DNA from: a virus
Taxonomy: Duplodnaviria > Heunggongvirae > Uroviricota > Caudoviricetes
Virus record (IMG/VR): IMGVR_UViG_643348551_000010
Reading direction: 5' to 3' (one strand)
Length of the DNA: 36,896 nucleotides
In this document: positions 1 to 36,896 of the stretch, piece after piece
Numbering within the stretch: position 1 is the stretch's first letter
Layout: each line of letters opens with the position of its first letter
The notes under the pieces: generated by a model
The model's input: the letters and a program-made list of their open reading frames with translations, nothing else
Told to the model about the DNA's origin: nothing
Database searches by the model: none
Position numbers and translations under genes: made by a program

Positions 1-726
1 TCACTTAGGGTATGGCTGAACCCTGAATAGCTTGGTATTTAGCCGCTTCCTTGCTCGCTTGTTCAGGAATCTGATGTAGCGATACTGATTAAATTTGTGC
101 ACCACGGCACGCTCTTTATTAGCCCGTAAATACACGCCTCGTTGTCCACCTCGCTTAATCGCGTTCATCGTTATCTCGTGATACCACTCACCATCCAGCT
201 CGTAGAACGTACTTTCATGACTGCCAATAAAATCAAAATTCGACGCCTGATACACAACGCCTGCGCGTCCGCAGCGTTCGTCAGCAAAGGACTGAACCCA
301 CTCCACTGACGGATACAGTAATCTGATAACTTTCAGCGCGTAGCTAATGGCCCGTGATTCAGAGTTGCGGGGCATGTCGTCGTGTAGCCACATGCGGTTC
401 AACTCCATATAGCCCCGGTTATCCGTTTCAAGCACGACACGACGACCTGAGTTGGGGTTAAGGGCATATCCCCACTGGAGAACGCCAACCAGATCGCGTC
501 CGCTGAATACCCCCAGGTGAAGGTAAGAGTTATTCACAAAACGGCGGGAATAGTGCTTTGTCTGAATAATTGTGCGGGCTAGCCAGCAGGATATGGTTTC
601 AACGCGCAGCTCCTTTGAACCATAGCCAACAATCTGGCCTTCATACTCAATAACGCACGGTTTCGTCAGAATGCGTGATTTCTTCTCTTTTCCCACAATG
701 TTTCTCCGTGGGATGCTCGCAGGCAT
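1..726 (-). CDS. mom: DNA modification protein Mom (anti-restriction adenine modification); start uncertain (ATG 724-726 or GTG 694-696)
   Basis: 241-aa ORF immediately downstream of and overlapping com, last gene before the phage right end, as in Mu. Stop codon is at 1-3, so the window begins at the mom stop. Confidence 0.85.
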
Positions 727-835
727 TCAGCATTATGATGTGACGTTTGCAACGCGGACACCTGATTTCAATGTGAACAAAGGAATCCGCCTTAAATAAC
801 AGTTTGTTGCAGTTTTTACAGCGAATTGATTTCAT
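647..835 (-). CDS. com: Com, zinc-finger translational activator of mom
   Basis: 62-aa ORF with a Cys4 pattern (CKNCNK...CPRCK), strong SD (aaggaggtga) upstream of ATG 833-835, 3' end overlapping the mom 5' end. Confidence 0.9.
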
Positions 836-944
836 CTCACCTCCTTTGCATCAATTCGCCACTATCTTAAAAAACATCGTGGGTTAAGTGTGGTTATTAG
901 GGCATAATCGATCTGTATTACCGATCGATTTGATTGATTCGATC
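836..944 (-). promoter_or_regulatory. mom regulatory region: promoter interval plus upstream triad of Dam GATC sites (OxyR/Dam-sensitive region known from Mu)
   Basis: GATC at 910-913, 923-926 and 941-944 read directly, clustered within 35 bp just upstream of com/mom and overlapping the gin 3' end. Exact promoter and C-binding positions not resolved. Confidence 0.6.
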
Positions 945-1511
945 GTCGTTTTCTATATGCGTTCGTTTCGCAGGGTGTTTTTTATACAGAGTTGACAGGG
1001 CCACATCGTAGATCAATGCGACCTGCTTGCGGGGGATTCCTTGTGCTAATAAACGCCCGGCCTGCTCCCACTCTGCTTTGGTTAGTTTAGGTGGTCGCCC
1101 ACCAATACGGCCTTTATTTCTGGCGGCAGCAAGTCCAGCCATCGTTCGCTCGATAATTAGTTCTCGTTCCATTTCAGCCAGAGCCCCCATAACGTGGAAG
1201 AAAAAACGCCCCATTGGAGAAGATGTGTCTATGTTGTCGGTCAGACTGCGAAAATTAATCCCTCGCTCCCGTAGTTCCCCGACGAGAGAAATCAGATGTT
1301 TCATACTTCGCCCGAGGCGATCCAGTTTCCAGACAACCAGCGTGTCACCTTTTTGAAGGCGCTTTAAAGCGCGTTTTAATCCCGGTCGGTCTGTCTTTGT
1401 CCCGCTTAATTTATCTTCAAATATTTGTTCACATCCTGCACAAACAAGAGCGTTTCGTTGCAGGTCTGTATTCTGGTCATTTGTTGATACCCTTATATAG
1501 CCAATCAGCAC
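918..1511 (-). CDS. gin: Gin serine DNA invertase
   Basis: 197 aa, N-terminus MLIGYIRVSTNDQ (resolvase/invertase catalytic serine motif), C-terminal HTH. Lies directly beside the invertible segment and a gix site. Confidence 0.95.
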   Translation of the reverse strand: MLIGYIRVSTNDQNTDLQRNALVCAGCEQIFEDKLSGTKTDRPGLKRALKRLQKGDTLVVWKLDRLGRSMKHLISLVGELRERGINFRSLTDNIDTSSPMGRFFFHVMGALAEMERELIIERTMAGLAAARNKGRIGGRPPKLTKAEWEQAGRLLAQGIPRKQVALIYDVALSTLYKKHPAKRTHIENDDRINQIDR

Positions 1512-1565
1512 TCTGGATCTCCCGTTTAAAAGCGCAAATCATGCCATGCAGGCCGGAAACAGCCA

Positions 1566-1591
1566 TTATCCAAAACCTCGGTTTACAGGAA
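1566..1591. repeat. gix recombination site (gin-proximal)
   Basis: ttatccaaaacctcggtttacaggaa; the exact reverse complement occurs at 4613-4638. Confidence 0.85.
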
Positions 1592-2536
1592 ACGGTAAAT
1601 CAGGCTTCTGGCGCATTACAGAAAAACCAGAACGGCGCAGATATTCCGGGAAAAGATACCTTCACCAAAAATATTGGGGCCTGTCGCGCATATAGCGCAT
1701 GGCTGAATATTGGTGGCGATAGTCAGACCTGGACAACCGCACAATTCATTTCGTGGCTGGAGAGTCAGGGGGCATTTAACCATCCTTACTGGATGTGCAA
1801 AGGCTCATGGGCTTATGCAAACAATAAGGTCATTACAGATACAGGTTGCGGAAATATTTGTCTTGCAGGTGCTGTGGTGGAAGTTATTGGCACTCGCGGC
1901 GCAATGACCATACGCGTTACTACGCCGAGTACATCCAGCGGTGGCGGAATTACTAACGCTCAATTCACCTATATTAATCATGGTAATGCTTATGCTCCTG
2001 GCTGGCGACGAGACTACAACACGAAAAACCAGCAGCCTGCATTTGCTTTAGGGCAAACAGGAAGCAGGGTTGCAAATGATAAAGCTGTTGGCTGGAACTG
2101 GAATAGCGGCATTTATGATGCAGATATCAGTGGCGCATCGACATTAATCCTCCACTTTAATATGAATGCGGGGAGTTGCCCTGCTGTACAGTTCCGCGTG
2201 AATTACAGGAACGGCGGTATTTTTTATCGTTCAGCGCGTGATGGTTATGGATTTGAGGCTGACTGGTCAGAGTTTTACACCACGACCCGCAAACCCTCTG
2301 CGGGAGATGTTGGTGCATACACGCAGGCAGAATGTAACTCAAGGTTTATTACAGGTATTCGCCTTGGCGGTCTGTCATCTGTTCAGACATGGAATGGTCC
2401 CGGCTGGTCTGACAGGTCAGGTTATGTCGTTACGGGTTCAGTTAACGGAAACCGTGATGAATTAATTGATACAACTCAGGCAAGGCCAATTCAGTATTGC
2501 ATTAATGGAAGGTGGTATAACGCGGGGAGTATTTAA
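1592..2536 (+). CDS. S' variable segment of the alternative tail fibre; promoterless, expressed only after G inversion
   Basis: Open frame continuous through the gix site; shares the junction peptide IQNLGLQETVNQASGALQKNQNGADIP with S. The track ORF 1397-2536 extends spuriously upstream of the gix site. Confidence 0.7.
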   Translation, partial: TVNQASGALQKNQNGADIPGKDTFTKNIGACRAYSAWLNIGGDSQTWTTAQFISWLESQGAFNHPYWMCKGSWAYANNKVITDTGCGNICLAGAVVEVIGTRGAMTIRVTTPSTSSGGGITNAQFTYINHGNAYAPGWRRDYNTKNQQPAFALGQTGSRVANDKAVGWNWNSGIYDADISGASTLILHFNMNAGSCPAVQFRVNYRNGGIFYRSARDGYGFEADWSEFYTTTRKPSAGDVGAYTQAECNSRFITGIRLGGLSSVQTWNGPGWSDRSGYVVTGSVNGNRDELIDTTQARPIQYCINGRWYNAGSI

Positions 2537-2538
2537 TT

Positions 2539-3072
2539 ATGATGCACTTAAAAAACATTACTGCTGGCAACCCTAAAACAAAAGAGCAATACCAGCTAAC
2601 GAAACAATTTAACATCAAATGGCTTTATACAGAGGATGGGAAAAACTGGTATGAGGAACAAAAGAACTTTCAGCCTGATACGTTGAAAATGGTCTATGAC
2701 CACAACGACGTTATTATTTGTATTGAAAAGGATGTTTCAGCAATTAATCCAGAAGGCGCAAGCGTCGTTGAGGTTCCTGATATTACAGCAAATCGCCGGG
2801 CTGATATTTCGGGTAAATGGATGTTCAAAGATGGCGTAGTGATAAAGCGAACTTATACCGAGGAGGAACAGAGGCAGCAGGCAGAGAATGAAAAGCAAAG
2901 CCTATTGCAACTTGTCAGGGATAAAACCCAGCTATGGGACTCACAGCTACGGCTGGGTATCATTTCCAACGAGAATAAACAAAAATTAACCGAGTGGATG
3001 CTCTATGCGCAGAAGGTCGAATCCACAGACACCTCCAGCCTGCCAGTAACGTTTCCAGAACAACCAGAATGA
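2539..3072 (+). CDS. Tail fibre assembly protein U' (alternative cassette)
   Basis: 177 aa, paralogous to U at 3101-3628 (shared N-terminus [14 protein letters not shown]), inside the G segment on the opposite strand. Confidence 0.8.
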   Translation: MMHLKNITAGNPKTKEQYQLTKQFNIKWLYTEDGKNWYEEQKNFQPDTLKMVYDHNDVIICIEKDVSAINPEGASVVEVPDITANRRADISGKWMFKDGVVIKRTYTEEEQRQQAENEKQSLLQLVRDKTQLWDSQLRLGIISNENKQKLTEWMLYAQKVESTDTSSLPVTFPEQPE

Positions 3073-3100
3073 AACAAGGCCCGCTATCGGGCCTTAATTT

Positions 3101-3628
3101 TTATTCAGGCTTTTGTGGCCATTCAGGATTTGCCGTATCCACACGGCTGACCAGAACGCTGTAGCGTTCCCATGCTTCCAGTCGTGTGCGTTCCTCGTCT
3201 GTTGCCATATTCAGCCTGACAGCGCGTTCCAGCGGCTGGATGACTGATTCAGCTTCGGAAATCAACGCGGCCTTTTGTGATTCGGCCTGTTGTTGCTGTT
3301 CGTCAGCCGTATAAATCCGCTTAATCACAGCACCATCCTTAAACATCCATTTACCTGAGTCATCAGCACGTCGGTTGGCGGTAATATCAGGAACCTCGAC
3401 AACGCTAAAACCTTCAGGGTTAAGCGTGGAGGCATCTTTGGTGATGGCGACAATAATATTATTTTCGTCGTATACAATCTTTATGGTGTCGTCCTGAAAG
3501 TTATTTACTTCCTCATACCAGTTTTTACCGTCTTCTGTATATAACCAGATAACATCAAAATTCTTTGTTAGCTGACATTGCTCTTTTGTTTTTGGATTTC
3601 CTGACTTAATATTTTTTAAATGCTGCAT
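3101..3628 (-). CDS. U: Tail fibre assembly protein U
   Basis: 175 aa, directly downstream of S, paralogous to U'. Confidence 0.85.
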
Positions 3629-3631
3629 AAT

Positions 3632-5134
3632 TTACACCTGTGCGACGTTATACCATGTGCCATTGATGTATTTTTGTATTGGTCTGAAGATGGCTTCATC
3701 ATCGCCATCTACTTCACCAATGATTCTTAATCCGGTAATTGCGTGTCCGGCTTTTTCATAACGACCACCACGCGCCATCAATTGAACAACACGCGTACCC
3801 AGGCGAACATCTTTCACATAACGGGAATCAAAGTTACCGTAATCCGAGGGGTTAACACGCCCTGTAATATTTATGGTTTTATTACTTTGAATGCTGCCGG
3901 AGACAAAGCGCATAACATGGACGTTATTAGCATAAACGTCCAGATTACCGTCGCCATTTTGTTTAAAGCCCGTGTCATTATCACCCAAAACAATCGAGTT
4001 ACCGCCAAGAGCACTGGATGTTCCGATACCCAGTGCACCATTCAATTGACCACCAGATAATGACAACGCCCCAACATCAGCAGCAGTCGGTTTTATGTGC
4101 GAACTGTAAATTACATATACAGTCCCATCTGTCAGGCCTGTCGGTTTATTCGCTGTATAAGTTGGTGATGTATGAATTTGTACAGTGGCATCCTTTGTAT
4201 AATCCCACTGGATATTAACACCCGTGGCGTAATTACCTATTTCTACATAAATGTCATAGGTATCACCGGATGTATTCACCCATGCAAAATTAGTAAATCC
4301 AACCGAGGTCCGTCGCCATAATGCACCAGTAATACCCTTTGGATTTCCATTTCCGGCACGCAGAACCAGCTCAGAGATGCCTGCTTGCTGCGGGGAGCCA
4401 ACGTTATACCCTGCACCACCAATCAGGCTTATGTAAACCACGGAACTGGCTTGTGGCATTGTTACAGTTGCCAGTTTGAACCATCCTGCACCACCATTAA
4501 AAGACATGGTTGTTGAATTTGTTGCTCCAATATTGCGCAGGAATAATCTTTTATCAGGAATATCTGCGCCATTCTGGTTTTTCTGCAACGCACCAGAAGC
4601 CTGATTTACCGTTTCCTGTAAACCGAGGTTTTGGATAAACAGCGGCTTATTGGGAATATCTGCTCCGTTCCGGTCTTTTGCCAGACGGGCATTGGCATTA
4701 TCCATCGCAATTTTCACCGCTTTTGCGGTGGCTGCCAGCGTTTCACTGGGGCTGTCAGTGGCACTGGTTAGCTGAACGAGTCCTTTTTTGTTCAGGCTGG
4801 CATCATAGATATCCAGATTTTCACGTGCTGTACGCTGTGCTGATGCCCCGGCAATTTTAATTTCGCTGAGGTTATTTTTTATCAGCAGCGCGTTATTGCT
4901 CATAATGGATTTAATGGACAGTGCAAGCTGGTTTAATTTTGTTTTATCCGGTTGAATACCGGCTTCTTCCAGCGTGTTTAATAACTCCGCCTGCACAATA
5001 TTAAACCAGTCCATGCCGGGCCATGTGATAACATTATTCCCGTCACCTTCTGAAAACCAGCGAACGATAGCACTACGCTGGGCGGATACGGGCGGCATGA
5101 CGGTTACGCCGCTGTCGTTATCAATATAAAACAT
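3632..5134 (-). CDS. S: Tail fibre protein S (constant part outside G joined to variable part inside G)
   Basis: 500-aa ORF spanning the gix site at 4613-4638; internal duplicated NGADIP.K.LF motif flanking the crossover region. Confidence 0.85.
   Translation of the reverse strand: MFYIDNDSGVTVMPPVSAQRSAIVRWFSEGDGNNVITWPGMDWFNIVQAELLNTLEEAGIQPDKTKLNQLALSIKSIMSNNALLIKNNLSEIKIAGASAQRTARENLDIYDASLNKKGLVQLTSATDSPSETLAATAKAVKIAMDNANARLAKDRNGADIPNKPLFIQNLGLQETVNQASGALQKNQNGADIPDKRLFLRNIGATNSTTMSFNGGAGWFKLATVTMPQASSVVYISLIGGAGYNVGSPQQAGISELVLRAGNGNPKGITGALWRRTSVGFTNFAWVNTSGDTYDIYVEIGNYATGVNIQWDYTKDATVQIHTSPTYTANKPTGLTDGTVYVIYSSHIKPTAADVGALSLSGGQLNGALGIGTSSALGGNSIVLGDNDTGFKQNGDGNLDVYANNVHVMRFVSGSIQSNKTINITGRVNPSDYGNFDSRYVKDVRLGTRVVQLMARGGRYEKAGHAITGLRIIGEVDGDDEAIFRPIQKYINGTWYNVAQV
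4613..4638. repeat. gix recombination site (S-internal)
   Basis: ttcctgtaaaccgaggttttggataa, inverted copy of 1566-1591. Inverted-repeat identity continues inward for about 46 bp perfectly and about 115 bp imperfectly. Confidence 0.85.
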
Positions 5135-5676
5135 TAGTTATCTCCGTCATGGTAAACAAATTTATAAATCTGATGCGCGGGTTTATATTTCTCCAGTAAA
5201 CATTCCAGCGCACCCGATTCATAAACACGTAACGGCGTCAGAACATTATCCAGCACCGTTGCGTTGCGATAATTTTTAATACCGTAAATATTGACCTGCG
5301 TAACCCACTGGCCTTCTGTGGAATCCGTCAGCCTGACGGTAAAACCGTACTGCGCAGCCAGCCATTCATAAAAGCGCCTACTCAGATTGCCGGTCATACG
5401 CATTTTATTTGCGGCAGCCCGCTGGCGTTCTGACAGGGTGCCGTTTTCGCTGGTACAGTCCGGCAACCCCAGAAATGATTCCCACTCACCCAGATACCAG
5501 CGGGATGTGGACGGGAAACGCTCCCGCAGCATTTGCCGCGCATCATCCGCCGCAGTGGCAATCACGTCGCTGATGGCCTGCGCCAGCGCAGATAATTTGC
5601 TGTCGGGGCTTTTATTCCAGGCAAGCCCTGACGGCAGTAATTGCAGAAAGGCCGTCTGATAGGGTGTTACAGCCAT
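5134..5676 (-). CDS. Tail or baseplate protein (Mu gp48-like, tentative)
   Basis: 180-aa ORF translationally coupled between the baseplate gene and S; position matches the Mu late operon. Confidence 0.65.
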   Translation of the reverse strand: MAVTPYQTAFLQLLPSGLAWNKSPDSKLSALAQAISDVIATAADDARQMLRERFPSTSRWYLGEWESFLGLPDCTSENGTLSERQRAAANKMRMTGNLSRRFYEWLAAQYGFTVRLTDSTEGQWVTQVNIYGIKNYRNATVLDNVLTPLRVYESGALECLLEKYKPAHQIYKFVYHDGDN

Positions 5677-6749
5677 TCAATTGTCCCCGGTGTTAACAGT
5701 TCCGTATTCTCCGAACGCTGGATCTCTGTCGGGAAACGCACTTCAAAATCATCCAGACCGGTAACACCTGCCACCGCACGGATAATACGGGAGGGGGCAA
5801 GTGCGCCGCCCGGCATCACCTCATTAAAAAACATGGTATTAATGGCGTTGGTAATAGCCTGTTTCAGTTCGGCTGTCTTCGGTGATATATAAATCCGTGG
5901 ATTTACCGGCTTTGCCTTTGGCGCAAATACCGTGACATTTACACCGTCAGGCTGTCCGACAATCAGACCAGTGATCGGGTCAGTATGACCGGCGATATAA
6001 TCCGCCACGCGTTCCACGTCTGCCGGTTGCGGAAAAATATTGCTCCGGTTATCCATAACAAACGTCACCCCGACTGTGCCACCGCCTTTCCATGTCGGAA
6101 AACACCAGGCGCGGGTAACGCCGCTGACTTCACGTGCCCAGCGAACGTAATCAAACTGATTACCGCCGAACGGAGGGTACTGGACACGATATTCCAGCCG
6201 TGACAGCAGCTCCGCTGCACTCTCAATATCAGCCCCACCGGAAAACCCTTTTACAGTGATGGCATCGGAAACAACACAGGCAACCGGGGTGATCAACGTT
6301 AAAAGGGTATTCTCACCGGTATTTCCTGCCTCACCGGCAGCCAGTGCGGTAACGGTAATTTCCGTCGTTCCTGCATGGTCAATCACAATGGCATCAGCCA
6401 GGCTGTAAACCACACCATCAGCACGCTGCCAGCGTGTACCGGCAGGAATGGTTGTCGCTGCCGATGTGGTGACAGTCAGCGGGCCGCTGGCGGCTGTCGC
6501 CTGTTTGCGGCGCACACCCCAGAACCGGCAGTGCTCCAGCAACTCATCTTCATCTGCTGTCGACGGGATAATCTGCCGCCCAACCCACGAAATATGCTCG
6601 TGACAACCGGCAGCAAGCCCTGCCTGGGCGTAAGCAATGGCACTCAGCGTTTTTTCACGGGCCTGAGGCCAGCTACCCGGCAGGCGCTGTTCAATATTCT
6701 GTTCTGTACGGGCAATCAGCGATGATAATGTCGGTGGTGAATAAGCCAT
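5667..6749 (-). CDS. Baseplate protein (Mu gp47 / J-like wedge, tentative)
   Basis: 360 aa, synteny within the baseplate cluster. Confidence 0.7.
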   Translation of the reverse strand: MAYSPPTLSSLIARTEQNIEQRLPGSWPQAREKTLSAIAYAQAGLAAGCHEHISWVGRQIIPSTADEDELLEHCRFWGVRRKQATAASGPLTVTTSAATTIPAGTRWQRADGVVYSLADAIVIDHAGTTEITVTALAAGEAGNTGENTLLTLITPVACVVSDAITVKGFSGGADIESAAELLSRLEYRVQYPPFGGNQFDYVRWAREVSGVTRAWCFPTWKGGGTVGVTFVMDNRSNIFPQPADVERVADYIAGHTDPITGLIVGQPDGVNVTVFAPKAKPVNPRIYISPKTAELKQAITNAINTMFFNEVMPGGALAPSRIIRAVAGVTGLDDFEVRFPTEIQRSENTELLTPGTIEWL

Positions 6750-7187
6750 TTAAACCCCGTTAAATGCTGCTTTAAACTCATAAGGAATAACGGAACCATC
6801 CGGTAATGTCAGTGCAATGTAGAGGTATAACCAGCCCTGATGTAACTGTTCCGCTCTGACGTTAATCGCACTTACCCGGCCCGCTGTTTTCAGCCATTCC
6901 AGCGCCTCTTCGGCATACCCTCTGGCGCGTTCCAGCGTATCCGGCGTGGCTTTTTCACGTGACAACAGCCACAACCGCGAACCGATGGGGCGGTCGCGGT
7001 AACTGTCCCCCCACCATCCACGGCGATTATCTGAACCATCCGGCAGCGTGTCAGAATCCAGCGCGCGCCGGTCTGTAAACAGGGAGATTGTCACATCGGT
7101 TGTCAGGCTGTCGTCGGTCAGCATATCAATGCCATCCTGTGCAATATCGCCGCGTCCGTTCGTCCAGATAATGGCTAAATCGGTCAT
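6750..7187 (-). CDS. Baseplate protein (Mu gp46-like, tentative)
   Basis: 145 aa, tightly packed in the baseplate cluster. Confidence 0.65.
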   Translation of the reverse strand: MTDLAIIWTNGRGDIAQDGIDMLTDDSLTTDVTISLFTDRRALDSDTLPDGSDNRRGWWGDSYRDRPIGSRLWLLSREKATPDTLERARGYAEEALEWLKTAGRVSAINVRAEQLHQGWLYLYIALTLPDGSVIPYEFKAAFNGV

Positions 7188-7777
7188 TGCATCGGCCCCG
7201 TGGTTCCGCCGCTGTCGCCGCGGTGGATATGCTTATCCGTCGATTTGCCATTGATGATGGCATCCGGGGCAGTAATATTGCTGTCGAACTGGCTTTTACC
7301 TTTAACGCCCAGACCTTTCTGGATCTCAACGTCGCCGGTAAATGTGGTTCTGGGTGTATCAACGGTCATACCTTCATCAGCGTAAACCTCAACCGTTTTA
7401 CAGGTAATGATGCAGCGCCCGTCCTTTGTCAGCCTGATTCGATGCCCCTCGTGGTGGTAAATGCCTGCATCACCCGGTTCAAGATTTGTCGGGCGGTAGC
7501 GGCGGTCTTCCACCACAACGGCAATCCCCTGATCACGTTGTGCACCCACACAGGCAATCAGCGCCTCTGCGCCCGGCAGGGGAACGCTGAAATGCCCGTA
7601 ATTTTGCAGGCGCTCCACTTCATCAGATTCCTCATCATCCAGCAGACCGACCTGCAGGTTCTGAACCTTTCGCCCGTCGTTAATCACGTTAACAACGGCA
7701 CGCGCAAGCATCAGACGCACACGACGCATCAGCGGTGTCAACAGGCGGTTCATGGCGGAATCATTTACTCTTTCCAC
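7184..7777 (-). CDS. Baseplate spike / assembly protein (Mu gp45-like, tentative); start may be internal
   Basis: 197 aa, position between the hub-like gene and gp46-like gene. Confidence 0.65.
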   Translation of the reverse strand: MERVNDSAMNRLLTPLMRRVRLMLARAVVNVINDGRKVQNLQVGLLDDEESDEVERLQNYGHFSVPLPGAEALIACVGAQRDQGIAVVVEDRRYRPTNLEPGDAGIYHHEGHRIRLTKDGRCIITCKTVEVYADEGMTVDTPRTTFTGDVEIQKGLGVKGKSQFDSNITAPDAIINGKSTDKHIHRGDSGGTTGPMQ

Positions 7778-8904
7778 GGCGGCGTTTTCTCCGGGTGTCT
7801 GCGATAATAATCTTCAACCAGCGCATCAATACCGCCGTTACTGTCGCCGCCTTTCCTGTTTTTACGGTCGCTTTCAACCGGCACCAGAAAGCCTTCGCGT
7901 GGTGCAAGGCTGAGGCGGGTTTTCAGCCCGTCCTGGTCATTCAGTATCAGGGTGACTTTGCTGACCAGTAATTCTGTGGTTTTGATGGCATATTTCGAGG
8001 CATCAATAGTGACCAGCAGGTTCGGCATCCAGAGTTGCCCGTCCTTGCGTGTCCATCCGTCAATTTCTGCCTCAAAGGTGATGGATTTTGCCAGTCTGCG
8101 GCGTTGCTCACGCAGGGCGCGGGCCTGTGCATCCTTCGCCGTAATTTTGCTGTCGGCAATGATGATCATCGGTCTGTAACGGGTCACATCACTGTCAGTG
8201 GCGGTCCCTTTCCGGGAGACGATACTTTTCGCATCAATATCATCACCCTCAGCACCGTTTGCGCGGGCATACCCCTTGACGGTGTATTCGCTGAACCGGT
8301 CGCGGAAGTCTTCCTCAAAATCCAGTGTCAGCAGATTTTCTCCGAGAACCAGCTCATCAGTGGCTGTGCTGGCAGCCCGGCTGAATACCAGCTCTCCTGC
8401 GGCATTGCTGGTCATCAGTACACCGCGTGCGCGGGAGGCACGCACCAGCGCCTCATAAACGGTTTCTGAATGGTCCAGCGTGAAGCCGGGAAAAGCTGCC
8501 GAACTTTCCTTATCGGAAAGCTCCCAGCGAACGGTAACGCCATAAGGAGCGCACAGGTCACGCGCAATCTGTTCCAGTGTGCGGTTTTTCCACTGCCCGC
8601 CACTGTAAACGGCTGCACAGTCAATCAGGTCAGCCGTTTTGTCGCGCCCGGCAATAATGATTTTCATGCTGTCAGCGGCCATCTGGCGTCGCCGCGAATC
8701 GATGTAACCGGTGCAGACAATCTGCCCGTCGATTTCCAGCGTGAACGCTTTCCCCGGTGCCAGCCCGGATAAATCTGTACCCGGTGGCACATTCACCCCC
8801 AGCTCAAAATATCCGGCTACGGATTCAATGGAGCGGGTGACAGAGACTGACGTCCAGCCGGTAAACAGCCTGCCATCCGCTCGCAGTGTGACGGTATTAC
8901 TCAT
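7765..8904 (-). CDS. Baseplate hub / tail protein (Mu gp44, gene P-like, tentative)
   Basis: 379 aa, immediately downstream of the N gene. Confidence 0.7.
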
Positions 8905-10384
8905 TAATCACCTCAATACTGACACCACCGGGAACAAATAACGGGTTGCTGATACCGTTCCTGCGGGCCAGCCGTTGCCAGTTCCGGCTGTTTCCGGTGA
9001 ACCGGTACAGTGCAACCATTGCCGGGAGCGTTTCTGGCAGGTGGTGTGATTCACTACCCGCCAGTTGCAGCCCGCGTTTTTCCAGGTCGGCAACAACCAG
9101 CAGACGCAGTTGCGTAAGCTGAACACTGTCTGTCGAAAAACCCTGCTCAGATGCCGTCAGAATGACGCTATCCAGCGCCGCCCCTAGCATGGCAGTTGTT
9201 TTTTCGATATCGGACACGCTTTCAAATACCGGGGGCGTGGCTGTGCTACTGTCTGAAAAGGATACTGGTGAAAAGCCGCCGTCCGGGGTTATCCCGGTTA
9301 ACTGCAACTGGCTTTGTGTGACCGTGGACGATGTGCTGCTGGCACCACTGGCGATGCCGGTTGTTGTGACTGATACATCCAGCGCCGGTGCGCGGGCGGC
9401 ATTATCCATCTGACGGCTGGAATCCAGTGCCGCAGTCAGTGCCTGGCTTGCTGCCTCCGCCCGGTATGTCTGTGCTGCTGCCAGCATGACGTAGTTCAGT
9501 GTGGCAATATTTTTTTCTGCAACCGGGCTGCTGTATGAAGTGGTAATGGCACCTTGTCTGTCAGTGGTGGAGGCATGTCGGCTTTCGAACCGCTGCGCCA
9601 GACGGTTCCAGGTGGAAAATGCTGTTCGGGTATCGCATAACGATGAAACGCCGGATAACGCCCCCATCAGTGAAGATGTCAGCATGGCTGGTTTATTTAT
9701 CAGGCCGGTCACAGAACCTTTCATTGCAGAAAGTAACCCCATCAGGCCGCTGACAGTCTGGGTGATCCCCAGATTATCCACCGCATCACAGATATCATCG
9801 ATGACACCGGTGACGGCATCCATTACGGCTGTTGCCGCCGCTGTGCCATCTTTTACGGTCTGCCAGACAGAGGACAACGTATCCCCCAGCGAACCGGTTA
9901 CAGCAACGGCCTGCGCAGATACGGCTGTACTGGTGTCTGTTTCTGCGTCCGGGGCTGTATCCTGCAACGACGGATAAACGGTAACGGTGAACGCGTAATA
10001 ATTCAGTTCATCCGCTTTAGTACGGCATTCCCATGAATCCACCATGACGTCCACAGTGCCGAACTCTGGATGCACCAGTTCGCCGCTGCCCGGTGCATCA
10101 AGAGCATCCATCAGCGCACCCGCTTCATCTCTGGCAGTCTCTGCGTTGCTGTTCAGAATGCAGATGCTGAATGTGCGGGAGCGAAGTTTTTTCCCCAGGT
10201 CATTGACACCGCCGGTATCACGTAACGGGTACTCGCGTTTAACCAGACGACGTCCGCCAGCCTGTTTTTGCTCCTCAATGACGAGAAACGGCACGTTACG
10301 GAACGTGCCTTTGCCGGTTGTTTTCTTACCACCGCCGATTTTATCCCGGACAGAATTAACGGCATTTAAAGCATCTTCAAACAT
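8897..10384 (-). CDS. N: DNA circularisation protein N-like tail protein
   Basis: 495 aa directly downstream of the tape measure gene, as in Mu. Confidence 0.75.
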
Positions 10385-10388
10385 GGTT

Positions 10389-12500
10389 TTACCAGCCTGT
10401 AATGTAGTTATCGCCCGCGTAAATATTCAGCCCCATACCATCCTCGGTGACGCGGGAACTGGTCAGACGTAATCCTTCGCCAAGCTCGACGCGCAGCGAT
10501 GCTTCCGCATTCACTTTTTGCTCCTGCGGTTCCCTTTCCGGGGCCGTCCATTTCTGATACAGGTCAGTCACAAAACCGCCCAGATATTCCCCCGCGACAC
10601 TGCCCAGCGTGGCACCGGCAACCGTGCCCAGCGGTCCGGCAAGGCTGCCAACGGCACCGCCGAGCCAGGCGCCGGCAGTGCTGCCAATTGCTCCGGCTTT
10701 CTCATGAGTTGATGCCTGTTCATCCATCAGAACGGGAGCAAGCTGGAGCGCCCCCATCACCGGACCGCCAAGACGTGACAGTGCACGACCCGCGCCTTTC
10801 CCCATCCAGCCCAGCGCCCCGGCCCCTTTTGTCACAACCCGACCCATGGCACTGTCTGCGAGTTTGTTTCCGATACCGGAAAACAACCCTCCAACGGTAC
10901 GACCGGCACCAGCCAGCTTTCCGATTGTTCCCGTAACCAGTTGTCCGGCAGCACTGCCTGCAAGCCTGCTCAACAGACCGGATTTGCCGGGCAAAGGTAA
11001 CGATGCGTGCCGTGTGGCCCCCAGCGCACCGGGAGATGGCAATGCCAGTACCGGAGACGGTGCAGGTAATGCCAGTGGTTTCGGTGCTGGTAATGCGGGA
11101 ACAGTGCGTGGGGCCGGAAGTGCCAGCGGTTGTGGCCCGGACAGCAATAACGGCTGGCGGGGCAATGCTGCCGGTGTTTTACCTCCGTATCGGGAAAATC
11201 CGCCATATCCACCGAACCCGTTGGGCCAGTTAGTCACAAAAACGCGCTGAACTGTCAGTTCCCGCAGTAGTTCTGTAGCAGGTAGCGCATCCGGTGCCGG
11301 AATGCCTGTCTGCCCATGTTTGCGTTTTCGCATCCAGCGCCACATACGACGCCCGGTTTTGAACGGATAGCTGGCAACCTGCCATGATGGCTTCGCCACG
11401 GCCCAGCCCGCCCTCAGTGCTTTATTGGCAAGCCAGACAGACACCAGAACAGCAGCCAGTTTTTTCAGGCTGACAATATTCTGGTCAACCCATGCCAGCG
11501 CATCTTTACCCGGTTTCAGCCAGCGCCATAACTCCTGTGCCGCAGCTTTCAGGGTTCTGAATGTGGTCAGGAATTTCTGACCAATTTCATCAGCCCGTTT
11601 ATCAAGCTCCCCGGATTTATCCGCCGCATCGTGCCAGTTAAGCACCCGGCGCATCTCATTCTTGATTTCTTCAAAAGGGCCGCTGTTCATCACCCTGACG
11701 GCAAACTCGTTCCAGTTAGCCTCCATCTGTGCCGTCATCCCTGACCACGAGTTCATGGCTGCGGCCTGTGCGCCTTTTGATTGTTCTGACAGCGCCCTGA
11801 ATACCATCAGGATCGACTTCAGCCCCAGTTTGCCTTTTTCCCCTTGCTTTCGGATTTCCTTAACGTCTTTACCCAGCGCATCAGCCAGTGTCTGGTAAAC
11901 GTTGATACCGTAGCCGGTCAGCAGGTTGGCATCTGCCGCTGTGATTTGCTGGCGGGCGAACATCTGTTTCAGTTGCAGCGAGGCCCCCTGCGCAGCAGAT
12001 AAATCCCAACCGTGTAATGCCCCCTGATCCTGCAACATGGTGATGAACTGCTTCGTCTGTTCATCCGTCATGCCAAAGCCTTTCGACGAGCGAATTTCAT
12101 CCAGAACGCCGCCCAGCCCCCACGTGGTATCCTTCGCGTTCTGCTTCGCCCAGGCCATCATTGCCTGCGCTCTGGCCTTATCGCCGTGATACAGCGAGTT
12201 CATGGCGATAATCTGCTGCTCACGTTGAGCTGCTGCGCTGATAAACAGTTTATTGGCGGTGTAACCCACCCCGGCAACACCCAGCGCCCCGGCTGACAGC
12301 ATTCGGAATGTACGGGTTGAGAGGGAACCCATTCTGTCAATGGCACCAGACACGCGCACCACTTCCATACGCAGGGCACGCAGGGAACTTTGCCCACTAC
12401 GGGACAGGGCGTTTATCTGGTTCGAATACTGGCGGGAACGCCGGGAAAGATTGCCATTAAGGTCAATAATGACTGACGCTTTTAAGCGTTTCCCGGTCAT
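10389..12500 (-). CDS. Tail tape measure protein
   Basis: 703 aa, Gly/Ala-rich with a Pro-Ala repeat block (PLALPAP...), located between tube/chaperone genes and baseplate genes. Confidence 0.85.
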
Positions 12501-12644
12501 AGATATTTCCTGATTTAACGGTGATATTGAGAGAGGGTTTTAGCCTGCTGGCAGTGCCGGAAAAAGCGGGACAGCGGGAGAGACAAGGCCCATTCCGGGC
12601 CACTTTTCAGAATAACGCCAATCGCTGTCGCCGCTTTCTCAATA

Positions 12645-13079
12645 TCATTCCGGCACCGCAGCCACTCGCCCCCGTTCTTGCGTCAGCGATGCCGCCACAG
12701 CCATGTCGTGCATCTCTGTAGCCAGCGACAGACGCTGGAAGTCATCAACAGACAGCTTGCGCATCAGCGCCAGCGATAACGGGCCTTTGATGCAACCCAC
12801 GCTGGCAATCTGTCGGCGCAGCATTTCCAGTCCCATCCGGGACGGGGAACTGACCAGCACCGGACCTTCCTTGCTCATTACCAGCTTTTCAGCAGCCGCC
12901 TGGGCATCAATCAGATCGCCAGCGGTCAGTTCACGCAGTGTCACGTCATACTGCATTTCAGTCTCGTCACCGGTGCCGAACGGCAGGCCGTCTTTCAGTT
13001 TCAGCCCACCGGACTGAAGCTCCGCCACAATACTGTCACGCAGTTCCTGTGCTTCAGGACTTAAATTCATTTCGTCCAT
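12645..13079 (-). CDS. Tail assembly chaperone-like protein (Mu gp41-like, tentative)
   Basis: 144 aa between tube and tape measure genes; followed by an unusual 144-nt gap. Confidence 0.6.
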   Translation of the reverse strand: MDEMNLSPEAQELRDSIVAELQSGGLKLKDGLPFGTGDETEMQYDVTLRELTAGDLIDAQAAAEKLVMSKEGPVLVSSPSRMGLEMLRRQIASVGCIKGPLSLALMRKLSVDDFQRLSLATEMHDMAVAASLTQERGRVAAVPE

Positions 13080-13088
13080 TGTTTCCCC

Positions 13089-13445
13089 TTATGCAATGCG
13101 TTTGCTTTGTTTTGCCATCAGTACCAGCGAAATTTCGCCGCCGTCGTTTTTCGGTTCATCTGCCTGCCAGGCATTCGCCATCATCCAGGTTTCCCCGGTA
13201 TCTGCCTGAAACTCTGCCGTGATATTTTCCCAGCCGATGATTTCATCCAGACCGATATCACCACCGCCCGGAATTTTGCATTCCAGCTTTGCGGCGCGGG
13301 GTTTACCTTTCCAGCCATAAACCCGCGAGCCGGTCACTTCTTCACGGGTGATGCCGGAAGGTGTGAAGGAGGCACCTTCCATCGTTTCAAGCTCCATGCC
13401 ATTGACACGGATGAACGCCACCCCCTGACGCTGATTTCCAGCCAT
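13089..13445 (-). CDS. M: Tail tube protein
   Basis: 118 aa directly downstream of the sheath gene. Confidence 0.8.
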   Translation of the reverse strand: MAGNQRQGVAFIRVNGMELETMEGASFTPSGITREEVTGSRVYGWKGKPRAAKLECKIPGGGDIGLDEIIGWENITAEFQADTGETWMMANAWQADEPKNDGGEISLVLMAKQSKRIA

Positions 13446-13454
13446 AAATGCTCC

Positions 13455-14942
13455 TTACAGAATGAACTGAACTTGTGCCGCGAAAATGCGGAACTGGTTA
13501 ATCAGATTCGGGCCGCACAACACATCAAGACGGTCTTTGTCGTCCTTGTTACGTGCCACATACAGCTCCTCTTTGAACGTGTCGAAATCCTCGACCAGCC
13601 CGGCGTTTTCCCATTCTTCAAACAGTGCCAGCAGCTCTGTTTTGATCACGGATGGCGTCACCACTGCCTGACCAGTGGCAAAGCGGGTGCCATCACTTGC
13701 CAGTTTGTAGTTCGGGAATTTCTGCGTGATGCGGGTTCGCAGCGAATAACGCAGATAACTCAGCGTGGCGATGGTATTCACGTTCAGATAAGACGGATCG
13801 CTGTCACCGTACTTGTTTGTGCGGTACATCGTGATCATGCGTTCAATCTGCATTTCACCACCATCATTCACGTTAAACGTGGAGATGCCGTCAAACAGCA
13901 GGGCATTACGTTCTGACCAGGTGAAACGATCACCCACCGCAGGCGGCATTCTTCCGGGCAGCGTCAGCGTCTGGAGTGGACGCGCCGGGTCGATGGAAAG
14001 CGCCTGACTGGCAACGGCACACAGGGTGGCGGCGTACAGATATGACGGTTCCGGTGCACCGGCAATCCCCATACAGGAGATCAGATGGTCGTTACGACTG
14101 ACACCAAACGTGGAAATGTCCCCATACGTGCCGGACAACACCGTTACTGCAAAGCCATCAGCCTGATTGACCGGCCCCCAGCGTTCCTGCAATTCAGTGC
14201 GTAACAGATTCAGGTTTGGTTCATCGGTGTAAGGCATCACAATATATTTGTATTGCAGATCACCCATCCCCGCGATGCTGGCGCTGATATCCGGGTTGCT
14301 GTTTTTCCCGGATGCGGCTTTGAATGCTGTGATAATCCCGTAAGGGGTGGTTTCACCCGCGTAATAGTTCCAGCGCACGTCCACGGCAGATAATGCCCCC
14401 GTAAATTTTGCACTCAGAACCACATCTGCATGGGTGTCATCACTACCGCTGTCTGCACGTACTTCTGCCGTCACCGGTAAATCCGGCTGGCCTTTGATTC
14501 GGGCAACCAGCAGGTCAGCCAGCGCCGCCCCTGTAGCACCTGCTGCGACAGATATCGCCAGTCGCTGACCGGCAATGTAAGTCACAAGCGAGCCGTTTTC
14601 GCCTGCCGTTCCAGACAGTGAGATTTCACCGACAGCAGCATTACCGGTGCCGTTCCCCTGCGGGATACACCACAGCTCCGCCACGCGGTTAGCGTTCAGG
14701 AATGCATCTGCCATCAGTGCCAGCATGGAACCCTGACCAAACGCCGCACTGGCCTGTGAGCCGGAACGGATACGGACAGGCACGTTTGGTGCCGCACTGG
14801 CTTTACTTCCGCTTTGCCCGAACATCAGCACGCGCTGACGGGGTGCCGGTGTTCCGCTGACGGCATTACTGTTATCAAATTCGATATACGTCAGGGGAAC
14901 GCGAACATCTGACGGGATCGCGTTAAATGAAATATCGCTCAT
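13455..14942 (-). CDS. L: Contractile tail sheath protein
   Basis: 495 aa, sheath-sized, upstream of tube. Confidence 0.85.
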
Positions 14943-15145
14943 TTCGATTTACTCCGTTTTTTCGGCGCAGCGTCGGTATCATCCGCCGTGTTTTCGGTGC
15001 TCCCGACTTCAACCACATCACCGGCTGTAAGGCGACGTATCCAGAAACTGTTACGGGGCTTTTCTTCTCCCTCCGGAGCCAGTAATTTCATCGTGAGCGG
15101 GTCACGGATGGCTTTTCCCGCTGCGGGTTTAATTTTCAGCATCAT
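14939..15145 (-). CDS. Small virion morphogenesis protein (Mu gp38-like, tentative)
   Basis: 68-aa ORF translationally coupled between flanking structural genes. Confidence 0.55.
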
Positions 15146-15677
15146 GATCCTTTTCCTGATTCACATTGATATGTGCGGCAAATTCCGGGGTTTCGTCCGG
15201 GAATTTCCAGGTCTGCCAGTGGCGCTCGTAATCATCCAGCGAGTCCATATCCACACCGGACGGTAACGGCGTGATGCCACTAAAATAGATACCGTACAAT
15301 GCGACTCCTGAATTACTCTGGGCATCGGTATACAGGTTGCGGACGCTGGTCAGACGCAGGCCGGTTGTGGGGCCAAATGTATGTCCGTTCATTCCGGCAA
15401 TCAGGCGCTCAACAATCTGGTAAATCCCCGGACGGTCGGTTTCCCGACCGTTCAGCATTTTTGCCACCACGTAAAACACCCAGCGGCTTTCCACTTCACG
15501 GCGGGTGCGGCCTTCACCGCAGCCCAGCCACGCCAGATAAACAGACGGCGGTGCAATCAGGATTTTTTTAATTGCGGCATCAGACCAGGTGCCGGGATGC
15601 GTTTTTACATCCCGCAGTGTTCGTCCGAACAACCCACGAACAGCATCGAGCAAAGCAGCTTCTGTGGTGGCAATCAT
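15129..15677 (-). CDS. Head-tail connector / tail completion protein (Mu gp37-like, tentative)
   Basis: 182 aa, synteny. Confidence 0.65.
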   Translation of the reverse strand: MIATTEAALLDAVRGLFGRTLRDVKTHPGTWSDAAIKKILIAPPSVYLAWLGCGEGRTRREVESRWVFYVVAKMLNGRETDRPGIYQIVERLIAGMNGHTFGPTTGLRLTSVRNLYTDAQSNSGVALYGIYFSGITPLPSGVDMDSLDDYERHWQTWKFPDETPEFAAHINVNQEKDHDAEN

Positions 15678-16099
15678 CAGATAAACCCCTTCTGGTTGCG
15701 GGAGAAAATGGCTGCGTCAGACTGCACCTCAACCAGATTTTCGCTGACCGGTTCAACACCATGCACATCTGCGCCAAGCGGTAATTTTCCGTCGAGAACC
15801 ACCCCCAGCCACCTGATGGCGTCTTTGTAACGTTGTGTGCATTGCTCTGTTGCCTGTTCATCACACAGGTAATAAAAAGCAATATCGCAACAAACACGAA
15901 CCAGCGTTACAGGAACCACTGACAATGGCAGCTGGTAACGGGGACTGATATAACCGTCGATAAGCGCGCTGGCATCCTGTAACGCCTGCGTAATCAGTGC
16001 ATCATCTGGTTCAAAGTTGTCCGATTTATCAGCGGTCAGTTTGTCCAGATTGCTGCGCTGGTAACGCTTTACCATGTCGTCAAGAGAGGCATAGCTCAT
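15677..16099 (-). CDS. Head completion protein (Mu gp36-like, tentative)
   Basis: 140 aa, synteny. Confidence 0.65.
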   Translation of the reverse strand: MSYASLDDMVKRYQRSNLDKLTADKSDNFEPDDALITQALQDASALIDGYISPRYQLPLSVVPVTLVRVCCDIAFYYLCDEQATEQCTQRYKDAIRWLGVVLDGKLPLGADVHGVEPVSENLVEVQSDAAIFSRNQKGFI

Positions 16100-16506
16100 G
16101 CTTGCGCCTCAGCCAGTGCTGCTTTGATTTGTGCCGCAGTGACGTTTTCCCCCAGCACCGCACTGACCGCTTTCACTTTGGGTTCCCCCCCTGCGGTAAA
16201 GTGTTCCGGGTTTGCCTGATCCAGACCGGCAACGGTCGCACGGATACGGGCGTTCAGATCGCCCACACCCAGAACGTCCAGCCCCCCAGCCTCAGCGAGC
16301 GTTTCTGCTGCCGTTGTCGATACAACAGACAACACGCTGTCGGCACGGATGATCGCCAGTTGTTCTTCGGTGACTTCCACTGTGTTTTCGCCACGCGTAA
16401 AGGCGATACCGGCGCGGCGGTAGACCGGGCGAAGACATTTAATAATCGCCGTGCAAGTGATGCGAGAAGTGTCCAGCCGTTGTGAATTAAGCGAAGTGCC
16501 TGACAT
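16096..16506 (-). CDS. Head-associated protein (Mu gp35-like, tentative)
   Basis: 136 aa, first ORF after the capsid gene hairpin; ATG at 16504-16506 with an upstream aggag. Confidence 0.65.
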   Translation of the reverse strand: MSGTSLNSQRLDTSRITCTAIIKCLRPVYRRAGIAFTRGENTVEVTEEQLAIIRADSVLSVVSTTAAETLAEAGGLDVLGVGDLNARIRATVAGLDQANPEHFTAGGEPKVKAVSAVLGENVTAAQIKAALAEAQA

Positions 16507-16540
16507 AACACATGCTCCTCCTTTTCCTTTAAATCAGGTT

Positions 16541-16564
16541 AAAAGGCGGCCTGAACCGCCTTTT
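16541..16564 (-). terminator. Stem-loop (attenuator / intrinsic-terminator-like) just downstream of the major capsid gene
   Basis: aaaaggcgg / cctgaa / ccgcctttt: perfect 9-bp GC-rich stem, T-run on the sense (minus) strand, in the 66-nt gap between the capsid gene and the next gene. Confidence 0.55.
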
Positions 16565-16572
16565 AACGACGG

Positions 16573-17490
16573 TTACAGGTAGTCAGCAACAACCAGTTGC
16601 AGCTTACCCTTCATCTCGTTAGAGACGGTGGTATTGCCATCCGCGAACAGCTCACGGTTAAGCAGTTGCTCTGCGGATTTTTCCAGTCCGACCGGTACAA
16701 CGATATGCGTCGGCTTCAGGCCCAGCTTCTTACCGCCATCACCTTCAAAAGAACGCATCAGTTGCCAGCCCTTCCAGAGGTTATCCAGCGTCAGATCGCC
16801 TTTTACCGCGACAGCCATCTGCCAGAAGCCGTAACCGGCAGCACGGCGGGCGCTGGCACCAAACAGGAACTCGTTATCCATAAAAACGTGGTCGTCATCG
16901 ATACGGGTACGTGCGACCAGTTCCGGTTTGCGGCGCTCCTGGAAAATCAGCGGTTTGACTGCGCGGGAGCAGTCCAGCAGATAGAATGGCAGACCGCTGA
17001 AGCTGTCCTGCTCAACGATGTTGGAGGTATTAACTGCGCTGCCCGTGCCGTCCACATTCGGATATACCGGATGCTCCTTGTCGAAGAAGTTCTGACCGTC
17101 ATAGCAGGGCTGGGTAAAGCCATCTTTCAGAAGTTTAAAAATCAGCTCATCCGGCTGAACTGCCGCAGAACGGCCCATCTCCTGAAAAATCGGCGCATAA
17201 ATACCCAGATTGTCATCCTCGAAGTCATCACGGGAAATACCCACGGTGCCTTCAAACGTTTTATTAGCGATGGAGTAGCCATGCGCTTCCATTTGCTGAA
17301 TGGTTCGCTTACCCACCCATTCTTTCAGGGTCGGGAATTTACCCAGCCAGCCATAGGTATTGCTGCGGGTGGAGGAGTTCACCACCATTGCAATTTTGCT
17401 GTACTGCGACGGGGCGTCTTCAAGACCGCCCTGAAAATCCTTACGCCAGGAGGTCATCAGAGCTTTAATGGATGCCGGGGTGACAATCAT
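16573..17490 (-). CDS. T: Major capsid protein
   Basis: 305 aa immediately downstream of the protease/scaffold gene and followed by a hairpin. Confidence 0.85.
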   Translation of the reverse strand: MIVTPASIKALMTSWRKDFQGGLEDAPSQYSKIAMVVNSSTRSNTYGWLGKFPTLKEWVGKRTIQQMEAHGYSIANKTFEGTVGISRDDFEDDNLGIYAPIFQEMGRSAAVQPDELIFKLLKDGFTQPCYDGQNFFDKEHPVYPNVDGTGSAVNTSNIVEQDSFSGLPFYLLDCSRAVKPLIFQERRKPELVARTRIDDDHVFMDNEFLFGASARRAAGYGFWQMAVAVKGDLTLDNLWKGWQLMRSFEGDGGKKLGLKPTHIVVPVGLEKSAEQLLNRELFADGNTTVSNEMKGKLQLVVADYL

Positions 17491-18587
17491 TTTTCTTGTT
17501 CCTGTTTCATTTTCAGATACTCAGCCTCAGTAATGCCGAGCGCCTTCACTGCTGCTTTTTCATCAGCAGACAGCACCGCCACCGCCGGTTTTTCCTGCGA
17601 CGGGTTTTGTACCGTTGTGGTCTGCATGGCAGATAACGCAGCGATGGGCTGTTTTTTCTCAAGCTGTGCCGACAGTGCCGCCACGCCAATCTGACCGCCA
17701 AGCTGTTCCAGATAGGCACGTTCGCTTTTGAAAATGCGGCCTTCCTGTTCCGCCTTGTCCAGAACGGCGCTCAGGCTGGCGGTGGCACTTTGCGCGGTGG
17801 CCTGAGCCAGTTCATCAAGCACGGCGTTGTAGCTTTCCACCGGGACGTATTTCGTCAGGTCAACGGCGGCTTTCTGTGCCTTTTCCAGTTCGGCGGATAA
17901 CGACGCCACTTTTCCGGCATCTGTTTCGAGTGCATCAAGCGCACTCAGGGCCGCGCTGGCCTGTTCATCAGTGATGTCTGCATTTTCGGGGACAGTTACC
18001 CCAAGACGCGCAAGCAGCTTGCGCAGCGTTTCATTCATGGGTTTGTTCTCCTGTTGAAGGATGTCGGGAAGGCCTGCCGCCAGTGCGGTCAGCTTTTTCA
18101 TGCCGGTGGCACCGGGATCATTGGTCAGCGCAGCAAGGCGGATTTGCAGTACCGCACCAGTGGCGGTGTCATACGGAAAAACCGCAGAGAGATAACCAAA
18201 TTCACCGTCATCGATGCGCTGCTGGGCTGCCGCTGTCCAGCGTGGGTGGATAAATAACCCTTCACCTTCACGCCACTGCATTTCATCGGCGTTAAACCAG
18301 CCAGCCGCGACCAGTTGTTCCGGGGGTAATCCTTTGTCCTTACGCAGCTGGTTATGCTCGTAATCAATCAGCACGTCCTGGTTAAGTGCGCGGATACCTT
18401 CAATCAGGCGTCCGGCAATTTCTCCGTCGATGAACCAGCCCTGACCGGTTGTTACATCAAACGGGCGACCGTCACGGGCACTGAAATAACCGGCAGGCAA
18501 TAGCTGGCACCAGCCGTCATCGTCAATGGACAGCGCACCCAGCGCAGCAATACCAATCGCGTGTTTTTTCATGTCCGGCCTGCTCAT
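17487..18587 (-). CDS. I: Head maturation protease with in-frame C-terminal scaffold (I/Z-type)
   Basis: 366 aa, ATG at 18585-18587, overlaps the capsid gene start by 4 nt. Confidence 0.8.
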   Translation of the reverse strand: MSRPDMKKHAIGIAALGALSIDDDGWCQLLPAGYFSARDGRPFDVTTGQGWFIDGEIAGRLIEGIRALNQDVLIDYEHNQLRKDKGLPPEQLVAAGWFNADEMQWREGEGLFIHPRWTAAAQQRIDDGEFGYLSAVFPYDTATGAVLQIRLAALTNDPGATGMKKLTALAAGLPDILQQENKPMNETLRKLLARLGVTVPENADITDEQASAALSALDALETDAGKVASLSAELEKAQKAAVDLTKYVPVESYNAVLDELAQATAQSATASLSAVLDKAEQEGRIFKSERAYLEQLGGQIGVAALSAQLEKKQPIAALSAMQTTTVQNPSQEKPAVAVLSADEKAAVKALGITEAEYLKMKQEQEK

Positions 18588-18773
18588 CGTGATTTGTGAG
18601 TAGCCAGTGTGCGGGGAACGGGAGAAAAGGCGGGGTTATCCAGTTTTAGTAATTCTGCAGGAGAAAGATAAAGGGGAAGGGAAATGCATGACGCTACCCC
18701 CTTCAAAACCCCTTCAAAAACGCCACAGAACCTTCAAAAATTCTTTATCGCGTGATTTTATCTCTGTATCTGG
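18588..18773 (-). promoter_or_regulatory. G-I intergenic region at the genome centre: expected site of the late promoter for I and candidate strong gyrase site
   Basis: 186-nt non-coding gap about 17.8-17.95 kb from the left end; three phased copies of ccttcaaaa at 18700-18708, 18711-18719 and 18731-18739. Confidence 0.5.
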
Positions 18774-19244
18774 TTACTGCGTCAGAGCGGCGCTTACGCG
18801 TTTTCTGATGGCATCATAAATTTCCTGCTCACCGCTCTTATCCAGCCCCATATAAGGACGTGCAGGAACACCTGCCGGACCGGGGGGCATATCAGGCTTA
18901 CCGCCCCACTGATGAATAGCAGCGTAAACTTTTGGTGAGCCAATCAGGGCATAATCCGGGCCGTAAGCGGAAGTGATGCTGCGGGCCAGATCGCCATGCA
19001 GGGTAAGAATGCTACCCGGAATAAAACCATGCTCCTGACGCCATGCCAGCCACGGGTCACTCCATGACTCCCAGCTCTGGCCCGTGTCCGGGTCTGCCTG
19101 CCGTTCAAAAGCCTGTTCAGAAGACGACAGCAATGCCGCAGCCATCACACGTGGCACATATCCGTCATGCGTTACCGTTGCCAGATCATCAAGAGCAAGC
19201 CGGATACGTCGCACATCCACGGCAACGTTCATATCAAGACTCAC
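18774..19244 (-). CDS. G: Virion morphogenesis protein G
   Basis: 156 aa; GTG at 19242-19244 preceded by a strong SD (ggaggtg), coupled to the stop of the upstream gene. Confidence 0.75.
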   Translation of the reverse strand: MSLDMNVAVDVRRIRLALDDLATVTHDGYVPRVMAAALLSSSEQAFERQADPDTGQSWESWSDPWLAWRQEHGFIPGSILTLHGDLARSITSAYGPDYALIGSPKVYAAIHQWGGKPDMPPGPAGVPARPYMGLDKSGEQEIYDAIRKRVSAALTQ

Positions 19245-20560
19245 TTATTCACCTCCACATGCCCTTCCAGTACGTCAATCATCCCGTCAGCAATCGCGGC
19301 TTCAAGCGACTGTGCAGATACGCGGCTGATACTGACCAGCACATCAGCCCGGTCATTCTGCCTGCCGACTGTCTGTGATGTTCTGACCACAATTTGGGCC
19401 GTGCCGTCACGGGTTGCCACAACGTACAGCAGCTGGTGATTTTTTCTGTCCCACAATACCGCCTGTGGTTCTGCCATCAGAGACGGCAGACGCTGTAAAT
19501 CCTCTGCTTTCAGGGCAGCATCAGCAGCGGTAGCCAGACTTTCTCCATTCATCACCAGTAAACGGGCTGGCATATTCCCGGTGCGCTGATGTACGGCTTC
19601 AGCTACCGATTCCGTCATAAAACCCAGTGCCCGGATCTCACGCCCGGCGTGACGTGATTTCGCCAGACGATTAAGCCACAGGGAAAAAGCAAGCTGGCGC
19701 TCCCGGCTGTTATTCAGCGTCTGTACAACCTGCTCACGCAGCTGCGCGTCACGAACTTCCACCAGTTTTCGAATCAGCGCCTGATCAGTACCGAATGCCG
19801 CCGAACCGGGGTTATATGACCAGCCAACGTCCGGCGTCATTTTTACCCGACCGTTGTCAAACGTGGTTGACGATGTGCGGAAAATCTCTCCTGTGCTTTC
19901 ATCCGTGCCGGCCTCCACTTCGCGGGTATCCATGAATGAAGCACCATAGCTGACCTGTAATCCCAGTTCTTTCATTCGGGCCGCAGATATCGCACGAACG
20001 CGGCAGCGACAGCTCCAGCCATTGGGCGGGTAATGTGTCTGCCAGAAAATATCGTCATACCGGAAAATCATATTATGCAGCCGGGCATGTTCCGGGCGCG
20101 TTCTGCTGTCCATAACGGCGACATACTGCCAGTACGGATACAGGTCTGCGGTATTCATCATCTGTGCATAACGTCCCGCCCCGTACGCTGTACGGGTATT
20201 GACGTTATAAATGGTTGCCAGACGACGCGGACTGCCCAGTTCGATTTCCTTCGCGTTTCCCTCTGCATCCACGATGATTTGTTTTCCCCACCATCCGAGC
20301 TTTTGCAACCGGGGAGCCAGTGTGCGGGTAAATTCCTCACGGGTGATACCCTCACTGACAGCCCGCTCCACTTCCTCACGGATTGTGGTCAGGACATCCA
20401 TCCGGGCAGCTTTGGCAACGGTAAAGGCACGGGCGTGCGCGTCTGCCAGTTGTTCGTACCAGTTCCAGGTGATGTTGTAGCCTTTGGCGCGGAAATACGC
20501 GACAGCCTCCTTTGGCGGGAGGCGTGCGGCATACGCCAGATCAATGGTCTGCTGCGGCAT
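19241..20560 (-). CDS. F: Head morphogenesis / minor capsid protein F
   Basis: Large ORF downstream of portal; start set at ATG 20558-20560 (G-rich SD-like sequence upstream) rather than the SD-less GTG at 20596. Confidence 0.75.
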   Translation of the reverse strand: MPQQTIDLAYAARLPPKEAVAYFRAKGYNITWNWYEQLADAHARAFTVAKAARMDVLTTIREEVERAVSEGITREEFTRTLAPRLQKLGWWGKQIIVDAEGNAKEIELGSPRRLATIYNVNTRTAYGAGRYAQMMNTADLYPYWQYVAVMDSRTRPEHARLHNMIFRYDDIFWQTHYPPNGWSCRCRVRAISAARMKELGLQVSYGASFMDTREVEAGTDESTGEIFRTSSTTFDNGRVKMTPDVGWSYNPGSAAFGTDQALIRKLVEVRDAQLREQVVQTLNNSRERQLAFSLWLNRLAKSRHAGREIRALGFMTESVAEAVHQRTGNMPARLLVMNGESLATAADAALKAEDLQRLPSLMAEPQAVLWDRKNHQLLYVVATRDGTAQIVVRTSQTVGRQNDRADVLVSISRVSAQSLEAAIADGMIDVLEGHVEVNK

Positions 20561-22079
20561 CCAGACGCCCCCATATATCGGCAACAAAAATGGCACGGGT
20601 CAGCATGTCGATAAGTTCTGCATCATCCATCTGCGGATATAATGAAGCGGCTTTGTTCATGGCGGCTTCCGGGCCATCTTTCAGCACAGAAAGAATGACG
20701 GGTTTCAGCAGGGGATCAACCGAACGCTGCCAGTCTTCCGGTGAAACGCCCATCCGGTCGATATCATCCTTCTGCGGGATATCATCAGCGGATAATGCGG
20801 CCTCTTTCTGCGAACCGTTATCCGGGACAACCGGTTGTACAGTAAACACGGCTTCATCACCGACCGGCTGTGGAATATGAAGTTTTTCCTGTATCCAGGA
20901 GACCGGAATACGCATTCCTGCCGCCAGTTTCGGAATGGCGTCAGACAGTGCCGTAATATCACCCGCTTCACTGGTATCAAATACAATGCCCGGCAGGCGG
21001 TTAATATCAATGGTGCTGTTACTGTTCAGTGCCAGCAGGGGATAGATCAAGTCACGGTTAATACTGCGGGCAAGCTGGCCCACATCCGCGTTACGGATTT
21101 CCCGGCGAACCTCGTCATGCACTTCACCCAGCGACCGCGCACCTTTATCTCCGGCCTCTGTGGTCAGGGTGCCGCCCAGAATGGCTTTTGAAATCGCTTT
21201 TTCTGCCCAGCCAATCATCGCCATAAAGGGGTCTGACTGACCATCTGCGGCGCTCTGAAAATCCAGCGTCATCCCCATCGGAATAATGCCACCGGCACGT
21301 CGCCCGATATCCATCACGGCCTGCATCAGCGTGGCTTTCTCGCGGTTCGTGGAGCCGGTCGGATATTTACCGACGCGCATAGGGAGTCCGTAAATTTCCA
21401 GGAACTCCGCAAAATCACGCACGGAATAGTTTTTAAAAATAAAAGGCCAGATAAGCGTGCGCACAAGGCCATTGGTACCAACGTACCCGGTGCGGGATTT
21501 GGCCCGATGCATAAACCAGCCGAACGGTTGCAGCTCCAGCCCGTGATAAGACGTATCACGCAGACGTAATTCGTTCAGATTGTCGGGGTTCGCGCAGAAC
21601 AGCGCCGGATCGCGATGATGCAGCGCCACCGGCACGCGCATTTTCCCAAGCCACCCCCATTCAATCTCCTGCATGGAATAACCCTTGAGAATGGCATCAC
21701 CGGCATCAAACAGGGCATCTTCAAACCACGCCGCATCATGCAGATATTCATTCAGCATGTCGGCGTCTTTTTTCTCCTGTGCACTGGCATCACGTGCCGG
21801 AGCGATGCGCCATTCCAGCGCCTGAATGGCAAGGCGGCGTTTGCTCAGTTCGGAAAAAAGGTGGGTGTCCTTTTCTTCCATATCAAAGGCCAGGTCAGCC
21901 TGTGCTGTCAGATCACCGCGTTCGGCATCACGCAGCATCTGCGCGGCCCGGTTCGGCGTCACGCCACTGGAGGGATGCTCCTGTGTGCGCTTCATGACCA
22001 TTGCCAGCTCATCGCTGCGGGTCTGCATTTCATCGTCAAAATCAAACGGCTGCCCGGAAATATCCAGAATACGGCCCAT
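20541..22079 (-). CDS. H: Portal protein
   Basis: 512 aa, start ATG 22077-22079 overlapping the terminase stop (TAATG coupling). Confidence 0.85.
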   Translation of the reverse strand: MGRILDISGQPFDFDDEMQTRSDELAMVMKRTQEHPSSGVTPNRAAQMLRDAERGDLTAQADLAFDMEEKDTHLFSELSKRRLAIQALEWRIAPARDASAQEKKDADMLNEYLHDAAWFEDALFDAGDAILKGYSMQEIEWGWLGKMRVPVALHHRDPALFCANPDNLNELRLRDTSYHGLELQPFGWFMHRAKSRTGYVGTNGLVRTLIWPFIFKNYSVRDFAEFLEIYGLPMRVGKYPTGSTNREKATLMQAVMDIGRRAGGIIPMGMTLDFQSAADGQSDPFMAMIGWAEKAISKAILGGTLTTEAGDKGARSLGEVHDEVRREIRNADVGQLARSINRDLIYPLLALNSNSTIDINRLPGIVFDTSEAGDITALSDAIPKLAAGMRIPVSWIQEKLHIPQPVGDEAVFTVQPVVPDNGSQKEAALSADDIPQKDDIDRMGVSPEDWQRSVDPLLKPVILSVLKDGPEAAMNKAASLYPQMDDAELIDMLTRAIFVADIWGRLDAAADH

Positions 22080-23734
22080 TACCAGCCCCCTCGTTCAAAC
22101 TGGTGATAATCATCAAAATCATCGTTATCAACATCATCACCACGGTGGCGTGGTGGCAGCGCCTGTATGCTGTCCTCGTCGATAACAAAACCATTCATAT
22201 AAGACGCCCTGACAGCCATACAGAGCGCCACGGCAAAGTCGCCATGTCGTCGGCCTTTACCGCCTTCATCTTTTGTGCGCCCCTTATCAATCTGCGGAAT
22301 ACCTTTGTCCACCTTGATGTGGAGCAGGTCATCAAGTGTGGTCTGGTGCCGGGCAATCGTGATGTTCTGCGCTTCAAACTCGCCTTTCAGTTTTGGCATC
22401 CACTCCTGATACCAGGATGCGGTCAGATTCACACAGTCGATCATCTCCGGGCCATAAATCAGACGGGCGGCTTCTGCCAGATAACCGCCGTTACCGGTGG
22501 CATCAAATGCAGCGCCGGTAAAACGGGGCAAACGGGACAGAATGAATAAAAGGATTTGTCGCTGCTGGTCATAGGTCACATTACGCAGCTCCACGCGGAA
22601 ACATTCGCGTTTGCGTAAGTCTGGAGTGATGGCAAGCGGCACAAACACCGTCAGGTCGCCACGGCGTGCAAAGTCTTCGCCCAGTACGTGTTTATTGAGC
22701 GGTGACAGCGCATCGAGCAACGGGAGCAGCTCCTGTTCACACCAGTCCTGAACGATACCGTGGCGCATCTGCGGTGTCAGCGATTCAAAATCGTCCGGGG
22801 CTTCAAAACGCAGAACCGGGATATCCCGCGCGGGTGTCATGGCAGCTTCAATCAGGACACGGGACAGGTAAGCGCCACCGGATTTTTTGGGAATACAGCC
22901 GTATTCCTCGTCGGCGCTCTCTTTGTTCGGCGCGTTCCGGTACAGGCCATCACGCCAGGCTTTCTCCGCTTCCGGTGACCACGGCTGATTCGTAACATAA
23001 CAGATACGCCGGTACAGCCCGTCAGCGATGGCATCGTCCAGCGTGATACGGTGAACGCTGTAATCCTTGCGCCCCTCGCGTGCATCCTGAATGTACTGGT
23101 TAAACAGGTTATCGACGCCGTTATGTGTCGATATGATCCGCACGCGGGCACCCCACATGGTGAGCGCAAAGGCCGCTTTCAGGAGTTCGTCCAGGGCTTC
23201 ATGAAATGCCGCTTCATCAATCACCACATCCCCCTGTAAACCACGCAGGTTAGACGGGCGGCTTGAAAGCGCCTGCACCTTAAATCCACTATTCGGAAAG
23301 CGGATCATGTAGGTGAGGATTTCTTCTTTTTTGTCGCTGTCCCAGAAGGTCTGCTCCCAGACGTCAGCCTTTGCCAGCTGGTTAAAGGCGCGGGCAAACA
23401 GGGCACAGGCGGCGATGTATTCCAGCGCCATTTCCTGACGGGAACCCACATAAAAGACGTTGCGACCACCACGGCGACGCGGCTTTGCGGCCGTCATGAC
23501 ATTGCGGCCCGCTTCGGCCCATGTCAGACCGGTACGACGGGATTTTTCAGCAATGCAAATCTGGCTTTCATCCTCAAACCAGCGGCGCTGATAGCCCAGA
23601 AAAACCGGTTCATTGCGGGGCTGTGCTTCCCCGATATCGGTCACGATATTCACGCCAAGCAGTTCGGCTTCCTTACGCAGGTCGATTTTGCGGGGCGCAT
23701 GAAGGGCTTTAAGTTTGCTTTCTTTGGTGCTCAC
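22079..23734 (-). CDS. Terminase large subunit; annotated start is a GTG without obvious SD
   Basis: 551-aa ORF immediately upstream of portal; size and position typical. Confidence 0.85.
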   Translation of the reverse strand: MSTKESKLKALHAPRKIDLRKEAELLGVNIVTDIGEAQPRNEPVFLGYQRRWFEDESQICIAEKSRRTGLTWAEAGRNVMTAAKPRRRGGRNVFYVGSRQEMALEYIAACALFARAFNQLAKADVWEQTFWDSDKKEEILTYMIRFPNSGFKVQALSSRPSNLRGLQGDVVIDEAAFHEALDELLKAAFALTMWGARVRIISTHNGVDNLFNQYIQDAREGRKDYSVHRITLDDAIADGLYRRICYVTNQPWSPEAEKAWRDGLYRNAPNKESADEEYGCIPKKSGGAYLSRVLIEAAMTPARDIPVLRFEAPDDFESLTPQMRHGIVQDWCEQELLPLLDALSPLNKHVLGEDFARRGDLTVFVPLAITPDLRKRECFRVELRNVTYDQQRQILLFILSRLPRFTGAAFDATGNGGYLAEAARLIYGPEMIDCVNLTASWYQEWMPKLKGEFEAQNITIARHQTTLDDLLHIKVDKGIPQIDKGRTKDEGGKGRRHGDFAVALCMAVRASYMNGFVIDEDSIQALPPRHRGDDVDNDDFDDYHQFERGGW

Positions 23735-23788
23735 AGGTGAAAAATCCGGTATAAATTTTCAGGCTTTAATCAGTAAAAAGAGGTTGCT

Positions 23789-23974
23789 ATGAAAGAAAAG
23801 CTGACCATTGACCAAAAAATTGAGATTGCAAAAATAGCAAGTGACTTTGTTATCGCTGGCATGAATACGAATAAACAGCCAGCGTGTCTTGCCGGTTCTG
23901 ATCAAAATGTGAAGTCAGAACGGGAGTTGTTAAAACATATTTATCAGTTGCTGGAGGCAATGATTACTGATTAA
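23789..23974 (+). CDS. Hypothetical 61-aa protein encoded antisense to the late operon
   Basis: ATG at 23789 with SD aagagg 5 nt upstream; occupies a 229-nt gap lacking any minus-strand ORF; ends convergently, 11-nt overlap with the 64-aa gene. Confidence 0.4.
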   Translation: MKEKLTIDQKIEIAKIASDFVIAGMNTNKQPACLAGSDQNVKSERELLKHIYQLLEAMITD

Positions 23975-24158
23975 TTTGTGACTCTCTGATGATCTGGCCC
24001 GCGATACGCGGGCCAACCACAATCTGCATTAACAGATACAGTGATTCGGCTTTTGTGACGATATGAATATTGCCCTCCTCAGCCAGCGCCGCTTCGACGA
24101 TGGGTTTGAGTTTCAGGGCAATTTCCGCAGACGTTTTTTCTTTGGTTTCAACAGCCAT
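23964..24158 (-). CDS. Small protein with hydrophobic C-terminal segment (possible membrane tether)
   Basis: 64 aa from ATG 24156-24158 with strong SD (aaggaga), coupled to the upstream gene stop at 24172-24174. Confidence 0.6.
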   Translation of the reverse strand: MAVETKEKTSAEIALKLKPIVEAALAEEGNIHIVTKAESLYLLMQIVVGPRIAGQIIRESQINQ

Positions 24159-24171
24159 TACATTTTCTCCT

Positions 24172-24750
24172 TTACGCTTTCCCCAGCAGCACATCACGGA
24201 TACGCTGCTCCAGTTCTTCGCTGATGCCATCCTGCCCGCGCAGTTCTTCGCTGACAGCGTTTGCCGCTTCTTCTGCGAATGCCTGGCGGATCTCTTTCTC
24301 GCGCCGGTGGCTGGACATTGCTGTGGATTCCAGACGCTGTGCCGCCAGCATGGCGTTTTTCAGCAGTTCAATATCCACGTCATCTTCCGGTTTTTCGATT
24401 TGCCGCATCATGGCTTTAAAAAGCTGGCTGCGGGCCATTTCCAGAATCAGCTTTGTGGTTTCCCCCATTGGCTTGTCGCCAAGTTCTGCGGTCAGTGCTG
24501 ACGTCATTTCACGCATCTGTCGCAGGTTATGGCCTACCTGTTCGACGTTTGTCGCGTAACGGTTCAGGCCGGAACGGGAGAGTTTCATGTCATCAGGCAG
24601 TCCGGCATCTTCAATCAGGGCGTTAATTTCTTCCAGAATGCGGGCCTGTGGGATTGCCTTGTCACGCAGCATTTCATGCAGTGTTTTGCGCACGTTTTCC
24701 GGCAGCAAATCCACTTTTGAAGCCCGTCCCCGTGTTTTCCTGTCCATCAT
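24172..24750 (-). CDS. DNA-packaging protein, candidate terminase small subunit (tentative)
   Basis: 192 aa, charged helical protein positioned upstream of the terminase large subunit. Confidence 0.55.
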   Translation of the reverse strand: MMDRKTRGRASKVDLLPENVRKTLHEMLRDKAIPQARILEEINALIEDAGLPDDMKLSRSGLNRYATNVEQVGHNLRQMREMTSALTAELGDKPMGETTKLILEMARSQLFKAMMRQIEKPEDDVDIELLKNAMLAAQRLESTAMSSHRREKEIRQAFAEEAANAVSEELRGQDGISEELEQRIRDVLLGKA

Positions 24751-24758
24751 GCCTCCGT

Positions 24759-25049
24759 TCAGAAGCGGGGACGTGGACGTTTGACACCGGAAACACGAGC
24801 CCGGCCTTCAGCCACATCCTGACCACGGGAGGTCAGCGTCACGACATAAAAGCCGCGCAGGTTTTCCACGGTGACAAGCTGCTGTTCTGCCAGCCAGTCA
24901 ATCTGACCACGAACCACATCACGTGAAACGTTATGCCCGTAAGCATCCAGGCAATCCTGCAAAATGGATTCGTTAGCCTCGTTATTGCAGTCCATCAGTG
25001 AACGCAGGATGACCAGGCGGCGATCCTGCGTCAGAATGTCGTCAATCAT
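24759..25049 (-). CDS. Hypothetical late protein
   Basis: 96-aa ORF tightly packed between lysis and packaging genes. Confidence 0.55.
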   Translation of the reverse strand: MIDDILTQDRRLVILRSLMDCNNEANESILQDCLDAYGHNVSRDVVRGQIDWLAEQQLVTVENLRGFYVVTLTSRGQDVAEGRARVSGVKRPRPRF

Positions 25050-25345
25050 TTGTTGTTCTCTCCGAGCGCCTTTTCGAGCAAAAGCTCCAGTTGATGGGTC
25101 AGCACCTGTATGTGCCGGTTCATCGCTTTCACTTCACCATTGGTTTCTGCGGTTTGTAACCGGACAGCATGTAAATCCTGTGCACTGGGCATGTTTTCGC
25201 ACTTCGTTTCAAGCGCGGTTAAACGGCTTTCGATTTGCTCCACACGTTCCGTACTGGCAAATGTACGCCTCACCGCCCACCACAAAATGCCACCAATGGT
25301 GCTGCCACTGCCTATCGAGTAGGTCAGCACTGAATAAATATCCAC
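25046..25345 (-). CDS. Lysis accessory membrane protein (N-terminal TM helix plus coiled coil; spanin- or releasin-like)
   Basis: 99 aa, GTG start at 25343-25345 just after the lys stop; hydrophobic N-terminus followed by heptad-like region. Confidence 0.55.
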   Translation of the reverse strand: MDIYSVLTYSIGSGSTIGGILWWAVRRTFASTERVEQIESRLTALETKCENMPSAQDLHAVRLQTAETNGEVKAMNRHIQVLTHQLELLLEKALGENNK

Positions 25346-25357
25346 ACGCTCTCCTGT

Positions 25358-25786
25358 TTACAGCCCTGACGACATACCCGGCATTAATCCCGGCACCGGT
25401 AACACATCATCATTCAGCAGCTGATTATTACGGGGAGCGGGCACAGCACCAGAACCGGCGCTGAACATAAACACCGCCAGTGCATTTTTTTGCTCCTCTG
25501 TCAGTGGCCTGTTCAGATGGGTATTTAACGTGTCATAAACAGGCTTCAAATCTGCTTTCAACAGCATGATGCATTCACCATAGCTGTAAGGGCGTTGCTG
25601 AATATCAGGACCGTGATGGTTAAGGCAAACAGTCAGTTCGCCGTGCTGATCTGTGTATGGAAGGTACTGAACAGAAGCCAGCGATGAATCACCATCGCCG
25701 GACAACTGCCAGCCACCACATGCCGCCAGTACCACGATGGCAAGCGTTCTGATGATGCGGGGGAGACGTTTTTTAAAATCGTTCAT
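25358..25786 (-). CDS. lys: Endolysin with signal-anchor / lipobox-like N-terminus (lysozyme-like core)
   Basis: 142 aa, ATG 25784-25786 with AGGAGG SD; N-terminus MNDFKKRLPRIIRTLAIVVLAACGG; core motif LTVCLNHHGPDI resembles lysozyme-like endolysins; first gene after C, as in Mu. Confidence 0.65.
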   Translation of the reverse strand: MNDFKKRLPRIIRTLAIVVLAACGGWQLSGDGDSSLASVQYLPYTDQHGELTVCLNHHGPDIQQRPYSYGECIMLLKADLKPVYDTLNTHLNRPLTEEQKNALAVFMFSAGSGAVPAPRNNQLLNDDVLPVPGLMPGMSSGL

Positions 25787-25858
25787 GAAACCCTCCTTCG
25801 GTAATAAAAGGAGGGTAACTCAGGGGAATTTGCAGACGGGGTTATTATTAATTAACAC

Positions 25859-25876
25859 AACCGGCCTGCACCGGTT
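25859..25876 (-). terminator. Stem-loop just downstream of C (candidate end of middle transcript)
   Basis: aaccgg / cctgca / ccggtt hairpin 13-30 nt after the C stop, followed by AT-rich sequence. Confidence 0.35.
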
Positions 25877-25888
25877 GATTGCTGTTAC

Positions 25889-26299
25889 TCAGAATAAATC
25901 GGGCTGATGTCGCCGTGAATGAAGTTTTCTCTGCCGGGCAATAATCTTGTAAATCTGCGGTTGTGACAGACGATGTTCACGCCGCAGCTCCTCTATGTTC
26001 CGACCGTTAAACTGGCAGTAAATCAGATCATCCCGCAACGCTGCCAGAAGTGCATCACCCCGGGGGATGTAATACTGCCGCCCCCCCAGGAACCATGATA
26101 AGGACATCACCTGTTTACGGGCTATGCTCCGTGCATCATCCACGCCCTGACGTTTCAGTTCTGTTTCCAGAACGTCAACCAGCTCAACCAGCGCGCGGGG
26201 CCAGCGGGCCTCCTGCTCAGGAGCCGGTATATTGTCGATATGATCCATTAACTGGCTTACAGCCGGATCATGTTCAAATAAATCCTGCTGATTTGTCAT
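25889..26299 (-). CDS. C: Late transcription activator C (Mor/C family)
   Basis: 136 aa; shares the C-terminal motif FNGRN..EL with the mor product at 27659-28048; located immediately upstream of the lysis genes. Confidence 0.85.
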   Translation of the reverse strand: MTNQQDLFEHDPAVSQLMDHIDNIPAPEQEARWPRALVELVDVLETELKRQGVDDARSIARKQVMSLSWFLGGRQYYIPRGDALLAALRDDLIYCQFNGRNIEELRREHRLSQPQIYKIIARQRKLHSRRHQPDLF

Positions 26300-26309
26300 T
26301 TTGCCCCCA

Positions 26310-26435
26310 TCAGCGAAAAACTAACAGACAGATCCCCGTGACTACGGCAAGCAGTGCAATAACTGTGATACCCTTCATCACCATCAGCAACGTAGCCATG
26401 CCGGAACATTCATTACTGAATCTTCTGTACATCAT
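26310..26435 (-). CDS. Very small single-TM protein (41 aa)
   Basis: ATG 26433-26435 forms an ATGA overlap with the stop of the upstream membrane-protein gene; hydrophobic core ITVIALLAVVTGICLLVF. Confidence 0.5.
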   Translation of the reverse strand: MMYRRFSNECSGMATLLMVMKGITVIALLAVVTGICLLVFR

Positions 26436-26812
26436 GCCTCCGCGCCAGACGGTACTGAACGTCGCAGACAGATATGGAGGCGAAAGCAAAACCATATGCT
26501 ACAGAAGCCAGATAAAGCATAAATCGTGAACTGATGCGCTTCTTCTAAAAGCCCGGTTGCAATAGCCGAAAGACTTAACCCGACGAGGCCACCAAGAAAA
26601 TCAATGGCATTAATAGAAGCATAACGTCGGATTTTTCCTGTCCGGGACAGATCATCAAAAATAGTGCCGGTAAAGCACAGCGCCACACTGAAAACGGCAG
26701 CATTCCAGAACAGCAGCGCCCGCAAACCATAAAACAAGCTGATAATCAGAATCAGCGCCAGCAACATGACCGGCAGACAATTTGGTAACAAATAACAGAA
26801 ACGCTTAAACAT
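26432..26812 (-). CDS. Integral membrane protein (multiple predicted TM segments)
   Basis: 126 aa, ATG 26810-26812, several hydrophobic stretches; middle-operon position upstream of C. Confidence 0.6.
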   Translation of the reverse strand: MFKRFCYLLPNCLPVMLLALILIISLFYGLRALLFWNAAVFSVALCFTGTIFDDLSRTGKIRRYASINAIDFLGGLVGLSLSAIATGLLEEAHQFTIYALSGFCSIWFCFRLHICLRRSVPSGAEA

Positions 26813-27023
26813 GATGCTTTTCCCTGTAACGCTGGCAGTGGTGAATAATTTCTGGCATATCGACTGACTGCCAGCCTTTCATGTAATAGCTCCCGTGGGT
26901 GCCATCGTGCCCTGTGTAATCCATTGGCTTTGGTGGTGGACCTCCGGCCTCCCGATGCAACACCTCCTGTCGTAAACGTTCGCGTCTGCCAAACCGAAAG
27001 GACGCATCCCACCCTTTACCCAT
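26805..27023 (-). CDS. Hypothetical middle-operon protein
   Basis: 72 aa; ATG 27021-27023 overlaps the stop of the muramidase gene, SD gggagg 8 nt upstream. Confidence 0.6.
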   Translation of the reverse strand: MGKGWDASFRFGRRERLRQEVLHREAGGPPPKPMDYTGHDGTHGSYYMKGWQSVDMPEIIHHCQRYREKHHV

Positions 27024-27576
27024 GCAGAACCTCCCGGCAGGCGCTGGCGAGCAGATCCAGACGGTTAAACCAGCCGTTCAGATATTTCCCCTGCGAGGCA
27101 CTGGATTTGATAATCCCTGCGTAATAGCGGGAACGACGCAGGAAACACTGCAACAGCAGCCAGTCAGTATCGGCACGCAGTACGGCTGCGCGAGTGTTTT
27201 TGCCGACGATGCCATCATCATCAACACCTGCTGCCGCCTGGAGGATTTGAATTGCGCGTTTAACACCGTGCTGAACGGCAGCATCAAAGACGAATAAGGA
27301 AACACCATCAGGCCATTCGTTACACTTTGCCGCCAGCCAGTAATCACGCCAGTAGATTTGCGCCGCCTGCTCGTGGGTTAAATCTTTAATACGGGTATCA
27401 GGCTTCCCGTCACCGTTAACATCGGTTTTGCCATCAATAACGCCGTCGCGACGGTCAGAAATGCCGTATTTGGTTTCGCCGCCACGGTCAGTGGGATCAT
27501 TAACGTAACCACCTTCAACATCAGGCCGTATAACAAAATTCAGCGAATGAAGGAATGCAGGGGAAAACTCAGGCAT
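27016..27576 (-). CDS. GH108-family peptidoglycan hydrolase-like protein (predicted muramidase with C-terminal PG-binding-like region)
   Basis: Motif EGGYVNDPTDRGGETKYGI typical of the GH108 N-terminal domain; start set at ATG 27574-27576 with SD aggaggg (the track start at 27609 is a GTG). Confidence 0.7.
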   Translation of the reverse strand: MPEFSPAFLHSLNFVIRPDVEGGYVNDPTDRGGETKYGISDRRDGVIDGKTDVNGDGKPDTRIKDLTHEQAAQIYWRDYWLAAKCNEWPDGVSLFVFDAAVQHGVKRAIQILQAAAGVDDDGIVGKNTRAAVLRADTDWLLLQCFLRRSRYYAGIIKSSASQGKYLNGWFNRLDLLASACREVLHG

Positions 27577-27632
27577 GTTGCCCTCCTGTAATGAACGTTT
27601 TATCGTCACAACAGAATATTGAGGGCGTAAAA

Positions 27633-27653
27633 AAAGCCGGATTAACCGGCTTT
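27633..27653 (-). terminator. Rho-independent terminator immediately downstream of mor (early-transcript terminator)
   Basis: aaagccgg / attaa / ccggcttt: 8-bp stem followed by a T5 run on the sense (minus) strand, 6 nt after the mor stop. Confidence 0.7.
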
Positions 27654-27658
27654 ACTGT

Positions 27659-28048
27659 TTAAAACAGAGGGGGTTGATACTGACGATACTTTATACGCCG
27701 CATTCGTCGGATGGCTTTATAGACAGTGTTAAACGTCACACCATAACGAATTGCCAGTTCGTGAACATTGCGCCCGTTAAAATCATTCCAGATTCGTAAA
27801 TCCCGAACCAGTGAATCCAGCACCTGCCCACGAGGAATATAGACCTGACCACCGCCAAGATGTTTACAGATAGCCACAACAATCTCCAGAGAGTGCGCAG
27901 GTTCAACGCCCAGCCGGGACAGTTCCTGACGCAGCACATCGTTCAGTTCCGCCAGCAGTGCCGGAAATCGTGACGTATCCCCGGATTCATTGTCAAGATG
28001 AGCCAGGATACTGTCATCCTGAAAGTCGCCAAACAAATCCTGCGTCAT
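27659..28048 (-). CDS. mor: Middle operon regulator Mor
   Basis: 129 aa; ATG overlaps the gemA stop (ATGA); paralog of C. Confidence 0.9.
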   Translation of the reverse strand: MTQDLFGDFQDDSILAHLDNESGDTSRFPALLAELNDVLRQELSRLGVEPAHSLEIVVAICKHLGGGQVYIPRGQVLDSLVRDLRIWNDFNGRNVHELAIRYGVTFNTVYKAIRRMRRIKYRQYQPPLF

Positions 28049-28611
28049 TGTGCCAGTCTCCGTGTTTTTCTTGCACGGGCATAAGCTGCTGTCATGGCAT
28101 CATAGCCACGCAGTTCACGCCCGGACGGGCTGACCGGCAACGGGAGCCCATAATGGGAAAAGGCTTCACGGATACAGCGGATGTGCCACTGTTTCAGGGT
28201 TTCAAGCACAATTTGTAACGATTCTCCGTGACACCACGCCAGCGTGGAAACACCCTGTCCGCCATTACGTCTGGCTGTCAGTCGTTCGACGTATTTATCC
28301 AGTGCTGTATCACTGCCATCGGCAATAAAACCGTCTTCTGCCATTTGCTGCCAGATTTTTAATACCTTTTCGTGGGGCGTTACATGCCCATTAAAGCGAC
28401 GGCGTGGGTGTTTATTCTGCTTCTTAAAACCGCGTTCTTTCATGGCATCGAGCACCAGCTCCAGTTGCGCGACGGTCAGCTCACGGCAACTGATTTTGCC
28501 CGTGTTCTGCATCAGAAAGGCACGGTAGGTGTCGTCGTCGAGTTGTAGCTCCCGACGGGCGACATGGATTAATTTAATAAGCGATGTGCGATTCACTTGC
28601 TCACCTCTCAT
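28045..28611 (-). CDS. gemA: GemA (host gene expression modulation protein)
   Basis: 188 aa from ATG 28609-28611 (MRGEQVNRTS...); immediately upstream of mor, as in Mu. Confidence 0.8.
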   Translation of the reverse strand: MRGEQVNRTSLIKLIHVARRELQLDDDTYRAFLMQNTGKISCRELTVAQLELVLDAMKERGFKKQNKHPRRRFNGHVTPHEKVLKIWQQMAEDGFIADGSDTALDKYVERLTARRNGGQGVSTLAWCHGESLQIVLETLKQWHIRCIREAFSHYGLPLPVSPSGRELRGYDAMTAAYARARKTRRLAQ

Positions 28612-28626
28612 ATTAAGGAATGAGAT

Positions 28627-29043
28627 ATGAAAATTGATTATGACGAGATAGCCAGAATATTTGATGTATTCCTGGAGGCCGACACTGCATTCATTCGACT
28701 GGAAGATGTCGGCTGGGATCGTTCTCAGCGGCACAGCGACAGCCATCAGAAGCTGGTTTTCCATCTTCTGTTGCTGGTTGAAAATGGTTTTATCAGCAAC
28801 AGATATCTGGAAACAGGCACCGCAAAAAGCATTGGTCTCACCCCGACAAGCCTCGGATATTCATATTCAGGCACCAGTGTCAGACTCACACAAGATGGTC
28901 ATGATTTTGCGAAAGCACTACATCAAAAACCCATTCTTGAGCGTATAAAACAGGAGCTTGCCGACGCCCCGATGACGCTCGTAACAGACGTCGGCAAACA
29001 GTGGTTAACCTCGTTTCTTAAAAAGAAACTCGGGATTGAATAG
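28627..29043 (+). CDS. Hypothetical 138-aa protein encoded opposite to the early operon (candidate prophage-expressed accessory gene)
   Basis: ATG 28627 with SD aagga 7 nt upstream; fills a 393-nt interval with no minus-strand ORF; start codon only 15 nt from the divergent gemA start; 3' end converges on the next early gene. Confidence 0.6.
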   Translation: MKIDYDEIARIFDVFLEADTAFIRLEDVGWDRSQRHSDSHQKLVFHLLLLVENGFISNRYLETGTAKSIGLTPTSLGYSYSGTSVRLTQDGHDFAKALHQKPILERIKQELADAPMTLVTDVGKQWLTSFLKKKLGIE

Positions 29044-29316
29044 TTCCCGGTTCATACGTTGCAGCACATCAAGGGCGGCGACAGCCGCCACTTTATCGTT
29101 GCCATCAGCAATAGTGCGGAGATTTTCAATAATCCAGTGAGGACTCAGTGACTCAGCAACAATGCCCAGTCGGTACGCCATGACCTCATCAATAGCCTGT
29201 TCGTAAGACGGGGCATATACAAAGGCCACAAAGTCGTTGACCTCGTTTTCCGGTAAACCACCGGCAATCAGCAGGGCTGTAAGTTCTTCTGATTTTGTAA
29301 ATACGCCATTATTCAT
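29005..29316 (-). CDS. Small early protein (Mu gp15-position, tentative)
   Basis: 103 aa from ATG 29314-29316, coupled to the stop of the upstream gene at 29309-29311. Confidence 0.55.
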   Translation of the reverse strand: MNNGVFTKSEELTALLIAGGLPENEVNDFVAFVYAPSYEQAIDEVMAYRLGIVAESLSPHWIIENLRTIADGNDKVAAVAALDVLQRMNRELFNPEFLFKKRG

Positions 29317-29467
29317 TCTGTTCACCTTCACAATTCATGCACGCCGTGTCATCGCCCATATCGCAGTGGTTGCATTTCTGTCCGCCACAATGGGGACACT
29401 CTTTCAGATATTCAGGTGCTTCATTACCGCAGGTCGGGCATTCCTGCTTTTCGTTTACGTTATTCAT
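29309..29467 (-). CDS. Small Cys-rich zinc-ribbon protein; start could be further upstream (to 29521)
   Basis: CPTCGN...CPHCGG...CNHC...CMNC pattern; ATG 29465-29467 coupled to the upstream stop. Confidence 0.55.
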   Translation of the reverse strand: MNNVNEKQECPTCGNEAPEYLKECPHCGGQKCNHCDMGDDTACMNCEGEQNE

Positions 29468-29642
29468 TTCGTAATACTTCCTCGCAATAAAAAATCTCAT
29501 TGGGATAACGTTTTTGTACATGTTCCATCACCTGCCTGCATATCTGCTCCGTGGGCCAGATTCTTTCCGTTACAGGTATGGCATCGCAGGCATCATTCCC
29601 GCAGGTGCTAACCAGCAGGACAAAGCCAATTGACTTAATCAC
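29460..29642 (-). CDS. Small early protein (60 aa)
   Basis: GTG 29640-29642 preceded by strong SD (ggagg, 6-nt spacer); no in-frame ATG upstream. Confidence 0.5.
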   Translation of the reverse strand: MIKSIGFVLLVSTCGNDACDAIPVTERIWPTEQICRQVMEHVQKRYPNEIFYCEEVLRNE

Positions 29643-29871
29643 TATTTGCCTCCATATGTTCCAGACGCTGTGCTTCGCGCATACACATCTGCGCAATCAT
29701 CATCTGGCGGGCAATGCCTGCACGAATAAACGAAGCTGCACGACGGAGATTTTTTGCATTCGCCTGTTGAATCAATGCAGGTACTGATGCCAGGCATTCG
29801 GCGCTGTCTTTAATCAACACCTCCGCTGTTATTTCCGGTGCTTGTTGCTTATTCCTCGTCATCTTCGTCAT
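29635..29871 (-). CDS. Small early protein (78 aa)
   Basis: ATG 29869-29871; ORF packed between neighbouring early genes. Confidence 0.5.
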   Translation of the reverse strand: MTKMTRNKQQAPEITAEVLIKDSAECLASVPALIQQANAKNLRRAASFIRAGIARQMMIAQMCMREAQRLEHMEANSD

Positions 29872-30157
29872 CCTTTACATTCAGCGTTACAGGAAATTTT
29901 TCGAATATGAAAAGGGCAAGCCTTGCCCCAAGTCTCAGAAGGTTTGCTTCCTTTGAATGTGCAGGGATAACACATTTCTCACCGTCATTGTCGAAGGTAA
30001 TATCCGCATCTTTTTTATCGATAAAAAAACGACATTCATCCACGCGTGCTTTATGCCATGCACATAAAGAGACAATGCATTCTTTCATTTCCTGATTCGT
30101 CATAAATATCACCATTTCAGATTCAGGCGCGAGCAATTCCCTGACGCATCGCGCCAT
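29849..30157 (-). CDS. Small early protein with strongly acidic C-terminal tail (DDEDDEE); start uncertain
   Basis: 102-aa ORF directly downstream of gam; alternative ATGs at 30115 and 30103. Confidence 0.5.
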   Translation of the reverse strand: MARCVRELLAPESEMVIFMTNQEMKECIVSLCAWHKARVDECRFFIDKKDADITFDNDGEKCVIPAHSKEANLLRLGARLALFIFEKFPVTLNVKDDEDDEE

Positions 30158-30197
30158 AATTAAAAGAAAGTTAATTAATTAAATATTAATGCTGGTA

Positions 30198-30722
30198 TTA
30201 AATACCGGCTTCCTGTTCAAACGGGATAATGGAAAAATCTTCAATTCCAGACTTAACCGTAATTCCGGCAACACCGGCAACTGCGCCTGGTTCATTCAGA
30301 ATTGCTTCTTTGTTGATTTCCTGCTTCGTGCGAATAAAGCGTTGCAGGCCAAGACGCTCCAGCGTTTCCATCACTGCGTCCATACCACGAATGCTTACTG
30401 ATGGTGGACGGACCCGCCACGATACATCACCGGTGACAAGATTCGCCGTCTTCACTTTGCCGCCGTTCGTCAGTTCGTCGCGGTTCGCTTCACACCATCC
30501 CTGAACGCCTTTTGAAAGGGTTTCAATATCGGTTTTAAGCGGTGCAATCCGGGCCGCAAATTTCTCCGTAATTTCCGCGATGGCATCATTCATTTCTGTT
30601 TCCAGACGTGATGCTTCGCGCTGTAAATCCCCGATGCGTTTAATGTCGGTAATCACCGCATCGCGGTTTTGTGGCACATAAGCTGCCGCGGCACTTTTGA
30701 TGCGTTTTGCTGGTTTAGCCAT
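30198..30722 (-). CDS. gam: Gam, host-nuclease inhibitor / DNA-end-binding protein
   Basis: 174 aa starting MAKPAKRIK; size and position match Mu Gam. Confidence 0.8.
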   Translation of the reverse strand: MAKPAKRIKSAAAAYVPQNRDAVITDIKRIGDLQREASRLETEMNDAIAEITEKFAARIAPLKTDIETLSKGVQGWCEANRDELTNGGKVKTANLVTGDVSWRVRPPSVSIRGMDAVMETLERLGLQRFIRTKQEINKEAILNEPGAVAGVAGITVKSGIEDFSIIPFEQEAGI

Positions 30723-30741
30723 AAATTAAAGCTCCTGTTAA

Positions 30742-31029
30742 TTAATATCCGCTGTATACAATGCTGGATACAGCACGATTGCTTAATTCCATCTTTCGGG
30801 CAATGACATGAATATCCAGCCCTTCTTTATAAAGTTCACGACATAAATACTTGTCATGTTCACTGATTCGGTATACACACAATGATATTCCGTGTCTTCT
30901 GGCATGTGCCCGGAGGGCGGTTGTGGCGACTTTCAGTTTTTTCGCCATTTCTTCGACGGTCATTTTCCCGACGTTGGCTTCGATAAACTCCCGGTCTTTG
31001 CGTGACCAGCGCTTACGTATACACTTCAT
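30742..31029 (-). CDS. Small HTH-containing early protein
   Basis: ATG 31027-31029 with strong SD (ggagg); helix-turn-helix-like segment MTVEEMAKKLKVATTALRAHARRHGI. Confidence 0.55.
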   Translation of the reverse strand: MKCIRKRWSRKDREFIEANVGKMTVEEMAKKLKVATTALRAHARRHGISLCVYRISEHDKYLCRELYKEGLDIHVIARKMELSNRAVSSIVYSGY

Positions 31030-31041
31030 TCCGGCCTCCAC

Positions 31042-31461
31042 TCAGAACAACATGGGGTTGCGCAGTGATGCTGGAATATGCCGCAGCGATAACTGAACCG
31101 CTTTCAGGGCAAGCGAGGAATAACAGCAGTGCGCCCAGCCTTTTGCCATTAACCGGTAATCGCGCCAGATACGCTGCCACATTTCACGGGCTTCAGGGTC
31201 TGATGCGCAGATGTATTCCCGGTCCATAACGTACTCCCATAAATCCACGTTGAACGCACCGCCAAATGCAATGGCGCGGGATATACTTTCGCCGCAATAA
31301 CGCGCACAGATGCTGTAATGGTCGAAAGCAATCAGGTAAGTTTTTTCATCACAACCATCAACTTTCCGGGCGCAAATAAACTCGCGTAATTCACCACCGT
31401 TGTTATTGCGTTCCTGAATTCGGATTAATGCCTGAATTTCATTTCGGATTTTGACGTTCAT
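31042..31461 (-). CDS. Hypothetical early protein (139 aa)
   Basis: ATG 31459-31461 with aagga SD; semi-essential region. Confidence 0.55.
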   Translation of the reverse strand: MNVKIRNEIQALIRIQERNNNGGELREFICARKVDGCDEKTYLIAFDHYSICARYCGESISRAIAFGGAFNVDLWEYVMDREYICASDPEAREMWQRIWRDYRLMAKGWAHCCYSSLALKAVQLSLRHIPASLRNPMLF

Positions 31462-31481
31462 TGTCAGCGTTCCTTTGTGAA

Positions 31482-31751
31482 TTAATGTCTGGCTGCATTT
31501 GGGTTATAGCTGAATAGTTCCCCCTCAGCTTCCAGCCCAAGCTCCCTGGCTGATTTCAACAACTCCTCGGTCGCTTTTTTAATGATTTCAGGAGCCATAC
31601 TCTTGATGATGCCTGCCATTACGTCATGTGGCCCGGTCTGGTCCTCAGGTGAGGATTCTTCCAGTCGCACATTCATATTTACGGCAAAACCTCCATTTTC
31701 CTGAAACTCAATATTTTCTGTATTGTTAAACTCAAAGATTACTTTTGCCAT
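31482..31751 (-). CDS. Hypothetical early protein (89 aa); start uncertain
   Basis: ATG 31749-31751 placed just after the stop of the upstream gene; the track ORF extends to 31889 overlapping that gene. Confidence 0.45.
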   Translation of the reverse strand: MAKVIFEFNNTENIEFQENGGFAVNMNVRLEESSPEDQTGPHDVMAGIIKSMAPEIIKKATEELLKSARELGLEAEGELFSYNPNAARH

Positions 31752-31764
31752 TTTTATTGCCTGC

Positions 31765-31977
31765 TTATTGATTAACGGGCGTTGCATTTGTGATTTCGTT
31801 AAGTTCACAAAACACATTTTCTGCGTGATGATGGTTGCCGACATGAACAGCCAGTTTTCGACCATCAACAAATTCAAAAATAACATCACCGTTAACAGTT
31901 GATTCCATTACACTGACATTATCAAGGTTAATTAACCGACCAATTCCCAGACTATCGTGAATATTTATCACCATCAT
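31765..31977 (-). CDS. Hypothetical early protein (70 aa)
   Basis: ATG with ggaga SD 9 nt upstream; directly downstream of kil. Confidence 0.5.
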   Translation of the reverse strand: MMVINIHDSLGIGRLINLDNVSVMESTVNGDVIFEFVDGRKLAVHVGNHHHAENVFCELNEITNATPVNQ

Positions 31978-31984
31978 TTAAATG

Positions 31985-32212
31985 CTATCTCCAAATTATC
32001 TGACAACCATTAAATCGGGCCGTCCATACTGAACGGGCAATCCCTGATTTATGCTCCATAATTCTGATGGCGCTCCTGACCAGCTCCGGTGGTGGGCAGG
32101 TAATCTCAAGAATCGGGCGTGCAACACCGAGATATGACTCATTAACGTGGCTACCGCGTGCCTGTAACCATGTCTTTACTTCCGTTGCCATTTTGATATT
32201 CCGTGACATCAT
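31985..32212 (-). CDS. kil: Kil-like host-killing / cell-division inhibition protein (assignment by position)
   Basis: 75 aa from the tandem ATG at 32210-32212; first gene downstream of B, as in Mu. Confidence 0.6.
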
Positions 32213-32225
32213 GATTTCTCTCTCC

Positions 32226-33164
32226 TTACGTACGCAGCAGGGTTGAAATATCAACATCCAGGTCTAATTCACGGAAAGCCTGACGCAGATAATCTTCATT
32301 AACACGTTCACCTTTGCCGTGGGCAGTCATGGCAGCAAGGCGCAGCGAGTGGTTCAGGATACGAAGTGCACCTGGCTTTTGCGCAATCTGCTGTAATAAT
32401 TCCCGTTCGTTTTCGCCGGTAATTTGCCAGGCATCCGCAATGGCCTTTACATCATCAATTTTGGTTTTATTGATTGCCGTCCGTTTTGCAATACGGGAAA
32501 ACAGGCGGGCAAATTCAACCGTTCTGTTTCCGCCGGTCATATTTGAATAAACGCGGTGATTCCCCATCAGAACAAGACCAATACGGGCGGATTCCTGTAA
32601 CAGGCGGAGTTCTTCCAGAACTTCTGCGCCAAGATGATCAGCTTCGTCGATAATGACCAGCCCCTGTGTACCTTCGAGACGGCGTCTCAAAGCGCGGGAG
32701 AGTGGCCCTTTACGACGCGGTGCGTCATTCATTCCCAGTTCATAAGCCAGTTCAGTCAGGCATTCCAGAACACTGGCGCAGGATGGGGTAATGGTGATCA
32801 TCCAGACATTGTTATTGGTGCGACGAAATTCGCGGGCTGCTTCAGTTTTTCCCACACCTGGATTACCGCAGATAACAGAAATACTTTCAGTCAGGCTGGC
32901 AAAGCGCATACTCGTCCAGATTTGACGTGCTGTTCTGGTTTCCACAAAACGAGGGGGTTCTGGCAGTTCTGCGGCGCGGTGATAGTTCTCCAGCCAGCGT
33001 TCCAGCGTCTGCGCAACACGTTCATTATCGCCGTTGTACTTGTTATTCACGAACGCGCTTAACGTTCCTGCGGCAACTCCAGATTCGCGGGCGATTTGCG
33101 CATAAGTTGTTTTTTCGCTTTCAACAAGCGTGCGCAGTCCTGCGCGAATATCAGAAATATTCAT
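32226..33164 (-). CDS. B: Transposition ATPase / target DNA activator B
   Basis: 312 aa with Walker A GNPGVGKT; immediately downstream of the transposase. Confidence 0.95.
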
Positions 33165-33202
33165 CTGAATAACCTCGTAATTAAATTTTGTTTAAACGTT
33201 AA

Positions 33203-35200
33203 TTAAATGGCTTTTTTACGTCTGTTCTGTTCCAGAATATCCAGCGAATGATTCAGATATTCATCACGCTCAGTTTCGTATTCATCATCACGCTCCTGAT
33301 TCTTCACTCGTTCCGTATTACCGGAAGGCCGGAAAATGCCGACAATTTGTGATTCTGGTGCTTCAGGTTCGGCTATCTGCGGCAGCAGCTCTGCCACTTC
33401 CAGTGCATCCATTTGTTTCTGTGCCTTAATCGCTGCTTTCGTAGCAGATTTCAGTTGTTTCTGGCGGCGGCGATATTCACGGCCTGCCGCAGCATCATTA
33501 AACGCAACAGGTGCCAGACATTCCGCTTCACAGATAAACCGACCGTCAAGGGTGTAGCAATAAACCGTGCTGTGTAACTGCTGTGGATCAAATCTGACCA
33601 CAACTTTTTTTACTCCGGCATTCATTAACGCCATGTTGTAATAAACGTTTTTCGCACCTTTAAGGGAGCCACCAACTTTAAGCGCGAACTCGCCTTTACG
33701 TGAAACGTTCACTGCCTCGGCAGGCAGTAACAGCATCCGTTTTTGCTCTTCGGTAGGCTTACGCACAATCGTTCTGGCGTATTCACGCTCAAAAACGTCA
33801 TCAAACGAAAGTTTGCCTCCGCACATTTCTGTTTCACGGCCTGTTCTGGCATTGAACATCGCCACACCTTCGGCAAGGGTTTTCAGAAACAGCTCTGCAT
33901 CAACAGCGCGGTCGCCATAGTTATCAGGTTTTGCCTGCGGATTAGGCCCCGTATATGCGCCAGCCAGTGCCGGATGCTTATCAACGTATTCCTCAAGCCC
34001 ACCAACACCGAAAGCACGTTCAACAGGTTTTGCCTGGCCCCAGCCTTTACCGGCAACAACGCTTGTCCAGTGCATTTTCGCCCCCATCAGTAAAAACAGT
34101 CCTTTTGGATCGTCCTCTTTTACCTTAAAGCGGTAGCGATTGGGCGCGCCTCCCGTCAGCCATTTATTCGCAGCACCACGGGTGTTATCAATGGTGATGT
34201 GAAAATCCTCCGGGATACCGTAGCGAGTCACAACATCCATGAACGAGAGGCGAATTGAATCAATGTTCTCGCTCACATCGCAGCGCCAGCCCAGAATTTT
34301 TCGGGTTTTCACATCCTGCCAGAACCATGTTTTCGGACGGATCACATCACCGTTAAACCAGCGTACAAAGACGTTATGCAGATAACCGTCGCCGTTGATC
34401 CACTGCATGGCGTCCAGGTGTTCCACAGTTCGCTGCTGTGCCGGTATCAGATGCATCAGTGCATGTTCACCTTCACGGCAGGCAACAACCATTGCCTCGT
34501 CCAGTTGCTGAATCCGGCGAAAGGCCGTGGCACGGGAGGGAATACTCCAGCCATGCTCGCGGGCTGCCAGTTCCAGACGCTCATAACATTTGCGGAAGGC
34601 GGGTTTTTCCGGTCGCAGATAATCTGCAATCAGAAACTGCCAGGCATCCTCGTCAAATTCACTTTTGTGAACGTTGCGACGGGATGCACCACGTCCATCA
34701 ACAAGCGCAGCCGCCCAGTCAGGCTTCGCAAACTTCTGTACCTGGTAATACTTGTCCCGCAAAGTGGATGCGCTGACCTGGTAATGCCCTGCAACGGTCG
34801 CAAAAGCCGTTTTTGTTGAAATCCCCTGGTTCAGCATTTCGTCTGCAGCCTGAACCGCAGGCAACCATTTTTCAGCAAGTCTGCGCTGGGAATCGCTGGC
34901 GTTATCCCATTTGCTCCACAGTGCCTCACGATCATAATCATGGGCTTCCAGCGTGGGGCGGGCGATTTCAAAATACCCCTGGCTTGTTTCTATTTGCTCA
35001 GATTTTAATAACAACTCAGCACGTGCTGCCGCTGGTAGAACTGATATATGAAATTCCAAAGCCTTTGAACCCGTACGCTTGCGACGTAGTTCTGGATGAT
35101 TGGCTGCAAGCTTTTCAAGATTGCGGCGAATACTCACCTCATGTTTAGGAAAGCATGACATTCCTACGCATTCTTGCGCTGTTACCCAATGGGTTAACAT
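33203..35200 (-). CDS. A: DDE transposase A (MuA family); N-terminal DNA-binding domain appears divergent from canonical Mu (D108-like)
   Basis: 665 aa from ATG 35198-35200 (MLTHWV...), overlapping the ner stop; the track start at 35230 is a TTG. Confidence 0.95.
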
Positions 35201-35421
35201 GATGTTTTCTCCATATACCGAGAAGGCCAAATCTGGGCTGGTTCCATATCCAAATATCTAGCAATGATTGCTTCGTATCGTGGTATATGGCAGCGAAATA
35301 CGTTACGCATAGTGTCAGGCTTTAAGCCTGCCTCTCTGGATAATTGAGATAGTGTCTTCCCCTTCATACGAACAGCAGCCTTTATCTGCTCTGCGTGCCA
35401 GTCTTGGTTTTTTGCTGACAT
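35194..35421 (-). CDS. ner: Ner-like early transcriptional regulator (DNA-binding)
   Basis: 75 aa from ATG 35419-35421 with aagga SD; conserved DWH motif; sequence appears to differ from canonical Mu Ner, as expected for a D108-like immunity type. Confidence 0.85.
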
Positions 35422-35590
35422 TCTGCGATCCTTACTCACTTAACGTTTTCGGTAACTGATACCGGCTACCGCTATCGGGAAAAACGATAGCGCAGAAAAA
35501 TGCGCATTTCAAGAGCTGTGCGCATTTTTATTTTAACAAATGCAAATCAAAGCATTCTGTAAAATTTTTTATATAACAGAGAGATTTAAC
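35422..35590. promoter_or_regulatory. Divergent early / repressor promoter-operator region between ner and c
   Basis: Perfect 8-bp inverted repeat cgctatcg-N7-cgatagcg at 35470-35492; direct repeats TGCGCATTT at 35501-35509 and 35519-35527; AT-rich tatata upstream of c. Confidence 0.6.
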
Positions 35591-36199
35591 ATGACAGGCG
35601 AAAAAGAAAGCAAAAATGCAGAGCGCATTTTTATGCCCTCGGAAATAATGCGTTTCAAGGAACGCCTTGAAGAGGCAATGAATGGAGAATCAAGCCGGGC
35701 GTTTGCAGCTAAGTGCGGACTTTCTGATGGGGTTATCAGAAACTACCTGTCTGGCAAGACATACCCGTCTTTAGATCGATTAGCACAAATAGCCTACGCA
35801 ACAGGGCGTCCAATAGAGTGGTTTATCCAAAGTCAGAGCATGCCAATGGTTGAGCATAAAAATGCTCGAGAGAATAAAAATCCTCAACCTGACCGCAGCA
35901 CATTGAAAACTAAACTGATCGCAATTGTCGAATTGTTAGAGGACAAGGAACTGCATTCTGCGATTGAGTTGTTCAGAAAGAAAGGATTTGAAGCTCTTAT
36001 GCCTGAGATTTTTTCTTCCGATGATTCCATCCAGGCTGATTTGCAAGGTATTTCGCAGCAAACCTTACAAACAGCCAAAATGCTTGAATCATTACCAACA
36101 GATACCCGTAAAGAGATTTTGTCAAAGTATGGTATTTATGAACAGGAATGTCTTGTAGCTCCTTCACAAGAACCACAAGATGTAAAAAAAGCCGTATAA
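35591..36199 (+). CDS. c: Prophage repressor c (lysogeny maintenance); N-terminal DNA-binding domain appears to differ from Mu c (from memory)
   Basis: Only long leftward gene at the phage left end; C-terminus ...SKYGIYEQECLVAPSQEPQDVKKAV resembles the Mu repressor C-terminus; start set at ATG 35591, alternative at 35540. Confidence 0.85.
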   Translation: MTGEKESKNAERIFMPSEIMRFKERLEEAMNGESSRAFAAKCGLSDGVIRNYLSGKTYPSLDRLAQIAYATGRPIEWFIQSQSMPMVEHKNARENKNPQPDRSTLKTKLIAIVELLEDKELHSAIELFRKKGFEALMPEIFSSDDSIQADLQGISQQTLQTAKMLESLPTDTRKEILSKYGIYEQECLVAPSQEPQDVKKAV

Positions 36200-36365
36200 C
36201 AACCATGAACCAGCTAAAACATACTTCACCTCACATAATCACACATGTAACATACCTAAACGGCATGAGCTGATTTGTGATATGAGTCATTTGGTTACAG
36301 CCTGGTTGTTATCGGTTTTGAACGTTTTTTGAAGCTGTTATTGAAATGATTTGCAGTGTTTTTGT

Positions 36366-36537
36366 TTTTCGTATTTTCAATGAAACAAAAGCAATTTTTT
36401 ACTATCTTTCGCGTTTCATTGATTAACGACTAAAATTTGCGCTACAGGCTTGCAAGCCCCACCAAATCTAATCCCATCAGATCCCGAATAATCCAATGTC
36501 CTCCCGGTTTTTTTCGTACTTCAAGTGAATCAATACA
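36366..36537. repeat. Phage left end (attL) with three transposase-binding sites L1-L3
   Basis: Matches to the MuA end-site consensus at 36511-36532, 36406-36427 and 36366-36387 (TTTTCG...TGAA..CA type on this strand); terminus caataca at 36531-36537. Confidence 0.8.
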
Positions 36538-36896
36538 ATCGGGATCACCAATGGAAGCTCTTTATAGCCCGCATCAAGATGGTTTTGCATTGCCGCAATG
36601 GAATAACGCATCATGCGAAAAGCCATTAATTCTTCCGGCTTACTTTGGTGCTCTATCACTACATAAATATAACCCACTCCCTCCTGCGTTTTCACAGACC
36701 ACAAGAGGTCGGAATAATATTGCCGCAGGTCGTCATCAATAAAACTGTTTGGTTCCAGTTTAAGCGTCGTTAAATCACACAGTTTGCGCAGCGGCGCGGG
36801 AAGATGAATATCAATAAAATCCCGCGCGGTGTCTGGATGGCGTAAAAAAGATTTAAATACCGCATCATGCGGCGTGGAAGTTGTCGATATTGTCAT
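36538..36896 (-). pseudogene. Host rpn-family (YhgA-like, PD-(D/E)XK recombination-promoting nuclease) gene, 5' portion only, disrupted by prophage insertion
   Basis: ORF starts [33 protein letters not shown]...IEHQS (Rpn-like N-terminus), reads for about 119 codons, then continues 20 codons into the phage end before stopping at 36477. Confidence 0.7.

Follow-up and report, generated by a model that had tools for sequence, protein, structure and literature searches.

The DNA examined, a stretch of 36,896 nucleotides referred to below as the window, is the genome of a Mu-type phage, reversed in orientation and collinear with Mu 8000-36717 at about 93% identity when the whole window is compared by blastn. 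Since it runs in reverse relative to Mu, all the late genes lie on the - strand. A 2-kb region around the element described here matched Shigella phage SfMu at 92% identity over 99% of its length; for Mu, D108 and Mu-like phages of Yersinia the figures were about 96% and 75%. The element is a stem-loop in the intergenic region that separates T, the major head gene, from gene 35 (Table 1). Its location after the major capsid gene, which had been claimed in a sequence-only reading of the window, was confirmed, the T product matching Pfam PF10124 (Mu-like_gpT, E = 5.6e-125) and sharing 99% amino acid identity with the major head protein of Mu and SfMu. Gene 35 starts with the ATG at 16506 on the - strand, and its Shine-Dalgarno (SD) region is identical to the annotated ribosome binding site region of Mu_35. 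In the case of gene I/Z, the start homologous to that of Mu is probably, from the sequence, the ATG at 18572, the mechanical ORF start of I (18587) lying 15 nt upstream of it.

Table 1. Features of the T-35 region and of other parts of the window mentioned in the text
Feature	Position	Strand	Description and basis
Counterpart of Mu late promoter PI (approximate)	18588..18655	-	alignment only, with Mu 17977-18043
Gene I/Z (protease/scaffold)	17487..18587	-	5' of T, same transcription unit; ORF, Pfam Mu-like_Pro
Gene T, major head (capsid) protein	16573..17490	-	305 aa, stop TAA 16575-16573; ORF list, Pfam, amino acid identity
T-35 intergenic region	16507..16572	-	66 nt, T stop codon to gene 35 start
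Stem-loop	16538..16567	-	GTTAAAAGGCGG / CCTGAA / CCGCCTTTTAAC; 12 perfect Watson-Crick bp, 6-nt loop
mRNA 5' arm of stem-loop	16567-16556	-	GUUAAAAGGCGG
Loop of stem-loop	16555-16550	-	
mRNA 3' arm of stem-loop	16549-16538	-	CCGCCUUUUAAC
U4 run of mRNA	16541..16544	-	directly 3' of GC core, then AACC; pairs with A4 run 16561-16564
Shine-Dalgarno of gene 35	16517..16522	-	GGAGGA within AAAAGGAGGAG; sequence; 10 nt 5' of ATG
Gene 35, head-to-tail connector protein	16096..16506	-	136 aa, first gene 3' of the hairpin; ORF, Pfam FluMu_N, Mu_35 annotation
Gene 36	15677-16099	-	ORF; Pfam Phage_Mu_Gp36
K	15129-15677	-	ORF
Gene 38	14939-15145	-	ORF
L, sheath	13455-14942	-	ORF
D, terminase gene	24172-24750	-	flanks low-GC insert
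E, terminase gene	22079-23734	-	flanks low-GC insert
Other perfect 9-bp hairpin	23995-24015		TGGCCCGCG-ATA-CGCGGGCCA; only one in the window besides T-35

Three further parts of the window depart from Mu. Most of gene 36 (J), window 15738-16096, has no Mu alignment and matches SfMu at about 92%; judged from these alignments, the gene 36 region is a mosaic patch that starts exactly where gene 35 meets gene 36. Window 18660-18775 (- strand), which lies between G and the PI-like region, differs from the region of Mu which holds the post-G terminator and the strong gyrase site, with about 81% of the alignment columns identical overall and much fewer across Mu 17908-17953. In addition, a low-GC insert of about 437 nt at 23735-24171 (GC 0.39-0.40, as against about 0.55 in its flanks), not found in Mu, separates D from E. 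It carries a + strand ORF of 61 aa at 23789-23974, for which a Pfam search gave no match, followed by the other perfect 9-bp hairpin of Table 1, and resembles an antisense moron equipped with a terminator of its own.

On the sense (-) strand, the T-35 hairpin begins 5 nt past the T stop codon (UAA) and reads, on the mRNA, G-UUAAAAGGCGG(U)-UCAG-(G)CCGCCUUUUAA-C, where the loop shrinks to 4 nt, UCAG, through an additional U.G pair. The stem is built on a GC core of 5 bp, GGCGG/CCGCC (5-6 bp when the loop-side pair is counted), to which the pairing of the A4 and T4 runs adds up to 9 bp, while TT/AA and a G/C pair extend it to 12 bp. The inverted repeat described in the sequence-only reading as a perfect 9-bp stem flanked by A4 and T4 therefore exists, but it is 12 bp long and the runs lie within the stem. 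A GC-rich stem-loop of the dimensions expected of an intrinsic terminator (about 5-14 bp, with a loop of 3-8 nt) is thus present, with GGCGGU/GCCGCC as its core, and it stands in sense orientation 3' of a coding region. A scan of the whole window against Rfam 15 at gathering thresholds gave no matches, and thus none of the hairpin to REP or to any other curated structured RNA family covered there.

The isolated hairpin has a folding energy of -19.8 kcal/mol, about 4 standard deviations below the mean of 36-nt segments of the same strand, and ranks sixth or seventh per strand among all such segments; one of the more stable ones was located at 23988-24023, in the non-Mu insert between D and E. 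Moreover, no other perfect inverted repeat with a short loop in the 36.9-kb window is as long. In dinucleotide shuffles, 0.01 stems of at least 12 bp and 0.75 stems of at least 9 bp were expected per shuffle, and a chance origin of the 12-bp stem was rejected on these statistics. The existence of the hairpin is confirmed; it is strongly non-random, and its position is conserved.

The same locus already carries a public annotation. The Mu record (AF083977.1) lists at 20068..20087, between Mu_34 (T) and Mu_35, a regulatory feature described as a terminator predicted by TransTermHP, and the D108 record (GQ357916.1) lists a rho-independent terminator at 20117..20137, at the equivalent locus. Mu, D108 and SfMu share one and the same T-35 gap sequence, from which the window differs at two positions, both transitions. 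The first is an A to G immediately before the 5' end of the stem, whose base thereby gains a G-C pair, while the second, a loop-closing A to G, turns a U-A pair into U.G. Locus, flanking genes and sequence are otherwise the same, with no substantive difference, and the public annotation is itself a computer prediction. From its sequence, the hairpin is the stem-loop already annotated as the predicted T-35 terminator of Mu, an ordinary and already known element. In the literature searched on Mu or Mu-like phages no transcript 3'-end, Northern, RNA-seq or transcript map of the site was found; the 2026 MuC-clamp paper does not address the T-35 terminator, and the SfMu paper gives six predicted terminators without detail.

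About 30 sequences of the Mu group show hardly any variation in the hairpin. Essentially the same T-35 gap occurs in 18 IMG/VR loci and in 9 metagenome contigs, the latter being near-identical copies retrieved by an anchored pattern scan, with a variation too low for covariation statistics. The full T-35 region was also found in 43 of 5,426 complete E. coli genomes. One locus (L123) carries a C to T at the 3' base, by which the A.C mismatch of Mu becomes A-U, and another (L117) carries the same A to G as the window; in L015 and L017 the one further change lies downstream of the hairpin. Three substitutions affect the hairpin or the base of its stem: A to G on the 5' side of the base, C to T on its 3' side, and the A to G that closes the loop. 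Each of them preserves a pair or creates a new one, and no pair-breaking change was seen among the approximately 30 Mu-group hairpins.

Two kinds of rearrangement were observed around this conserved gap. In two IMG/VR viral contigs (L019 and L020) the capsid protein is only 69% identical, while the T-35 gap and gene 35 are identical; DNA identity rises from about 65-75% to 97-100% some 60 nt before the capsid stop (the equivalent of window 16576-16640), and therefore a recombination junction lies within the last 20 codons or so of T. In a third (L005 2418-2520, IMG/VR UViG_2531839192_000008) the hairpin unit is duplicated in tandem, AAAGGCGGTTCAGACCGCCTTTTAACCTGATTT, the first copy with an extra 8-nt loop duplication and the repeat bounded by AAAGG microhomology, an arrangement which looks like slippage at the hairpin leaving two stem-loops in series.

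These two rearrangements could speak for a DNA-level element, namely a palindromic site for a dimeric protein, or a hotspot of recombination or slippage at a module boundary: a mosaic junction lies about 60 nt upstream, joining capsids of 69% identity to an identical gap, and one relative has duplicated the hairpin unit. But the junction falls inside T and not at the hairpin, and the relatives described below keep the pairing without keeping the sequence, their arms changing in length symmetrically, which indicates a structure and no sequence-specific site. A role at the level of DNA is considered hardly credible.

What the hairpin does to transcription depends on its U-run and on the operon in which it lies. 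The tract 3' of the core, UUUUAACC, has four U and then none, set against the U-rich stretch of about 7-9 nt by which an intrinsic terminator is recognized. A consensus terminator scan, whose rule was at least 5 T in 8 nt, did not list the T-35 hairpin, since U4 falls short of that rule; TransTermHP, for its part, accepted the identical sequence of Mu as a terminator. All four TransTermHP terminators in Mu have a symmetric design of A-run, stem and T-run, and a clearly longer run, of 7 T, occurs only in the one that follows mor. The T-35 element looks like a weak terminator, a property that would fit a need for read-through.

Such a need can be deduced from the Mu record. There, the late promoter PI (17977-18043), whose region is recognisable in the window by alignment with Mu, lies upstream of I, and the next promoter, PP (27287-27353), is located inside gene N, about 7.2 kb downstream of the hairpin, with no promoter annotated between the T-35 terminator and PP. 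From gene 32 to gene 43 of the Mu feature table the other junctions overlap or measure at most 14 nt, the exception being the 66-nt T-35 gap, which is the only sizeable promoterless gap within the PI late transcription unit. Genes 35-43, those for sheath and tube among them, lack a separate promoter in this annotation; they would depend on read-through from PI across the hairpin, and therefore any termination at this point could only be partial, an attenuation and no full stop, with the majority of polymerases passing.

With slightly more confidence than doubt, we read the hairpin as a leaky intrinsic terminator, or attenuator, within the C-activated PI late operon, which would also protect 3' ends and so raise the I-Z-T mRNA over the downstream message. 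This is the most likely reading both for the element of the window and for its counterpart in Mu. From the structure, non-randomness, position and conservation of the hairpin, together with the operon layout of the Mu record, we infer termination, its efficiency and the stabilising effect. As RNA polymerase leaves T, the nascent RNA would fold its GGCGGU/(A or G)CCGCC core right before UUUU, and a fraction of the polymerases would release the transcript at the hairpin, while the remaining ones would continue into genes 35 to 43 (connector, tail terminator, sheath, tube, tape measure, N). The terminated transcripts would end in a 12-bp hairpin able to resist 3'-to-5' exonucleases, and read-through transcripts, once trimmed back to the hairpin, would be likewise resistant. 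Partial termination and hairpin-protected 3' ends would therefore bring the message for protease, scaffold and capsid above that of the downstream genes. The short U4 tract is consistent with a low termination efficiency.

More distant relatives bear on this reading. A tblastn search of a phage collection gave 320 records with a gpT homologue, of which 12 divergent ones were read. Phage records with a gap of at least 50 nt after the capsid gene usually have a GC-rich hairpin of unrelated sequence there, examples being SuMu (GGGGUGGGG...CCCACCCU), Rhodovulum RS1, the Vibrio phages martha and 1.142.O, Pseudoalteromonas HS6 and Ralstonia RS138; in four records the capsid gene is followed by no gap. 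For prophages, an alignment-based scan with one genome per species yielded 80 loci with capsid identities of 42-71%. A perfect stem of at least 8 bp within about 100 nt past the capsid stop was present in 18 of the 80, against 68 of 2720 control blocks (2.5%), these being the other 105-nt blocks of the same loci and mostly coding sequence; the enrichment (odds ratio 11, Fisher p = 8e-12) refers to loci which are phylogenetically non-independent (L060/L061 and L069/L070, for instance) and whose gene starts were called heuristically. In a second comparison, subject to the same non-independence and heuristic gene starts, 29 of 46 gaps of 35-150 nt (63%) beat their own dinucleotide shuffles at p <= 0.05, with a mean z of -1.94 over the 46 gaps (t-test p 9e-11); the hairpins share no sequence relationship, and the segment of the window, with z = -3.68, is a structured post-capsid gap of the same kind. 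Folding energies of 44-nt segments discriminated poorly between post-capsid and other blocks (median percentile 0.19), because GC-rich coding sequence folds strongly.

The closest non-identical relatives, from Kluyvera and Edwardsiella, have perfect stems with matched changes in both arms. The Kluyvera hairpin reads GTTAAAGGCGG-TTAAT-CCGCCTTTAAC and that of Edwardsiella TAAGGCGGC-TTTAG-GCCGCCTTA, with A/T runs of 3/3 and 2/2, respectively, as compared with 4/4 in the window. Here the arms were compared directly, a MAFFT alignment of both gaps to Mu having misaligned the hairpin. The T-run itself is much less widespread: when T residues were counted over the 8 nt that follow the GC core, one of 18 strong hairpins in relatives had at least 5 and five had at least 4. 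In 120 further E. coli genomes of the 5,426, many of them O157:H7, the match ends at or just past the capsid stop codon. The one O157:H7 prophage read, a Mu-like prophage of E. coli O157:H7 strain 2-6-2 (L126 749-769), has an 8-bp GC hairpin in a 43-nt gap, downstream of a gpT-family capsid gene and adjoining the SD of an HI1506-related gene; it reads GCCGGGCU-UAC-GGCCCGGC, followed by CCCUGCGGAGGG, without a U-run. Post-capsid hairpins across the Mu-like family often abut the next SD in this manner. Since most relatives and the O157:H7 prophage have no U-tract, the conserved feature is the hairpin and not the U-tract, and hence no canonical terminator. Post-capsid hairpins without U are, as far as sequence can indicate, no less consistent with a barrier to 3' exonucleases or with insulation of translation than with termination. 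The role of terminator or attenuator proposed in the sequence-only reading thus stands in part, favoured by the sense position, the Mu and D108 annotation and the conservation, and weakened by a run of only U4 and by the lack of a U-tract in most relatives.

The main rival to a weak terminator, and a serious one, is that the hairpin could act purely as a barrier to mRNA decay, with no termination at all: 3'-to-5' exonucleases would stall at it after an endonucleolytic cut farther downstream, and the I-Z-T segment would outlive the downstream one. The comparison just described argues for such a barrier, as what the family conserves is a stable post-capsid hairpin, usually without a U-tract, the O157:H7 prophage that was read included, and as the lengths of the A and T runs co-vary in close relatives, suggesting selection on the full stem and not on a free U-tract. 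Nevertheless, the Mu-type element has U4 directly after its GC core, and two independent annotations predict a terminator. Moreover, a decay barrier is compatible with partial termination, so that the two readings are not exclusive. As the sole function, protection against decay is judged unlikely, to be kept in mind all the same.

A competing fold of the mRNA bears both on the weak terminator and on a possible control of gene 35. In the 81-nt mRNA segment, the minimum-energy fold pairs the 3' arm, CCGCCUUUU, with the SD, AAAAGGAGG, and the 5' arm with the end of T and its stop codon. In the window this alternative has -27.7 kcal/mol, as against -23.7 kcal/mol when formation of the hairpin is imposed; for Mu the corresponding figures, -23.8 and -22.3 kcal/mol, make the two folds nearly isoenergetic. 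The thermodynamic optimum of the mRNA strand is thus the competing fold, here and in Mu, which counts against the leaky terminator. The window-specific A to G closing the loop strengthens the SD-pairing alternative (16515-16580, - strand). On these folding models, the hairpin could control the translation of gene 35, either by insulating it from re-initiation by ribosomes that have completed T or by toggling with the SD-pairing fold, so that the connector, needed in 12 copies, would be kept low. The SD is predicted to be paired with a probability of 0.98-0.99 in the window and 0.64-0.77 in Mu, the fold has a z-score of -3.68, and in several relatives the hairpin abuts the SD. But the SD-pairing alternative was found in none of 14 relatives, where the plain hairpin has pair probabilities of at least 0.9 in all but one (L058), and a U-rich arm can easily be complementary to a purine-rich SD by chance. 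The SD-sequestering fold was consequently treated as an idiosyncratic by-product of that complementarity, missing as it is in the 14 relatives, and control of gene 35 is regarded as improbable.

The symmetry of the element raises the further possibility of a bidirectional insulator, in which A4-stem-T4 would also stop antisense transcription, for example host read-in from the right end of a prophage inserted at random, in the direction opposite to the late genes. The minimum-energy fold of the + strand is the same 12-bp hairpin, followed by UUUUAACG, an A-tract lies 5' and a U-tract 3' of one hairpin (AAAA-stem-TTTT), and the symmetric A-run/T-run design is shared by all four TransTermHP terminators of Mu. 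An upstream A-tract is also found with ordinary unidirectional terminators. The transcription units are not convergent here, both flanking genes lying on the - strand, and the overlapping + strand ORFs are mechanical calls without support. As regards the claim that the hairpin can work in either direction, the structure is symmetric, but no partner for it was found nearby on the + strand, the nearest promoter-like site on that strand being more than 4 kb away, with 2 sites in 13 kb against a shuffle mean of 7.4. In addition, the hairpins of most relatives have neither an A-run nor a T-run. We hold a bidirectional function to be very improbable.

The family-wide picture also allows a broader proposal, put forward tentatively and with low confidence. 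The post-capsid element of Mu-like phages might be a U-tract-independent hairpin whose action is primarily post-transcriptional, as an exonuclease barrier or as an insulator of connector translation, the U4 of Mu being a secondary, lineage-specific addition; in Mu, the hairpin might toggle with the SD-sequestering fold and so link the translation of gene 35 to the ribosomes finishing T. Since the hairpin recurs throughout the family and the U-tract does not, the label of rho-independent terminator in Mu-like annotations may misstate the mechanism, which could in reality be mRNA stabilisation or translational insulation instead of termination. The question of mechanism is relevant to the engineering of Mu-derived expression or transposition tools.

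Several known systems offer a comparison for the leaky terminator preferred here and for its main rival. Intercistronic hairpins, such as the E. coli REP sequences of malE-malF and those of the Rhodobacter puf operon, stabilise the upstream segment of the mRNA. The likeness lies in a stable intercistronic stem-loop by which the upstream segment would outlast the downstream one, and it fits the U-less hairpins of the relatives; the hairpin of the window, however, does not resemble the REP consensus and gave no match in Rfam. A different parallel is found in four Pasteurellaceae prophages (L051, L053, L054, L056), where a hairpin stands 6-40 nt past the capsid stop, AAAGTGCGGT...ACCGCACTTT, an inverted pair which we take to resemble the Haemophilus uptake signal sequence. 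According to the account of Kingsford et al. 2007 given in PMC4553209, inverted uptake-signal-sequence pairs act as terminators in Pasteurellaceae. The hairpin of these Mu-like prophages is, like that of the window, a symmetric A-run/T-run stem at an equivalent position, but the E. coli element has no uptake sequence, and the resemblance is one of design and position only.

For other phages, weak terminators and a terminator directly behind the capsid gene are documented as means of balancing expression, and offer a direct precedent. In LUZ7, more than 60% of the termination sites permit substantial read-through, and T7 uses inefficient terminators for balancing expression (PMC9163698), while both LUZ100 and T7 have a strong terminator directly 3' of the capsid gene (PMC10134795). 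T7-like phages differ in that they encode a single-subunit RNA polymerase and place the terminator beside a dedicated capsid promoter, whereas in the window and in Mu the host RNA polymerase, starting from the C-activated PI, has to continue for about 7 kb; the two elements are unrelated in sequence. What they have in common, T-phi after gene 10 and its LUZ100 equivalent on one side and the T-35 hairpin on the other, is a stem-loop right after the most-needed structural gene, by which the expression of the capsid would be set above that of the later genes (PMC10134795). The T-35 hairpin therefore matches a familiar phage habit, that of a weak stop placed after the capsid gene, and the finding itself changes little.

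Follow-up and report, generated by a model that had tools for sequence, protein, structure and literature searches.

In phage Mu, the strong gyrase site (SGS) has three parts, namely a left arm that is dispensable, a core, and a right arm that is essential (PMC6463007, PMC10052514, PMC13284261). The right arm contains phased bending signals, is protected by gyrase from DNase digestion between +26 and +85, and has an essential first 40 nt (PMC6463007); its deletion abolishes SGS activity (PMC10052514; PMC13284261). In the cryoEM structure of E. coli gyrase on the Mu SGS, the right arm is wrapped around one GyrA C-terminal domain (CTD), with the AT repeats directed toward the CTD and the GC repeats directed outward (Michalczyk et al. 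2024, PMC11626157). At the cut site itself, the +3 A and -3 T positions have been named, and the GC steps at +/-7-8 serve as bend points (PMC6463007). The gyrase sites mapped genome-wide in E. coli by Topo-seq share a degenerate 130-bp motif, in which a core is flanked by two arms of ~47 bp that alternate between G/C and A/T with a period of ~10.5 bp (Sutormin et al. 2019, PMC6379681). Related sites also occur in other prophages. According to the account of Oram and Pato (2004) given in PMC10052514, Mu-like prophages of E. coli O157 Sakai, H. influenzae, S. Typhi, and N. meningitidis have central sites beside the head genes that are cleaved by E. coli gyrase, and only one in five Mu-like prophage sites, the E. 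coli one, is a good substitute for the Mu SGS. Homology is therefore no guarantee of strength.

The window, which is the whole stretch of 36,896 nucleotides analysed here, is, judged from its sequence, a Mu-like prophage of E. coli in reverse orientation. It is 92–95% identical to Mu across most of its length. The left end of Mu corresponds to position 36537, and the window starts ~115 bp inside the right end of the phage. The last 359 bases (36538–36896) are identical (100%) to E. coli rpnB in many genomes, and the prophage is thus inserted in rpnB. Several segments have no blastn match to Mu, namely 23733–24176, 25098–25891, 27024–27611, 28595–29307, 29449–30122, 31476–31986, and 34993–36080. 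They lie in the early and semi-early region and include the stretch equivalent to the Mu repressor and early operator region (Mu ~458–1529). The prophage is probably heteroimmune to Mu.

The repeats described here lie in the gap between genes G and I, where all genes are on the - strand. The preliminary description had given this gap as 18588–18773, and its right edge stands. Its left edge followed the longest open reading frame (ORF) of gene I, which has 366 aa (MSRPDMKKH...) and begins at an upstream in-frame ATG at 18587 that arises from a one-nucleotide difference from Mu. The start homologous to that annotated in Mu is the ATG at 18572 (MKKHAIG...), and the true gap is probably 18573–18773. 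Gene G and the gap together (18590–19220) form a diverged patch of 52–90% identity to Mu within structural surroundings of 95–100%; identity is 70–90% in G and 52–60% over 18770–18620. This pattern points to a recombination patch. The closest relative found for the patch is a prophage of E. coli TUM9757 (97.5%), and, of 5426 complete E. coli genomes, TUM9757 and PEC422 alone have the gap variant of the window. The gap also holds small ORFs, including a 40-aa ORF with a TTG start (18584–18706, - strand), and a 'gene 31.5' is annotated in the gap of D108. These ORFs are unsupported as genes, because indels are present and identity to Mu is 50–60% here. The 8-nt sequence CGTGATTT occurs as a direct repeat, just upstream of I (18588–18595) and at the predicted gyrase cut (18751–18758), probably by chance. 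Rfam covariance models gave no match up to E = 1 on either strand of 18450–18900.

The motif CCTTCAAAA occurs on the + strand at 18700–18708, 18711–18719, and 18731–18739, with start-to-start spacings of 11 and 20, as the preliminary description had reported. The whole window contains five copies on both strands against 0.51 expected (maximum of three in 100 shuffles), and three of the five are located within 40 bp. The other two are single copies in the gin-homologous region (1351–1359, - strand) and in the major head gene (16742–16750, + strand), and are probably unrelated. A repeat finder gives the unit as 11 nt: tandem copies of CCCCTTCAAAA at 18698–18708 and 18709–18719 are 100% identical, and a third unit, AACCTTCAAAA, at 18729–18739 has 82% identity. 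Since the genes are on the - strand, transcription runs through the units as TTTTGAAGG(GG). Every unit contains a tract of four or five A, with the T-tract on the coding (-) strand. The A/T-versus-G/C Fourier power of the 56-nt block at 10–11 bp was reached by 598 of 20000 shuffles and belongs to the top 7% of all 56-nt windows in the sequence, which is unremarkable, and the middle helical turn of the block is without an A/T tract. What is non-random is the recurrence of the motif together with its conservation, not periodicity alone. The repeats look like phased bending signals, as the preliminary description had suggested, and the plain periodicity is too weak to count as evidence.

Features of the gap were placed by pairwise alignment with the annotated Mu record, which gives the end of G at 17859, the gyrase cut site at 17879/80, a terminator predicted by TransTermHP at 17908–17953, the late promoter PI at 17977–18043, and the start of I at 18056. 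In the window, these correspond to 18774 (G end), 18754/18753 (cut), 18725–18679 (terminator), 18655–18586 (PI), and 18572 (I start). The preliminary description had recognised the region as the counterpart of the Mu gap that holds PI and the SGS, and both now have positions mapped from the Mu record. It had also held that the sequence could not decide to which of the two the repeats belong. The alignment with the mapped gyrase site and PI, which it had proposed as a check, puts the repeats 15–54 nt to the right of the cut, in the right arm of the SGS, with PI ~60 nt beyond. Because PI maps away from the repeats, they are on the gyrase-site side of the gap. Mu, D108, and a Yersinia Muvirus have TTTTAAAACG, TTTTAAACCG, and ATTTAACGG at the three repeat positions with the identical 20 + 11 spacing. 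The resulting coordinates are collected in Table 1.

Table 1. Features in and around the G–I gap of the window; offsets are counted from the predicted gyrase cut.
Feature	Position	Strand	Basis
Gene G (virion morphogenesis / neck protein, 156 aa)	18774..19244	-	ORF list; aligns with Mu G 17389–17859
Gene G stop codon TAA	18774–18776	-	Upstream neighbour of the gap
Conserved core ATAAAATCA, predicted gyrase cleavage site	18753..18761	-	Mu cut site maps here by alignment
Three-repeat 47-bp putative right-arm block AATTTTTGAAGGTTCTGTGGCGTTTTTGAAGGGGTTTTGAAGGGGGT	18696..18742	-	Positional homology to Mu right-arm units
Repeat 1, TTTTGAAGG	18731..18739	-	+15 to +23; aligns with Mu TTTTAAAACG
Repeat 2, TTTTGAAGGGG	18709..18719	-	+35 to +45; aligns with Mu TTTTAAACCGG
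Repeat 3, TTTTGAAGGGG	18698..18708	-	+46 to +56; aligns with Mu ATTTAACGGTG
Possible intrinsic terminator downstream of G	18662..18716	-	RNA fold, -19.4 kcal/mol
Counterpart of the Mu C-dependent late promoter PI	18586..18655	-	Maps from Mu 17977–18043
Gene I (head protease/scaffold)	17487..18587	-	Longest ORF; 94% aa identity to Mu I

The predicted cut on the - strand falls between 18754 and 18753, inside a conserved ATAAAATC^A, with a 4-nt stagger (AATC) at 18754–18757. The 9 nt around the annotated cut are identical to Mu, including the +3 A and the -3 T. At +/-7-8, the GC steps are changed in part, with +7G and +8A in place of GC on the top strand and no GC on the bottom strand. With the Mu left end placed at 36537 and the window ~115 bp short of the right end, the cut lies ~48.5% of the way along the prophage, counted from the left end; the value for Mu is 48.7%. 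In a transposable Mu-like genome, the locus is thus near the middle and within the gap that precedes head protease gene I. It also has a phased A/T–G/C right arm, whose three T-tract/G-run units from +15 to +56 align with those of Mu unit for unit.

The register of the site was also scanned with a G/C-versus-A/T template taken from the printed 133-bp Topo-seq consensus, which is a crude proxy for the published matrix. In Mu, used as positive control, the template fits best near the SGS in a register 1 nt off the mapped cut, which ranks 29 of 73170. In the window, the best centre is 18756.5, also 1 nt from the predicted cut, and ranks 11 (+ strand) and 17 (- strand) of 73528. The register relative to the repeats is the same as in Mu and the score is slightly higher. 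The contributions within the window have p values of 0.02 for the left arm, 0.05 for the core, and 0.003 for the right arm. The scan is supportive of a gyrase site but crude, because the positive control was not ranked first.

Across Mu-like phages, no other non-coding element of the region is as well conserved as the three-unit block. Upstream of I homologues, it is present with spacings of 20–21 and 11 in Erwinia, Xenorhabdus, an Enterobacteriaceae, Vibrio, and Rodentibacter, and a search with a block profile adds prophages of Alishewanella, Rheinheimera, Alkalimonas, and Halomonas. It recurs at the centre of the head genes with a semi-conserved spacer (for instance TTAAACGCGCCACGGCGTTTTTAAACGGGGTTTAAAGGGGG in Erwinia), and the non-coding DNA around it cannot be aligned between genera or lineages. 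In the preliminary description, gyrase and promoter sites aligning elsewhere in the gap, with repeats unconserved among Mu-like phages, had been named as the outcome that would count against the idea; the conservation of the block contradicts this outcome. The distance between block and I is not conserved, since the block of the Alishewanella/Rheinheimera group is 0.8–1.7 kb upstream of I with other DNA between, whereas in lineage C, described below, it ends ~25 nt before the start codon. The units of one block need not match each other, as hybrid blocks demonstrate: an Enterobacteriaceae locus (L006) has TTTAAACGCC, TTTTGAAGGGGG, and TTTAAATGC, and Erwinia has ...AAACGGGG and TTTAAAGGGGG. In L006, the first right-arm unit and the core also form a perfect 11-bp inverted repeat, GGCGTTTAAAATCATTTAAACGCC (2315–2340), with a strongly significant fold (z = -3.3). 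The gap is different in a Mu-like insert of an O157 Stx2c phage (L098), where the units are TTTTCTAAC, TATTTAACGGG, and CTTTAAAAT and the template score is poor.

The 45-bp version of the block found in the window is 96–98% identical in two distant Mu-like lineages whose DNA cannot otherwise be aligned with it. When 551 bp were compared by megablast with the 5426 E. coli genomes, 47 records matched only window 18695–18740, at 95–98%. These block-only records belong to lineage B, a different Mu-like prophage that is complete (repressor, transposase A, B, Gam, Mor, com, and mom) and inserted in aaeB. Its block lies between an F-like minor head protein gene and the protease gene, at 46% of the 34.3-kb prophage; the block flanks are unrelated to those of the window and the protease is 31% identical to the I protein of the window. 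The label 'Sakai Sp18 prophage' was considered for this lineage and rejected, because the Sakai genome is absent among the 48 genomes carrying it. Lineage C (L087, L097) has only the block in common with the window, directly upstream of a protease–major head gene pair. The matches to the 45-bp block are L004 4001–4045, L005 4001–4044, L087, and L097 3240–3290. The block of the window is thus ~60% identical to that of its close relative Mu but 96–98% identical to those of two distant lineages. Some E. coli genomes carry up to three such sites, and the 45-bp arm may have undergone either small-patch exchange between co-resident prophages or base-by-base selection.

An exact 20-mer of the block also occurs in a few non-Mu viral contigs (L081, L085, L091). 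In the GC-rich contig L091 (12563–12686, - strand), two clusters ~105 bp apart consist of four to six tandem 11-bp units, (C/T)TTGAAGGGG, just downstream of a toprim/primase-like ORF and a RecA-type helicase-like ORF. They look like origin iterons built from the 11-mer of the window. The match may be coincidental, because little information is contained in a tandem 11-mer when 2.9 million contigs are scanned. The other two occurrences are L085 1844–1863 and L081 3105–3124. One of these contigs is GC-rich and has the 20-mer in a gap beside a DUF935-type portal gene and an F-like gene in convergent orientation; the other is AT-rich and has it ~450 nt upstream of a 403-aa ORF.

One alternative function of the repeats is transcription termination. 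On the RNA, repeats 2 and 3 can use their G-runs to pair with UUCCCUUCCCC further downstream, which gives a possible hairpin with the 5' arm UGAAGGGG and AAGGGGG and the 3' arm UUCCCUUCCCCUUUA, an overlap that the preliminary description had missed. A U-rich tail, UUUAUCUUUCU, follows, although it is interrupted and partly in the stem. TransTermHP predicts a terminator at the homologous place in Mu, where the hairpin (-19.8 kcal/mol) is significant at z = -4.1, and several other lineages have a hairpin and/or a T-run at most 50 nt after the block. A terminator after G, perhaps borrowing the G-runs of repeats 2 and 3, is therefore plausible, but it does not explain the block itself. The hairpin of the window, with 15 pairs and a 5-nt bulge, is no better than shuffled sequence (z = -1.27; 23 of 200 shuffles fold equally well), and a simple promoter and terminator consensus scan of the gap called nothing. 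Repeat 1 is outside the hairpin. The Mu hairpin is made of different bases, with the homologous units in the loop rather than in the stem. Lineage B has the identical block and, after it, a separate clean terminator, GCCGGTAAATCCGGCTTTTTTT, so that the block is dispensable for termination there. The three-unit 20 + 11 conservation across genera is also left unexplained. That the repeats mainly build an intrinsic terminator ending the late lys-to-G transcript, with an incidental gyrase role, is accordingly unlikely. A part in the initiation of transcription fits less well still. Phased A-tracts upstream of promoters can boost transcription, and the I gene is preceded by the block in all three lineages with the block version of the window, so the repeats could in principle be an upstream element of PI, such as a bent-DNA or UP-like activator of I transcription. 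The 67-nt Mu PI maps away from them without overlap, however: its conserved box GATAACCCC, the counterpart of the ATAAC(C)CC common to Mu Plys, PI, PP, and Pmom, is at 18632–18640, ~60 nt downstream of the last repeat at 18698, and the probable hairpin lies between. Together with the variable distance from block to I described above, this makes a promoter element highly improbable.

A third alternative is that the block is an array of three sites on one helix face for some phage or host protein other than gyrase. The 45 bp are near-identical between lineages whose neighbouring proteins are 31% identical, and such near-exact conservation across hosts exceeds what a bendability code of a purely physical kind would appear to require. 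The two identical changes from the TTTAAACG type in all three units look concerted, and the same 11-mer forms the iteron-like arrays beside the primase/helicase-like genes of the unrelated contig L091. This last match may be the coincidence mentioned above, and the hybrid blocks of L006 and Erwinia indicate that units need not be alike. Searches of the G–I gap for IHF and Fis consensus sequences found nothing. The homologous Mu block is already explained by gyrase footprints, deletion data, and the cryoEM structure, and a further binder in place of gyrase appears even less likely than the terminator.

The repeats are most probably the proximal right arm of the central SGS of the prophage, in a variant sequence. 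This assignment draws on the homology of the block, in position and sequence, to the right arm mapped in the SGS of Mu, on its central position, on its separation from PI, and on its conservation. From the same comparison we infer that gyrase binds and cleaves at the predicted site and that the TTTTGAAGG variant functions like the TTTAAACG units of Mu. Host DNA gyrase would bind with its cleavage centre at ~18754–18757, and the DNA on its right, on the side toward which late transcription proceeds, would wrap around one GyrA CTD. The T/A tracts at ~+17, +38, and +49 from the centre would turn their minor grooves toward the protein, and the G-runs between them would face outward. Such wrapping could lock gyrase in a single register and make the distal DNA available as transfer segment. 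Supercoiling at the prophage centre, thereby efficient and processive, would then help the prophage ends to meet for replicative transposition. As a secondary and non-exclusive role, the G-runs of repeats 2 and 3 may provide the 5' half of a terminator hairpin closing the G transcript.

A more speculative extension, possible but on the doubtful side, is that the 45–47-bp block is a portable and sequence-constrained 'gyrase-wrapping cassette', and that the TTTTGAAGGGG version is a distinct and possibly stronger class of arm or is read by an additional factor. The block would then be kept nearly base for base, or move as a tiny patch, between transposable phages whose DNA cannot be aligned anywhere else. 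The genome-wide gyrase arm consensus is closer to the TTTTGAAGGGG version than to that of Mu.

The kind of element is already known, and the locus is modestly novel in its sequence variant of all three units and in the sharing of this variant among unrelated Mu-like lineages. The Mu SGS is a standard substrate in work on gyrase mechanism and structure, and the right arm is what makes it special. A natural allele in which all three units are changed from TTTAAACG to TTTTGAAGG with the spacing kept, and whose exact sequence occurs in three unrelated E. coli Mu-like lineages, is a ready comparison set for the question of whether gyrase reads the phase, the flexibility, or the exact sequence of the arm. 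The three-unit block (20–21 + 11) is also a simple marker for annotating SGSs in Mu-like prophages across Gammaproteobacteria. For the window, the ambiguity is settled in that the repeats are assigned to the gyrase site rather than to the late promoter.

Outside phages, a 10-bp nucleosome-positioning repeat, TATAAACGCC, was reportedly described by Widlund and co-workers in 1999 and by Roychoudhury and co-workers in 2000. The consensus of the block family, T(T/A)TAAACG(C/G)(C/G), with ATTTAAACGCC in L006 as an example, is presumably nearly the same motif, repeated in helical phase in both. Each of the two repeats would favour wrapping around a core of protein. The nucleosome repeat belongs to a eukaryotic histone context, and the variant of the window differs from it in having TGAAG for TAAAC.

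Compared with the Topo-seq motif through the G/C–A/T proxy, the T-runs of the window fall on the A/T peaks of the consensus at ~+19, +38.5, and +49, and the unit TTTTGAAGGGG resembles the consensus arm CCTTTAAGGGGGCCTTTTGG, whereas the A/T peak at +29.5 is absent in the window. The SGS-like sites of Oram and Pato differ in that the Sakai genome is absent among the genomes matching the block of the window. The closest counterpart is the Mu SGS itself. The window has units reading TTTTGAAGG(GG) where Mu has TTTAAA(A/C)CG, and its block is only ~60% identical to that of Mu although the genomes are 92–95% identical. The GC steps at +/-7-8 of the core also differ, and the units form the stem of the predicted hairpin in the window and its loop in Mu. 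In contrast to these differences, both sites lie in the G–I gap at the centre of the prophage and have the sequence ATAAAATC^A at the mapped (Mu) or predicted (window) cut. Both have three T/A-tract units with G/C-rich spacers at equal offsets from the cut, followed by a predicted hairpin and, further downstream, by PI.

Follow-up and report, generated by a model that had tools for sequence, protein, structure and literature searches.

A conserved antisense gene between terS and terL of enterobacterial Mu-like prophages, a candidate Tab-like defence gene with a putative convergent antidote

In a Mu-like prophage of 36,896 nucleotides (IMG/VR record IMGVR_UViG_643348551_000010, this whole stretch being called the window hereafter), a 61-codon open reading frame on the plus strand, antisense to the late operon and located between the genes of the two terminase subunits, terS and terL, is almost certainly a real protein-coding gene. 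It converges on a 64-codon late-strand gene, p64, and this partnership, which was missed in the preliminary description of this DNA, is the main clue to the function of the antisense gene. By analogy with the Tab/anti-Tab pair, we consider it a serious possibility, somewhat short of probable, that the antisense gene encodes a prophage-expressed defence protein that is neutralised by p64 in the phage's own lytic cycle. In a 97.6%-identical E. coli prophage, both genes are annotated as hypothetical by the NCBI pipeline (PGAP), and therefore the existence of the antisense gene is not new; what seems to be new is to read it, together with p64, as the enterobacterial counterpart, unrelated in sequence, of Tab/anti-Tab in Mu-like prophages.

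The insert between terS and terL and its antisense gene

The window is a Muvirus prophage that keeps the synteny of Mu, with early and late genes on the minus strand. Upstream of terS (24172-24750, minus strand; Mu gp27 homologue, DUF3486/Phage_Mu_Gp27) lie gp26-like, gp25-like, lysozyme and Mor/C-family genes, also on the minus strand, and on the other side of the junction we find terL (22079-23734, minus strand; Mu gp28 homologue) and the portal gene (20541-22079, minus strand). When positions 23400-24400 were compared with phage genomes by megablast, 55% of the query was covered, in two pieces, and these flanks were 94-95% identical to Mu, D108, SfMu and their relatives. Given that Mu, D108 and SfMu align only at the flanks, and that just 7 nt separate the terS stop from the terL start in Mu, the window bears a 437-bp insert at 23735-24171, which is missing from these three phages, with 7 nt in its place, and has a GC content of 36-45% vs. 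about 55-60% in the flanks.

This insert contains two convergent small genes whose 3' ends overlap by 11 nt. The first one is p64 (23964-24158, minus strand; 64 aa), the candidate anti-Tab-like antidote, which begins 13 nt beyond the terS stop and comes with an AGGAG of its own; the second one is the antisense gene (23789-23974, plus strand; ATG, 61 codons and stop; 61 aa, MKEKLTIDQKIEIAKIA...), the candidate Tab-like defence protein, which is divergent from terL across 54 nt. The order in the window is, accordingly, terS, 13 nt, p64, antisense gene, 54 nt, terL. The p64 protein is RefSeq WP_000279391.1 and matches phrog_21398 over its full length, and the antisense protein is the RefSeq hypothetical protein WP_000660214.1, with a full-length match to phrog_25148 of PHROGs. 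The preliminary description had seen at this place a single 229-nt gap in a late operon otherwise free of gaps: the absence of a minus-strand ORF stands, the longest one in 23735-23963 having 48 aa, but the gap is no isolated hole, being half of a two-gene insert. A second gap of ~186 nt in the late region, at 18588-18773 between the G-like and I-like genes, also has no long minus-strand ORF; in Mu this place is that of the PI late promoter, and in Pseudomonas Mu-like phages that of anti-CRISPR genes.

The coding nature of the antisense ORF was assessed from the several allele types that E. coli Mu-like prophages carry at the same place, namely type A, which is the window allele, type B, with an 89%-identical protein, type C, a 71-aa protein that was reached via a 70%-identical p64, and a fourth allele, type D (locus L032). 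Of the 19 nucleotide differences between types A and B, 12 affect third codon positions (binomial p = 0.007); the dN/dS is 0.16, and the same comparison in two shifted frames gives ratios of 1.9 and 2.9 with 6-7 stops; one antisense frame that shares the third positions scores as well, yet it holds 3 stops. Between types A and C, residues 1-17 are identical and all six nucleotide changes there are synonymous, and within type C the dN/dS is 0.12. In addition, the reading frame stays open in alleles of 36% identity within identical backbones, as in the window compared with locus L015, with 100% identity in TerS and TerL against 36% in the antisense protein and 70% in p64. Further such pairs are known, and, to judge by them, the cassette is swapped among otherwise identical phages. 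The synonymous-site pattern in the codon-level comparison that the preliminary description had proposed therefore fits a coding sequence (dN/dS 0.12-0.16).

It is scarcely credible, in view of these data, that there is no gene here and that the ORF arose by chance in a non-coding spacer, or in a spacer with a structured regulatory RNA. The ORF is short and has no assigned function, and the region folds somewhat better than its shuffles, as such a spacer could; however, this reading is contradicted by the dN/dS of 0.12-0.16, by the open frame of the 36%-identical alleles in identical backbones, and by motifs that are conserved in relatives down to about 30% identity, besides the lack of an Rfam match at 23500-24400 on both strands up to E = 1. 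A structured RNA as the main content of the gap, which had been proposed earlier, is not supported either, given that Rfam yields no match and that the substitutions follow the pattern of a protein; some RNA or DNA hairpins do occur within the gene and near it. Because of this protein-level selection, such RNA elements cannot replace the protein.

The antisense family and its convergent partner p64

By means of an exhaustive HMMER search and a profile search, we assembled an antisense family of 37 clusters with proteins of 61-89 aa, whose hosts are E. coli, Salmonella, Enterobacter, Citrobacter, Erwinia, Mixta, Apirhabdus, Rahnella, Serratia and Dickeya. The N-terminal motif (K/E)LTIDQK(I/L)xIA is invariant in this family, the middle region is hypervariable with indels, and the C-terminal helix ends in an acidic tail, the conserved motifs being common to relatives down to about 30% identity. 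The 48 loci that were retrieved represent about 19 distinct alleles; the antisense gene is opposite to a Mu-like late operon in all of them, with both TerS types (Mu gp27 and DUF1804), and its start lies 54-86 nt from the terL start in all 48 loci but one. The small gene transcribed against the late operon, as it had been suggested before, is thus borne out by purifying selection, by the frame kept open in divergent alleles, and by a family of 37 clusters whose orientation within Mu-like late operons is always antisense. A viral contig (L038:1663-2427) carries a 254-aa DNA methyltransferase-like gene with a DPPY motif that separates the antisense gene from terL, and it is the sole such locus. 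A tblastn search of three family members against 50,697 phage genomes gave no real match, and none of the isolated phage genomes in this collection carries the antisense family.

The late-strand partner is just as constant. A protein with the p64 domain, recognised by the motif (A)L(Y/W/F)L(L/A)MQ..GP..A, faces the antisense gene in 48/48 loci, the antisense gene is never found without p64, and the 3' ends of the two genes usually overlap by 11-29 nt. The partner usually has 62-69 aa, and in two loci the motif forms the C-terminus of a longer protein: in Enterobacter ludwigii (L029:3197-3943) the p64 domain ends a 248-aa protein with a match to Pfam Phage_gp49_66, and in L045:2718-3335 it ends a late-strand protein of 205 aa, both converging on the antisense gene. 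Many loci have an extra late-strand gene of 58/59 aa (p58) between terS and p64, and the window has p64 only.

In Yersinia phage Tongde, one member of the pair has been lost. Tongde (L001 1836-1862) carries a type-D cassette that, compared with L032:3020-3270, is short of about 200 nt. This clean deletion removes the Shine-Dalgarno sequence (SD) and start codon of the antisense gene together with most of its length, leaving p58 and p64 intact. The states that would be expected from a defence-plus-antidote pair are those found by sequence comparison, that is, neither gene, the antidote only, and never the defence gene alone. A partial Mantel test of antisense gene vs. p64 divergence was significant, and we suggest keeping in mind that this co-divergence is uninformative on interaction because the two genes are adjacent and physically linked. 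A search of the p64 profile against the PDB pointed to designed armadillo repeats (residues 27-51, ..vIkAeaLylLmQlvdgP.), and this match was discarded since it was a sum of sub-threshold repeats, each with an i-Evalue > 60; the armadillo likeness of p64 is probably a compositional or helical resemblance only.

The model that we favour would work as follows. The antisense gene would be transcribed in the lysogen from its own promoter, independently of the C-activated late operon, and the small helical protein made from it would stop related superinfecting phages at a late step, such as the assembly of virions or packaging. Once the resident prophage turns lytic, the late transcript would supply p64 along with the terminase, and p64 would bind and neutralise the antisense protein, so that the phage would not poison itself.

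An ordinary moron, acting on the host or on host defences as an anti-defence or lysogenic-conversion factor and having no functional link to p64, is a different reading of the same gene, and we find it unlikely. Such a role would suit an antisense protein that is small, soluble, mildly acidic and helical with a hypervariable middle region, as well as a low-GC segment with a gene that is present or absent among close relatives and whose orientation and SD allow an expression independent of the late operon. Against it, none of the 48 loci lacks a p64-type domain beside the antisense gene, and they span two TerS types and several genera and include the larger fusions; the genes are convergent with usually overlapping 3' ends; and p64 outlasts the deletion of the antisense gene, while the reverse was never seen.

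The homology searches and structure predictions that the preliminary description had recommended assigned no function from Pfam, NCBIfam, PADLOC, PDB, fold or Rfam comparisons. For the antisense protein and p64, searches of Pfam, NCBIfam and PHROGs gave only PHROGs of unknown function, PADLOC had no match, the antisense family had none among PDB sequences, and fold searches returned generic helical-hairpin matches only. AlphaFold2 with the family alignment predicts for the antisense protein, with good confidence, a helical hairpin (pLDDT 84.7, pTM 0.70) with helices at 7-25, 31-34 and 44-60.

These searches also bear on the reading of the locus as a toxin-antitoxin-like addiction or abortive-infection pair, or as a small DNA-binding regulator of the ribbon-helix-helix type acting on the terL region, which is very unlikely. 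The KLTID stretch and its helix are superficially like the strand-helix start of ParD/CopG-type proteins, the conserved N-terminus and variable C-terminus resemble the architecture of an antitoxin, and the antisense gene adjoins terL in nearly all loci. Nevertheless, no match to ribbon-helix-helix or toxin-antitoxin families was obtained in Pfam, NCBIfam or PDB sequences even at E = 1-10, the genes are convergent and not co-transcribed as in type II toxin-antitoxin modules, and neither protein resembles a known toxin. The ribbon-helix-helix idea drawn from the KLTID motif was thus discarded, no tool giving a ribbon-helix-helix, ParD or CopG-type match in its support.

Expression signals and RNA elements around the antisense gene

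The 61-aa ORF was said to have a strong SD and an upstream TATAAAT, and all of these are present in the sequence. The SD, AAAGAGG (23777-23783, plus strand), stands 5 nt before the antisense ATG, and AAAGAGG, AGAGAGG or GGAGACC is found at the same place in all family loci. The TATAAAT (23750-23756, plus strand) is a -10-like element of a candidate antisense promoter, replaced by GATAAG, GATAAT or GGATAC in other clades. In a sigma-70 scan, this element and its surroundings scored below threshold in the window, and therefore the antisense promoter is unconfirmed; the same scan upstream of the antisense gene gave no canonical promoter in the window, L021, L024 or L044. Expression of the antisense gene in the lysogen is plausible from its orientation, its strong SD, the -10-like element and the analogy with Tab (PMC10884400). 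A promoter-like site inside the ORF (23808-23835; TTGACC, 16 nt, AAAAAT, with TG before the second hexamer) falls within the TIDQK codons, and it is probably incidental because TTGACC is not kept at synonymous sites in other alleles. A C-dependent late promoter for the antisense gene was also considered and rejected, since a by-eye comparison with the Plys region of the window gave no common motif.

On the late strand, the start of terL at a GTG without SD, as it had been described, was confirmed: nothing like GGAG/GAGG precedes it within 15 nt (late strand ...CCGGATTTTTCACCT GTG). The same holds for all E. coli cassette types, in which the nearest translated late-strand gene is 229 nt off, whereas the terL of Mu has an ATG preceded by GAGGG. 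The terL of Tongde starts at an ATG, also without SD. Coupling through a mini-ORF upstream of terL was seen by eye in one locus only and, not being conserved, was discarded.

Several RNA or DNA structure elements surround the gene, and both strands fold better than shuffles, with z = -2.7 and -3.1. In the window, a perfect 11-nt inverted repeat brackets the ORF, with its left arm TTAATCAGTAA at 23766-23776, inside the antisense 5' UTR, and its right arm TTACTGATTAA at 23964-23974, which is exactly the 11-nt overlap with the stop codons of both convergent genes. This length was reached in 0/500 shuffles. If the two arms paired on the late mRNA, the antisense stretch would be looped out, and about 31 nt would then separate the p64 stop from the terL GTG. 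The repeat is specific to E. coli alleles, namely types A and B and, in a weaker form, type C, and a long-range pairing of the 5' UTR with the 3' end was therefore rejected as a family-wide feature, being confined to the E. coli types. There is also a GC-rich hairpin of 9 bp, TGGCCCGCG-ATA-CGCGGGCCA (23995-24015), located 21 nt after the antisense stop in the p64 codons G-P-R-I-A-G-Q. It has no U tract after it on either strand, it is retained in most clades by the same third-position choices or as GGCCCC/GGGGCC, and it is missing in E. coli type C. This hairpin may work as a 3'-end stabiliser of the antisense mRNA.

The non-E. coli loci have, in turn, a conserved hairpin between terL and the antisense ATG (L021:2936-3006, L024:2936-3006, L029:2936-3006, L044:2424-2494 and other non-E. 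coli loci; equivalent to 23735-23788 in the window), whose 3' arm is the antisense SD. Its arms co-vary between clades as AGCCTCTTT/AAAGAGGCT, AAAGCCTCTCTGTG/CACAGAGAGGCTTT and GGTCTCC/GGAGACC, the loop of about 30 nt holds the GATAAG/GATAAT/GGATAC motif, and beyond the hairpin, in the late-strand direction, come a five-U run and then the terL SD. For most loci outside E. coli, per-sequence duplex folding found only 0-3 of 300 shuffles to be as stable; when these intergenic hairpins were aligned with MAFFT, RNAalifold gave no structure, the arms being out of register. In the window and the other E. coli types, the 5' arm of this hairpin has been lost together with the terL SD. An SD sequestered in a hairpin would repress the translation of transcripts that start upstream, and thus it fits poorly with a simple constitutive expression; the hairpin points to an extra translational or late-strand control.

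All these elements raise the question of whether the locus could work mainly through RNA, in the manner of a noncontiguous operon or excludon, where antisense transcription collides or pairs with the late mRNA upstream of terL, tuning terL and the downstream genes or silencing them in the lysogen, with the protein being secondary. The late transcript would indeed have to run through 229 nt of untranslated antisense sequence before a GTG-started terL without SD, the antisense gene converges on and overlaps p64, and the folding of both strands (z = -2.7 and -3.1), the 11-nt inverted repeat bracketing the ORF of the window, and the co-varying hairpin of the non-E. coli loci, with its five U and terL SD on the late strand, would all be at home in such a mechanism, the noncontiguous-operon concept being documented in S. 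aureus (PMC11034616). We nonetheless regard it as decidedly unlikely, given that purifying selection and a peptide motif kept invariant despite synonymous change indicate that the protein itself is selected, that terL is expressed without the antisense gene in Mu, D108, SfMu and Tongde, and that the hairpin and the inverted repeat are each clade-specific. Moreover, in the TERi system of Listeria, the antisense effect was experimentally tested and does not explain the phenotype (bioRxiv 10.1101/2025.02.27.640495).

Significance and comparison with known systems

If the defence-plus-antidote model is true, assembly-blocking prophage defences with built-in antidotes recur in transposable phages beyond Pseudomonas, in those of E. 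coli, Salmonella, Enterobacter, Erwinia, Dickeya and others, and two orphan families, phrog_25148 and phrog_21398, would acquire a role. Because Mu, D108 and SfMu are naturally without the cassette, the model can also be put to a direct test, with two proteins of about 60 aa, in the phage-host system that has been studied best. Even if the model is wrong, the locus is still a well-founded case of a phage late operon with a conserved protein gene nested in it in antisense. As a broader and distinctly tentative proposal, the terS-terL junction of Mu-like phages could be an old defence-plus-antidote slot shared across bacterial orders, occupied in Enterobacterales by the widespread LTIDQK proteins, unrelated in sequence to Tab, with p64 as their antidote. 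The LTIDQK proteins would block the assembly or packaging of competing Mu-like phages; the hypervariable middle would set the target specificity, the invariant N-terminal helix would be the handle for the antidote, and the SD hairpin would be a translational switch between lysogeny and the lytic cycle.

Among the known kinds of extra phage genes, the insert is like a moron (concept of Juhala et al. 2000, as used in PMC10884400) in being an additional low-GC segment, present or absent among relatives, with an orientation and signals that allow independent expression. In contrast, morons in the classical sense are autonomous transcription units of one gene each, equipped with a promoter and a terminator, and here we have a convergent pair with one member in the late operon; neither a canonical promoter nor an intrinsic terminator was found in the insert. 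The locus is also like the noncontiguous operons or excludons of the S. aureus atlas (PMC11034616), with an opposite gene in the middle of an operon whose mRNA is fully antisense to it. However, that class is defined by a demonstrated mutual regulation via overlapping transcripts, whereas at the present locus such regulation would be putative and selection clearly acts on the protein.

A likeness of layout is also found in TERi of the Listeria phage phi10403S, composed of TerI, anti-TerI1 and anti-TerI2 (Azulay et al., bioRxiv 10.1101/2025.02.27.640495). TerI is a 65-aa defence protein that is encoded on the opposite strand in the lytic module, transcribed in lysogeny, and binds TerS, while the counter-defence consists of two self-immunity proteins of the lytic strand, one of whose genes overlaps the defence gene (bioRxiv 10.1101/2025.02.27.640495). 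The TERi locus is a hot spot in which a conserved promoter is followed by one or another of several small genes without mutual homology (bioRxiv 10.1101/2025.02.27.640495); similarly, in our family the upstream leader and the N-terminus of the antisense gene are conserved and the rest of the gene is swapped. As to late-strand partners, many of our loci have two, p58 and p64, and the window has one, p64. The difference is that TERi belongs to the early lytic module of a Gram-positive siphovirus and our pair to the late module, between terS and terL.

The system most similar in architecture is Tab/anti-Tab of the Pseudomonas aeruginosa Mu-like phage JBD26, in which Tab prevents the tails of invading phages from being assembled (Patel et al. 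2024, Nat Commun 15:1644, PMC10884400) and anti-Tab, encoded on the late strand directly after terS, binds Tab in the prophage's own lytic cycle (PMC10884400). The tab/atab pair is dispensable, atab alone protects the phage, the sole deletion of atab was not achieved (PMC10884400), and Tab homologues are known only from close JBD26 relatives (PMC10884400). The JBD26 record reads terS 878-1378(+), atab 1378-1629(+), tab 1583-1834(-) and terL 1865-3520(+); gene order, strands, the overlap of the convergent genes and the short divergent spacer before terL all agree with those of the window, again in a transposable (Mu-like) phage, with a small late-strand partner directly after terS and a defence gene opposite to the late operon. 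The 3' overlap of the convergent genes is 47 nt in JBD26 and 11-29 nt in the enterobacterial loci. Here too, the comparative evidence from Mu, D108, SfMu and Tongde indicates a pair that is missing in close relatives, dispensable, and viable with the antidote only.

What the two systems do not share is sequence: hhalign of the antisense family with Tab (YP_010299225) gave E = 0.28 over 9 columns, and that of the p64 family with anti-Tab gave E = 0.69, with no detectable similarity. Unlike JBD26, the hosts here are Enterobacterales, and many loci have p58 as a second late-strand gene. A tape-measure target as in JBD26 is not implied either, because the enterobacterial Mu-type phages are myoviruses and JBD26 is a siphovirus. 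Tab, Tai and TERi all put defence and counter-defence on opposite strands (bioRxiv 10.1101/2025.02.27.640495), and the signature seen by sequence comparison in our loci, with identical TerS and TerL vs. a divergent cassette, a low-GC insert, and an opposite-strand layout as in TERi/Tai, is that of conflict genes.

Follow-up and report, generated by a model that had tools for sequence, protein, structure and literature searches.

A predicted GH108 muramidase at the head of a Mu-type middle operon as a candidate phage endolysin

Introduction

The type enzyme of the GH108 phage endolysins is gp61 of coliphage N4. Mu is a paradigm phage, and its lysis pathway was worked out only in 2022. Other GH108 endolysins have been described for Acinetobacter phages (ElyA1 and ElyA2; PMC7188820) and for Mu-like Vibrio phages (Chamblee et al. 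2022, Table S1), and the latter authors give the GH108 protein of phage 1.028.O as the cognate endolysin of its DUF2730 protein. Our literature search found no paper on a GH108 gene in Mu-type middle operons, and a paper on a Yersinia Mu-like phage is silent on GH108.

The DNA analysed here (the window) is the whole 36,896-nucleotide stretch of IMG/VR virus record IMGVR_UViG_643348551_000010. A preliminary description, made from the sequence alone, had placed a GH108-type muramidase in its middle operon, apart from the late lysis genes.

Organization of the middle operon

The genes mor, GH108, gp18, gp19, gp20, C and the late genes are all located on the minus strand, with the following features.

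27659..28048, minus strand: mor, activator of the middle operon (129 aa; Pfam Mor E=4e-33; 87.5% identical to Mu Mor)
27634-27653 (stem), minus strand: early terminator hairpin after mor, AAAGCCGG-TTAA-CCGGCTTT, followed by a T run
27596..27666, minus strand: Pm-like middle promoter overlapping the early terminator hairpin
27016..27576, minus strand: GH108 + PG_binding_3 N-acetylmuramidase-family gene (186 aa, soluble), first cistron after Pm
26805..27023, minus strand: orthologue of Mu gp18 (72 aa, soluble; 85% identical; phrog_2121)
26432..26812, minus strand: orthologue of Mu gp19 (126 aa, multi-TM by hydropathy; 40% identical; phrog_4975)
26310..26435, minus strand: orthologue of Mu gp20 (41 aa, single TM at 22-40; 39% identical; phrog_19823)
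25889..26299, minus strand: C, late gene activator (136 aa; 75% identical to Mu C; Pfam Mor family E=2e-32)
25858..25877, minus strand: terminator-like hairpin after C (terminator scan), then a Plys-like stretch, aligning with the C-terminator and Plys region of Mu

The GH108 reading frame starts with an ATG at 27576, 5 nt downstream of the RBS AGGAGGG, and stops at 27016. There are 82 nt between the mor stop codon and GH108, and exactly 57 nt separate the terminator stem from the ATG, as had been stated. The proposed coupling of GH108 to the 72-aa, multi-TM and 41-aa genes is visible as stop/start overlaps: GH108 and gp18 share ATGGGTAA (27016-27023), gp18 and gp19 share ATGTTTAA (26805-26812), and gp19 and gp20 share ATGA (26432-26435). 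The gp20 stop lies 10 nt upstream of the ATG of C (26299), with which the block ends. No Pfam or NCBIfam match was obtained for gp18, gp19 and gp20; a newer Pfam family, Phage_Mu_gp18, is present in other sources and absent from the Pfam copy searched. A fusion of gp18 to a 202-aa membrane protein, hinted at by phrog_2121, was rejected after an exhaustive gp18 search, which returned 14 representatives (12 of them of 51-109 aa) and no convincing fusion. Rfam gave nothing above noise in the region 25000-28300.

A middle promoter had been considered not obvious in the short gap; the alignment with Mu places one across the terminator hairpin. The annotated 71-nt Pm of Mu (9163-9233) was compared with positions 27666-27596 of the window, using the published description of the Mor site (PMC4390567). 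Identity extends over 55 of the 71 positions with mismatches nearly all downstream of the -10, and the stretch containing the Mor-binding region and the terminator hairpin is nearly identical. The -10 hexamer of Mu, TATCCT, differs at one position from TATTCT, which by the Mu annotation is the probable -10 of the Pm-like promoter in the window. In all 66 fetched loci that contain this region, the hairpin core is kept in front of GH108 or, in Mu, of gp18. A generic sigma-70 scan of the mor-GH108 gap detected no promoter, as expected since Pm has no -35 element. Given the identity with Mu Pm, transcription from this promoter would depend on Mor. With Pm directly upstream, gp18 to gp20 in between and C as the terminal gene, the sequence assigns GH108 to a Mu middle operon.

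The GH108 gene and its product

Membership of the GH108/PG_binding_3 family was defined by matches to PF05838 and PF09374 above the curated cutoffs. In agreement with the preliminary assignment, the 186-aa product matched both, Glyco_hydro_108 with E=3e-24 and 85.8 bits (cutoff 21.2) and PG_binding_3 with E=7e-14 and 52.2 bits (cutoff 24.6), while the match to the NCBIfam model 'holin-associated N-acetylmuramidase' was weak and below cutoff (69.5 bits, cutoff 240). The expected EGGY-type motif is present as VEGGYVNDPTDRGGETKYGI; it is not universal, as the Vibrio homologue has DGGY at this position. Proper alignment could have revealed a protein devoid of GH108 catalytic residues; instead, the catalytic Glu14 and Thr28 of TtsA have their counterparts in E21 and T35. 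At the position of TtsA Asp19 the product has N26, an Asn shared with Sen1395 and NMB1012, D27 and D30 lie close by, and the catalytic domain of Sen1395 functionally replaces that of TtsA (PMC6996933). The aligned residues E21, T35 and N26 are invariant in 25 homologues.

A phmmer search of the PDB matched the product to NMB1012 (7e-20). The AF2 model has a pLDDT of 84 with a low-confidence catalytic flap (residues 22-33), and Foldseek matched it to SagA, NMB1012, Sen1395 and TtsA (7DNP, 2IKB, 6V3Z and 6V40) with probability 1.00 and TM 0.5-0.7. A conserved acidic loop of 14 residues (residues ~45-58) is absent from the Vibrio and the solved homologues. The sequence was searched for a signal, a TM or another hydrophobic segment, and none was found. 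Values of dN/dS against relatives were 0.02-0.17, with dS up to ~2, which is very strong purifying selection, and the RefSeq annotation of a 99%-identical E. coli prophage contains the same genes; for these two reasons, the ORFs of the block are not chance ORFs. By these comparisons, the ORF at 27016-27576 is an intact, soluble, bona fide GH108/PG_binding_3 muramidase-family protein with predicted activity.

The closest solved relatives, SagA, TtsA and Sen1395, are secretion-associated muramidases, and GH108 would be expressed earlier than the late genes, both of which would suit local peptidoglycan remodelling in the manner of TtsA/SagA or a virion-associated entry enzyme. Such a non-lytic role is judged unlikely, indeed scarcely credible: under Mor control the gene would be silent in the lysogen, its product has no signal sequence, it is located outside the structural gene region, and hundreds of phages have homologues that are annotated as endolysins or serve as such (phrog_315 is labelled 'endolysin').

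The late lysis region

A canonical endolysin and a membrane partner had been described downstream of C, where two genes are located.

25358..25786, minus strand: truncated lysozyme-like replacement of the late 'lys' gene (142 aa; lipobox L20-A21-A22-C23; Ala37 at the catalytic Glu position)
25046..25345, minus strand: DUF2730 protein, homologue of the Mu gp25 releasin (99 aa; Pfam DUF2730 E=3e-16; 42% identical to Mu gp25)

The separation of GH108 from this region holds, with C in between. The gene after C does not encode a canonical endolysin. In the 142-aa protein, the Pfam Phage_lysozyme match is confined to profile positions 6-93 of 125, ~60 C-terminal residues are missing in comparison with Mu gp22, and a lipobox is found, not a SAR domain. 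Alignment with Mu gp22 and five family members gives A37-X8-D46-X5-T52 versus the E-X8-D-X5-T of SAR endolysins; family members carry A or D at the Glu position (Asp in two of them) and vary at the D and T positions. The E37A mutant of Mu gp22 is inactive (PMC9239132). Judged from its sequence by catalytic triad, SAR domain and full-length lysozyme fold, the protein does not qualify as a Mu-type SAR endolysin. Its AF2 model (pLDDT 55) was too poor for a fold search, only the core being confident and residues 1-38 and 114-142 unstructured. The gene is nevertheless under purifying selection (dN/dS 0.16-0.21), and with Asp in two members the family may have a residual or different activity, which counts against reading GH108 as the endolysin.

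The membrane partner turned out to be the DUF2730 protein, which has a divergent, Gly-rich N-terminal segment; its gene is inherited together with that of the 142-aa protein and is also under purifying selection. Comparison with Mu showed none of the spanins gp23 and gp23.1, nor gp24, in the window, and no holin was identified in it. Of the two cell-wall modules proposed earlier, the GH108 module does stand apart from the late region; the late 'lys' is predicted to be dead, and from the sequences GH108 is probably the only active muralytic enzyme of the phage, one and not two.

Where Mu has ~1.6 kb (10365-11965) with lys, the spanins, gp24 and most of gp25, the window has a replacement of ~0.8 kb, and prophages of this type are rare, with 2 among 5426 complete E. 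coli genomes. The prophage could on these grounds be lysis-defective, the deletion or replacement having destroyed the late lysis cassette, with GH108 and its neighbours merely carried along. We consider this improbable, as the replacement cassette is of constant length and under selection in relatives that are 64-89% identical (E. coli, Salmonella diarizonae), unlike a fresh defect, and the remaining genome is colinear with Mu at ~93% identity, with ORFs of Mu-like length across the structural region (lengths only compared).

Distribution and origin of GH108

The preliminary description had left undecided whether the block is native Mu content or a lineage-specific addition. Alignment with Mu divides it: the 72-aa, multi-TM and 41-aa genes are native, whereas GH108 is absent from the genomes of Mu, D108 and SfMu. 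GH108 precedes gp18 in 46 of 59 related IMG/VR viral contigs; gp19 is absent from many related loci. In the whole Mu-like prophage of E. coli RM11911, GH108 is the only annotated peptidoglycan hydrolase, and there is one Mor-family gene only. In distant Mu-like phages, including plaque-forming Vibrio phages, the gene order is Mor-GH108-gp18-membrane protein-TraR-DUF2730, and no lysozyme other than GH108 was found in the stretches examined or is annotated. The plaque-forming Vibrio phage 1.028.O has Mor-x-GH108-gp18-p202-TraR-DUF2730, the gp18 homologue downstream of GH108 in the Vibrio Mu-like phage showing 35% identity (E=2e-11). In outgroup Mu-like phages GH108 is located in the lysis region. 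Divergence between clades is similar for GH108 (~71%), gp18 (~71%) and Mor (~64%), which fits vertical descent. Because its presence is both the majority and the outgroup state among Mu-like phages, GH108 was probably there in the ancestor and disappeared from Mu; a recent gain is the less likely reading.

A 202-aa membrane protein follows GH108-gp18-gp19 in the ancestral arrangement and is absent from the window. The version found in relatives scores below cutoff (E=0.03) against the Pfam family 'Holin of 3TMs' (GTA_holin_3TM), which makes it a candidate holin only.

A complete Mu-type set of SAR lysozyme, spanins and releasin coexists with GH108 in vB_YpM_5/6 and several prophages, an intact SAR lysozyme with spanins also does so in E. 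coli elppa5, and GH108 may be redundant in vB_YpM_5/6 and elppa5. As Mu, D108 and SfMu moreover lyse without it, GH108 could be a dispensable relic or accessory muramidase expressed from Pm, lysis being achieved by the 142-aa lipoprotein with DUF2730, both under purifying selection, or by a host or other factor; the want of a holin to release a cytoplasmic enzyme points the same way. We regard this as unlikely in view of the strong selection on GH108 over dS values up to ~2, the missing catalytic Glu and C-terminal lobe of the 142-aa protein, and the place of GH108 as sole lysozyme of the outgroup phages. In addition, all five sequence clusters of the 142-aa pseudo-lysozyme lie downstream of GH108, every locus with the pseudo-lysozyme also has GH108, and among the lineages carrying the dead lysozyme none has lost it.

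Proposed role in lysis

The reading that we favour, with fair confidence, is that GH108 is the working endolysin of this phage. Direct support extends to the enzyme family, the conserved catalytic Glu and Thr, the fold, the missing signal, the place in the operon, the conserved promoter, the distribution and the purifying selection; the role of GH108 as lysis enzyme and the means by which it gets to the wall are two steps that we infer. GH108 is probably the real lysis enzyme because the usual late lysozyme has no catalytic residue. No holin is found in the window and the 202-aa membrane protein is absent, which speak against an endolysin role.

In more distant Mu-like phages, one Mor-type activator is followed at once by the lysis and late region, with GH108-gp18 in front. 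The Mu lineage would later have gained C, the SAR lysozyme and the spanins downstream of GH108-gp18, and Mu proper would afterwards have deleted GH108. In the sublineage of the window, the SAR lysozyme has probably become a catalytically dead, truncated lipoprotein, with loss of the spanins. From the middle phase on, GH108 would build up in the cytoplasm, and a breach of the inner membrane would then expose peptidoglycan to its action. Candidate helpers are the co-evolved DUF2730 protein or gp20/gp19; in Mu, gp19 and gp20 showed no holin behaviour, and their inactivation had no effect on lysis (PMC9239132).

A more far-reaching version is doubtful: lysis would be rewired, with GH108 as sole wall-degrading enzyme, the former SAR endolysin a dead outer-membrane lipoprotein, and this lipoprotein and DUF2730 gating enzyme release or replacing the spanins. 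If true, this would be a tailed-phage lysis system without holin, SAR endolysin or spanin.

The comparison provides an evolutionary context for gp18-gp20 of Mu, and the sequences suggest that the middle operon of Mu derives from the front part of an older lysis operon whose first gene, encoding a GH108 endolysin, has been removed. In natural variants of this type, a DUF2730 releasin stands beside a cytoplasmic endolysin and a SAR lysozyme that is dead. They would allow the task of a releasin deprived of its SAR endolysin to be studied directly by genetics, an issue that Chamblee et al. did not settle. Near-identical prophages are available in sequenced E. coli strains, among them PEC422 and TUM9757, whose prophage is 99% identical.

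Comparison with known systems

The product resembles the GH108 phage endolysins N4 gp61, ElyA1/ElyA2 and those of Vibrio phages in its PF05838 and PF09374 domains, its EGGY-type motif and the absence of a secretion signal. Its best structural matches, TtsA/Sen1395 of Salmonella and SagA of Brucella, have the same flap residues, Glu and Thr; these enzymes are non-lytic and belong to bacterial secretion systems, whereas GH108 of the window lies in a phage lytic operon under a phage activator.

As in the Mu-like Vibrio phages, Mor is located upstream of GH108, and a gp18 homologue and DUF2730 downstream. In contrast to these phages, GH108 of the window belongs to the middle temporal class and is separated from the late lysis genes by C, neither the 202-aa membrane protein nor TraR is present, and the 14-residue acidic loop is extra.

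With the Mu middle operon (Pm-gp18-gp19-gp20-C), the locus shares the promoter/terminator element, the three small genes, their order and overlapping codons, and the terminal position of C, with a terminator behind it; however, Mu gp18 starts ~25 nt after the transcription start, where the window has the 561-nt GH108 gene. The late region, like the Mu lysis system (PMC9239132), has a lysozyme-like gene with a positive N-terminus (K6, R7) after C and then a DUF2730 gene. In comparison with Mu gp22, the lysozyme-like protein carries A37, is without the 60 C-terminal residues and has a lipobox in place of the SAR domain. Relative to the Mu set of gp22, gp23/gp23.1 and gp25, the window has neither spanins nor gp24, and its DUF2730 protein is 42% identical with a different N-terminal segment.

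Prophage and its relatives

The window contains a Mu-like (Muvirus-type) prophage in reverse orientation, whose structural genes are colinear with, and about 93% identical in DNA to, those of phage Mu. The Mu left end maps to position 36537, and 36538-36896 is host flank. Among 5426 complete E. coli genomes, two, those of strains PEC422 and TUM9757, contain a prophage of 99% identity. The immunity region (35540-36199 (+); 34993-36080) is unlike that of Mu: the repressor candidate at 35540-36199 (+), of 219 amino acids with an HTH_3 domain, lies in a segment without DNA homology to Mu c/ner. Judged by sequence, a Mu backbone is here combined with another type of immunity. A 138-amino acid gene on the opposite strand within the early region (28627-29043 (+)) has no Mu counterpart and gave no Pfam match; RefSeq assigns it to DUF2513 in an identical prophage, and it is possibly a moron. 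The genes for the small (gp27) and large terminase subunits are separated by two convergent, overlapping small ORFs of 61 (23789-23974 (+)) and 64 amino acids (23964-24158 (-)). Neither occurs in Mu; both were found in four related prophages (loci L001, L067, L073 and L074), gave no match in a Pfam search, and may form a small pair of the toxin-antitoxin-like or moron kind.

Middle operon and promoter

The gene block of the preliminary description was recovered complete on the minus strand: GH108 and the 72-, 126- and 41-amino acid genes, joined by overlapping stop and start codons, and then C. The ATG of the GH108 ORF lies exactly 57 nt past the mor terminator stem, as had been stated.

Features of the middle operon and late lysis region
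27659-28048, minus strand: mor, 129 amino acids, 87.5% identity to Mu Mor
27634-27653 (stem), minus strand: hairpin AAAGCCGG-TTAA-CCGGCTTT with T run
27576 (ATG) to 27016 (end), minus strand: GH108 ORF, 186 amino acids, AGGAGGG ahead of the ATG
Minus strand: gp18 orthologue, 72 amino acids, start overlapping the GH108 stop (ATGGGTAA), 85% identity to Mu gp18
Minus strand: gp19 orthologue, 126 amino acids, start overlapping the stop of the 72-amino acid gene (ATGTTTAA), 40% identity to Mu gp19
Minus strand: gp20 orthologue, 41 amino acids, start overlapping the stop of the 126-amino acid gene (ATGA), 39% identity to Mu gp20
Minus strand: C, start 10 nt past the 41-amino acid gene
25858-25877: terminator-like hairpin after C, same placement in Mu
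25046-25345, minus strand: DUF2730 gene, 42% identity to Mu gp25, Gly-rich N-terminal segment

Whether this block is native Mu content or an addition had been left undecided. Alignment with Mu (AF083977), whose gene order is mor, Pm, gp18, gp19, gp20, C, identified the three small genes as orthologues of gp18, gp19 and gp20, while no counterpart of GH108 was found there; window 27024-27611 is one of a few segments without Mu homology.

A generic sigma-70 scan of the mor-GH108 gap returned no promoter, and the middle promoter had earlier been called not obvious in this gap. The Mor target at Pm is a 16-bp dyad centred at -43.5, and Pm has no -35 element (PMC4390567). In Mu, the annotated Pm (71 nt, 9163-9233) overlaps the terminator hairpin, and its alignment with window 27666-27596 (55 of 71 identities) revealed a counterpart. 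The -10 is TATCCT in Mu and TATTCT in the window, and almost every mismatch is downstream of it. All 66 fetched loci containing the region have the hairpin core 70-80 nt ahead of GH108 or, in loci lacking GH108, ahead of gp18, even where their proteins share only 60-75% identity. GH108 is therefore the first gene transcribed from the predicted Pm. In one viral contig (L006, about 2410-2500), otherwise identical, the Pm hairpin and spacer are tandemly duplicated between mor and GH108.

GH108 protein

A domain search of the 186-amino acid product bore out its predicted identity (Pfam Glyco_hydro_108, E=3e-24; PG_binding_3, E=7e-14), and PHROGs placed it in an 'endolysin' family (E=3.5e-51). Solved proteins matched by sequence were NMB1012 (E=7e-20), Brucella SagA, Sen1395 and TtsA; the AlphaFold model (pLDDT 84) matched all four with probability 1.00 and TM 0.5-0.7. 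The catalytic triad of TtsA is Glu14, Asp19 and Thr28 (PMC6996933). On alignment, the Glu and Thr of this triad correspond to E21 and T35 of the window protein, and Asp19 corresponds to an Asn, the residue also present there in Sen1395 and NMB1012. The TtsA catalytic domain can be replaced by that of Sen1395 with full function (PMC6996933). The window protein is an ordinary GH108 member, already labelled so in RefSeq, and a non-lytic role is considered very improbable. Residues E21, Y24, N26, D27, D30, G32, G33, E34 and T35 are invariant in 25 homologues of 65-99% identity, and pairwise dN/dS against relatives is 0.02-0.17. That the gene is a dispensable relic appears unlikely. No hydrophobic segment was detected (19-residue Kyte-Doolittle maximum 0.93), which indicates a soluble, cytoplasmic protein.

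An invariant acidic loop is encoded at 27399-27455 (residues ~41-59) with the pattern D-x-R-D-G-x-x-D-G-x-x-D-x-x-G-D-x-x-P, including DVNGDGKPD, and is similar to calcium-binding loops of the DxDxDG type. NMB1012, SagA, Sen1395 and the homologue in the Vibrio phage lack about 12-14 residues of this loop.

Late lysis region

The gene after C, previously taken for the canonical endolysin, does not fit that role: it lacks the catalytic Glu, ends early and has a lipobox instead of a SAR domain. The match of its 142-amino acid product (25358-25786, minus strand) to Pfam Phage_lysozyme is confined to profile positions 6-93 of 125; the product aligns without gaps with residues 4-111 of Mu gp22. Catalytic E37 of gp22 is replaced by A37, while D46 and T52 are retained; gp22 E37A served as inactive control in the Mu lysis study of Chamblee et al. 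(PMC9239132). The N-terminus (...TLAIVVLAAC23GGWQL) is a lipoprotein signal with lipobox L20-A21-A22-C23 where gp22 has a Gly/Ala-rich SAR domain, and the protein ends about 60 residues earlier than gp22, in a Pro/Gly-rich tail. The AlphaFold model is confident only in the core (~residues 45-112), with the disordered tail in place of the C-terminal lobe. Positive charges K6 and R7 are retained; positions 6-7 make gp22 releasin-dependent. Five sequence clusters of this pseudo-lysozyme (64-99% identity, 138-142 amino acids) occur in E. coli and Salmonella diarizonae, all with the lipobox and with Ala or Asp in place of the Glu. Its dN/dS of 0.16-0.21 indicates a protein under selection and not a fresh pseudogene.

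The DUF2730 protein is co-inherited with the pseudo-lysozyme, and between their genes no spanin (Mu gp23/gp23.1) or gp24 (TraR-like) gene was found, the Mu lysis block of 1.6 kb being replaced by 0.8 kb (25098-25891). A lysis-defective prophage is nevertheless regarded as quite improbable. Every pseudo-lysozyme locus reaching far enough upstream carries GH108-gp18-(gp19)-gp20-C; the Salmonella example and many Mu-type loci have lost gp19 and kept gp20. The proposal of two cell-wall modules is supported only in part: the GH108 muramidase is predicted active, the late lysozyme probably inactive. As the only predicted active muralytic enzyme, GH108 is judged to be probably the functional endolysin of the window phage.

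Distribution and gene order

Among deposited gp18-bearing phages, GH108 was found only in vB_YpM_5, vB_YpM_6 and one more distant record (probably Klebsiella phage Kp4866-3); it is absent from Mu, D108, SfMu and others. Fifty-nine fetched viral contigs encoding a gp18 relative were annotated by tblastn. Thirteen were Mu-proper without GH108, ten were near-Mu (including two of the window type) with GH108 immediately ahead of gp18, and the other 36 formed a more distant enterobacterial clade (identities: gp18 65-75%, GH108 60-76%, Mor 59-65%), all with GH108 upstream of gp18. The similar divergence of the three proteins between clades fits vertical descent.

The order in the distant clade is gemA, mor, hairpin, GH108, gp18, gp19-like membrane protein, 202-amino acid membrane protein, TraR (Mu gp24 equivalent), DUF2730 (gp25), gp26, gp27, terminase; tblastn over 10 kb of IMG/VR loci L029-L064 found no Mu-type lysozyme and no C paralogue. 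In the whole prophage of E. coli RM11911 (L071), GH108 is the only annotated peptidoglycan hydrolase and there is one Mor-family gene. The plaque-forming Vibrio phage 1.028.O (L072) has the same order, including TraR and DUF2730 (identities: GH108 43%, gp18 homologue 35% (E=2e-11), 202-amino acid protein homologue 41%), and its GH108 is listed as cognate endolysin of its DUF2730 protein (Chamblee et al., Table S1). Both the distant clade (L053, 3789-4298) and the Vibrio phage (3634-4086) have an additional gene of 150-169 amino acids between mor and the hairpin; its product has a hydrophobic segment at the N-terminus and matched no family.

Based on the order in the distant clade and the Vibrio phage, parsimony favours GH108-gp18 as an old lysis-operon head. 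We infer that the C, SAR-lysozyme and spanin block is a later insertion of the Mu lineage and that GH108 was lost in Mu proper. In the RM11911 prophage and over 10 kb of the Vibrio phage, one Mor-family activator and no C paralogue were found, and in distant Mu-like phages a Pm-type hairpin directly precedes the lysis and head genes, of which GH108 is the first. This arrangement implies a predicted two-step instead of three-step transcription cascade in these phages, with C arising later.

Proposed lysis mechanism and comparison with Mu

Mor would switch on Pm, and GH108 would be translated first, with the small downstream genes and C coupled to its translation. The enzyme, lacking an export signal, would build up harmlessly in the cytoplasm and degrade the wall after a breach of the inner membrane. 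The endolysin reading is weakest at the release step. The 202-amino acid protein is a candidate holin of the ancestral arrangement (Pfam GTA_holin_3TM, only E=0.03); it is absent from the window. Neither gp19 nor gp20 of Mu passed holin tests (PMC9239132). The DUF2730 protein and gp20 are the remaining candidates for GH108 release in the window phage; in other Mu-like phages signal-less endolysins are paired with DUF2730 proteins (Chamblee et al., PMC9239132).

In the literature searched, no description was found of GH108 as first middle-operon gene in Mu-type phages, nor of GH108 together with a dead lipoprotein-type SAR-endolysin derivative and no spanins. GH108 at the head of the middle operon suggests that genes 18-20 of Mu are what is left of an older operon for lysis.

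Follow-up and report, generated by a model that had tools for sequence, protein, structure and literature searches.

Middle transcription in phage Mu requires the activator Mor (PMC2582627), and the promoter on which Mor acts, Pm, has a 16-bp Mor element that is made up of two 5-bp inverted repeats around a G/C-rich 6-bp spacer and is centred at -43.5 (PMC4390567, PMC4287176). The reported footprint of Mor covers positions -56 to -33 (PMC4390567). The late promoters of Mu (Plys, PI, PP and Pmom) are like Pm in being sigma-70 promoters that have a -10 hexamer and no usable -35, and in carrying a 16-bp imperfect dyad that is centred at -43.5 and bound by a dimer of the Mor/C family (PMC2582627), but their dyad has a different sequence and they are activated by another protein, C, which is a paralogue of Mor. 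No cross-activation takes place between Mor and C (PMC4287176).

In the GenBank record of Mu (AF083977), mor occupies 8781..9170, and a terminator at 9179..9200 (TransTermHP) is annotated within the middle promoter at 9163..9233, which is described as "activated by Mor". The record of phage D108 (GQ357916) has a "rho-independent terminator" with the same sequence at 9228..9249, and both terminator features are computational predictions. Our literature search gave no usable account of how the early operon of Mu is terminated, and a full-text search for the hairpin sequence returned only a cloning primer. The early terminator of Mu is presumably the one called t9.2.

Here we describe the corresponding junction in a Mu-type prophage. 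From the stop codon of mor to 3 nt past the T run that follows the hairpin, the prophage, Mu and D108 are 100% identical in the alignment, and between that point and the end of the -10 hexamer there are two substitutions relative to Mu. We regard it as very probable that the junction is a boundary of the Mu type between mor and the middle operon, with a terminator placed within a Mor-activated promoter. The sequence is that of the mapped Pm of Mu, and we infer from this likeness that termination and dependence on Mor would apply to the prophage as well.

The prophage and the genes around mor

The window, by which we mean the whole stretch of 36,896 nt that was analysed, is a Mu-type prophage in Escherichia coli that is read in reverse, with its genes on the minus strand. 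Prophages in E. coli PEC422 and TUM9757 share 99.3% DNA identity with it, and over gemA-mor the identity to Mu, D108, SfMu and the Yersinia YpM phages is 83-91%. Four proteins encoded on the minus strand near the junction were identified as GemA, Mor, a muramidase with GH108 and PG_binding_3 domains, and a second protein of the Mor family, which is the counterpart of Mu C. The early operon that precedes the junction thus encodes a cognate Mor, recognised by the Pfam Mor domain and 87% identical to the Mor of Mu, and the helix-turn-helix stretch VTFNTVYKAIRRMRR is the same in both. The gene name mor is correct, and the product is the predicted activator of the promoter directly downstream.

The gap between mor and the muramidase gene is 82 nt long, and the ATG at 27576 is found 57 nt past the last base of the stem, the same distance as in the preliminary description. 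The list of open reading frames had chosen a GTG at 27609 as the start of the muramidase. Because the middle transcript is predicted to start downstream of this codon, the ATG is the likely start codon. The positions of the features are given in Table 1.

Table 1. Features at the junction between mor and the middle operon, in window coordinates
Feature	Position	Strand	Basis
mor (129 aa), last gene of the early operon	27659..28048	-	Pfam Mor PF08765, E = 3.9e-33; gemA directly upstream
Equivalent of the RNA polymerase alpha-CTD footprint (-61..-59)	27664..27666	-	Homology to Mu (PMC4390567, PMC4287176)
Equivalent of the proximal UP-element subsite (-57..-52), TTAAAC (Mu GTAAAC)	27657..27662	-	Alignment; contains the mor stop TAA
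Stop codon of mor, TAA	27661..27659	-	Sequence
Predicted Mor-binding element AGTAA-AGCCGG-TTAAT, Pm -51..-36	27641..27656	-	Identical to Mu; predicted by homology
Predicted terminator hairpin: 5' arm AAAGCCGG 27653..27646, loop TTAAT 27645..27641, 3' arm CCGGCTTT 27640..27633	27633..27653	-	
Run of seven T, U-tract and also Pm spacer (-30..-24)	27629..27635	-	Invariant in all relatives examined
-10 hexamer TATTCT (Mu TATCCT, -13..-8)	27613..27618	-	Alignment and MLK7 register
Predicted start of the middle transcript	27603..27606	-	Inferred from Mu +1 (A9224)
Shine-Dalgarno sequence AGGAGG of the first middle gene	27582..27587	-	Sequence; kept in close relatives
Muramidase with GH108 and PG_binding_3 (186 aa), first gene of the middle operon	27016..27576	-	PF05838, E = 3e-24; PF09374, E = 6.9e-14

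In Mu, gp18 is the first middle gene and there is no GH108 muramidase, whereas in the window the muramidase comes first and is followed by a homologue of gp18 at 26805..27023. The late lysozyme of the Mu type is retained at 25358..25786 (minus strand), and the prophage thus has two peptidoglycan hydrolases in different temporal classes. Just upstream of gemA there is an ORF of 138 aa at 28627..29043 on the plus strand, opposite to the early operon, which would be an antisense-oriented insertion in a semi-essential early region. A DUF2513 protein is found among the RefSeq features of this region in related E. coli prophages.

Another hairpin, CAACCGGTGCAGGCCGGTTG, is present at 25858..25877 (minus strand), directly after the gene of the C homologue (25889..26299) and before an A/T-rich stretch and the lysozyme gene. 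It fits the layout of Mu, where a terminator is followed by Plys, and the stem sequences of the window and Mu differ. In both phages a hairpin directly precedes the promoter at this junction too, but the annotated terminator in Mu merely abuts the promoter there, with an overlap of 4 nt, and does not lie inside it.

Predicted terminator and promoter elements after the mor stop codon

The preliminary description reported a strong intrinsic terminator 6 nt after mor, with an 8-bp GC stem, a 5-nt loop and a following TTTTT. The hairpin and its 5-nt loop are there, and the stem begins 5 nt after the stop codon. It has 8 bp, but only five of them are G-C pairs (27650..27646 with 27640..27636), and the other three, all A-U, take up the first three bases of a run of seven T, which leaves a tail of TTTT-A. 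Two foldings can thus be drawn, either the 8-bp stem at -11.7 kcal/mol followed by four T, or the 5-bp G-C core at -8.3 kcal/mol followed by all seven.

Both strands were scanned with our own implementation of the d'Aubenton-Carafa terminator score, and the hairpin ranked first in the whole window with d = 22.2, the runner-up having 9.8. When the whole 36.9-kb window was shuffled with preservation of dinucleotides, an equally good or better site arose in 2 of 100 shuffles, and the folding energy of the 81-nt region gave z = -3.0 in comparison to shuffles. Read in the direction of the plus strand the site is weak (d = -11.8). A generic terminator scan of the window did not list the site, most likely because it extended the stem into the T run, so that too few T were left for the tail, and Rfam at gathering thresholds gave no match in the window. 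The runner-up, GGCCCGATAGCGGGCC at 3078..3093, has a positive score in both directions (minus strand 9.8, plus strand 0.9) and may terminate transcription from either side.

A G-C-rich hairpin followed by a U-tract is accordingly present on the transcribed strand, and it is the sole terminator candidate in the 82-nt gap. It shares with canonical intrinsic terminators its position at an operon end and, on the coding strand, a G-C-rich stem-loop with seven U behind it. A role as the terminator of the early operon, as first proposed, is supported by this anatomy and by the annotation of the identical Mu sequence as a (predicted) terminator. It is the best candidate in the window, but to call a hairpin of five G-C pairs strong would be to overstate it. 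A terminating ribosome could disturb the folding of a stem that starts 5 nt past the stop codon. With this position and five G-C pairs, the efficiency of termination could be modest.

The register of Pm in Mu was worked out from data in the literature on a primer, on permanganate reactivity and on mutants. Primer MLK7 spans +10 to -9 of Pm (PMC4390567), the permanganate-reactive T of the bottom strand are at -12, -4, -1, +1, +3 and +4 (PMC4287176), and the wild-type sequence at -57 to -52 is GTAAAC (PMC4390567, Table 3). The three data sets agree on A9224 of Mu as +1, which makes AGTAA and TTAAT the half-sites of Mor, and positions were transferred to the window by subtracting the Mu coordinate from 36829. 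The G-C arms of the hairpin were also tried as the Mor dyad; this puts the start at Mu 9229/9230 and leaves no sensible -10 hexamer, and it was rejected.

On Mu numbering the hairpin and the T run occupy -48 to -24 of Pm. The published Mor element, with its inverted repeats and G/C-rich spacer, is found unchanged in the window; the spacer is the 5' arm of the hairpin and the right half-site is its loop, while the G-C part of the 3' arm is at -35 to -31, the place of a -35 hexamer. The window and the Pm of Mu are identical from -56 to about -20, including the critical TAAA of the UP-element subsite (-56 to -53), and are placed alike, directly after the mor stop codon. They differ by a C for T at -20, by TATTCT in place of TATCCT, and at 27662 (minus strand), the equivalent of -57, by a T for the G of Mu. 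Substitutions at -57 had little or no effect (PMC4390567, Table 3), and the same paper cites an earlier report in which a change from G to T at this position doubled the activity of Pm. The equivalent of the alpha-CTD footprint lies within the coding sequence of mor, and the bases there differ from those of Mu.

The -10 hexamer is present without either of its usual partners, as in Pm. It is preceded by CAA and not by the TGn of an extended -10, and the hexamers 16-18 bp upstream of TATTCT match TTGACA at 0-1 of 6 positions. The +1 of Mu maps to 27605, where the nearest purines are A27606 and G27604, and a start at about 27606 leaves a leader of 30 nt. This leader is 3-5 nt longer than in Mu, owing to an indel that lies past the -10 hexamer, either at the start site or beyond it. 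Since the window differs from Mu after the hexamer, both by the indel and by another first gene, the exact start site is a prediction.

The preliminary description saw almost no room for a middle promoter before the next gene, and suggested that promoter and terminator might overlap or that the promoter might reach into the 3' end of mor. The objection about space does not hold, as Pm overlaps the terminator in what is a known compact design of Mu. Both suggestions proved sound, the first because the Mor site would cover the 5' arm and the loop of a hairpin that in Mu is annotated inside the promoter, and the second because, by homology to Mu, the UP-element subsite includes the mor stop codon and the alpha-CTD footprint is within mor. 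Both are already documented for Mu, and in this respect the finding is an ordinary one.

One could still imagine that the middle promoter of this phage is located elsewhere and that the junction holds a terminator and nothing more, as the downstream gene is a GH108 muramidase instead of gp18 and the length differs by 3-5 nt after the -10 region. We find this scarcely credible, because none of the mapped Pm elements between -56 and -8 is missing, the two substitutions among them look silent, and the indel is confined to the start site or the bases after it. Furthermore, a sigma-70 consensus scan found no full promoter in the gap between mor and the muramidase gene, and the same GH108 gene stands behind the motif, with the same geometry, in dozens of relatives.

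The core sequence in Mu-like relatives

Among the viral contigs that were found by their Mor protein (87-100% identical), the motif is unchanged in 23 of 25. We also built a Mor alignment and retrieved 13 genome loci by the Mor protein alone, from Raoultella, Pluralibacter, Klebsiella, Serratia, Kluyvera, Brenneria and Trabulsiella, with Mor only 54-67% identical. A core of 24 nt, AAGCCGGT(T/A)AATCCGGCTTTTTTT, is exact in all 13, a few hundred nt downstream of mor and between flanks that cannot be aligned. The core is also present in Klebsiella phage Kp4866-3, which came up in a DNA search with the gemA-mor-muramidase region. In two very distant relatives, L027 and L028, where Mor has 37-39% identity, the motif is absent.

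In most of the loci with a Mor of 54-67% identity (L029-L039 and L066) a small gene begins within about 10 nt of the mor stop codon, and when translated it gives a protein of membrane or signal-peptide type. No hairpin is found at the mor stop in these loci and the motif comes only after the small gene, from which we conclude that their early operon ends one gene later than that of Mu. The gene downstream of the motif was a GH108 homologue, as in the window, in the distant loci where it was checked, and the motif followed by GH108 is the usual order among them. A scan with the 24-mer matched more than 120 viral contigs, nearly all of them ordered GemA, Mor, motif, GH108.

The distance from the core to the -10 region is nearly constant too. 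Among 56 distinct downstream sequences, 96% have a hexamer with A at its second and T at its sixth position exactly 10 nt after the T run, and at every other offset such a hexamer occurs in 16% or less of the same sequences. The spacing was not part of the search pattern, and the test is independent of it. A fixed distance of this kind supports the geometry of a promoter.

The fixed spacing also bears on the thought that the 24-mer is mainly a short patch of homology where modules are exchanged among Mu-like phages. Such a patch would look like an island of identity between unalignable flanks, and the core does separate interchangeable cargo: what follows it is gp18 or GH108, and what precedes it is mor or a gene for a small membrane protein. 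We see next to no chance of this being the main function, however, since the 10-nt spacing to a -10-like hexamer and the experimental data from Mu point to a promoter, and any exchange by recombination at the patch would follow from promoter function and would not be an alternative to it.

No variation of the stem was seen in 38 loci (36 of the 38 retrieved by the Mor protein, together with Mu and Kp4866-3), and degenerate scans of viral contigs in which the stems or the half-sites were left free returned the canonical sequence only. With an invariant stem, comparative data cannot separate the function of an RNA hairpin from that of a DNA site. This is where the junction departs from canonical intrinsic terminators, as the primary sequence of stem and loop stays fixed even among distant relatives and shows no covariation, for the reason that stem and loop are a protein-binding site too.

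It is on this point that a pure promoter element has to be considered, in which the dyad and the T run are kept for Pm alone, as Mor site, contacts in the -35 region and a spacer that is distorted, and the hairpin arises incidentally and causes little or no termination in vivo, the middle genes being insulated by Rho, by the requirement for replication or by similar means. Full invariance of the primary sequence in very divergent phages, with no compensatory change, is typical of a DNA site bound by protein and not of an ordinary terminator; the stem begins very close to the stop codon, and Mu needs DNA replication for middle transcription as well (PMC2582627). We nevertheless consider it unlikely. 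All features of a canonical terminator are present at the top-scoring site of the window, and the motif is always at the end of an operon, including a second copy after an F-like gene in other phages. The 3' arm and the T run lie outside the footprint of Mor, yet are as invariant as the 5' arm, which fits a need for complementarity. The simplest reading would be a double constraint, in which binding of Mor fixes the 5' arm and the loop and the 3' arm for that reason stays complementary.

The second exact copy of the 24-nt core is found about 7.7 kb downstream on the same strand in some Mu-like viral contigs, among them L068 (about 4001..4024, minus strand), L083, L098 and L102. According to Pfam it sits between genes that are like F and I of Mu, followed by the gpT capsid gene, and the -10-like hexamer CATACT stands exactly 10 nt after its T run. 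In Mu it is the C-dependent PI promoter that is used at the F/I junction. A search with C as the query matched only the mor gene in the loci with two copies, which are partial. Such phages may therefore use one activator at both junctions. The window itself has no second copy, even when 3 mismatches are allowed.

Just after mor in L005 (IMGVR_UViG_2531839192_000008), part of the hairpin region is repeated in tandem, GCCGGTTAATCCGGGAATCCGGCTTTTTTTACGCCCTCAATGCCGGTTAATCCGGCTTTTTTT; the terminator/promoter core may really have been duplicated there, or the repeat may be an artefact of assembly.

A boundary proposed to be read first as RNA and then as DNA

In the proposed mechanism a single stretch of 45 bp would serve twice, first as RNA and then as double-stranded DNA. 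The early transcript from the left-end promoter would run through mor and stop at the hairpin and U7, about 30 nt past the mor stop codon, and because the polymerase is halted there, the middle genes, including that of the late activator C, would not be made by read-through from the early operon. As Mor accumulates, a dimer would bind the duplex at 27656..27641 and substitute for the absent -35 contact, recruiting sigma-70 RNA polymerase through alpha-CTD and sigma, with the alpha-CTD at a site that shares bases with the mor stop codon. Transcription would start at about 27606, downstream of the T run, and for that reason the middle transcripts would not contain the terminator.

The promoter half of this mechanism has been shown by experiment for the identical sequence in Mu and is carried over to the prophage by analogy. 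For the other half, three things point to termination: the canonical anatomy of the hairpin, the annotations, which are based on predictions, and the published need of middle transcription for Mor, which demands that early transcription stops somewhere between mor and the middle genes.

In the literature that could be searched we found no earlier description of the wide conservation of a frozen terminator-in-promoter core; this conservation is a modest extension and not a new kind of system. A bolder generalisation is that the core is a portable module for stopping and restarting transcription, an intrinsic terminator within an activator-dependent promoter, that is common to many enterobacterial Mu-like prophages and is used twice in phages with apparently a single Mor/C protein, before the muramidase/lysis genes and at the F/I junction. 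Its stem could not covary, since the 5' arm and the loop are the binding site of the activator. To us the case for this generalisation is evenly balanced, and if it is true, the phages with two copies have a transcription cascade of two tiers and not three.

For the annotation of the prophage the gain is that the end of the early operon is fixed, that the middle promoter and its likely start can be placed, and that the ATG at 27576 is favoured over the GTG at 27609. An invariant motif at a constant distance from the -10 hexamer, which sometimes occurs twice per genome, could also help to mark operon boundaries in Mu-like prophages, and the junction is a clean example of one sequence that is constrained both at the level of RNA and at the level of DNA.

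Follow-up and report, generated by a model that had tools for sequence, protein, structure and literature searches.

Lambdoid morons such as HK97 gp15 are extra genes that stand as lone promoter-gene-terminator units (a concept cited in PMC9936078 and PMC4378225). In the E. coli phage phi80, the Q-dependent late operon contains an antisense gene, taiEcA (orf63), which is expressed in the lysogen and blocks other phages. Its adjacent in-line neighbour atiEcA (orf64) is expressed during lytic growth and counteracts Tai, and late transcription lowers Tai as well (He et al. 2024, PMC11364771). In the S. aureus phage 80alpha, tha and ith are under reciprocal regulation by head-on transcription in what was termed a 'noncontiguous operon' (Rostol et al. 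2024, PMC11087260); the two genes are adjacent and opposite, their mutually exclusive expression is tied to the lysogeny-lysis switch, and one small partner inhibits the other.

The locus compared with these systems here lies in a window of 36,896 nucleotides (the whole stretch of DNA that was analysed), a Mu-like prophage whose minus strand holds the genes for transposase A, B, Gam, GemA, Mor, C, lysozyme and Gin according to Pfam. The window DNA was in part 84-94% identical to Mu, D108 and SfMu, the region of interest was 99.8% identical to prophages of E. coli TUM9757 and PEC422, the window-wide GC content was 51.2%, and a Rfam search of the whole window matched no RNA family. An earlier note on this DNA had described a plus-strand ORF of 138 aa with a Shine-Dalgarno sequence amid closely packed neighbours that are all on the minus strand, and this was borne out (28627..29043, AAGGA 6 nt before the ATG). 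The features of the region are the following.

27659..28048, minus strand: mor, gene for the middle-operon activator (Pfam Mor, E 3.9e-33), given as context only
28045..28596, minus strand: gemA, 183 aa, GTG start (Pfam GemA, E 1.4e-31), divergent from the DUF2513 gene
28596..29064: cassette swapped relative to SfMu-type phages (blastn boundaries)
28616..28620, plus strand: Shine-Dalgarno-like AAGGA, 6 nt ahead of the ATG, identical in locus L009
28627..29043, plus strand: DUF2513-family gene, ATG start, 138 aa, with a predicted winged helix and C-terminal helical extension
29005..29043: 3'-end overlap of DUF2513 and G14, 39 nt, leaving no room for a terminator between them
29005..29316, minus strand: G14, 103 aa (PHROG 1988, E 2.7e-49), running with the early operon and converging on DUF2513
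29074..29089, plus strand: terminator-like GC hairpin, GGCGGCgacaGCCGCC then ACTTTATCGT, 31 nt past the DUF2513 stop (consensus scan)

Two further genes of the window were recorded. Directly after mor, an extra endolysin-like gene with Glyco_hydro_108 and PG_binding_3 domains was found (27016-27609, minus strand), where Mu has the middle promoter and gp18 only; this GH108 gene is common to L009, and the usual Phage_lysozyme gene is also in the window (25358-25786). At the repressor position, a gene on the plus strand (35540-36199) encodes a 219-aa HTH_3 (Cro/C1-type) protein. A DNA-binding domain of the Mu type was not detected in this protein, and heteroimmunity of the prophage to Mu is therefore possible.

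As in Tai/Ati, a prophage gene lies antisense in a lytic operon beside a small in-line gene. The pairs differ in that tai and ati diverge with overlapping 5' ends, whereas DUF2513 and G14 converge with overlapping 3' ends, and in that the phi80 pair belongs to the late operon of a lambdoid phage. TaiEcA has 204 aa and the DUF2513 protein 138 aa, with no sequence relationship; homology to Tai/Ati was rejected, the hhalign probability of DUF2513 and G14 against TaiEcA and AtiEcA being <0.1%. Compared with Tha/Ith, the polarity is mirrored: there, the antisense gene encodes the lytic inhibitor and runs against the lysogenic cI operon. Tha and Ith are also unrelated to the window proteins, being a HEPN RNase and a small Xis-like protein, and their host is Gram-positive. 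The layout of a noncontiguous operon itself was observed, namely an antisense gene nested in an operon together with an adjacent, conserved, in-line small partner, in early and in late operons. Like a moron, the DUF2513 gene is present in some and not all similar phage genomes, lies between backbone genes and is plausibly expressed from the prophage, but it has no recognisable promoter of its own, its GC content is not deviant and it has a conserved partner gene.

Constraint, family and predicted fold of the DUF2513 protein

Across 28627..29043, the DUF2513 frame is the sole stop-free frame among the six. Between loci L010 and L020, 37 synonymous and 6 nonsynonymous changes were counted in this frame, and between the window and the MIN10 copy 6 synonymous and 1 nonsynonymous; pN/pS was ~0.05 in the DUF2513 frame and ranged from 0.15 to 10 across the other five. 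Against homologues that are 49-64% identical, the dN/dS of the gene was 0.11-0.14. The interval was thereby confirmed as a real gene under strong purifying selection. The earlier note had named poor conservation without codon-level constraint across related prophages as a ground for refutation; both conservation and constraint were found, with homologues at 30-64% identity. The GC content of the cassette (45.8%) was not deviant from that of the neighbouring early genes (46-52%).

A word-indexed search yielded 29 relatives of the 138-aa protein, and an exhaustive profile search yielded 452 cluster representatives at E <= 1e-3, nearly all of them stand-alone proteins of 125-150 aa that align end to end. 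PHROG 585 was matched with E 2.2e-31 over residues 1-137 of 138. The match to Pfam DUF2513 (PF10711) covered residues 38-112 with E 0.011 and 16.5 bits, below the 29.6-bit gathering score, and close homologues (P0006, P0008, P0010 and others) carry a precomputed PF10711 match. These profile matches place the protein in PHROG 585 and at the periphery of DUF2513. Eight IMG/VR loci (L081-L088, ~4001-4162) hold the last ~54 DUF2513 codons only, 63-65% identical to residues 84-137, and appear to be truncated remnants in a different phage background.

The possibility that 28627..29043 is a chance or decaying ORF without function was reduced to almost nothing. It would agree with the facts that the function is not known and that the term 'DUF2513' is absent from the literature searched, but the low pN/pS occurs in this frame only, the family representatives are nearly all full length, the fold is predicted with confidence and the position is kept across diverged prophages. 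The substitution pattern together with the breadth of the family effectively refutes it.

The AlphaFold2 model of the 138-aa protein, built on a 23-sequence alignment, had a pLDDT of 92.5 and a pTM of 0.83. Foldseek comparison with the PDB gave weak scores (best E 0.03), and all top matches were winged-helix regulators (FabT, MarR, PadR, LmrR and SSV1 F-93). The model predicts a winged helix with a helical tail, in which the conserved motifs FHLLLLVENGFI and RLTQDGHDFA would take the places of the recognition-helix end and the last wing strand of winged-helix families. Proteins of the DUF2513 family are mildly acidic (pI 4.8-6.7), and basic residues are scarce in the putative recognition helix, over which the net charge is -1; DNA binding is therefore plausible but not assured. 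The protein thus shares the predicted fold of PadR/MarR and viral F93-type winged-helix proteins, but differs from them in its acidity and basic-poor putative recognition helix, in Foldseek E values of 0.03 or more and in sequence membership, as no PadR, MarR or other HTH family was matched in Pfam at E <= 1.

No NCBIfam family and no PADLOC defence model matched the 138-aa protein or G14, Pfam had no match to G14, a PDB sequence-profile search returned no relative of the 138-aa protein, and 'DUF2513' was not mentioned in the papers of the searchable library. Membership of the protein in a known defence, toxin or regulator family was rejected on the PADLOC, NCBIfam, Pfam and PDB profile searches. 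The earlier statement that the function is not recognisable from sequence held in that no known family was matched, while the predicted winged-helix fold makes the product partly recognisable.

The slot before gemA and the convergent partner G14

Homologues of the DUF2513 protein at 46-64% identity occupy the same slot in the same opposite orientation, adjoining the gemA start, in prophages of E. coli, Salmonella and Citrobacter; the GemA proteins of these prophages share only 44-82% identity with that of the window. The same placement by gemA was observed in ~30 IMG/VR loci, and the converging gene belongs to the G14 family at all gemA-adjoining DUF2513 loci. In a GemA scan of species-representative genomes, only Citrobacter braakii had an opposite-strand gene before gemA, and the more distant Mu-like prophages of Pectobacterium, Brenneria, Photorhabdus, Pseudomonas and Kluyvera had none.

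The start of gemA is most likely the GTG at 28596, which was preferred because it matches Mu GemA (MNRTSLIKL here, MSRTSLIKL in Mu) and the RefSeq annotation ('gp16 family protein', 552 nt); the GemA protein of the window is 87-88% identical to those of Mu and D108. Upstream of this GTG, the gemA frame has no stop for 56 codons, as far as an ATG at 28764 (28597-28764, minus strand), and this open stretch is antisense to DUF2513. The extension is taken as a by-product of DUF2513 coding and not as a longer GemA, because GemA homology begins at 28596. A 47-aa minus-strand ORF with a GTG start also lies within the DUF2513 interval (28746..28889). The claim that the interval has no minus-strand ORF is therefore not strictly correct; neither homology nor substitution-pattern support was found for the extension or for the 47-aa ORF.

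Blastn similarity to Mu, D108 and SfMu ends at 28595, adjoining the gemA start codon (28594..28596). It returns at 29065 in SfMu-type genomes, within the last ~20 codons of the upstream gene, and at 29307 in Mu and D108, at the start of that gene. The alignment to Mu and D108 that the earlier note had proposed thus gave a sharp break at 28595 and different slot contents beyond it. SfMu has a gp14-like and gp15-like pair where the window has the DUF2513 gene, and in the comparison with Mu and D108 the entire convergent pair is exchanged. Two IMG/VR prophages, L149 with DUF2513 and L152 without it, have flanks that are 94-95% identical, and a 358-nt indel removes most of the gene; near-identical prophages with and without DUF2513 indicate that the gene is dispensable cargo. 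Among 5426 complete E. coli genomes, 4 have the allele of the window and 34 match the flanks. The earlier note had considered the gene to be unannotated or extra cargo. It is swappable cargo and not backbone, as L149 and L152 demonstrate, but it is neither unannotated, since RefSeq names the product in E. coli a 'DUF2513 domain-containing protein' (WP_000687314.1), nor unique to the prophage of the window.

The suggestion in that note that Mu has no such gene did not hold up. In RefSeq Mu (NC_000929), an unrelated opposite-strand gene of 88 aa, gp15 (Mup15, NP_050619), lies between gemA and gp14 and overlaps gp14 by 62 nt, and SfMu carries a Mu-type gp15 gene in the slot. In the updated GenBank record of Mu (AF083977), an update acknowledged in PMC9239132, gp15 was dropped for a same-strand ORF of 55 aa (Mu_54), and a semi-early promoter is annotated directly upstream of gemA. 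The two Mu records thus disagree on the coding strand before gemA (2166-2432 in L001, NC_000929; 1901-2068 in L037, AF083977), and the coding status of gp15 is disputed between them. Substitution patterns were uninformative as a judge of its coding strand, since Mu, SfMu and two prophages differ at only 6 sites, and a literature search for 'Mup15' matched only papers on mouse urinary protein.

In D108 (L004, NC_013594), gemA and gene 14 lie on either side of an unannotated gap of 377 nt, which holds an open opposite-strand ORF of 119 aa (2165-2524, plus strand of the locus; PHROG 38610, E 8e-83). This ORF is very acidic (pI 4.3) and overlaps gene 14 by 53 nt. Mu gp15 and the D108 ORF share with DUF2513 the slot, the opposite orientation and the 3' overlap with the upstream gene (62 and 53 nt), but differ in that neither has detectable homology to DUF2513 or to the other, and their in-line partners, Mu gp14 and D108 gp14, were not detectably related to G14. 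No significant homology was found among the slot proteins of the window, Mu and D108: Mu gp15 against the DUF2513 A1 profile had an hhalign probability of 0.4%, and in the PHROG search the window protein matched PHROG 585 only and not the Mu gp15 family, PHROG 8747. The D108 pair contains motif echoes of the window pair, KLIENGVI (cf. LLVENGFI in DUF2513) and ISKGFSAREA, which are a lead only, the homology being not significant.

The slot is without an opposite-strand gene in Yersinia phage vB_YpM_3 and in the prophage of E. coli JCKP02. In-line cargo was observed at the G14-gemA junction of other Mu-like prophages, a 65-aa Cys-rich ORF and a 98-aa ORF in L135, L140 and L145 (2805-3288) and ORFs of 130 aa and 161 aa in L146 and L147 (2824-3685), indicating that this junction is a general cargo hotspot. 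The hotspot is shared by Mu itself, and DUF2513 is one among several backwards-facing genes that serve as its alternative cargo.

The convergent partner at 29005..29316 and the winged-helix fold had both been missed by the earlier note. For G14, 54 homologues were found; its AlphaFold2 model is all-helical (pLDDT 81.8, pTM 0.45), and a fold search with this model gave no informative match. DUF2513 proteins were collapsed at 80% identity into 22 lineages, and G14 was called by pairwise BLASTP and HMM. G14 converges on DUF2513 in 12 of the 22. Of the other ten lineages, 9 lack a G14 partner and L077 has only a weak match, which sits between gemA and mor. In the 12 paired lineages, G14 always runs with the surrounding operon and DUF2513 always against it, and across lineages the 3' ends of the pair overlap by 39, 30 or 15 nt or abut at 0, -2 or -3 nt. 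Outside the gemA context, the pair was found in L070/71/74/75, L051, L061/62 and L076. In L070/71/74/75 it lies in the baseplate operon between a gpV-like spike gene and the sheath-initiator gene, which indicates that the two genes can move together. The baseplate operon of L070 has a second backwards-facing ORF (2031-2417, plus strand; 128 aa, with a signal-peptide-like N-terminus) between a baseplate J-like gene and the next tail gene.

In a survey of 56 G14 loci, found with a narrow G14 alignment, DUF2513 was present in 23 and absent from 33. A Mu gp14-like gene occurs in 10 of the 56, with gp15 as well in 8 of these 10, and the remaining 23 reach gemA directly or via 460-800 nt of in-line small ORFs. 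G14 is thus a common early gene, and the DUF2513 subfamily of these loci seldom occurs without it. Since G14 is common without DUF2513 (33 of 56), part of the linkage could be positional, reflecting the hotspot rather than a functional pairing. The convergent DUF2513-G14 partnership across different operons, the predicted winged-helix fold, the cassette boundaries and the pair of prophages with and without the gene are new here.

DUF2513 relatives were also found in other contexts. In L053 and L076, the relative lies directly downstream of an Arc/Mnt-like ribbon-helix-helix gene that faces an antirepressor gene; in L073, it is the last phage gene before the tmRNA gene; in Klebsiella phage ST846-OXA48phi9.2, it lies between lysis and terminase genes; and in phage Chlobot, it is beside xis and int. 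Prophage genes at such places are typically expressed in the lysogen.

Transcription signals and possible roles of the pair

The start codons of DUF2513 and gemA had been given as 15 nt apart, a distance that applies only to the ATG at 28611; from the likely GTG at 28596 it is 30 nt. So short a distance means that any DUF2513 promoter must lie in the gemA coding sequence, as the earlier note had argued. Consensus and relaxed scans upstream of DUF2513 in the window and 14 other contexts detected no sigma-70 consensus promoter, and no conserved -35/-10 pair was found across the 15 upstream contexts. Past the DUF2513 stop, two hairpins were predicted (29030..29110, RNA fold z -3.1), the second consisting of GGCGGCgacaGCCGCC and a weak T tract. 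This second hairpin (29074..29089) looks like a terminator and is treated as a candidate; it is internal to the coding sequence of G14, whose conserved AAVAA motif it encodes. Because the two genes leave no space for a terminator between them, the early transcript would run antisense through DUF2513 and the DUF2513 transcript into G14.

A conserved GC inverted repeat, GGCGGTG-N6-CACCGCC or similar, was observed between the gemA start and the slot gene in Mu, D108 and prophages of Salmonella and Citrobacter; the loci that have it include L010 and L020 (~5931-6000 in L010, ~2096-2165 in L001, and just before gemA in L149 and L152). It was absent at 28597-28626 of the window and in L009, both of which have DUF2513. 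On the early strand, a T run comes after the repeat and immediately precedes the ribosome-binding site of gemA in L010, L020 and L152, the run being interrupted in L149; repeat and T run together resemble a terminator placed ahead of gemA-mor. A role of the repeat as the DUF2513 operator was rejected, as it occurs with any slot content and at the empty site of L152 and is absent from the window.

The reading we favour, at a probability of roughly 0.45, is that DUF2513 is an accessory gene expressed in the lysogen and forms with G14 a 'noncontiguous operon' switch by analogy with Tai/Ati or Tha/Ith. The gene faces against the early operon, and its position is compatible with expression from a prophage whose lytic operon is off, as had been proposed. 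While the early promoter is off under the prophage repressor, DUF2513 would be made from its own weak promoter in the 5' part of gemA and would serve the lysogen, the best guess being an immunity or exclusion-type role, or gene regulation via the winged-helix domain. Upon induction, strong head-on early transcription would silence DUF2513 by collision or antisense RNA and would produce G14, which may neutralise DUF2513 protein already present; phages with G14 only would then be carriers of the counter-measure alone. We infer the lysogen expression, the silencing, the interaction with G14 and the biological role from the arrangement of the genes. The lack of a sigma-70 consensus promoter, the 30 nt between the start codons, the lack of a PADLOC match and of Tai/Ati homology, the frequent occurrence of G14 without DUF2513, the 9 DUF2513 lineages that lack G14, the non-deviant GC content, and the acidity of the family with its basic-poor putative recognition helix count against the switch.

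A further proposal, that G14 and DUF2513 are a previously unrecognised prophage immunity and self-protection pair of which Mu gp14/gp15 and the D108 pair are non-homologous alleles, is rather doubtful, with a chance of about one in four. Here lysogen-made DUF2513 would interfere with incoming phages or another competitor, G14 from early lytic transcription would turn it off as a protein and via the obligatory antisense overlap, and SfMu, vB_YpM_3 and the many prophages with G14 alone would carry the counter-measure only.

Many MarR- or PadR-type regulators control divergent neighbours, and a dimeric winged-helix protein that binds the shared 5' region and controls gemA-mor (the semi-early promoter) as well as its own synthesis would suit a fold closest to MarR, PadR and F93, a gene divergent from gemA in many Mu-like prophages, the semi-early promoter of the updated Mu record and the inverted repeat of Mu, D108, L010 and L020. 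Such a local regulator is disfavoured and seems improbable, because the repeat does not track DUF2513, occurring with Mu gp15, with the 119-aa ORF of D108 and at the empty site of L152 and missing from the window and L009; the divergent neighbour varies (gemA, the sheath-initiator gene in L070, others), whereas the convergent G14 is what is kept; and the recognition helix is poor in basic residues. Just as improbable is a lytic-cycle accessory gene for host takeover or anti-defence, driven by a Mor- or C-type activated promoter without a -35 element and with an orientation of no regulatory meaning. The missing sigma-70 consensus would fit an activator-dependent promoter, the gene sits among early genes of unknown function, and Mu-like Pseudomonas phages carry anti-defence genes in variable regions (PMC4378225). 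However, an orientation head-on to the strongest lytic transcripts is costly and yet recurs in early and late operons, and relatives occur after Mnt/Arc-like repressor genes, at a prophage end by tmRNA and beside int/xis.

A toxin-antitoxin-like addiction pair, with the check exerted by the partner product or by antisense RNA, would account for a conserved unit of two small-protein genes that moves between positions, and the obligatory 3' antisense overlap recalls RNA-controlled pairs. This is disfavoured and has a very low probability, as each gene is widespread without the other, L152 lost DUF2513 and kept G14, no toxin or antitoxin family was matched in Pfam, NCBIfam or PADLOC, and the genes converge, unlike the co-directional operon of type II systems; the pair does not have the features of a type II module.

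Mu is a textbook phage, yet the stretch before gemA was never explained, and it is now seen as a hotspot that repeatedly holds backwards-facing genes. The DUF2513 family, with ~450 diverse relatives and no appearance in the literature searched, moves together with a particular partner gene on the lytic strand. In two recently studied phages, an arrangement of this kind ties an immune function to the lysogeny-lysis switch. If the favoured reading is true, a new protein pair would be added to the repertoire of prophage immunity and self-protection, and the DUF2513 family would gain a role.

Follow-up and report, generated by a model that had tools for sequence, protein, structure and literature searches.

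Bacteriophage Mu is the textbook transposable phage, and a classic feature of its biology is that the paralogous DNA-binding domains of its repressor and its transposase compete for one operator/enhancer, with the repressor bridging O1 and O2. The homology of the repressor and A N-terminal domains in Mu and D108 is attributed to Mizuuchi et al. 1986 (as cited in PMC3820752), and in our alignments of Mu, D108, SfMu and PhiR68_1 the repressor DNA-binding domain is paralogous to the A N-terminus (41-67% identity, E values of 1e-18 to 1e-26). D108 and SfMu are the standard example of a joint exchange of immunity, ner and the N-terminus of A. Escherichia phage PhiR68_1 (PV340575) carries a non-Mu, non-D108 cassette on a Mu backbone, and its winged-helix c shares 67% identity with the N-terminus of A from the same phage. 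In Pseudomonas transposable phages (Casadabanvirus, D3112-like, e.g. vB_Pae_CF177b), a left-end XRE repressor ending in a Peptidase_S24 domain is encoded in divergent orientation to the early operon, and the transposase of these phages bears a Mu-type Ialpha N-terminus. The isolated Yersinia phage vB_YpM_5 (MT374853, Muvirus), all genes of which are annotated as hypothetical, has the gene order of the locus described here, and its c joins an XRE/CI-type HTH to a C-terminal domain resembling that of Mu c.

The window (the whole stretch of DNA that was analysed, 36,896 nucleotides) is a Mu-type prophage in reverse orientation, with DNA 92-95% identical to Mu (AF083977) over most of its length by blastn. 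It shares with Mu the gene order and orientation, the adjacency of attL (95%), the repressor C-terminal domain (53%), A residues 70-665 (99%), and an early promoter whose operator units lie within and next to it, with a second cluster ~100 bp off at the c start. However, the Mu repressor binds DNA by a winged helix paralogous to MuA Ialpha, where an XRE HTH is found here, the units are CTTTTC(A) in Mu and TGCGCA plus an A-tract here, and Ner and Ialpha are only 42% and 29% identical. The exchanged block and the place of the A junction are shared with D108 and SfMu, but the alleles are distinct throughout, the c/A paralogy of D108 (55-60%) is absent, and both the C-terminal end of c and attL are Mu-like, not D108-like. 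PhiR68_1 is the closest match for the C-terminal half of c (56%) and for attL (96.6%), whereas vB_YpM_5 is more remote, with c 32% and A 25% identical overall and units of the AAAAGAAAG type. Our full-text literature search returned no description of this cassette, nor of an XRE-type c in Mu proper, and the locus is a predicted third, non-Mu and non-D108, on/off control cassette exchanged as a block in a Mu prophage.

Results

Prophage organization and cassette boundaries

The features of the locus are collected in Table 1. The reading frames of c, ner, A and B are all intact, and no Rfam families or tRNAs were found anywhere in the window. For A, a 675-aa ORF from TTG in the program-made ORF list was rejected as an over-extension, and the 665 aa from ATG were taken.

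Table 1. Coordinates of the genes, protein domains and control elements of the locus, in window positions.
Feature	Position	Strand	Remarks
B	32226-33164	-	from the gene map
Transposase A gene	33203-35200	-	665 aa; start ATG 'MLTHW'
Divergent winged-helix Ialpha (enhancer/operator-binding) domain of A	34994-35200	-	A residues 1-69
Exchanged immunity cassette	34994-36079		no blastn match to Mu; flanks 92-95% identical DNA
ner	35194-35421	-	75 aa; Cro-like early regulator
c-ner control region	35422-35590		early promoter and operator units inside (predicted)
Imperfect inverted repeat CGGTAACTG-atac-CGGCTACCG	35450-35471		between Pe start and ner; candidate Ner operator
Early-promoter-like site (Pe), toward ner-A-B	35484-35512	-	-35 TTGAAA 35512-35507; -10 TATCGT 35489-35484
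Palindromic candidate operator GCGCA-GAAAAA-TGCGC	35490-35505		16 bp; fills the 17-bp spacer of Pe
Second exact operator unit (candidate)	35519-35529	-	AAAAATGCGCA on the - strand; just upstream of the Pe -35 hexamer
c repressor gene	35591-36199	+	202 aa; position and orientation as Mu c
Operator-unit pair AAAAATGCAGA / AGCGCATTTTT (candidate, O1-like)	35612-35632		within the first c codons
XRE/cI-type five-helix HTH DNA-binding domain of c	35636-35827	+	residues 16-79; Pfam HTH_3
Mu-type repressor C-terminal domain of c	35891-36196	+	residues 101-202
Mu left end (attL region)	36200-36537		Mu/PhiR68_1-like; prophage left end at 36537

By blastn, the match to Mu ends at window position 34993 (Mu 1529) and restarts at 36080 (Mu 458), leaving 1,086 bp without a Mu match. 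This segment starts within A, whose codons 1-69 it includes, and runs through ner and the c-ner control region to cover the greater part of c. D108 and SfMu break within A at 34994/34993, the same place as Mu, and the two junctions of the cassette fall at the Ialpha/Ibeta domain boundary of A and in the C-terminal third of c. Outside the cassette, attL is 95-97% identical to Mu bases 1-458 and to PhiR68_1 bases 8-479, and 80% identical to D108.

A first-pass annotation of this DNA had proposed that the repressor, Ner and the first tens of A residues differ from Mu, and alignments against Mu and D108 confirmed this, the divergence being sharply bounded and far beyond chance. In the repressor it had been placed in the N-terminus, which does differ, but it extends to about 160 of the 202 residues of c. 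Likewise, A residues 70-665 (~99%) and most of the DNA (92-95%) follow Mu as stated, but several early-region segments at ~25.1-32.0 kb are replaced or just 72-85% identical. The overall pattern is the Mu/D108-style heteroimmunity mosaic, in which conserved flanks enclose an exchanged block of c, operators and ner that reaches ~70 codons into A (its N-terminal domain), with the A junction where Mu and D108 have theirs. Its content, on the other hand, is not D108-like as had been suggested: the c N-terminus is unrelated to that of D108, Ner is 42% and A residues 1-69 are about 34-37% identical, and attL differs as given above.

The repressor gene c

Residues 1-104 of c have no similarity to the repressors of Mu, D108, SfMu and PhiR68_1 that blastp could detect, and residues 105-202 are 36-56% identical to all four (53% to Mu, 56% to PhiR68_1), with the last ~40 residues encoded by DNA 95% identical to Mu. 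An alternative ATG at 35540 would give a protein of 219 aa; the family alignment favours the start at 35591 (202 aa). The N-terminal part is an HTH of the XRE/Cro-cI kind, scoring 30.6 bits against Pfam HTH_3 (PF01381; cut-off 23), and its AF2 model consists of five helices with a pLDDT of about 85-90. With this model, Foldseek retrieved C.AhdI, P22 c2, the 434 repressor and SinR (TMt ~0.8, rmsd 1.3-1.5 A), and at the sequence level residues 19-85 are 46% identical to the Casadabanvirus repressor HTH. Conversely, the Mu repressor family HTH_Tnp_Mu_1 (PF02316) reached only 17.8 bits against its cut-off of 23.3, and this sub-threshold match aligns residues 120-187 of the 219-aa ORF with profile positions 76-133, i.e. 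the non-DNA-binding part. A PDB sequence search with c returned no Mu repressor DNA-binding domain at E <= 1, only marginal XRE and HigA matches.

The C-terminal domain is homologous to that of the Mu repressor by blastp, hhalign and alignments, including the ...KKAV/KKAG ending, and hhalign of the XRE-c family against the winged-helix-c family gave a probability of 98.5% (E = 1.8e-15), over the C-terminal domains only. Unlike lambda cI and D3112-type repressors, c has no match to the Peptidase_S24 autocleavage domain in Pfam, and RecA-mediated cleavage is therefore not expected. As judged from its predicted domains, c is a chimera of an XRE/cI-type HTH domain on a Mu-type C-terminal (oligomerisation/regulatory) domain. 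The exact protein, WP_000145456.1, is labelled in the database just as 'helix-turn-helix'.

Ner and transposase A

Ner is 42-43% identical to the Ner proteins of Mu, D108, SfMu and PhiR68_1 and belongs to the Ner family (Pfam HTH_35, 88.8 bits vs a cut-off of 25, E = 2e-25), its gene lying between the early promoter and A; the exact sequence is found on at least 1000 enterobacterial contigs. A is a MuA transposase with Ialpha, Ibeta/gamma, DDE core and C-terminal domains, PF02316, PF09039, PF02914 and PF09299 all scoring above their cut-offs. Its residues 70-665 are 98.8-99.7% identical to those of Mu, D108, SfMu and PhiR68_1 (D108, at 99.7%, slightly above Mu), and residues 1-69 are 29-37% identical to the reference proteins (Mu 29%, D108 34%). 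The Ialpha fold is nevertheless recognizable, residues 4-78 matching the MuA Ialpha domain (PDB 1TNS) at E = 4e-7. Between c and the A N-terminus of the window we obtained no alignment even at E <= 100, and the two fall in different Pfam families. Co-variation of repressor, Ner and the A operator-binding domain, also part of the initial annotation, holds insofar as the block was exchanged together, but the c/A domain homology behind the Mu/D108 logic is absent, an XRE HTH_3 domain facing a winged helix.

Candidate early promoter and operator units

Pe is the sole sigma-70 match that a promoter scan found in 35150-36560, and its position is kept in all XRE-type and winged-helix-type relatives; no promoter for c satisfied the scan criteria on the + strand. 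The operator-like repeats seen in the first pass are real, are unlike the CTTTTC units of Mu in sequence, and are clustered between ner and the c start. The exact 11-mer TGCGCATTTTT has only 2 copies in the whole 36.9 kb; both lie between ner and c, at a distance of 23 bp. When up to two mismatches are allowed, 5 of 24 matches lie within 137 bp, where about 0.09 would be expected by calculation. Other exact copies of the Pe palindrome were found neither at the prophage end nor elsewhere in the window. The unit pair at the c start is ~103-128 bp away from the Pe units, an O1/O2 geometry equal to that of Mu. Between the two clusters, the only candidate for an IHF site is a near-consensus AATCAAAGCATTC at 35545, which is not conserved in the relatives.

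Comparison of relatives revealed co-variation at several of these elements. The palindrome at Pe becomes GCGAA-N6-TTCGC in locus L011 and GCGCA-N6-TACGC in L012, and the arms change in a compensating manner across loci (GCGCA..TGCGC, GCGAA..TTCGC, or CGCATAAAAACACG twice in inverted orientation). The sequence of the c-start unit follows that of the Pe-region unit in three specificity types, and a recognition-helix residue of c (SDG vs SDT) changes together with the operator arms. A conserved 'NAERIF' peptide at the start of c may be a by-product of an operator inside the coding sequence. The inverted repeat near ner is also conserved in position, with compensating arm changes, and an inverted repeat also occupies the corresponding position in D108 and PhiR68_1. 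It is sound to infer an operator specificity that would differ from those of Mu and D108.

Relatives, distribution and activity

The same architecture recurs in a small enterobacterial family with 15 full-length-type c homologues carrying HTH_3. All seven loci recovered (L007-L014, from six homologues) have the order c(XRE)/ner/A/B/kil, and the A N-terminus is of the same subtype in 6/6 of the distinct loci analysed (L007, L009, L011-L014). An exhaustive phmmer search with A residues 1-69 further recovered repressors of 150-205 aa whose winged helix is of this Ialpha subtype and whose C-terminal scaffold is the same, the subtype being common to XRE-type loci and, elsewhere, winged-helix repressors. 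Because an XRE locus (L011) and a winged-helix locus (L032) have Ialpha domains that are 85% identical and the same C-terminal scaffold, we argue for a swap of the repressor domain.

At the DNA level, the whole cassette is present in none of 50,697 phage records, and a protein-level search of sequenced phages gave distant XRE repressors only. In complete E. coli genomes, the whole cassette was detected in 1 of 5,426 and the flanks in 71 of 5,426, and among GTDB species representatives full-length relatives were limited to one Shigella, one E. coli and one Yersinia copy. A 99.5%-identical cassette is located at another insertion site (agaC) in E. coli N1286, and in L007 and L008 the same set of cassette genes, c to kil, belongs to a Citrobacter-type prophage next to different host flanks. 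The exact A protein is BAG78136.1 of E. coli SE11, whose genome paper names the prophage merely 'Mu-like' and describes it as bounded by a 5-bp duplication (PMC2608844). The intact genes, the N1286 agaC copy, the differing flanks of L007 and L008 and the 5-bp duplication are evidence of an apparently active element.

Discussion

In the explanation that we consider likely, an intact Mu-family prophage has in this locus its lysogeny/early-control cassette, which was exchanged, carries a chimeric XRE repressor, and operates by the following mechanism, proposed from sequence comparison. The cassette would have entered by recombination, in a single block of 1.09 kb, a genome that is Mu-like in other respects, and its donor was most likely a Mu-like lineage of enterobacteria at a greater distance (Citrobacter-type relatives). 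The c protein would bind the TGCGCA/A-tract units, i.e. the palindrome in the Pe spacer, the inverted unit upstream of -35 and the pair in the first c codons, thereby occluding the early promoter and switching off ner-A-B, and would probably bridge both unit clusters as the Mu repressor does at O1/O2. The target of Ner would be the inverted repeat located between Pe and the ner gene, and Ialpha of A may use the c-ner region as a transposition enhancer, which would explain why Ialpha travels with the cassette. Immunity and enhancer specificity would accordingly differ from Mu and D108, with end recognition and catalysis staying those of Mu, and we infer that the prophage would be heteroimmune to both.

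How two unrelated folds might share these sites is less certain. Tentatively, an XRE repressor may have been recruited onto operators superimposed on Ialpha units, such that repressor-transposase competition would be kept by convergent recognition rather than by shared ancestry, with the same oriented A-tract units read by both folds. It is possible, though to our minds rather doubtful, that repressor and transposase instead no longer share sites: the XRE-type c would then bind the Pe palindrome only, Ialpha would bind elsewhere or be a vestigial passenger linked to ner, and the immunity-enhancer coupling of Mu would be lost. A dimeric XRE domain should prefer a two-armed palindrome, half-site-plus-A-tract arrangements being more typical of monomeric winged-helix sites, and only 1 of the four or five units is a clear palindrome, the rest being oriented half-sites with an A-tract; for this reason the number of sites bound by the repressor may be smaller than in the mechanism above, or Ialpha may be the main reader of the units. 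Also on the side of a loss of shared sites, the folds of the two domains are unrelated. Moreover, the repeated units of L011 and L032 differ (AAAAATTCGC vs AAAAGAAAG) despite their closely similar Ialpha domains, meaning that either a few substitutions in the recognition helix are enough to alter specificity, or those units are not what Ialpha reads, and Casadabanvirus phages likewise pair an XRE repressor with an Ialpha-bearing transposase. Loss of coupling is, however, at odds with an Ialpha that each of the six XRE-type loci analysed has kept as an intact domain and that invariably accompanies the cassette, and with units that keep the number, orientation pattern and O2/O1 spacing of winged-helix-type loci and of Mu, and retain the oriented A-tract typical of winged-helix-type units.

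A reading of the prophage as a remnant in decay, with a hybrid c that is a non-functional scar of recombination, is very unlikely. The copies in Shigella flexneri SFBU1023 and E. coli ECMA0423 do carry a mutated operator, and their A gene is interrupted by a stop codon, and many cluster members are truncated Shigella fragments, but in the window the four genes are intact and the operator units exact, N1286 carries its near-identical cassette at another chromosomal site, and several genera have kept the architecture through 30-97% sequence divergence. Even less probable is that the HTH_3 ORF encodes some other small regulator, such as an antitoxin-like XRE protein that displaced c: flanked by attL and ner, it has exactly the position and orientation of c, homology to Mu-family repressors extends over its C-terminal 100 residues down to the ...KKAV end, annotated repressors of Pseudomonas transposable phages are the nearest relatives of its DNA-binding domain, and there is no toxin partner ORF in the window. 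In favour of that view are the generic database names and the weak hits of the PDB sequence search, which are to HigA antitoxins and to unnamed XRE proteins. Finally, the chance that the cassette is an already characterised D108 (or SfMu) immunity type is practically nil, as the shared block and A junction and an A core slightly nearer D108 are outweighed by protein alignments that rule out identity with Mu or D108 (the near-identity of c, ner and the A N-terminus to D108 is lacking, with a c N-terminus also unlike that of SfMu and A residues 1-68 at 34-37%), by a c DNA-binding domain of a different Pfam family, by the 80% versus 95% identity of attL to D108 and Mu, and by the 0/50,697 phage records with the cassette.

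Taken together, the exchanged cassette with its chimeric repressor is an instructive yet unsurprising variant of the classic system, and leaves the general picture of mosaic phage immunity regions unchanged. It is probably a further heteroimmune Mu, and if so, compatible mini-Mu tools and double Mu-type lysogens would be possible. Hundreds of entries labelled 'helix-turn-helix domain-containing protein' could become Mu-family immunity repressors. Above all, the prophage is a natural near-isogenic Mu, with a 99%-identical A core, Mu-like ends, an XRE repressor domain and an A protein with a winged-helix Ialpha, and it puts a direct question to the family: does the coupling of immunity and enhancer need shared domain ancestry, or only overlapping sites?

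Prophage context and gene map

By blastn against Mu (AF083977), the window is a reversed Mu-type prophage in which position 1 corresponds to Mu 36602 and position 36537 to Mu base 1, with 92–95% identity over most of its length; in the semi-essential early region, several segments are replaced or show only weak similarity. This early region (~25099–31985) is heavily mosaic relative to Mu, some stretches being just 72–85% identical and others, including 25099–25890, 28596–29306, 29450–30121 and 31477–31985, having no blastn match to it. Pfam recognized the four domains of MuA, along with MuB and Ner (HTH_35). The A protein is identical to BAG78136.1 of E. coli SE11, whose genome paper describes PP_SE11-7, a 'Mu-like' prophage of 36.7 kb inserted in yfcI and flanked by a 5-bp duplication, the immunity region of this prophage not being analysed there (PMC2608844). 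In the host flank, the left end of the prophage interrupts a YhgA/Rpn-family gene (36540–36896; Pfam PF04754), which is present from its start codon, at the exact window end, to profile position 113 of 203, in agreement with the yfcI insertion given for PP_SE11-7 (PMC2608844).

Features of the immunity region and its surroundings (window coordinates)
Feature	Position	Strand	Remarks
B	32226-33164		directly left of A, ner, c
Transposase A	33203-35200	minus	665 aa
ner	35194-35421	minus	75 aa
c, repressor gene	35591-36199	plus	202 aa
Exchanged cassette	34994-36079		most of c to A residue 69
Inverted repeat before ner	35450-35471		imperfect (7/9)
Inverted repeat over -10 hexamer	35470-35492		perfect, 8 bp
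-10 hexamer	35489-35484		TATCGT
-35 hexamer	35512-35507		TTGAAA
Spacer palindrome	35490-35505		GCGCA-GAAAAA-TGCGC
Unit AAAAATGCGCA	35496-35506	+	exact
Unit AAAAATGCGCA	35501-35511	-	2 mismatches
Unit AAAAATGCGCA	35519-35529	-	exact
Unit AAAAATGCGCA	35612-35622	+	2 mismatches
Unit AAAAATGCGCA	35622-35632	-	1 mismatch
NAERIF peptide	35612-35635		c codons 8-15
Host flank	36538-36896		YhgA/Rpn-family gene

A sharply bounded immunity cassette

The first-pass annotation had read this region as a D108-like immunity mosaic, with the repressor N-terminus, Ner and the first residues of A differing from Mu. Protein identities and DNA break points confirm the difference and bound the block sharply: DNA similarity to Mu ends at window 34993 (Mu 1529) and restarts at 36080 (Mu 458), and the break in A (34994/34993) is common to the D108 and SfMu alignments. 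Compared with Mu, D108, SfMu and PhiR68_1, A residues 70–665 are 98.8–99.7% identical, A residues 1–68 are 29–37% identical, Ner is 42–43% identical, c residues 105–202 are 36–56% identical, and c residues 1–104 show no detectable similarity. The change in c is not confined to its N-terminus, since ~160 residues differ and Mu-like DNA covers the last ~40 only; nor are the alleles D108-like, the cassette aligning as neither Mu nor D108. At the DNA level it was absent from 50,697 phage genomes, and among 5,426 complete E. coli genomes its flanks occur in 71 and the cassette only in N1286 (99.5% identical, at another insertion site, agaC). A second, smaller mosaic patch adjoins the near-identical A core: of the 312 MuB residues, 32 are unlike those of Mu and D108, and 23 of these 32 lie in the N-terminal domain (residues 16–98), with the differences concentrated at ~32870–33120, and B of Mu and B of D108 differ at just 2 positions.

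An XRE domain in place of the winged helix of the repressor

In Mu, D108, SfMu and PhiR68_1, the N-terminal domain of c is 41–67% identical to the N-terminus of its cognate A, a homology that is the title subject of Mizuuchi et al. 1986 (cited in PMC3820752), whereas the corresponding domains of the window c and A gave no alignment. This difference is qualitative, and the key one. At its N-terminus the window c carries a helix-turn-helix of the XRE/cI type, which matches Pfam HTH_3 (30.6 bits, cut-off 23), forms five helices at residues 16–79 in an AF2 model (pLDDT ~88), and matches C.AhdI, P22 c2, 434 repressor and SinR in Foldseek (TMt ~0.8, rmsd 1.3–1.5 Å). A Mu-family repressor domain makes up the C-terminal half of c, and A residues 4–78 match the MuA Ialpha winged-helix structure 1TNS (E = 4e-7).

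Putative early promoter and operators

Within 35150–36560 there is one sigma-70-like site, directed toward ner, and its 17-bp spacer is filled by a palindrome found as an exact copy nowhere else in the window. Five of the 24 window matches to AAAAATGCGCA (≤2 mismatches) lie within 137 bp, two inverted units surrounding the -35 hexamer and a second pair lying where c begins, at a distance of 103–128 bp. This layout is shared with winged-helix-type loci and with Mu (CTTTTC units at 891–922 and 983–1019, with an IHF site between). Across relatives the promoter hexamers are fixed in position and the operator arms vary jointly, being GCGCA..TGCGC in the window and in the XRE-type loci L007 and L013, GCGAA..TTCGC in L011, GCGCA..TACGC (two inverted copies) in L012, and CGCATAAAAACACG (two inverted copies) in Yersinia. 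Among the loci compared, those with GCGCA arms have SDG in the recognition helix, and L009, L011 and L014, with GCGAA/TTCGC-type units, have SDT.

The unit in the first codons of c varies in step with the promoter-region unit, through changes that include a synonymous CGC-to-CGA and the peptide change RIF-to-RVF, and this shared variation speaks for a genuine operator within the gene. The encoded peptide NAERIF is near-invariant in the family, yet lies in a low-confidence N-terminal tail; since its coding DNA is the operator unit, changing together with the promoter-region unit (GCGCATTTTT, GCGAATTTTT, CGTGTTTTT), its conservation may reflect a constraint on the DNA.

An inverted repeat that lies after the start of the early promoter and before the ribosome-binding site of ner is conserved in position in most of the loci compared (window 35450–35492; L007–L014, L017, L027, L032), with arms that differ by locus and stay complementary (CGGTAGCCG-ccat-CGGCTACCG, CGGATACCG-ctaa-CGGTATCCG, CGTTCACC-tacatc-GGTGAACG); D108 and PhiR68_1 each carry an inverted repeat in the corresponding position. 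By analogy, it is a candidate Ner operator, but it may instead form a hairpin in the RNA leader.

Relatives and origin of the cassette

In a large protein search, HTH_3 repressors with the C-terminal scaffold of c formed a small family, present in E. coli/Shigella, Citrobacter, Yersinia and further assemblies. Seven loci (L007–L014), obtained for six members of this family, all have the order c(XRE)/ner/A/B/kil, and all six distinct XRE-type loci analysed share a single A N-terminus subtype, WVT.QEC.G..P....IRR.LE....EL.RKR.GSKA.E. The closest, a Citrobacter-type locus, is 80% identical in Ialpha, 92% in Ner and 72% in the c DNA-binding domain. Because A core and B of the XRE-type loci are just 46–82% identical to those of the window, the cassette appears native to more distant Mu-like phages, and the window phage would thus be a Mu backbone that acquired it. 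In L013 an extra 153-aa ORF without Pfam match (L013:3142-3603) lies on the opposite strand between ner and A, which abut or overlap in the other XRE-type loci. Decayed copies occur in Shigella flexneri SFBU1023 and E. coli ECMA0423 (L015/L016; c 97% identical), with a stop codon in A directly after Ialpha (IETS*), A ~1.7 kb from c, and a mutated promoter-spacer operator (AAAAATGCTCA).

Searched exhaustively with phmmer, A residues 1–69 matched A fragments and many 150–205-aa repressors, whose winged helix is of the window Ialpha subtype (47–59% identity) and which adjoin ner and A in IMG/VR loci. By hhalign (probability 98.5%), these repressors are homologous to the XRE family in their C-terminal domains only, and the Ialpha domains of A in the winged-helix locus L032 and the XRE-type locus L011 share 85% identity. 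The simplest reading of these comparisons is that the repressor exchanged its DNA-binding domain while keeping its C-terminal scaffold, and that A did not change. The domain acquired is native to transposable phages; the c HTH is 46% identical to that of Casadabanvirus (D3112-like) repressors, which adjoin a transposase with a Mu-type Ialpha and carry Peptidase_S24 where the window c has its Mu-type C-terminus. Sub-modular repressor genes have been noted in Pseudomonas transposable phages (PMC3564109). In an isolated Muvirus, Yersinia phage vB_YpM_5 (L069; MT374853, every gene annotated as hypothetical), c is likewise XRE/CI-type on a Mu-like C-terminal domain (record 4966–5550; Pfam HTH_3 and Phage_CI_repr), and the control region is full of AAAAGAAAG units, as in L032.

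Proposed mechanism and implications

We propose that c would repress the early promoter via the palindrome and neighboring units, probably bridging both unit clusters through its Mu-type C-terminal domain, that Ner would act at the inverted repeat between promoter and ner, and that Ialpha of A would use the c-ner control region as enhancer, which would explain why Ialpha is always exchanged together with the operators. A proper two-armed palindrome occurs at one site only, the other units being oriented half-site-plus-A-tract sequences nearer in style to winged-helix sites, and L011 and L032 have different units despite very similar Ialpha domains. The XRE repressor may thus have been recruited onto sites overlapping the Ialpha units; alternatively, c and A may no longer share sites. 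As the repressor fold is unrelated and the units differ, heteroimmunity to both Mu and D108 is predicted.

Every component of the cassette is already known, mosaic exchange of immunity modules is expected, and XRE repressors beside Ialpha-bearing transposases are already present in D3112-like phages. We found no description in the searchable literature of a Mu-proper backbone with such a repressor. What is new relative to the Mu/D108 paradigm is the combination of this backbone with a chimeric XRE-HTH/Mu-C-terminal repressor, in which the paralogy between c and A is broken.

Follow-up and report, generated by a model that had tools for sequence, protein, structure and literature searches.

A Mu-like prophage, PP_SE11-7, lies inside the chromosomal gene rpnB (also called yfcI) of E. 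coli SE11, and a short ORF that joins the 5' part of the gene to the phage end has been created at the junction. The window analyzed here (the whole stretch of 36,896 nucleotides) maps to about 2,660,386-2,697,281 of the SE11 chromosome (AP009240.1) and contains nearly all of this prophage together with the 5' part of rpnB. We consider it almost certain that the prophage arrived by Mu-type transposition into codon 119/120 of rpnB, that the site was hit by chance, that RpnB was disrupted in the process, and that the fusion ORF is a by-product of the event. The insertion as such is already known, and it is an ordinary Mu insertion that was published for SE11 in 2008. Table 2 of the SE11 genome paper (Oshima et al. 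2008, DNA Res 15:375, PMC2608844) lists PP_SE11-7 as a Mu-like element of 36.7 kb at 2,660,266-2,696,947, located in yfcI and accompanied by a 5-nt duplication. It is the same object as the prophage in the window: the start coordinate agrees, whereas the published end lies 20 bp beyond the duplication that we mapped (2,696,927). That paper predates the naming and the functional study of the Rpn proteins, and neither the fusion ORF nor the split between toxin and antitoxin is discussed in it.

The initial annotation, which was made from the letters of the window, had described a prophage inside a host rpn-family gene and a truncated fusion ORF that begins with a typical Rpn (YhgA-like) N-terminus, runs across the phage terminus and ends 20 codons inside the phage. 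All of these points are borne out, and the gene can now be named as rpnB, with the junction at 36537/36538. The ORF is present on the minus strand at 36477-36896 and encodes a product of 139 aa. This product matched the Pfam family Transposase_31 (YhgA-like; PF04754) with an E-value of 3.2e-56, its residues 8-124 being aligned to profile positions 1-118 of 203, and it scored 105 bits against the NCBIfam Rpn subfamily TIGR01784, for which the cut-off is 52.1. At the nucleotide level, positions 36538-36896 (minus strand) are 100% identical to the first 359 nt of rpnB as annotated in many complete E. coli genomes, that is, to codons 1-119 and the first two bases of codon 120. The identity to the host gene breaks off exactly at 36538, base 1 of phage Mu (AF083977) aligns to 36537, and codon 120 (AT|T) is cut by the junction. 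Thus, the ORF covers RpnB residues 1-119 and then 20 codons that belong to the Mu left end, where it meets a stop. Upstream of the truncated gene (rpnB') lie hisJQMP, the same as in other strains. An assembly artefact was ruled out, because the identical rpnB junction was found in the independent sequencing run DRR354993. We also observed an ORF of 101 aa on the plus strand (36437-36742) that spans the junction antisense to rpnB, and this was treated as a chance ORF. The window ends at 36896 with the start codon of rpnB' and starts at the stop codon of mom (1-726, minus strand), so that it was apparently trimmed at gene boundaries, with the right end of the phage falling 115 bp outside.

The rest of the gene and a 5-bp target duplication had been predicted to lie beyond the right end of the phage, and both were found there when the SE11 flank past the window start (locus L013, retrieved by look-up with the Mom protein) was inspected. 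In this flank, the Mu right end ...CGCCGCTTCA terminates 115 bp beyond the window start; read at greater length it is ...TTTTCGTGCGCCGCTTCA, and rpnB resumes immediately after it, with CCGATGCTGTTTTATCATGG... as its next letters. The 3' fragment is a frame of 181 codons that carries the remainder of Transposase_31 and the HTH_Rpn_C domain. The pentamer CCGAT adjoins both phage ends in SE11. Its left copy, at 36538-36542 (minus strand), reads CCGAT in the sense direction of rpnB and ATCGG on the plus strand of the window, and its second copy precedes base 1 of the window, at -119 to -115 in the same numbering (L013 6842-6846); on AP009240.1 the two copies were mapped at 2,696,923-2,696,927 and 2,660,266-2,660,270. 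The uninterrupted allele reads GGTGATC-CCGAT-GCTG, with a single CCGAT. The length of the prophage is 36,652 bp, and deleting it together with one CCGAT in silico restored an rpnB of 300 codons, the protein product of which scored 188.5 bits against TIGR01784. A comparison with uninterrupted alleles had been suggested in the initial annotation. The rebuilt gene with 150 nt of flanking sequence on each side aligned as a single piece, at 100% identity over 1203 nt, with many E. coli genomes. Given that the empty site and its flanks are identical to intact alleles, the insertion is, as far as these alignments indicate, precise and recent enough for no other change to have arisen in the rpnB region.

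The prophage body occupies positions 1-36537 of the window in reverse orientation (minus strand), its last 115 bp lying before base 1. The Mu-type left end (attL) is at 36300-36537 on the minus strand, with the terminal 5'-TG at 36537-36536. The left end sequence from 36537 is 5'-TGTATTGATTCAC..., and the minus strand read from this position (TGTATTGATTCACTTGAAGTACGAAAAAAACC...) is 97% identical to Mu bases 1-428. The element therefore has 5'-TG...CA-3' ends with candidate MuA end-binding sites at the left end: the 22-bp MuA end-site consensus gave two exact matches, at 36511-36532 and 36366-36387, where 0.29 would be expected by chance. We take the first of these to be L1 and the second to occupy the L3 position, with the consensus and the names being those of the Mu literature. 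Inward from the left end lies the repressor gene c (35540-36199, plus strand; longest ORF 219 aa, called as 202 aa), which is transcribed toward the left end and is convergent with the fusion ORF. A Ner-like early regulator with an HTH_35 domain follows at 35194-35439 (minus strand), and then a MuA-type DDE transposase at 33203-35230 (minus strand; called as 665 aa, longest ORF 675 aa), which matched the Pfam profiles DDE_2 (2e-136), HTH_Tnp_Mu_1, HTH_Tnp_Mu_2 and Mu-transpos_C. The gene adjoining the transposase encodes a MuB-type ATPase (Phage-MuB_C), and the order past the transposase is MuB, Kil, Gam, GemA and Mor, followed by the late genes, Gin, Com and Mom. Judging from these matches, the main genes and both ends of PP_SE11-7 look intact.

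Next, we considered whether rpnB was a preferred target. In Mu transposition, a MuA tetramer assembles on the end-binding sites and strand transfer takes place into a target captured by MuB; the strands are cut with a 5-bp stagger, which after repair leaves a 5-bp duplication, and the target preference is weak (N-Y-(G/C)-R-N). The duplicated CCGAT conforms to this pattern. Prophages that encode an identical Mom protein were found at ten loci, which represent nine different host sites, including flagellar genes, lptF/G and a position near gyrB. Among the flanking pentamers, eight of nine fitted N-Y-(G/C)-R-N, for which the chance expectation is one in eight. When 5,426 complete E. coli genomes were surveyed, 43 proved to carry Mu-type left ends, in a variety of places, and the rpnB junction was found in none of the 5,426. 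Another case concerns E. coli N1286 (L014 2538-2966), in which the same phage type lies inside agaC with a left end and immunity region that are 99.5% identical to those of SE11; agaC is annotated there as a pseudogene missing its N-terminus, which makes it a second natural gene disruption by the PP_SE11-7 phage type. Site-specific or preferred integration into rpn genes was rejected in view of the nine unrelated sites, the agaC insertion in N1286 and the lack of the rpnB junction in any other complete genome. From the varied sites of related prophages and the count of zero in 5,426 genomes, we infer that the rpnB site looks like a chance Mu hit and not a site preference.

On this basis, the following course of events would account for the locus. 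Transposition by MuA and MuB would have carried the Mu-family phage into the chromosomal rpnB of SE11 at codon 119/120, the choice of site being essentially random within the limits of the weak Mu target consensus. A staggered 5-bp cut of the target and its subsequent repair would have produced the duplicated CCGAT. The 5' fragment of the gene would then read 20 codons into the left end before reaching a stop, giving the 139-aa ORF, and the 3' fragment (codons 120-300) would have been moved past the right end, to a distance of about 36.7 kb. The full-length RpnB nuclease would be disrupted by these events, and the fusion ORF would be a by-product without a selected function. Mu ('mutator') owes its name to this very ability to disrupt genes by integrating at random. 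In this respect the insertion matters little, since it is a Mu-typical disruption that was tabulated in 2008. What can be added comes from the biology described after that year: yfcI encodes a toxic nuclease with an internal antitoxin, and its family has been linked to phage defence.

Studies of the Rpn proteins allow the consequence for the host gene to be considered. The activity of RpnA needs D11, D63, E82 and Q84, and substitutions of R94 change it as well; furthermore, a second, non-core part of Transposase_31 that contains a PDDEI motif is functionally relevant in RpnA, and RpnD without its last 45 residues has strongly reduced activity (Kingston 2017, PMC5350276). The fusion ORF keeps the PD-(D/E)XK core residues D11, D63, E82, Q84 and R94 (all five were checked), and it ends its RpnB part before residue 120, so that PDDEI (residue 163) and the C-terminal tail are gone. 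PDDEI and HTH_Rpn_C sit in the separate 3' fragment (codons 120-300) beyond the prophage. In other words, a complete Transposase_31 domain, PDDEI and the C-terminal tail do not occur in one polypeptide in the fusion ORF. The interrupted gene is rpnB itself, with the PD-(D/E)XK core, PDDEI, the HTH_Rpn_C tail and the internal RpnB_S start; in SE11 this gene is split by 36.7 kb of phage DNA, so that no full-length RpnB can be made. We infer from this arrangement that RpnB function has most likely been lost and that the SE11 locus is to be read as a disrupted rpnB, not as a functional member of the Rpn family. For annotation, the frames of 139 and 181 aa should be labelled together as a single pseudogene in two parts. 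When the rebuilt RpnB was searched against solved structures, the matches were spurious ones to designed repeat proteins, no individual stretch passed, and the nuclease domain was not matched.

The antitoxin part of the gene has to be considered separately. It has been reported that full-length RpnB (RpnB_L) is toxic and that RpnB_S, which is translated on a short transcript of its own from a start inside the gene, blocks RpnB_L specifically; a short internal transcript was reported for all rpn genes (Zhong 2023, PMC10400941). With the D29 landmark of that study, Met244 was identified as the first residue of RpnB_S, 372 nt past the insertion point; in the 3' fragment of SE11 the frame that begins there is uninterrupted. 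SE11 therefore probably lacks the RpnB_L toxin and may keep the RpnB_S antitoxin. A consensus promoter scan of the RpnB_S strand in SE11, a weak test, found no promoter upstream of RpnB_S; both there and around the left junction the counts were within the shuffle expectation, and the scans were uninformative. Going by its sequence, SE11 would be a naturally occurring rpnB_L-null strain in which the rpnB_S frame is preserved, and it could serve as a comparison strain in studies of Rpn.

These properties raise the question of whether the insertion has had an effect beyond the loss of a gene. It could be imagined that it uncouples an intragenic toxin-antitoxin module with antiphage activity, such that RpnB_L is lost, RpnB_S is perhaps still made from an internal promoter of its own and an N-terminal nuclease fragment is possibly produced without regulation. 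That such an uncoupling has been selected or has a measurable effect is very unlikely in our judgement. The identity of the gene is the one thing that speaks for it. If there were such an effect, for example on phage sensitivity or recombination in SE11, the locus would show, in a natural setting, how a temperate phage disarms a host defence gene by integration. The more specific proposal, that the insertion was selected because splitting rpnB disables the RpnB_L nuclease of the Rpn toxin-antitoxin antiphage system while RpnB_S stays intact, to the benefit of the phage or the lysogen, draws on the toxicity of RpnB_L, its specific block by RpnB_S, the short internal transcripts and the protection against some phages by a plasmid-encoded Rpn, RpnP2 (PMC10400941). 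The RpnB_S frame, intact from Met244 onward past the insertion point, is also consistent with it. However, the antiphage activity was shown for RpnP2 and not for the chromosomal RpnB. No PADLOC model matches RpnB, so the 2023 paper (PMC10400941) is the one source for the link to defence. Mu integration is almost random, related prophages lie at nine unrelated sites, and the rpnB junction is in no other genome among the 5,426 complete ones; the scan upstream of RpnB_S, albeit a weak test, also gave no sign of a promoter. Taken together, selection for this insertion seems extremely improbable, and we prefer the transposition of PP_SE11-7 into a site hit by chance.

The least probable of the readings considered is that the 139-aa fusion is an active, deregulated nuclease fragment, in which the PD-(D/E)XK core has been kept and the C-terminal part required for inhibition by RpnB_S has gone. 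In its favor, none of the five residues on which RpnA activity depends is missing, and the gene has kept its native promoter region and start codon, with 150 nt of upstream sequence identical to that of intact alleles. Against this, Transposase_31 is reduced to profile positions 1-118 of 203 and the conserved second segment with PDDEI, a segment relevant in RpnA, has been lost, and the removal of a much shorter part, the last 45 residues, is already enough to make RpnD strongly less active (PMC5350276). Selection would probably also act against a constitutively toxic fragment, and nevertheless both of the independent data sets show an undamaged frame. Since the five core residues defined in RpnA are kept, the fragment could possibly have some residual activity. 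We prefer the view that the fusion ORF is a by-product of a chance Mu insertion.

We also compared PP_SE11-7 with Mu and D108, which are transposable Muvirus phages. It resembles both in its ends, end-binding sites, MuA and MuB, gene order, Gin/G segment and Com/Mom, and in the 5-bp duplication at an N-Y-(G/C)-R-N site, and its late region is about 94% identical to theirs. D108 and Mu aligned with 92-94% of window positions 1-25000, at about 94% identity, and alignments at about 92% identity covered half of positions 25001-36537. The immunity region is unlike those of Mu and D108 in the N-terminal half of the repressor, in ner and in the N-terminus of the transposase; this divergent stretch corresponds to positions 35200-36100 (N-terminal half of c, operator region, ner and the 5' end of A). 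The N-terminal HTH_3 domain of the repressor is 46% identical to repressors of Pseudomonas transposable phages, whereas its C-terminal half is 53-56% identical to Mu c. A search for near-identity to phage records gave coverage limited to the last 428-472 nt beside the left end, and among 5,426 complete E. coli genomes the immunity region was shared by one, that of N1286. In Mu, the repressor and the transposase have a homologous DNA-binding domain in common. The repressor and transposase of PP_SE11-7, unlike those of Mu, seem not to share such a domain, because HTH_Tnp_Mu_1 is retained in the transposase and the domain in the repressor is HTH_3.

The region from mor to the lysis genes, at about 24999-27610, showed no near match to Mu or D108. 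It contains an endolysin gene with Glyco_hydro_108 and PG_binding_3 domains (27016-27609, minus strand), a late-activator C-like gene (25889-26299, minus strand) and small ORFs with no assigned function, and it looks like an exchanged cassette for lysis and late regulation. In addition, an ORF of 138 aa lies just upstream of gemA, at 28627-29043 on the plus strand, and runs against an early operon whose other genes all point one way. This ORF matched phrog_585 (E=2e-31), to which no function is assigned there, and had no match in Pfam, NCBIfam or PADLOC; it could be an accessory 'moron' gene.

Finally, two further observations were made on rpnB in other strains. In E. coli isolate AB66 (NZ_OZ547461.1; L015 404-1101), a copy of IS1A separates hisP from rpnB; the rpnB of 300 codons that begins shortly after it is otherwise identical. 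This is another mobile-element insertion at the rpnB locus, and it may affect the expression of rpnB. The RpnB proteins of SE11 (300 aa) and E2865 (296 aa) differ by an indel of 4 aa, with GRNDGLILGKRE in the former and GAMQGKHE in the latter, which begins 11 residues after the RpnB_S start (L013 7214-7390 compared with L003). The indel sits where variation of a four-residue repeat has been described (Zhong et al. 2023, PMC10400941).
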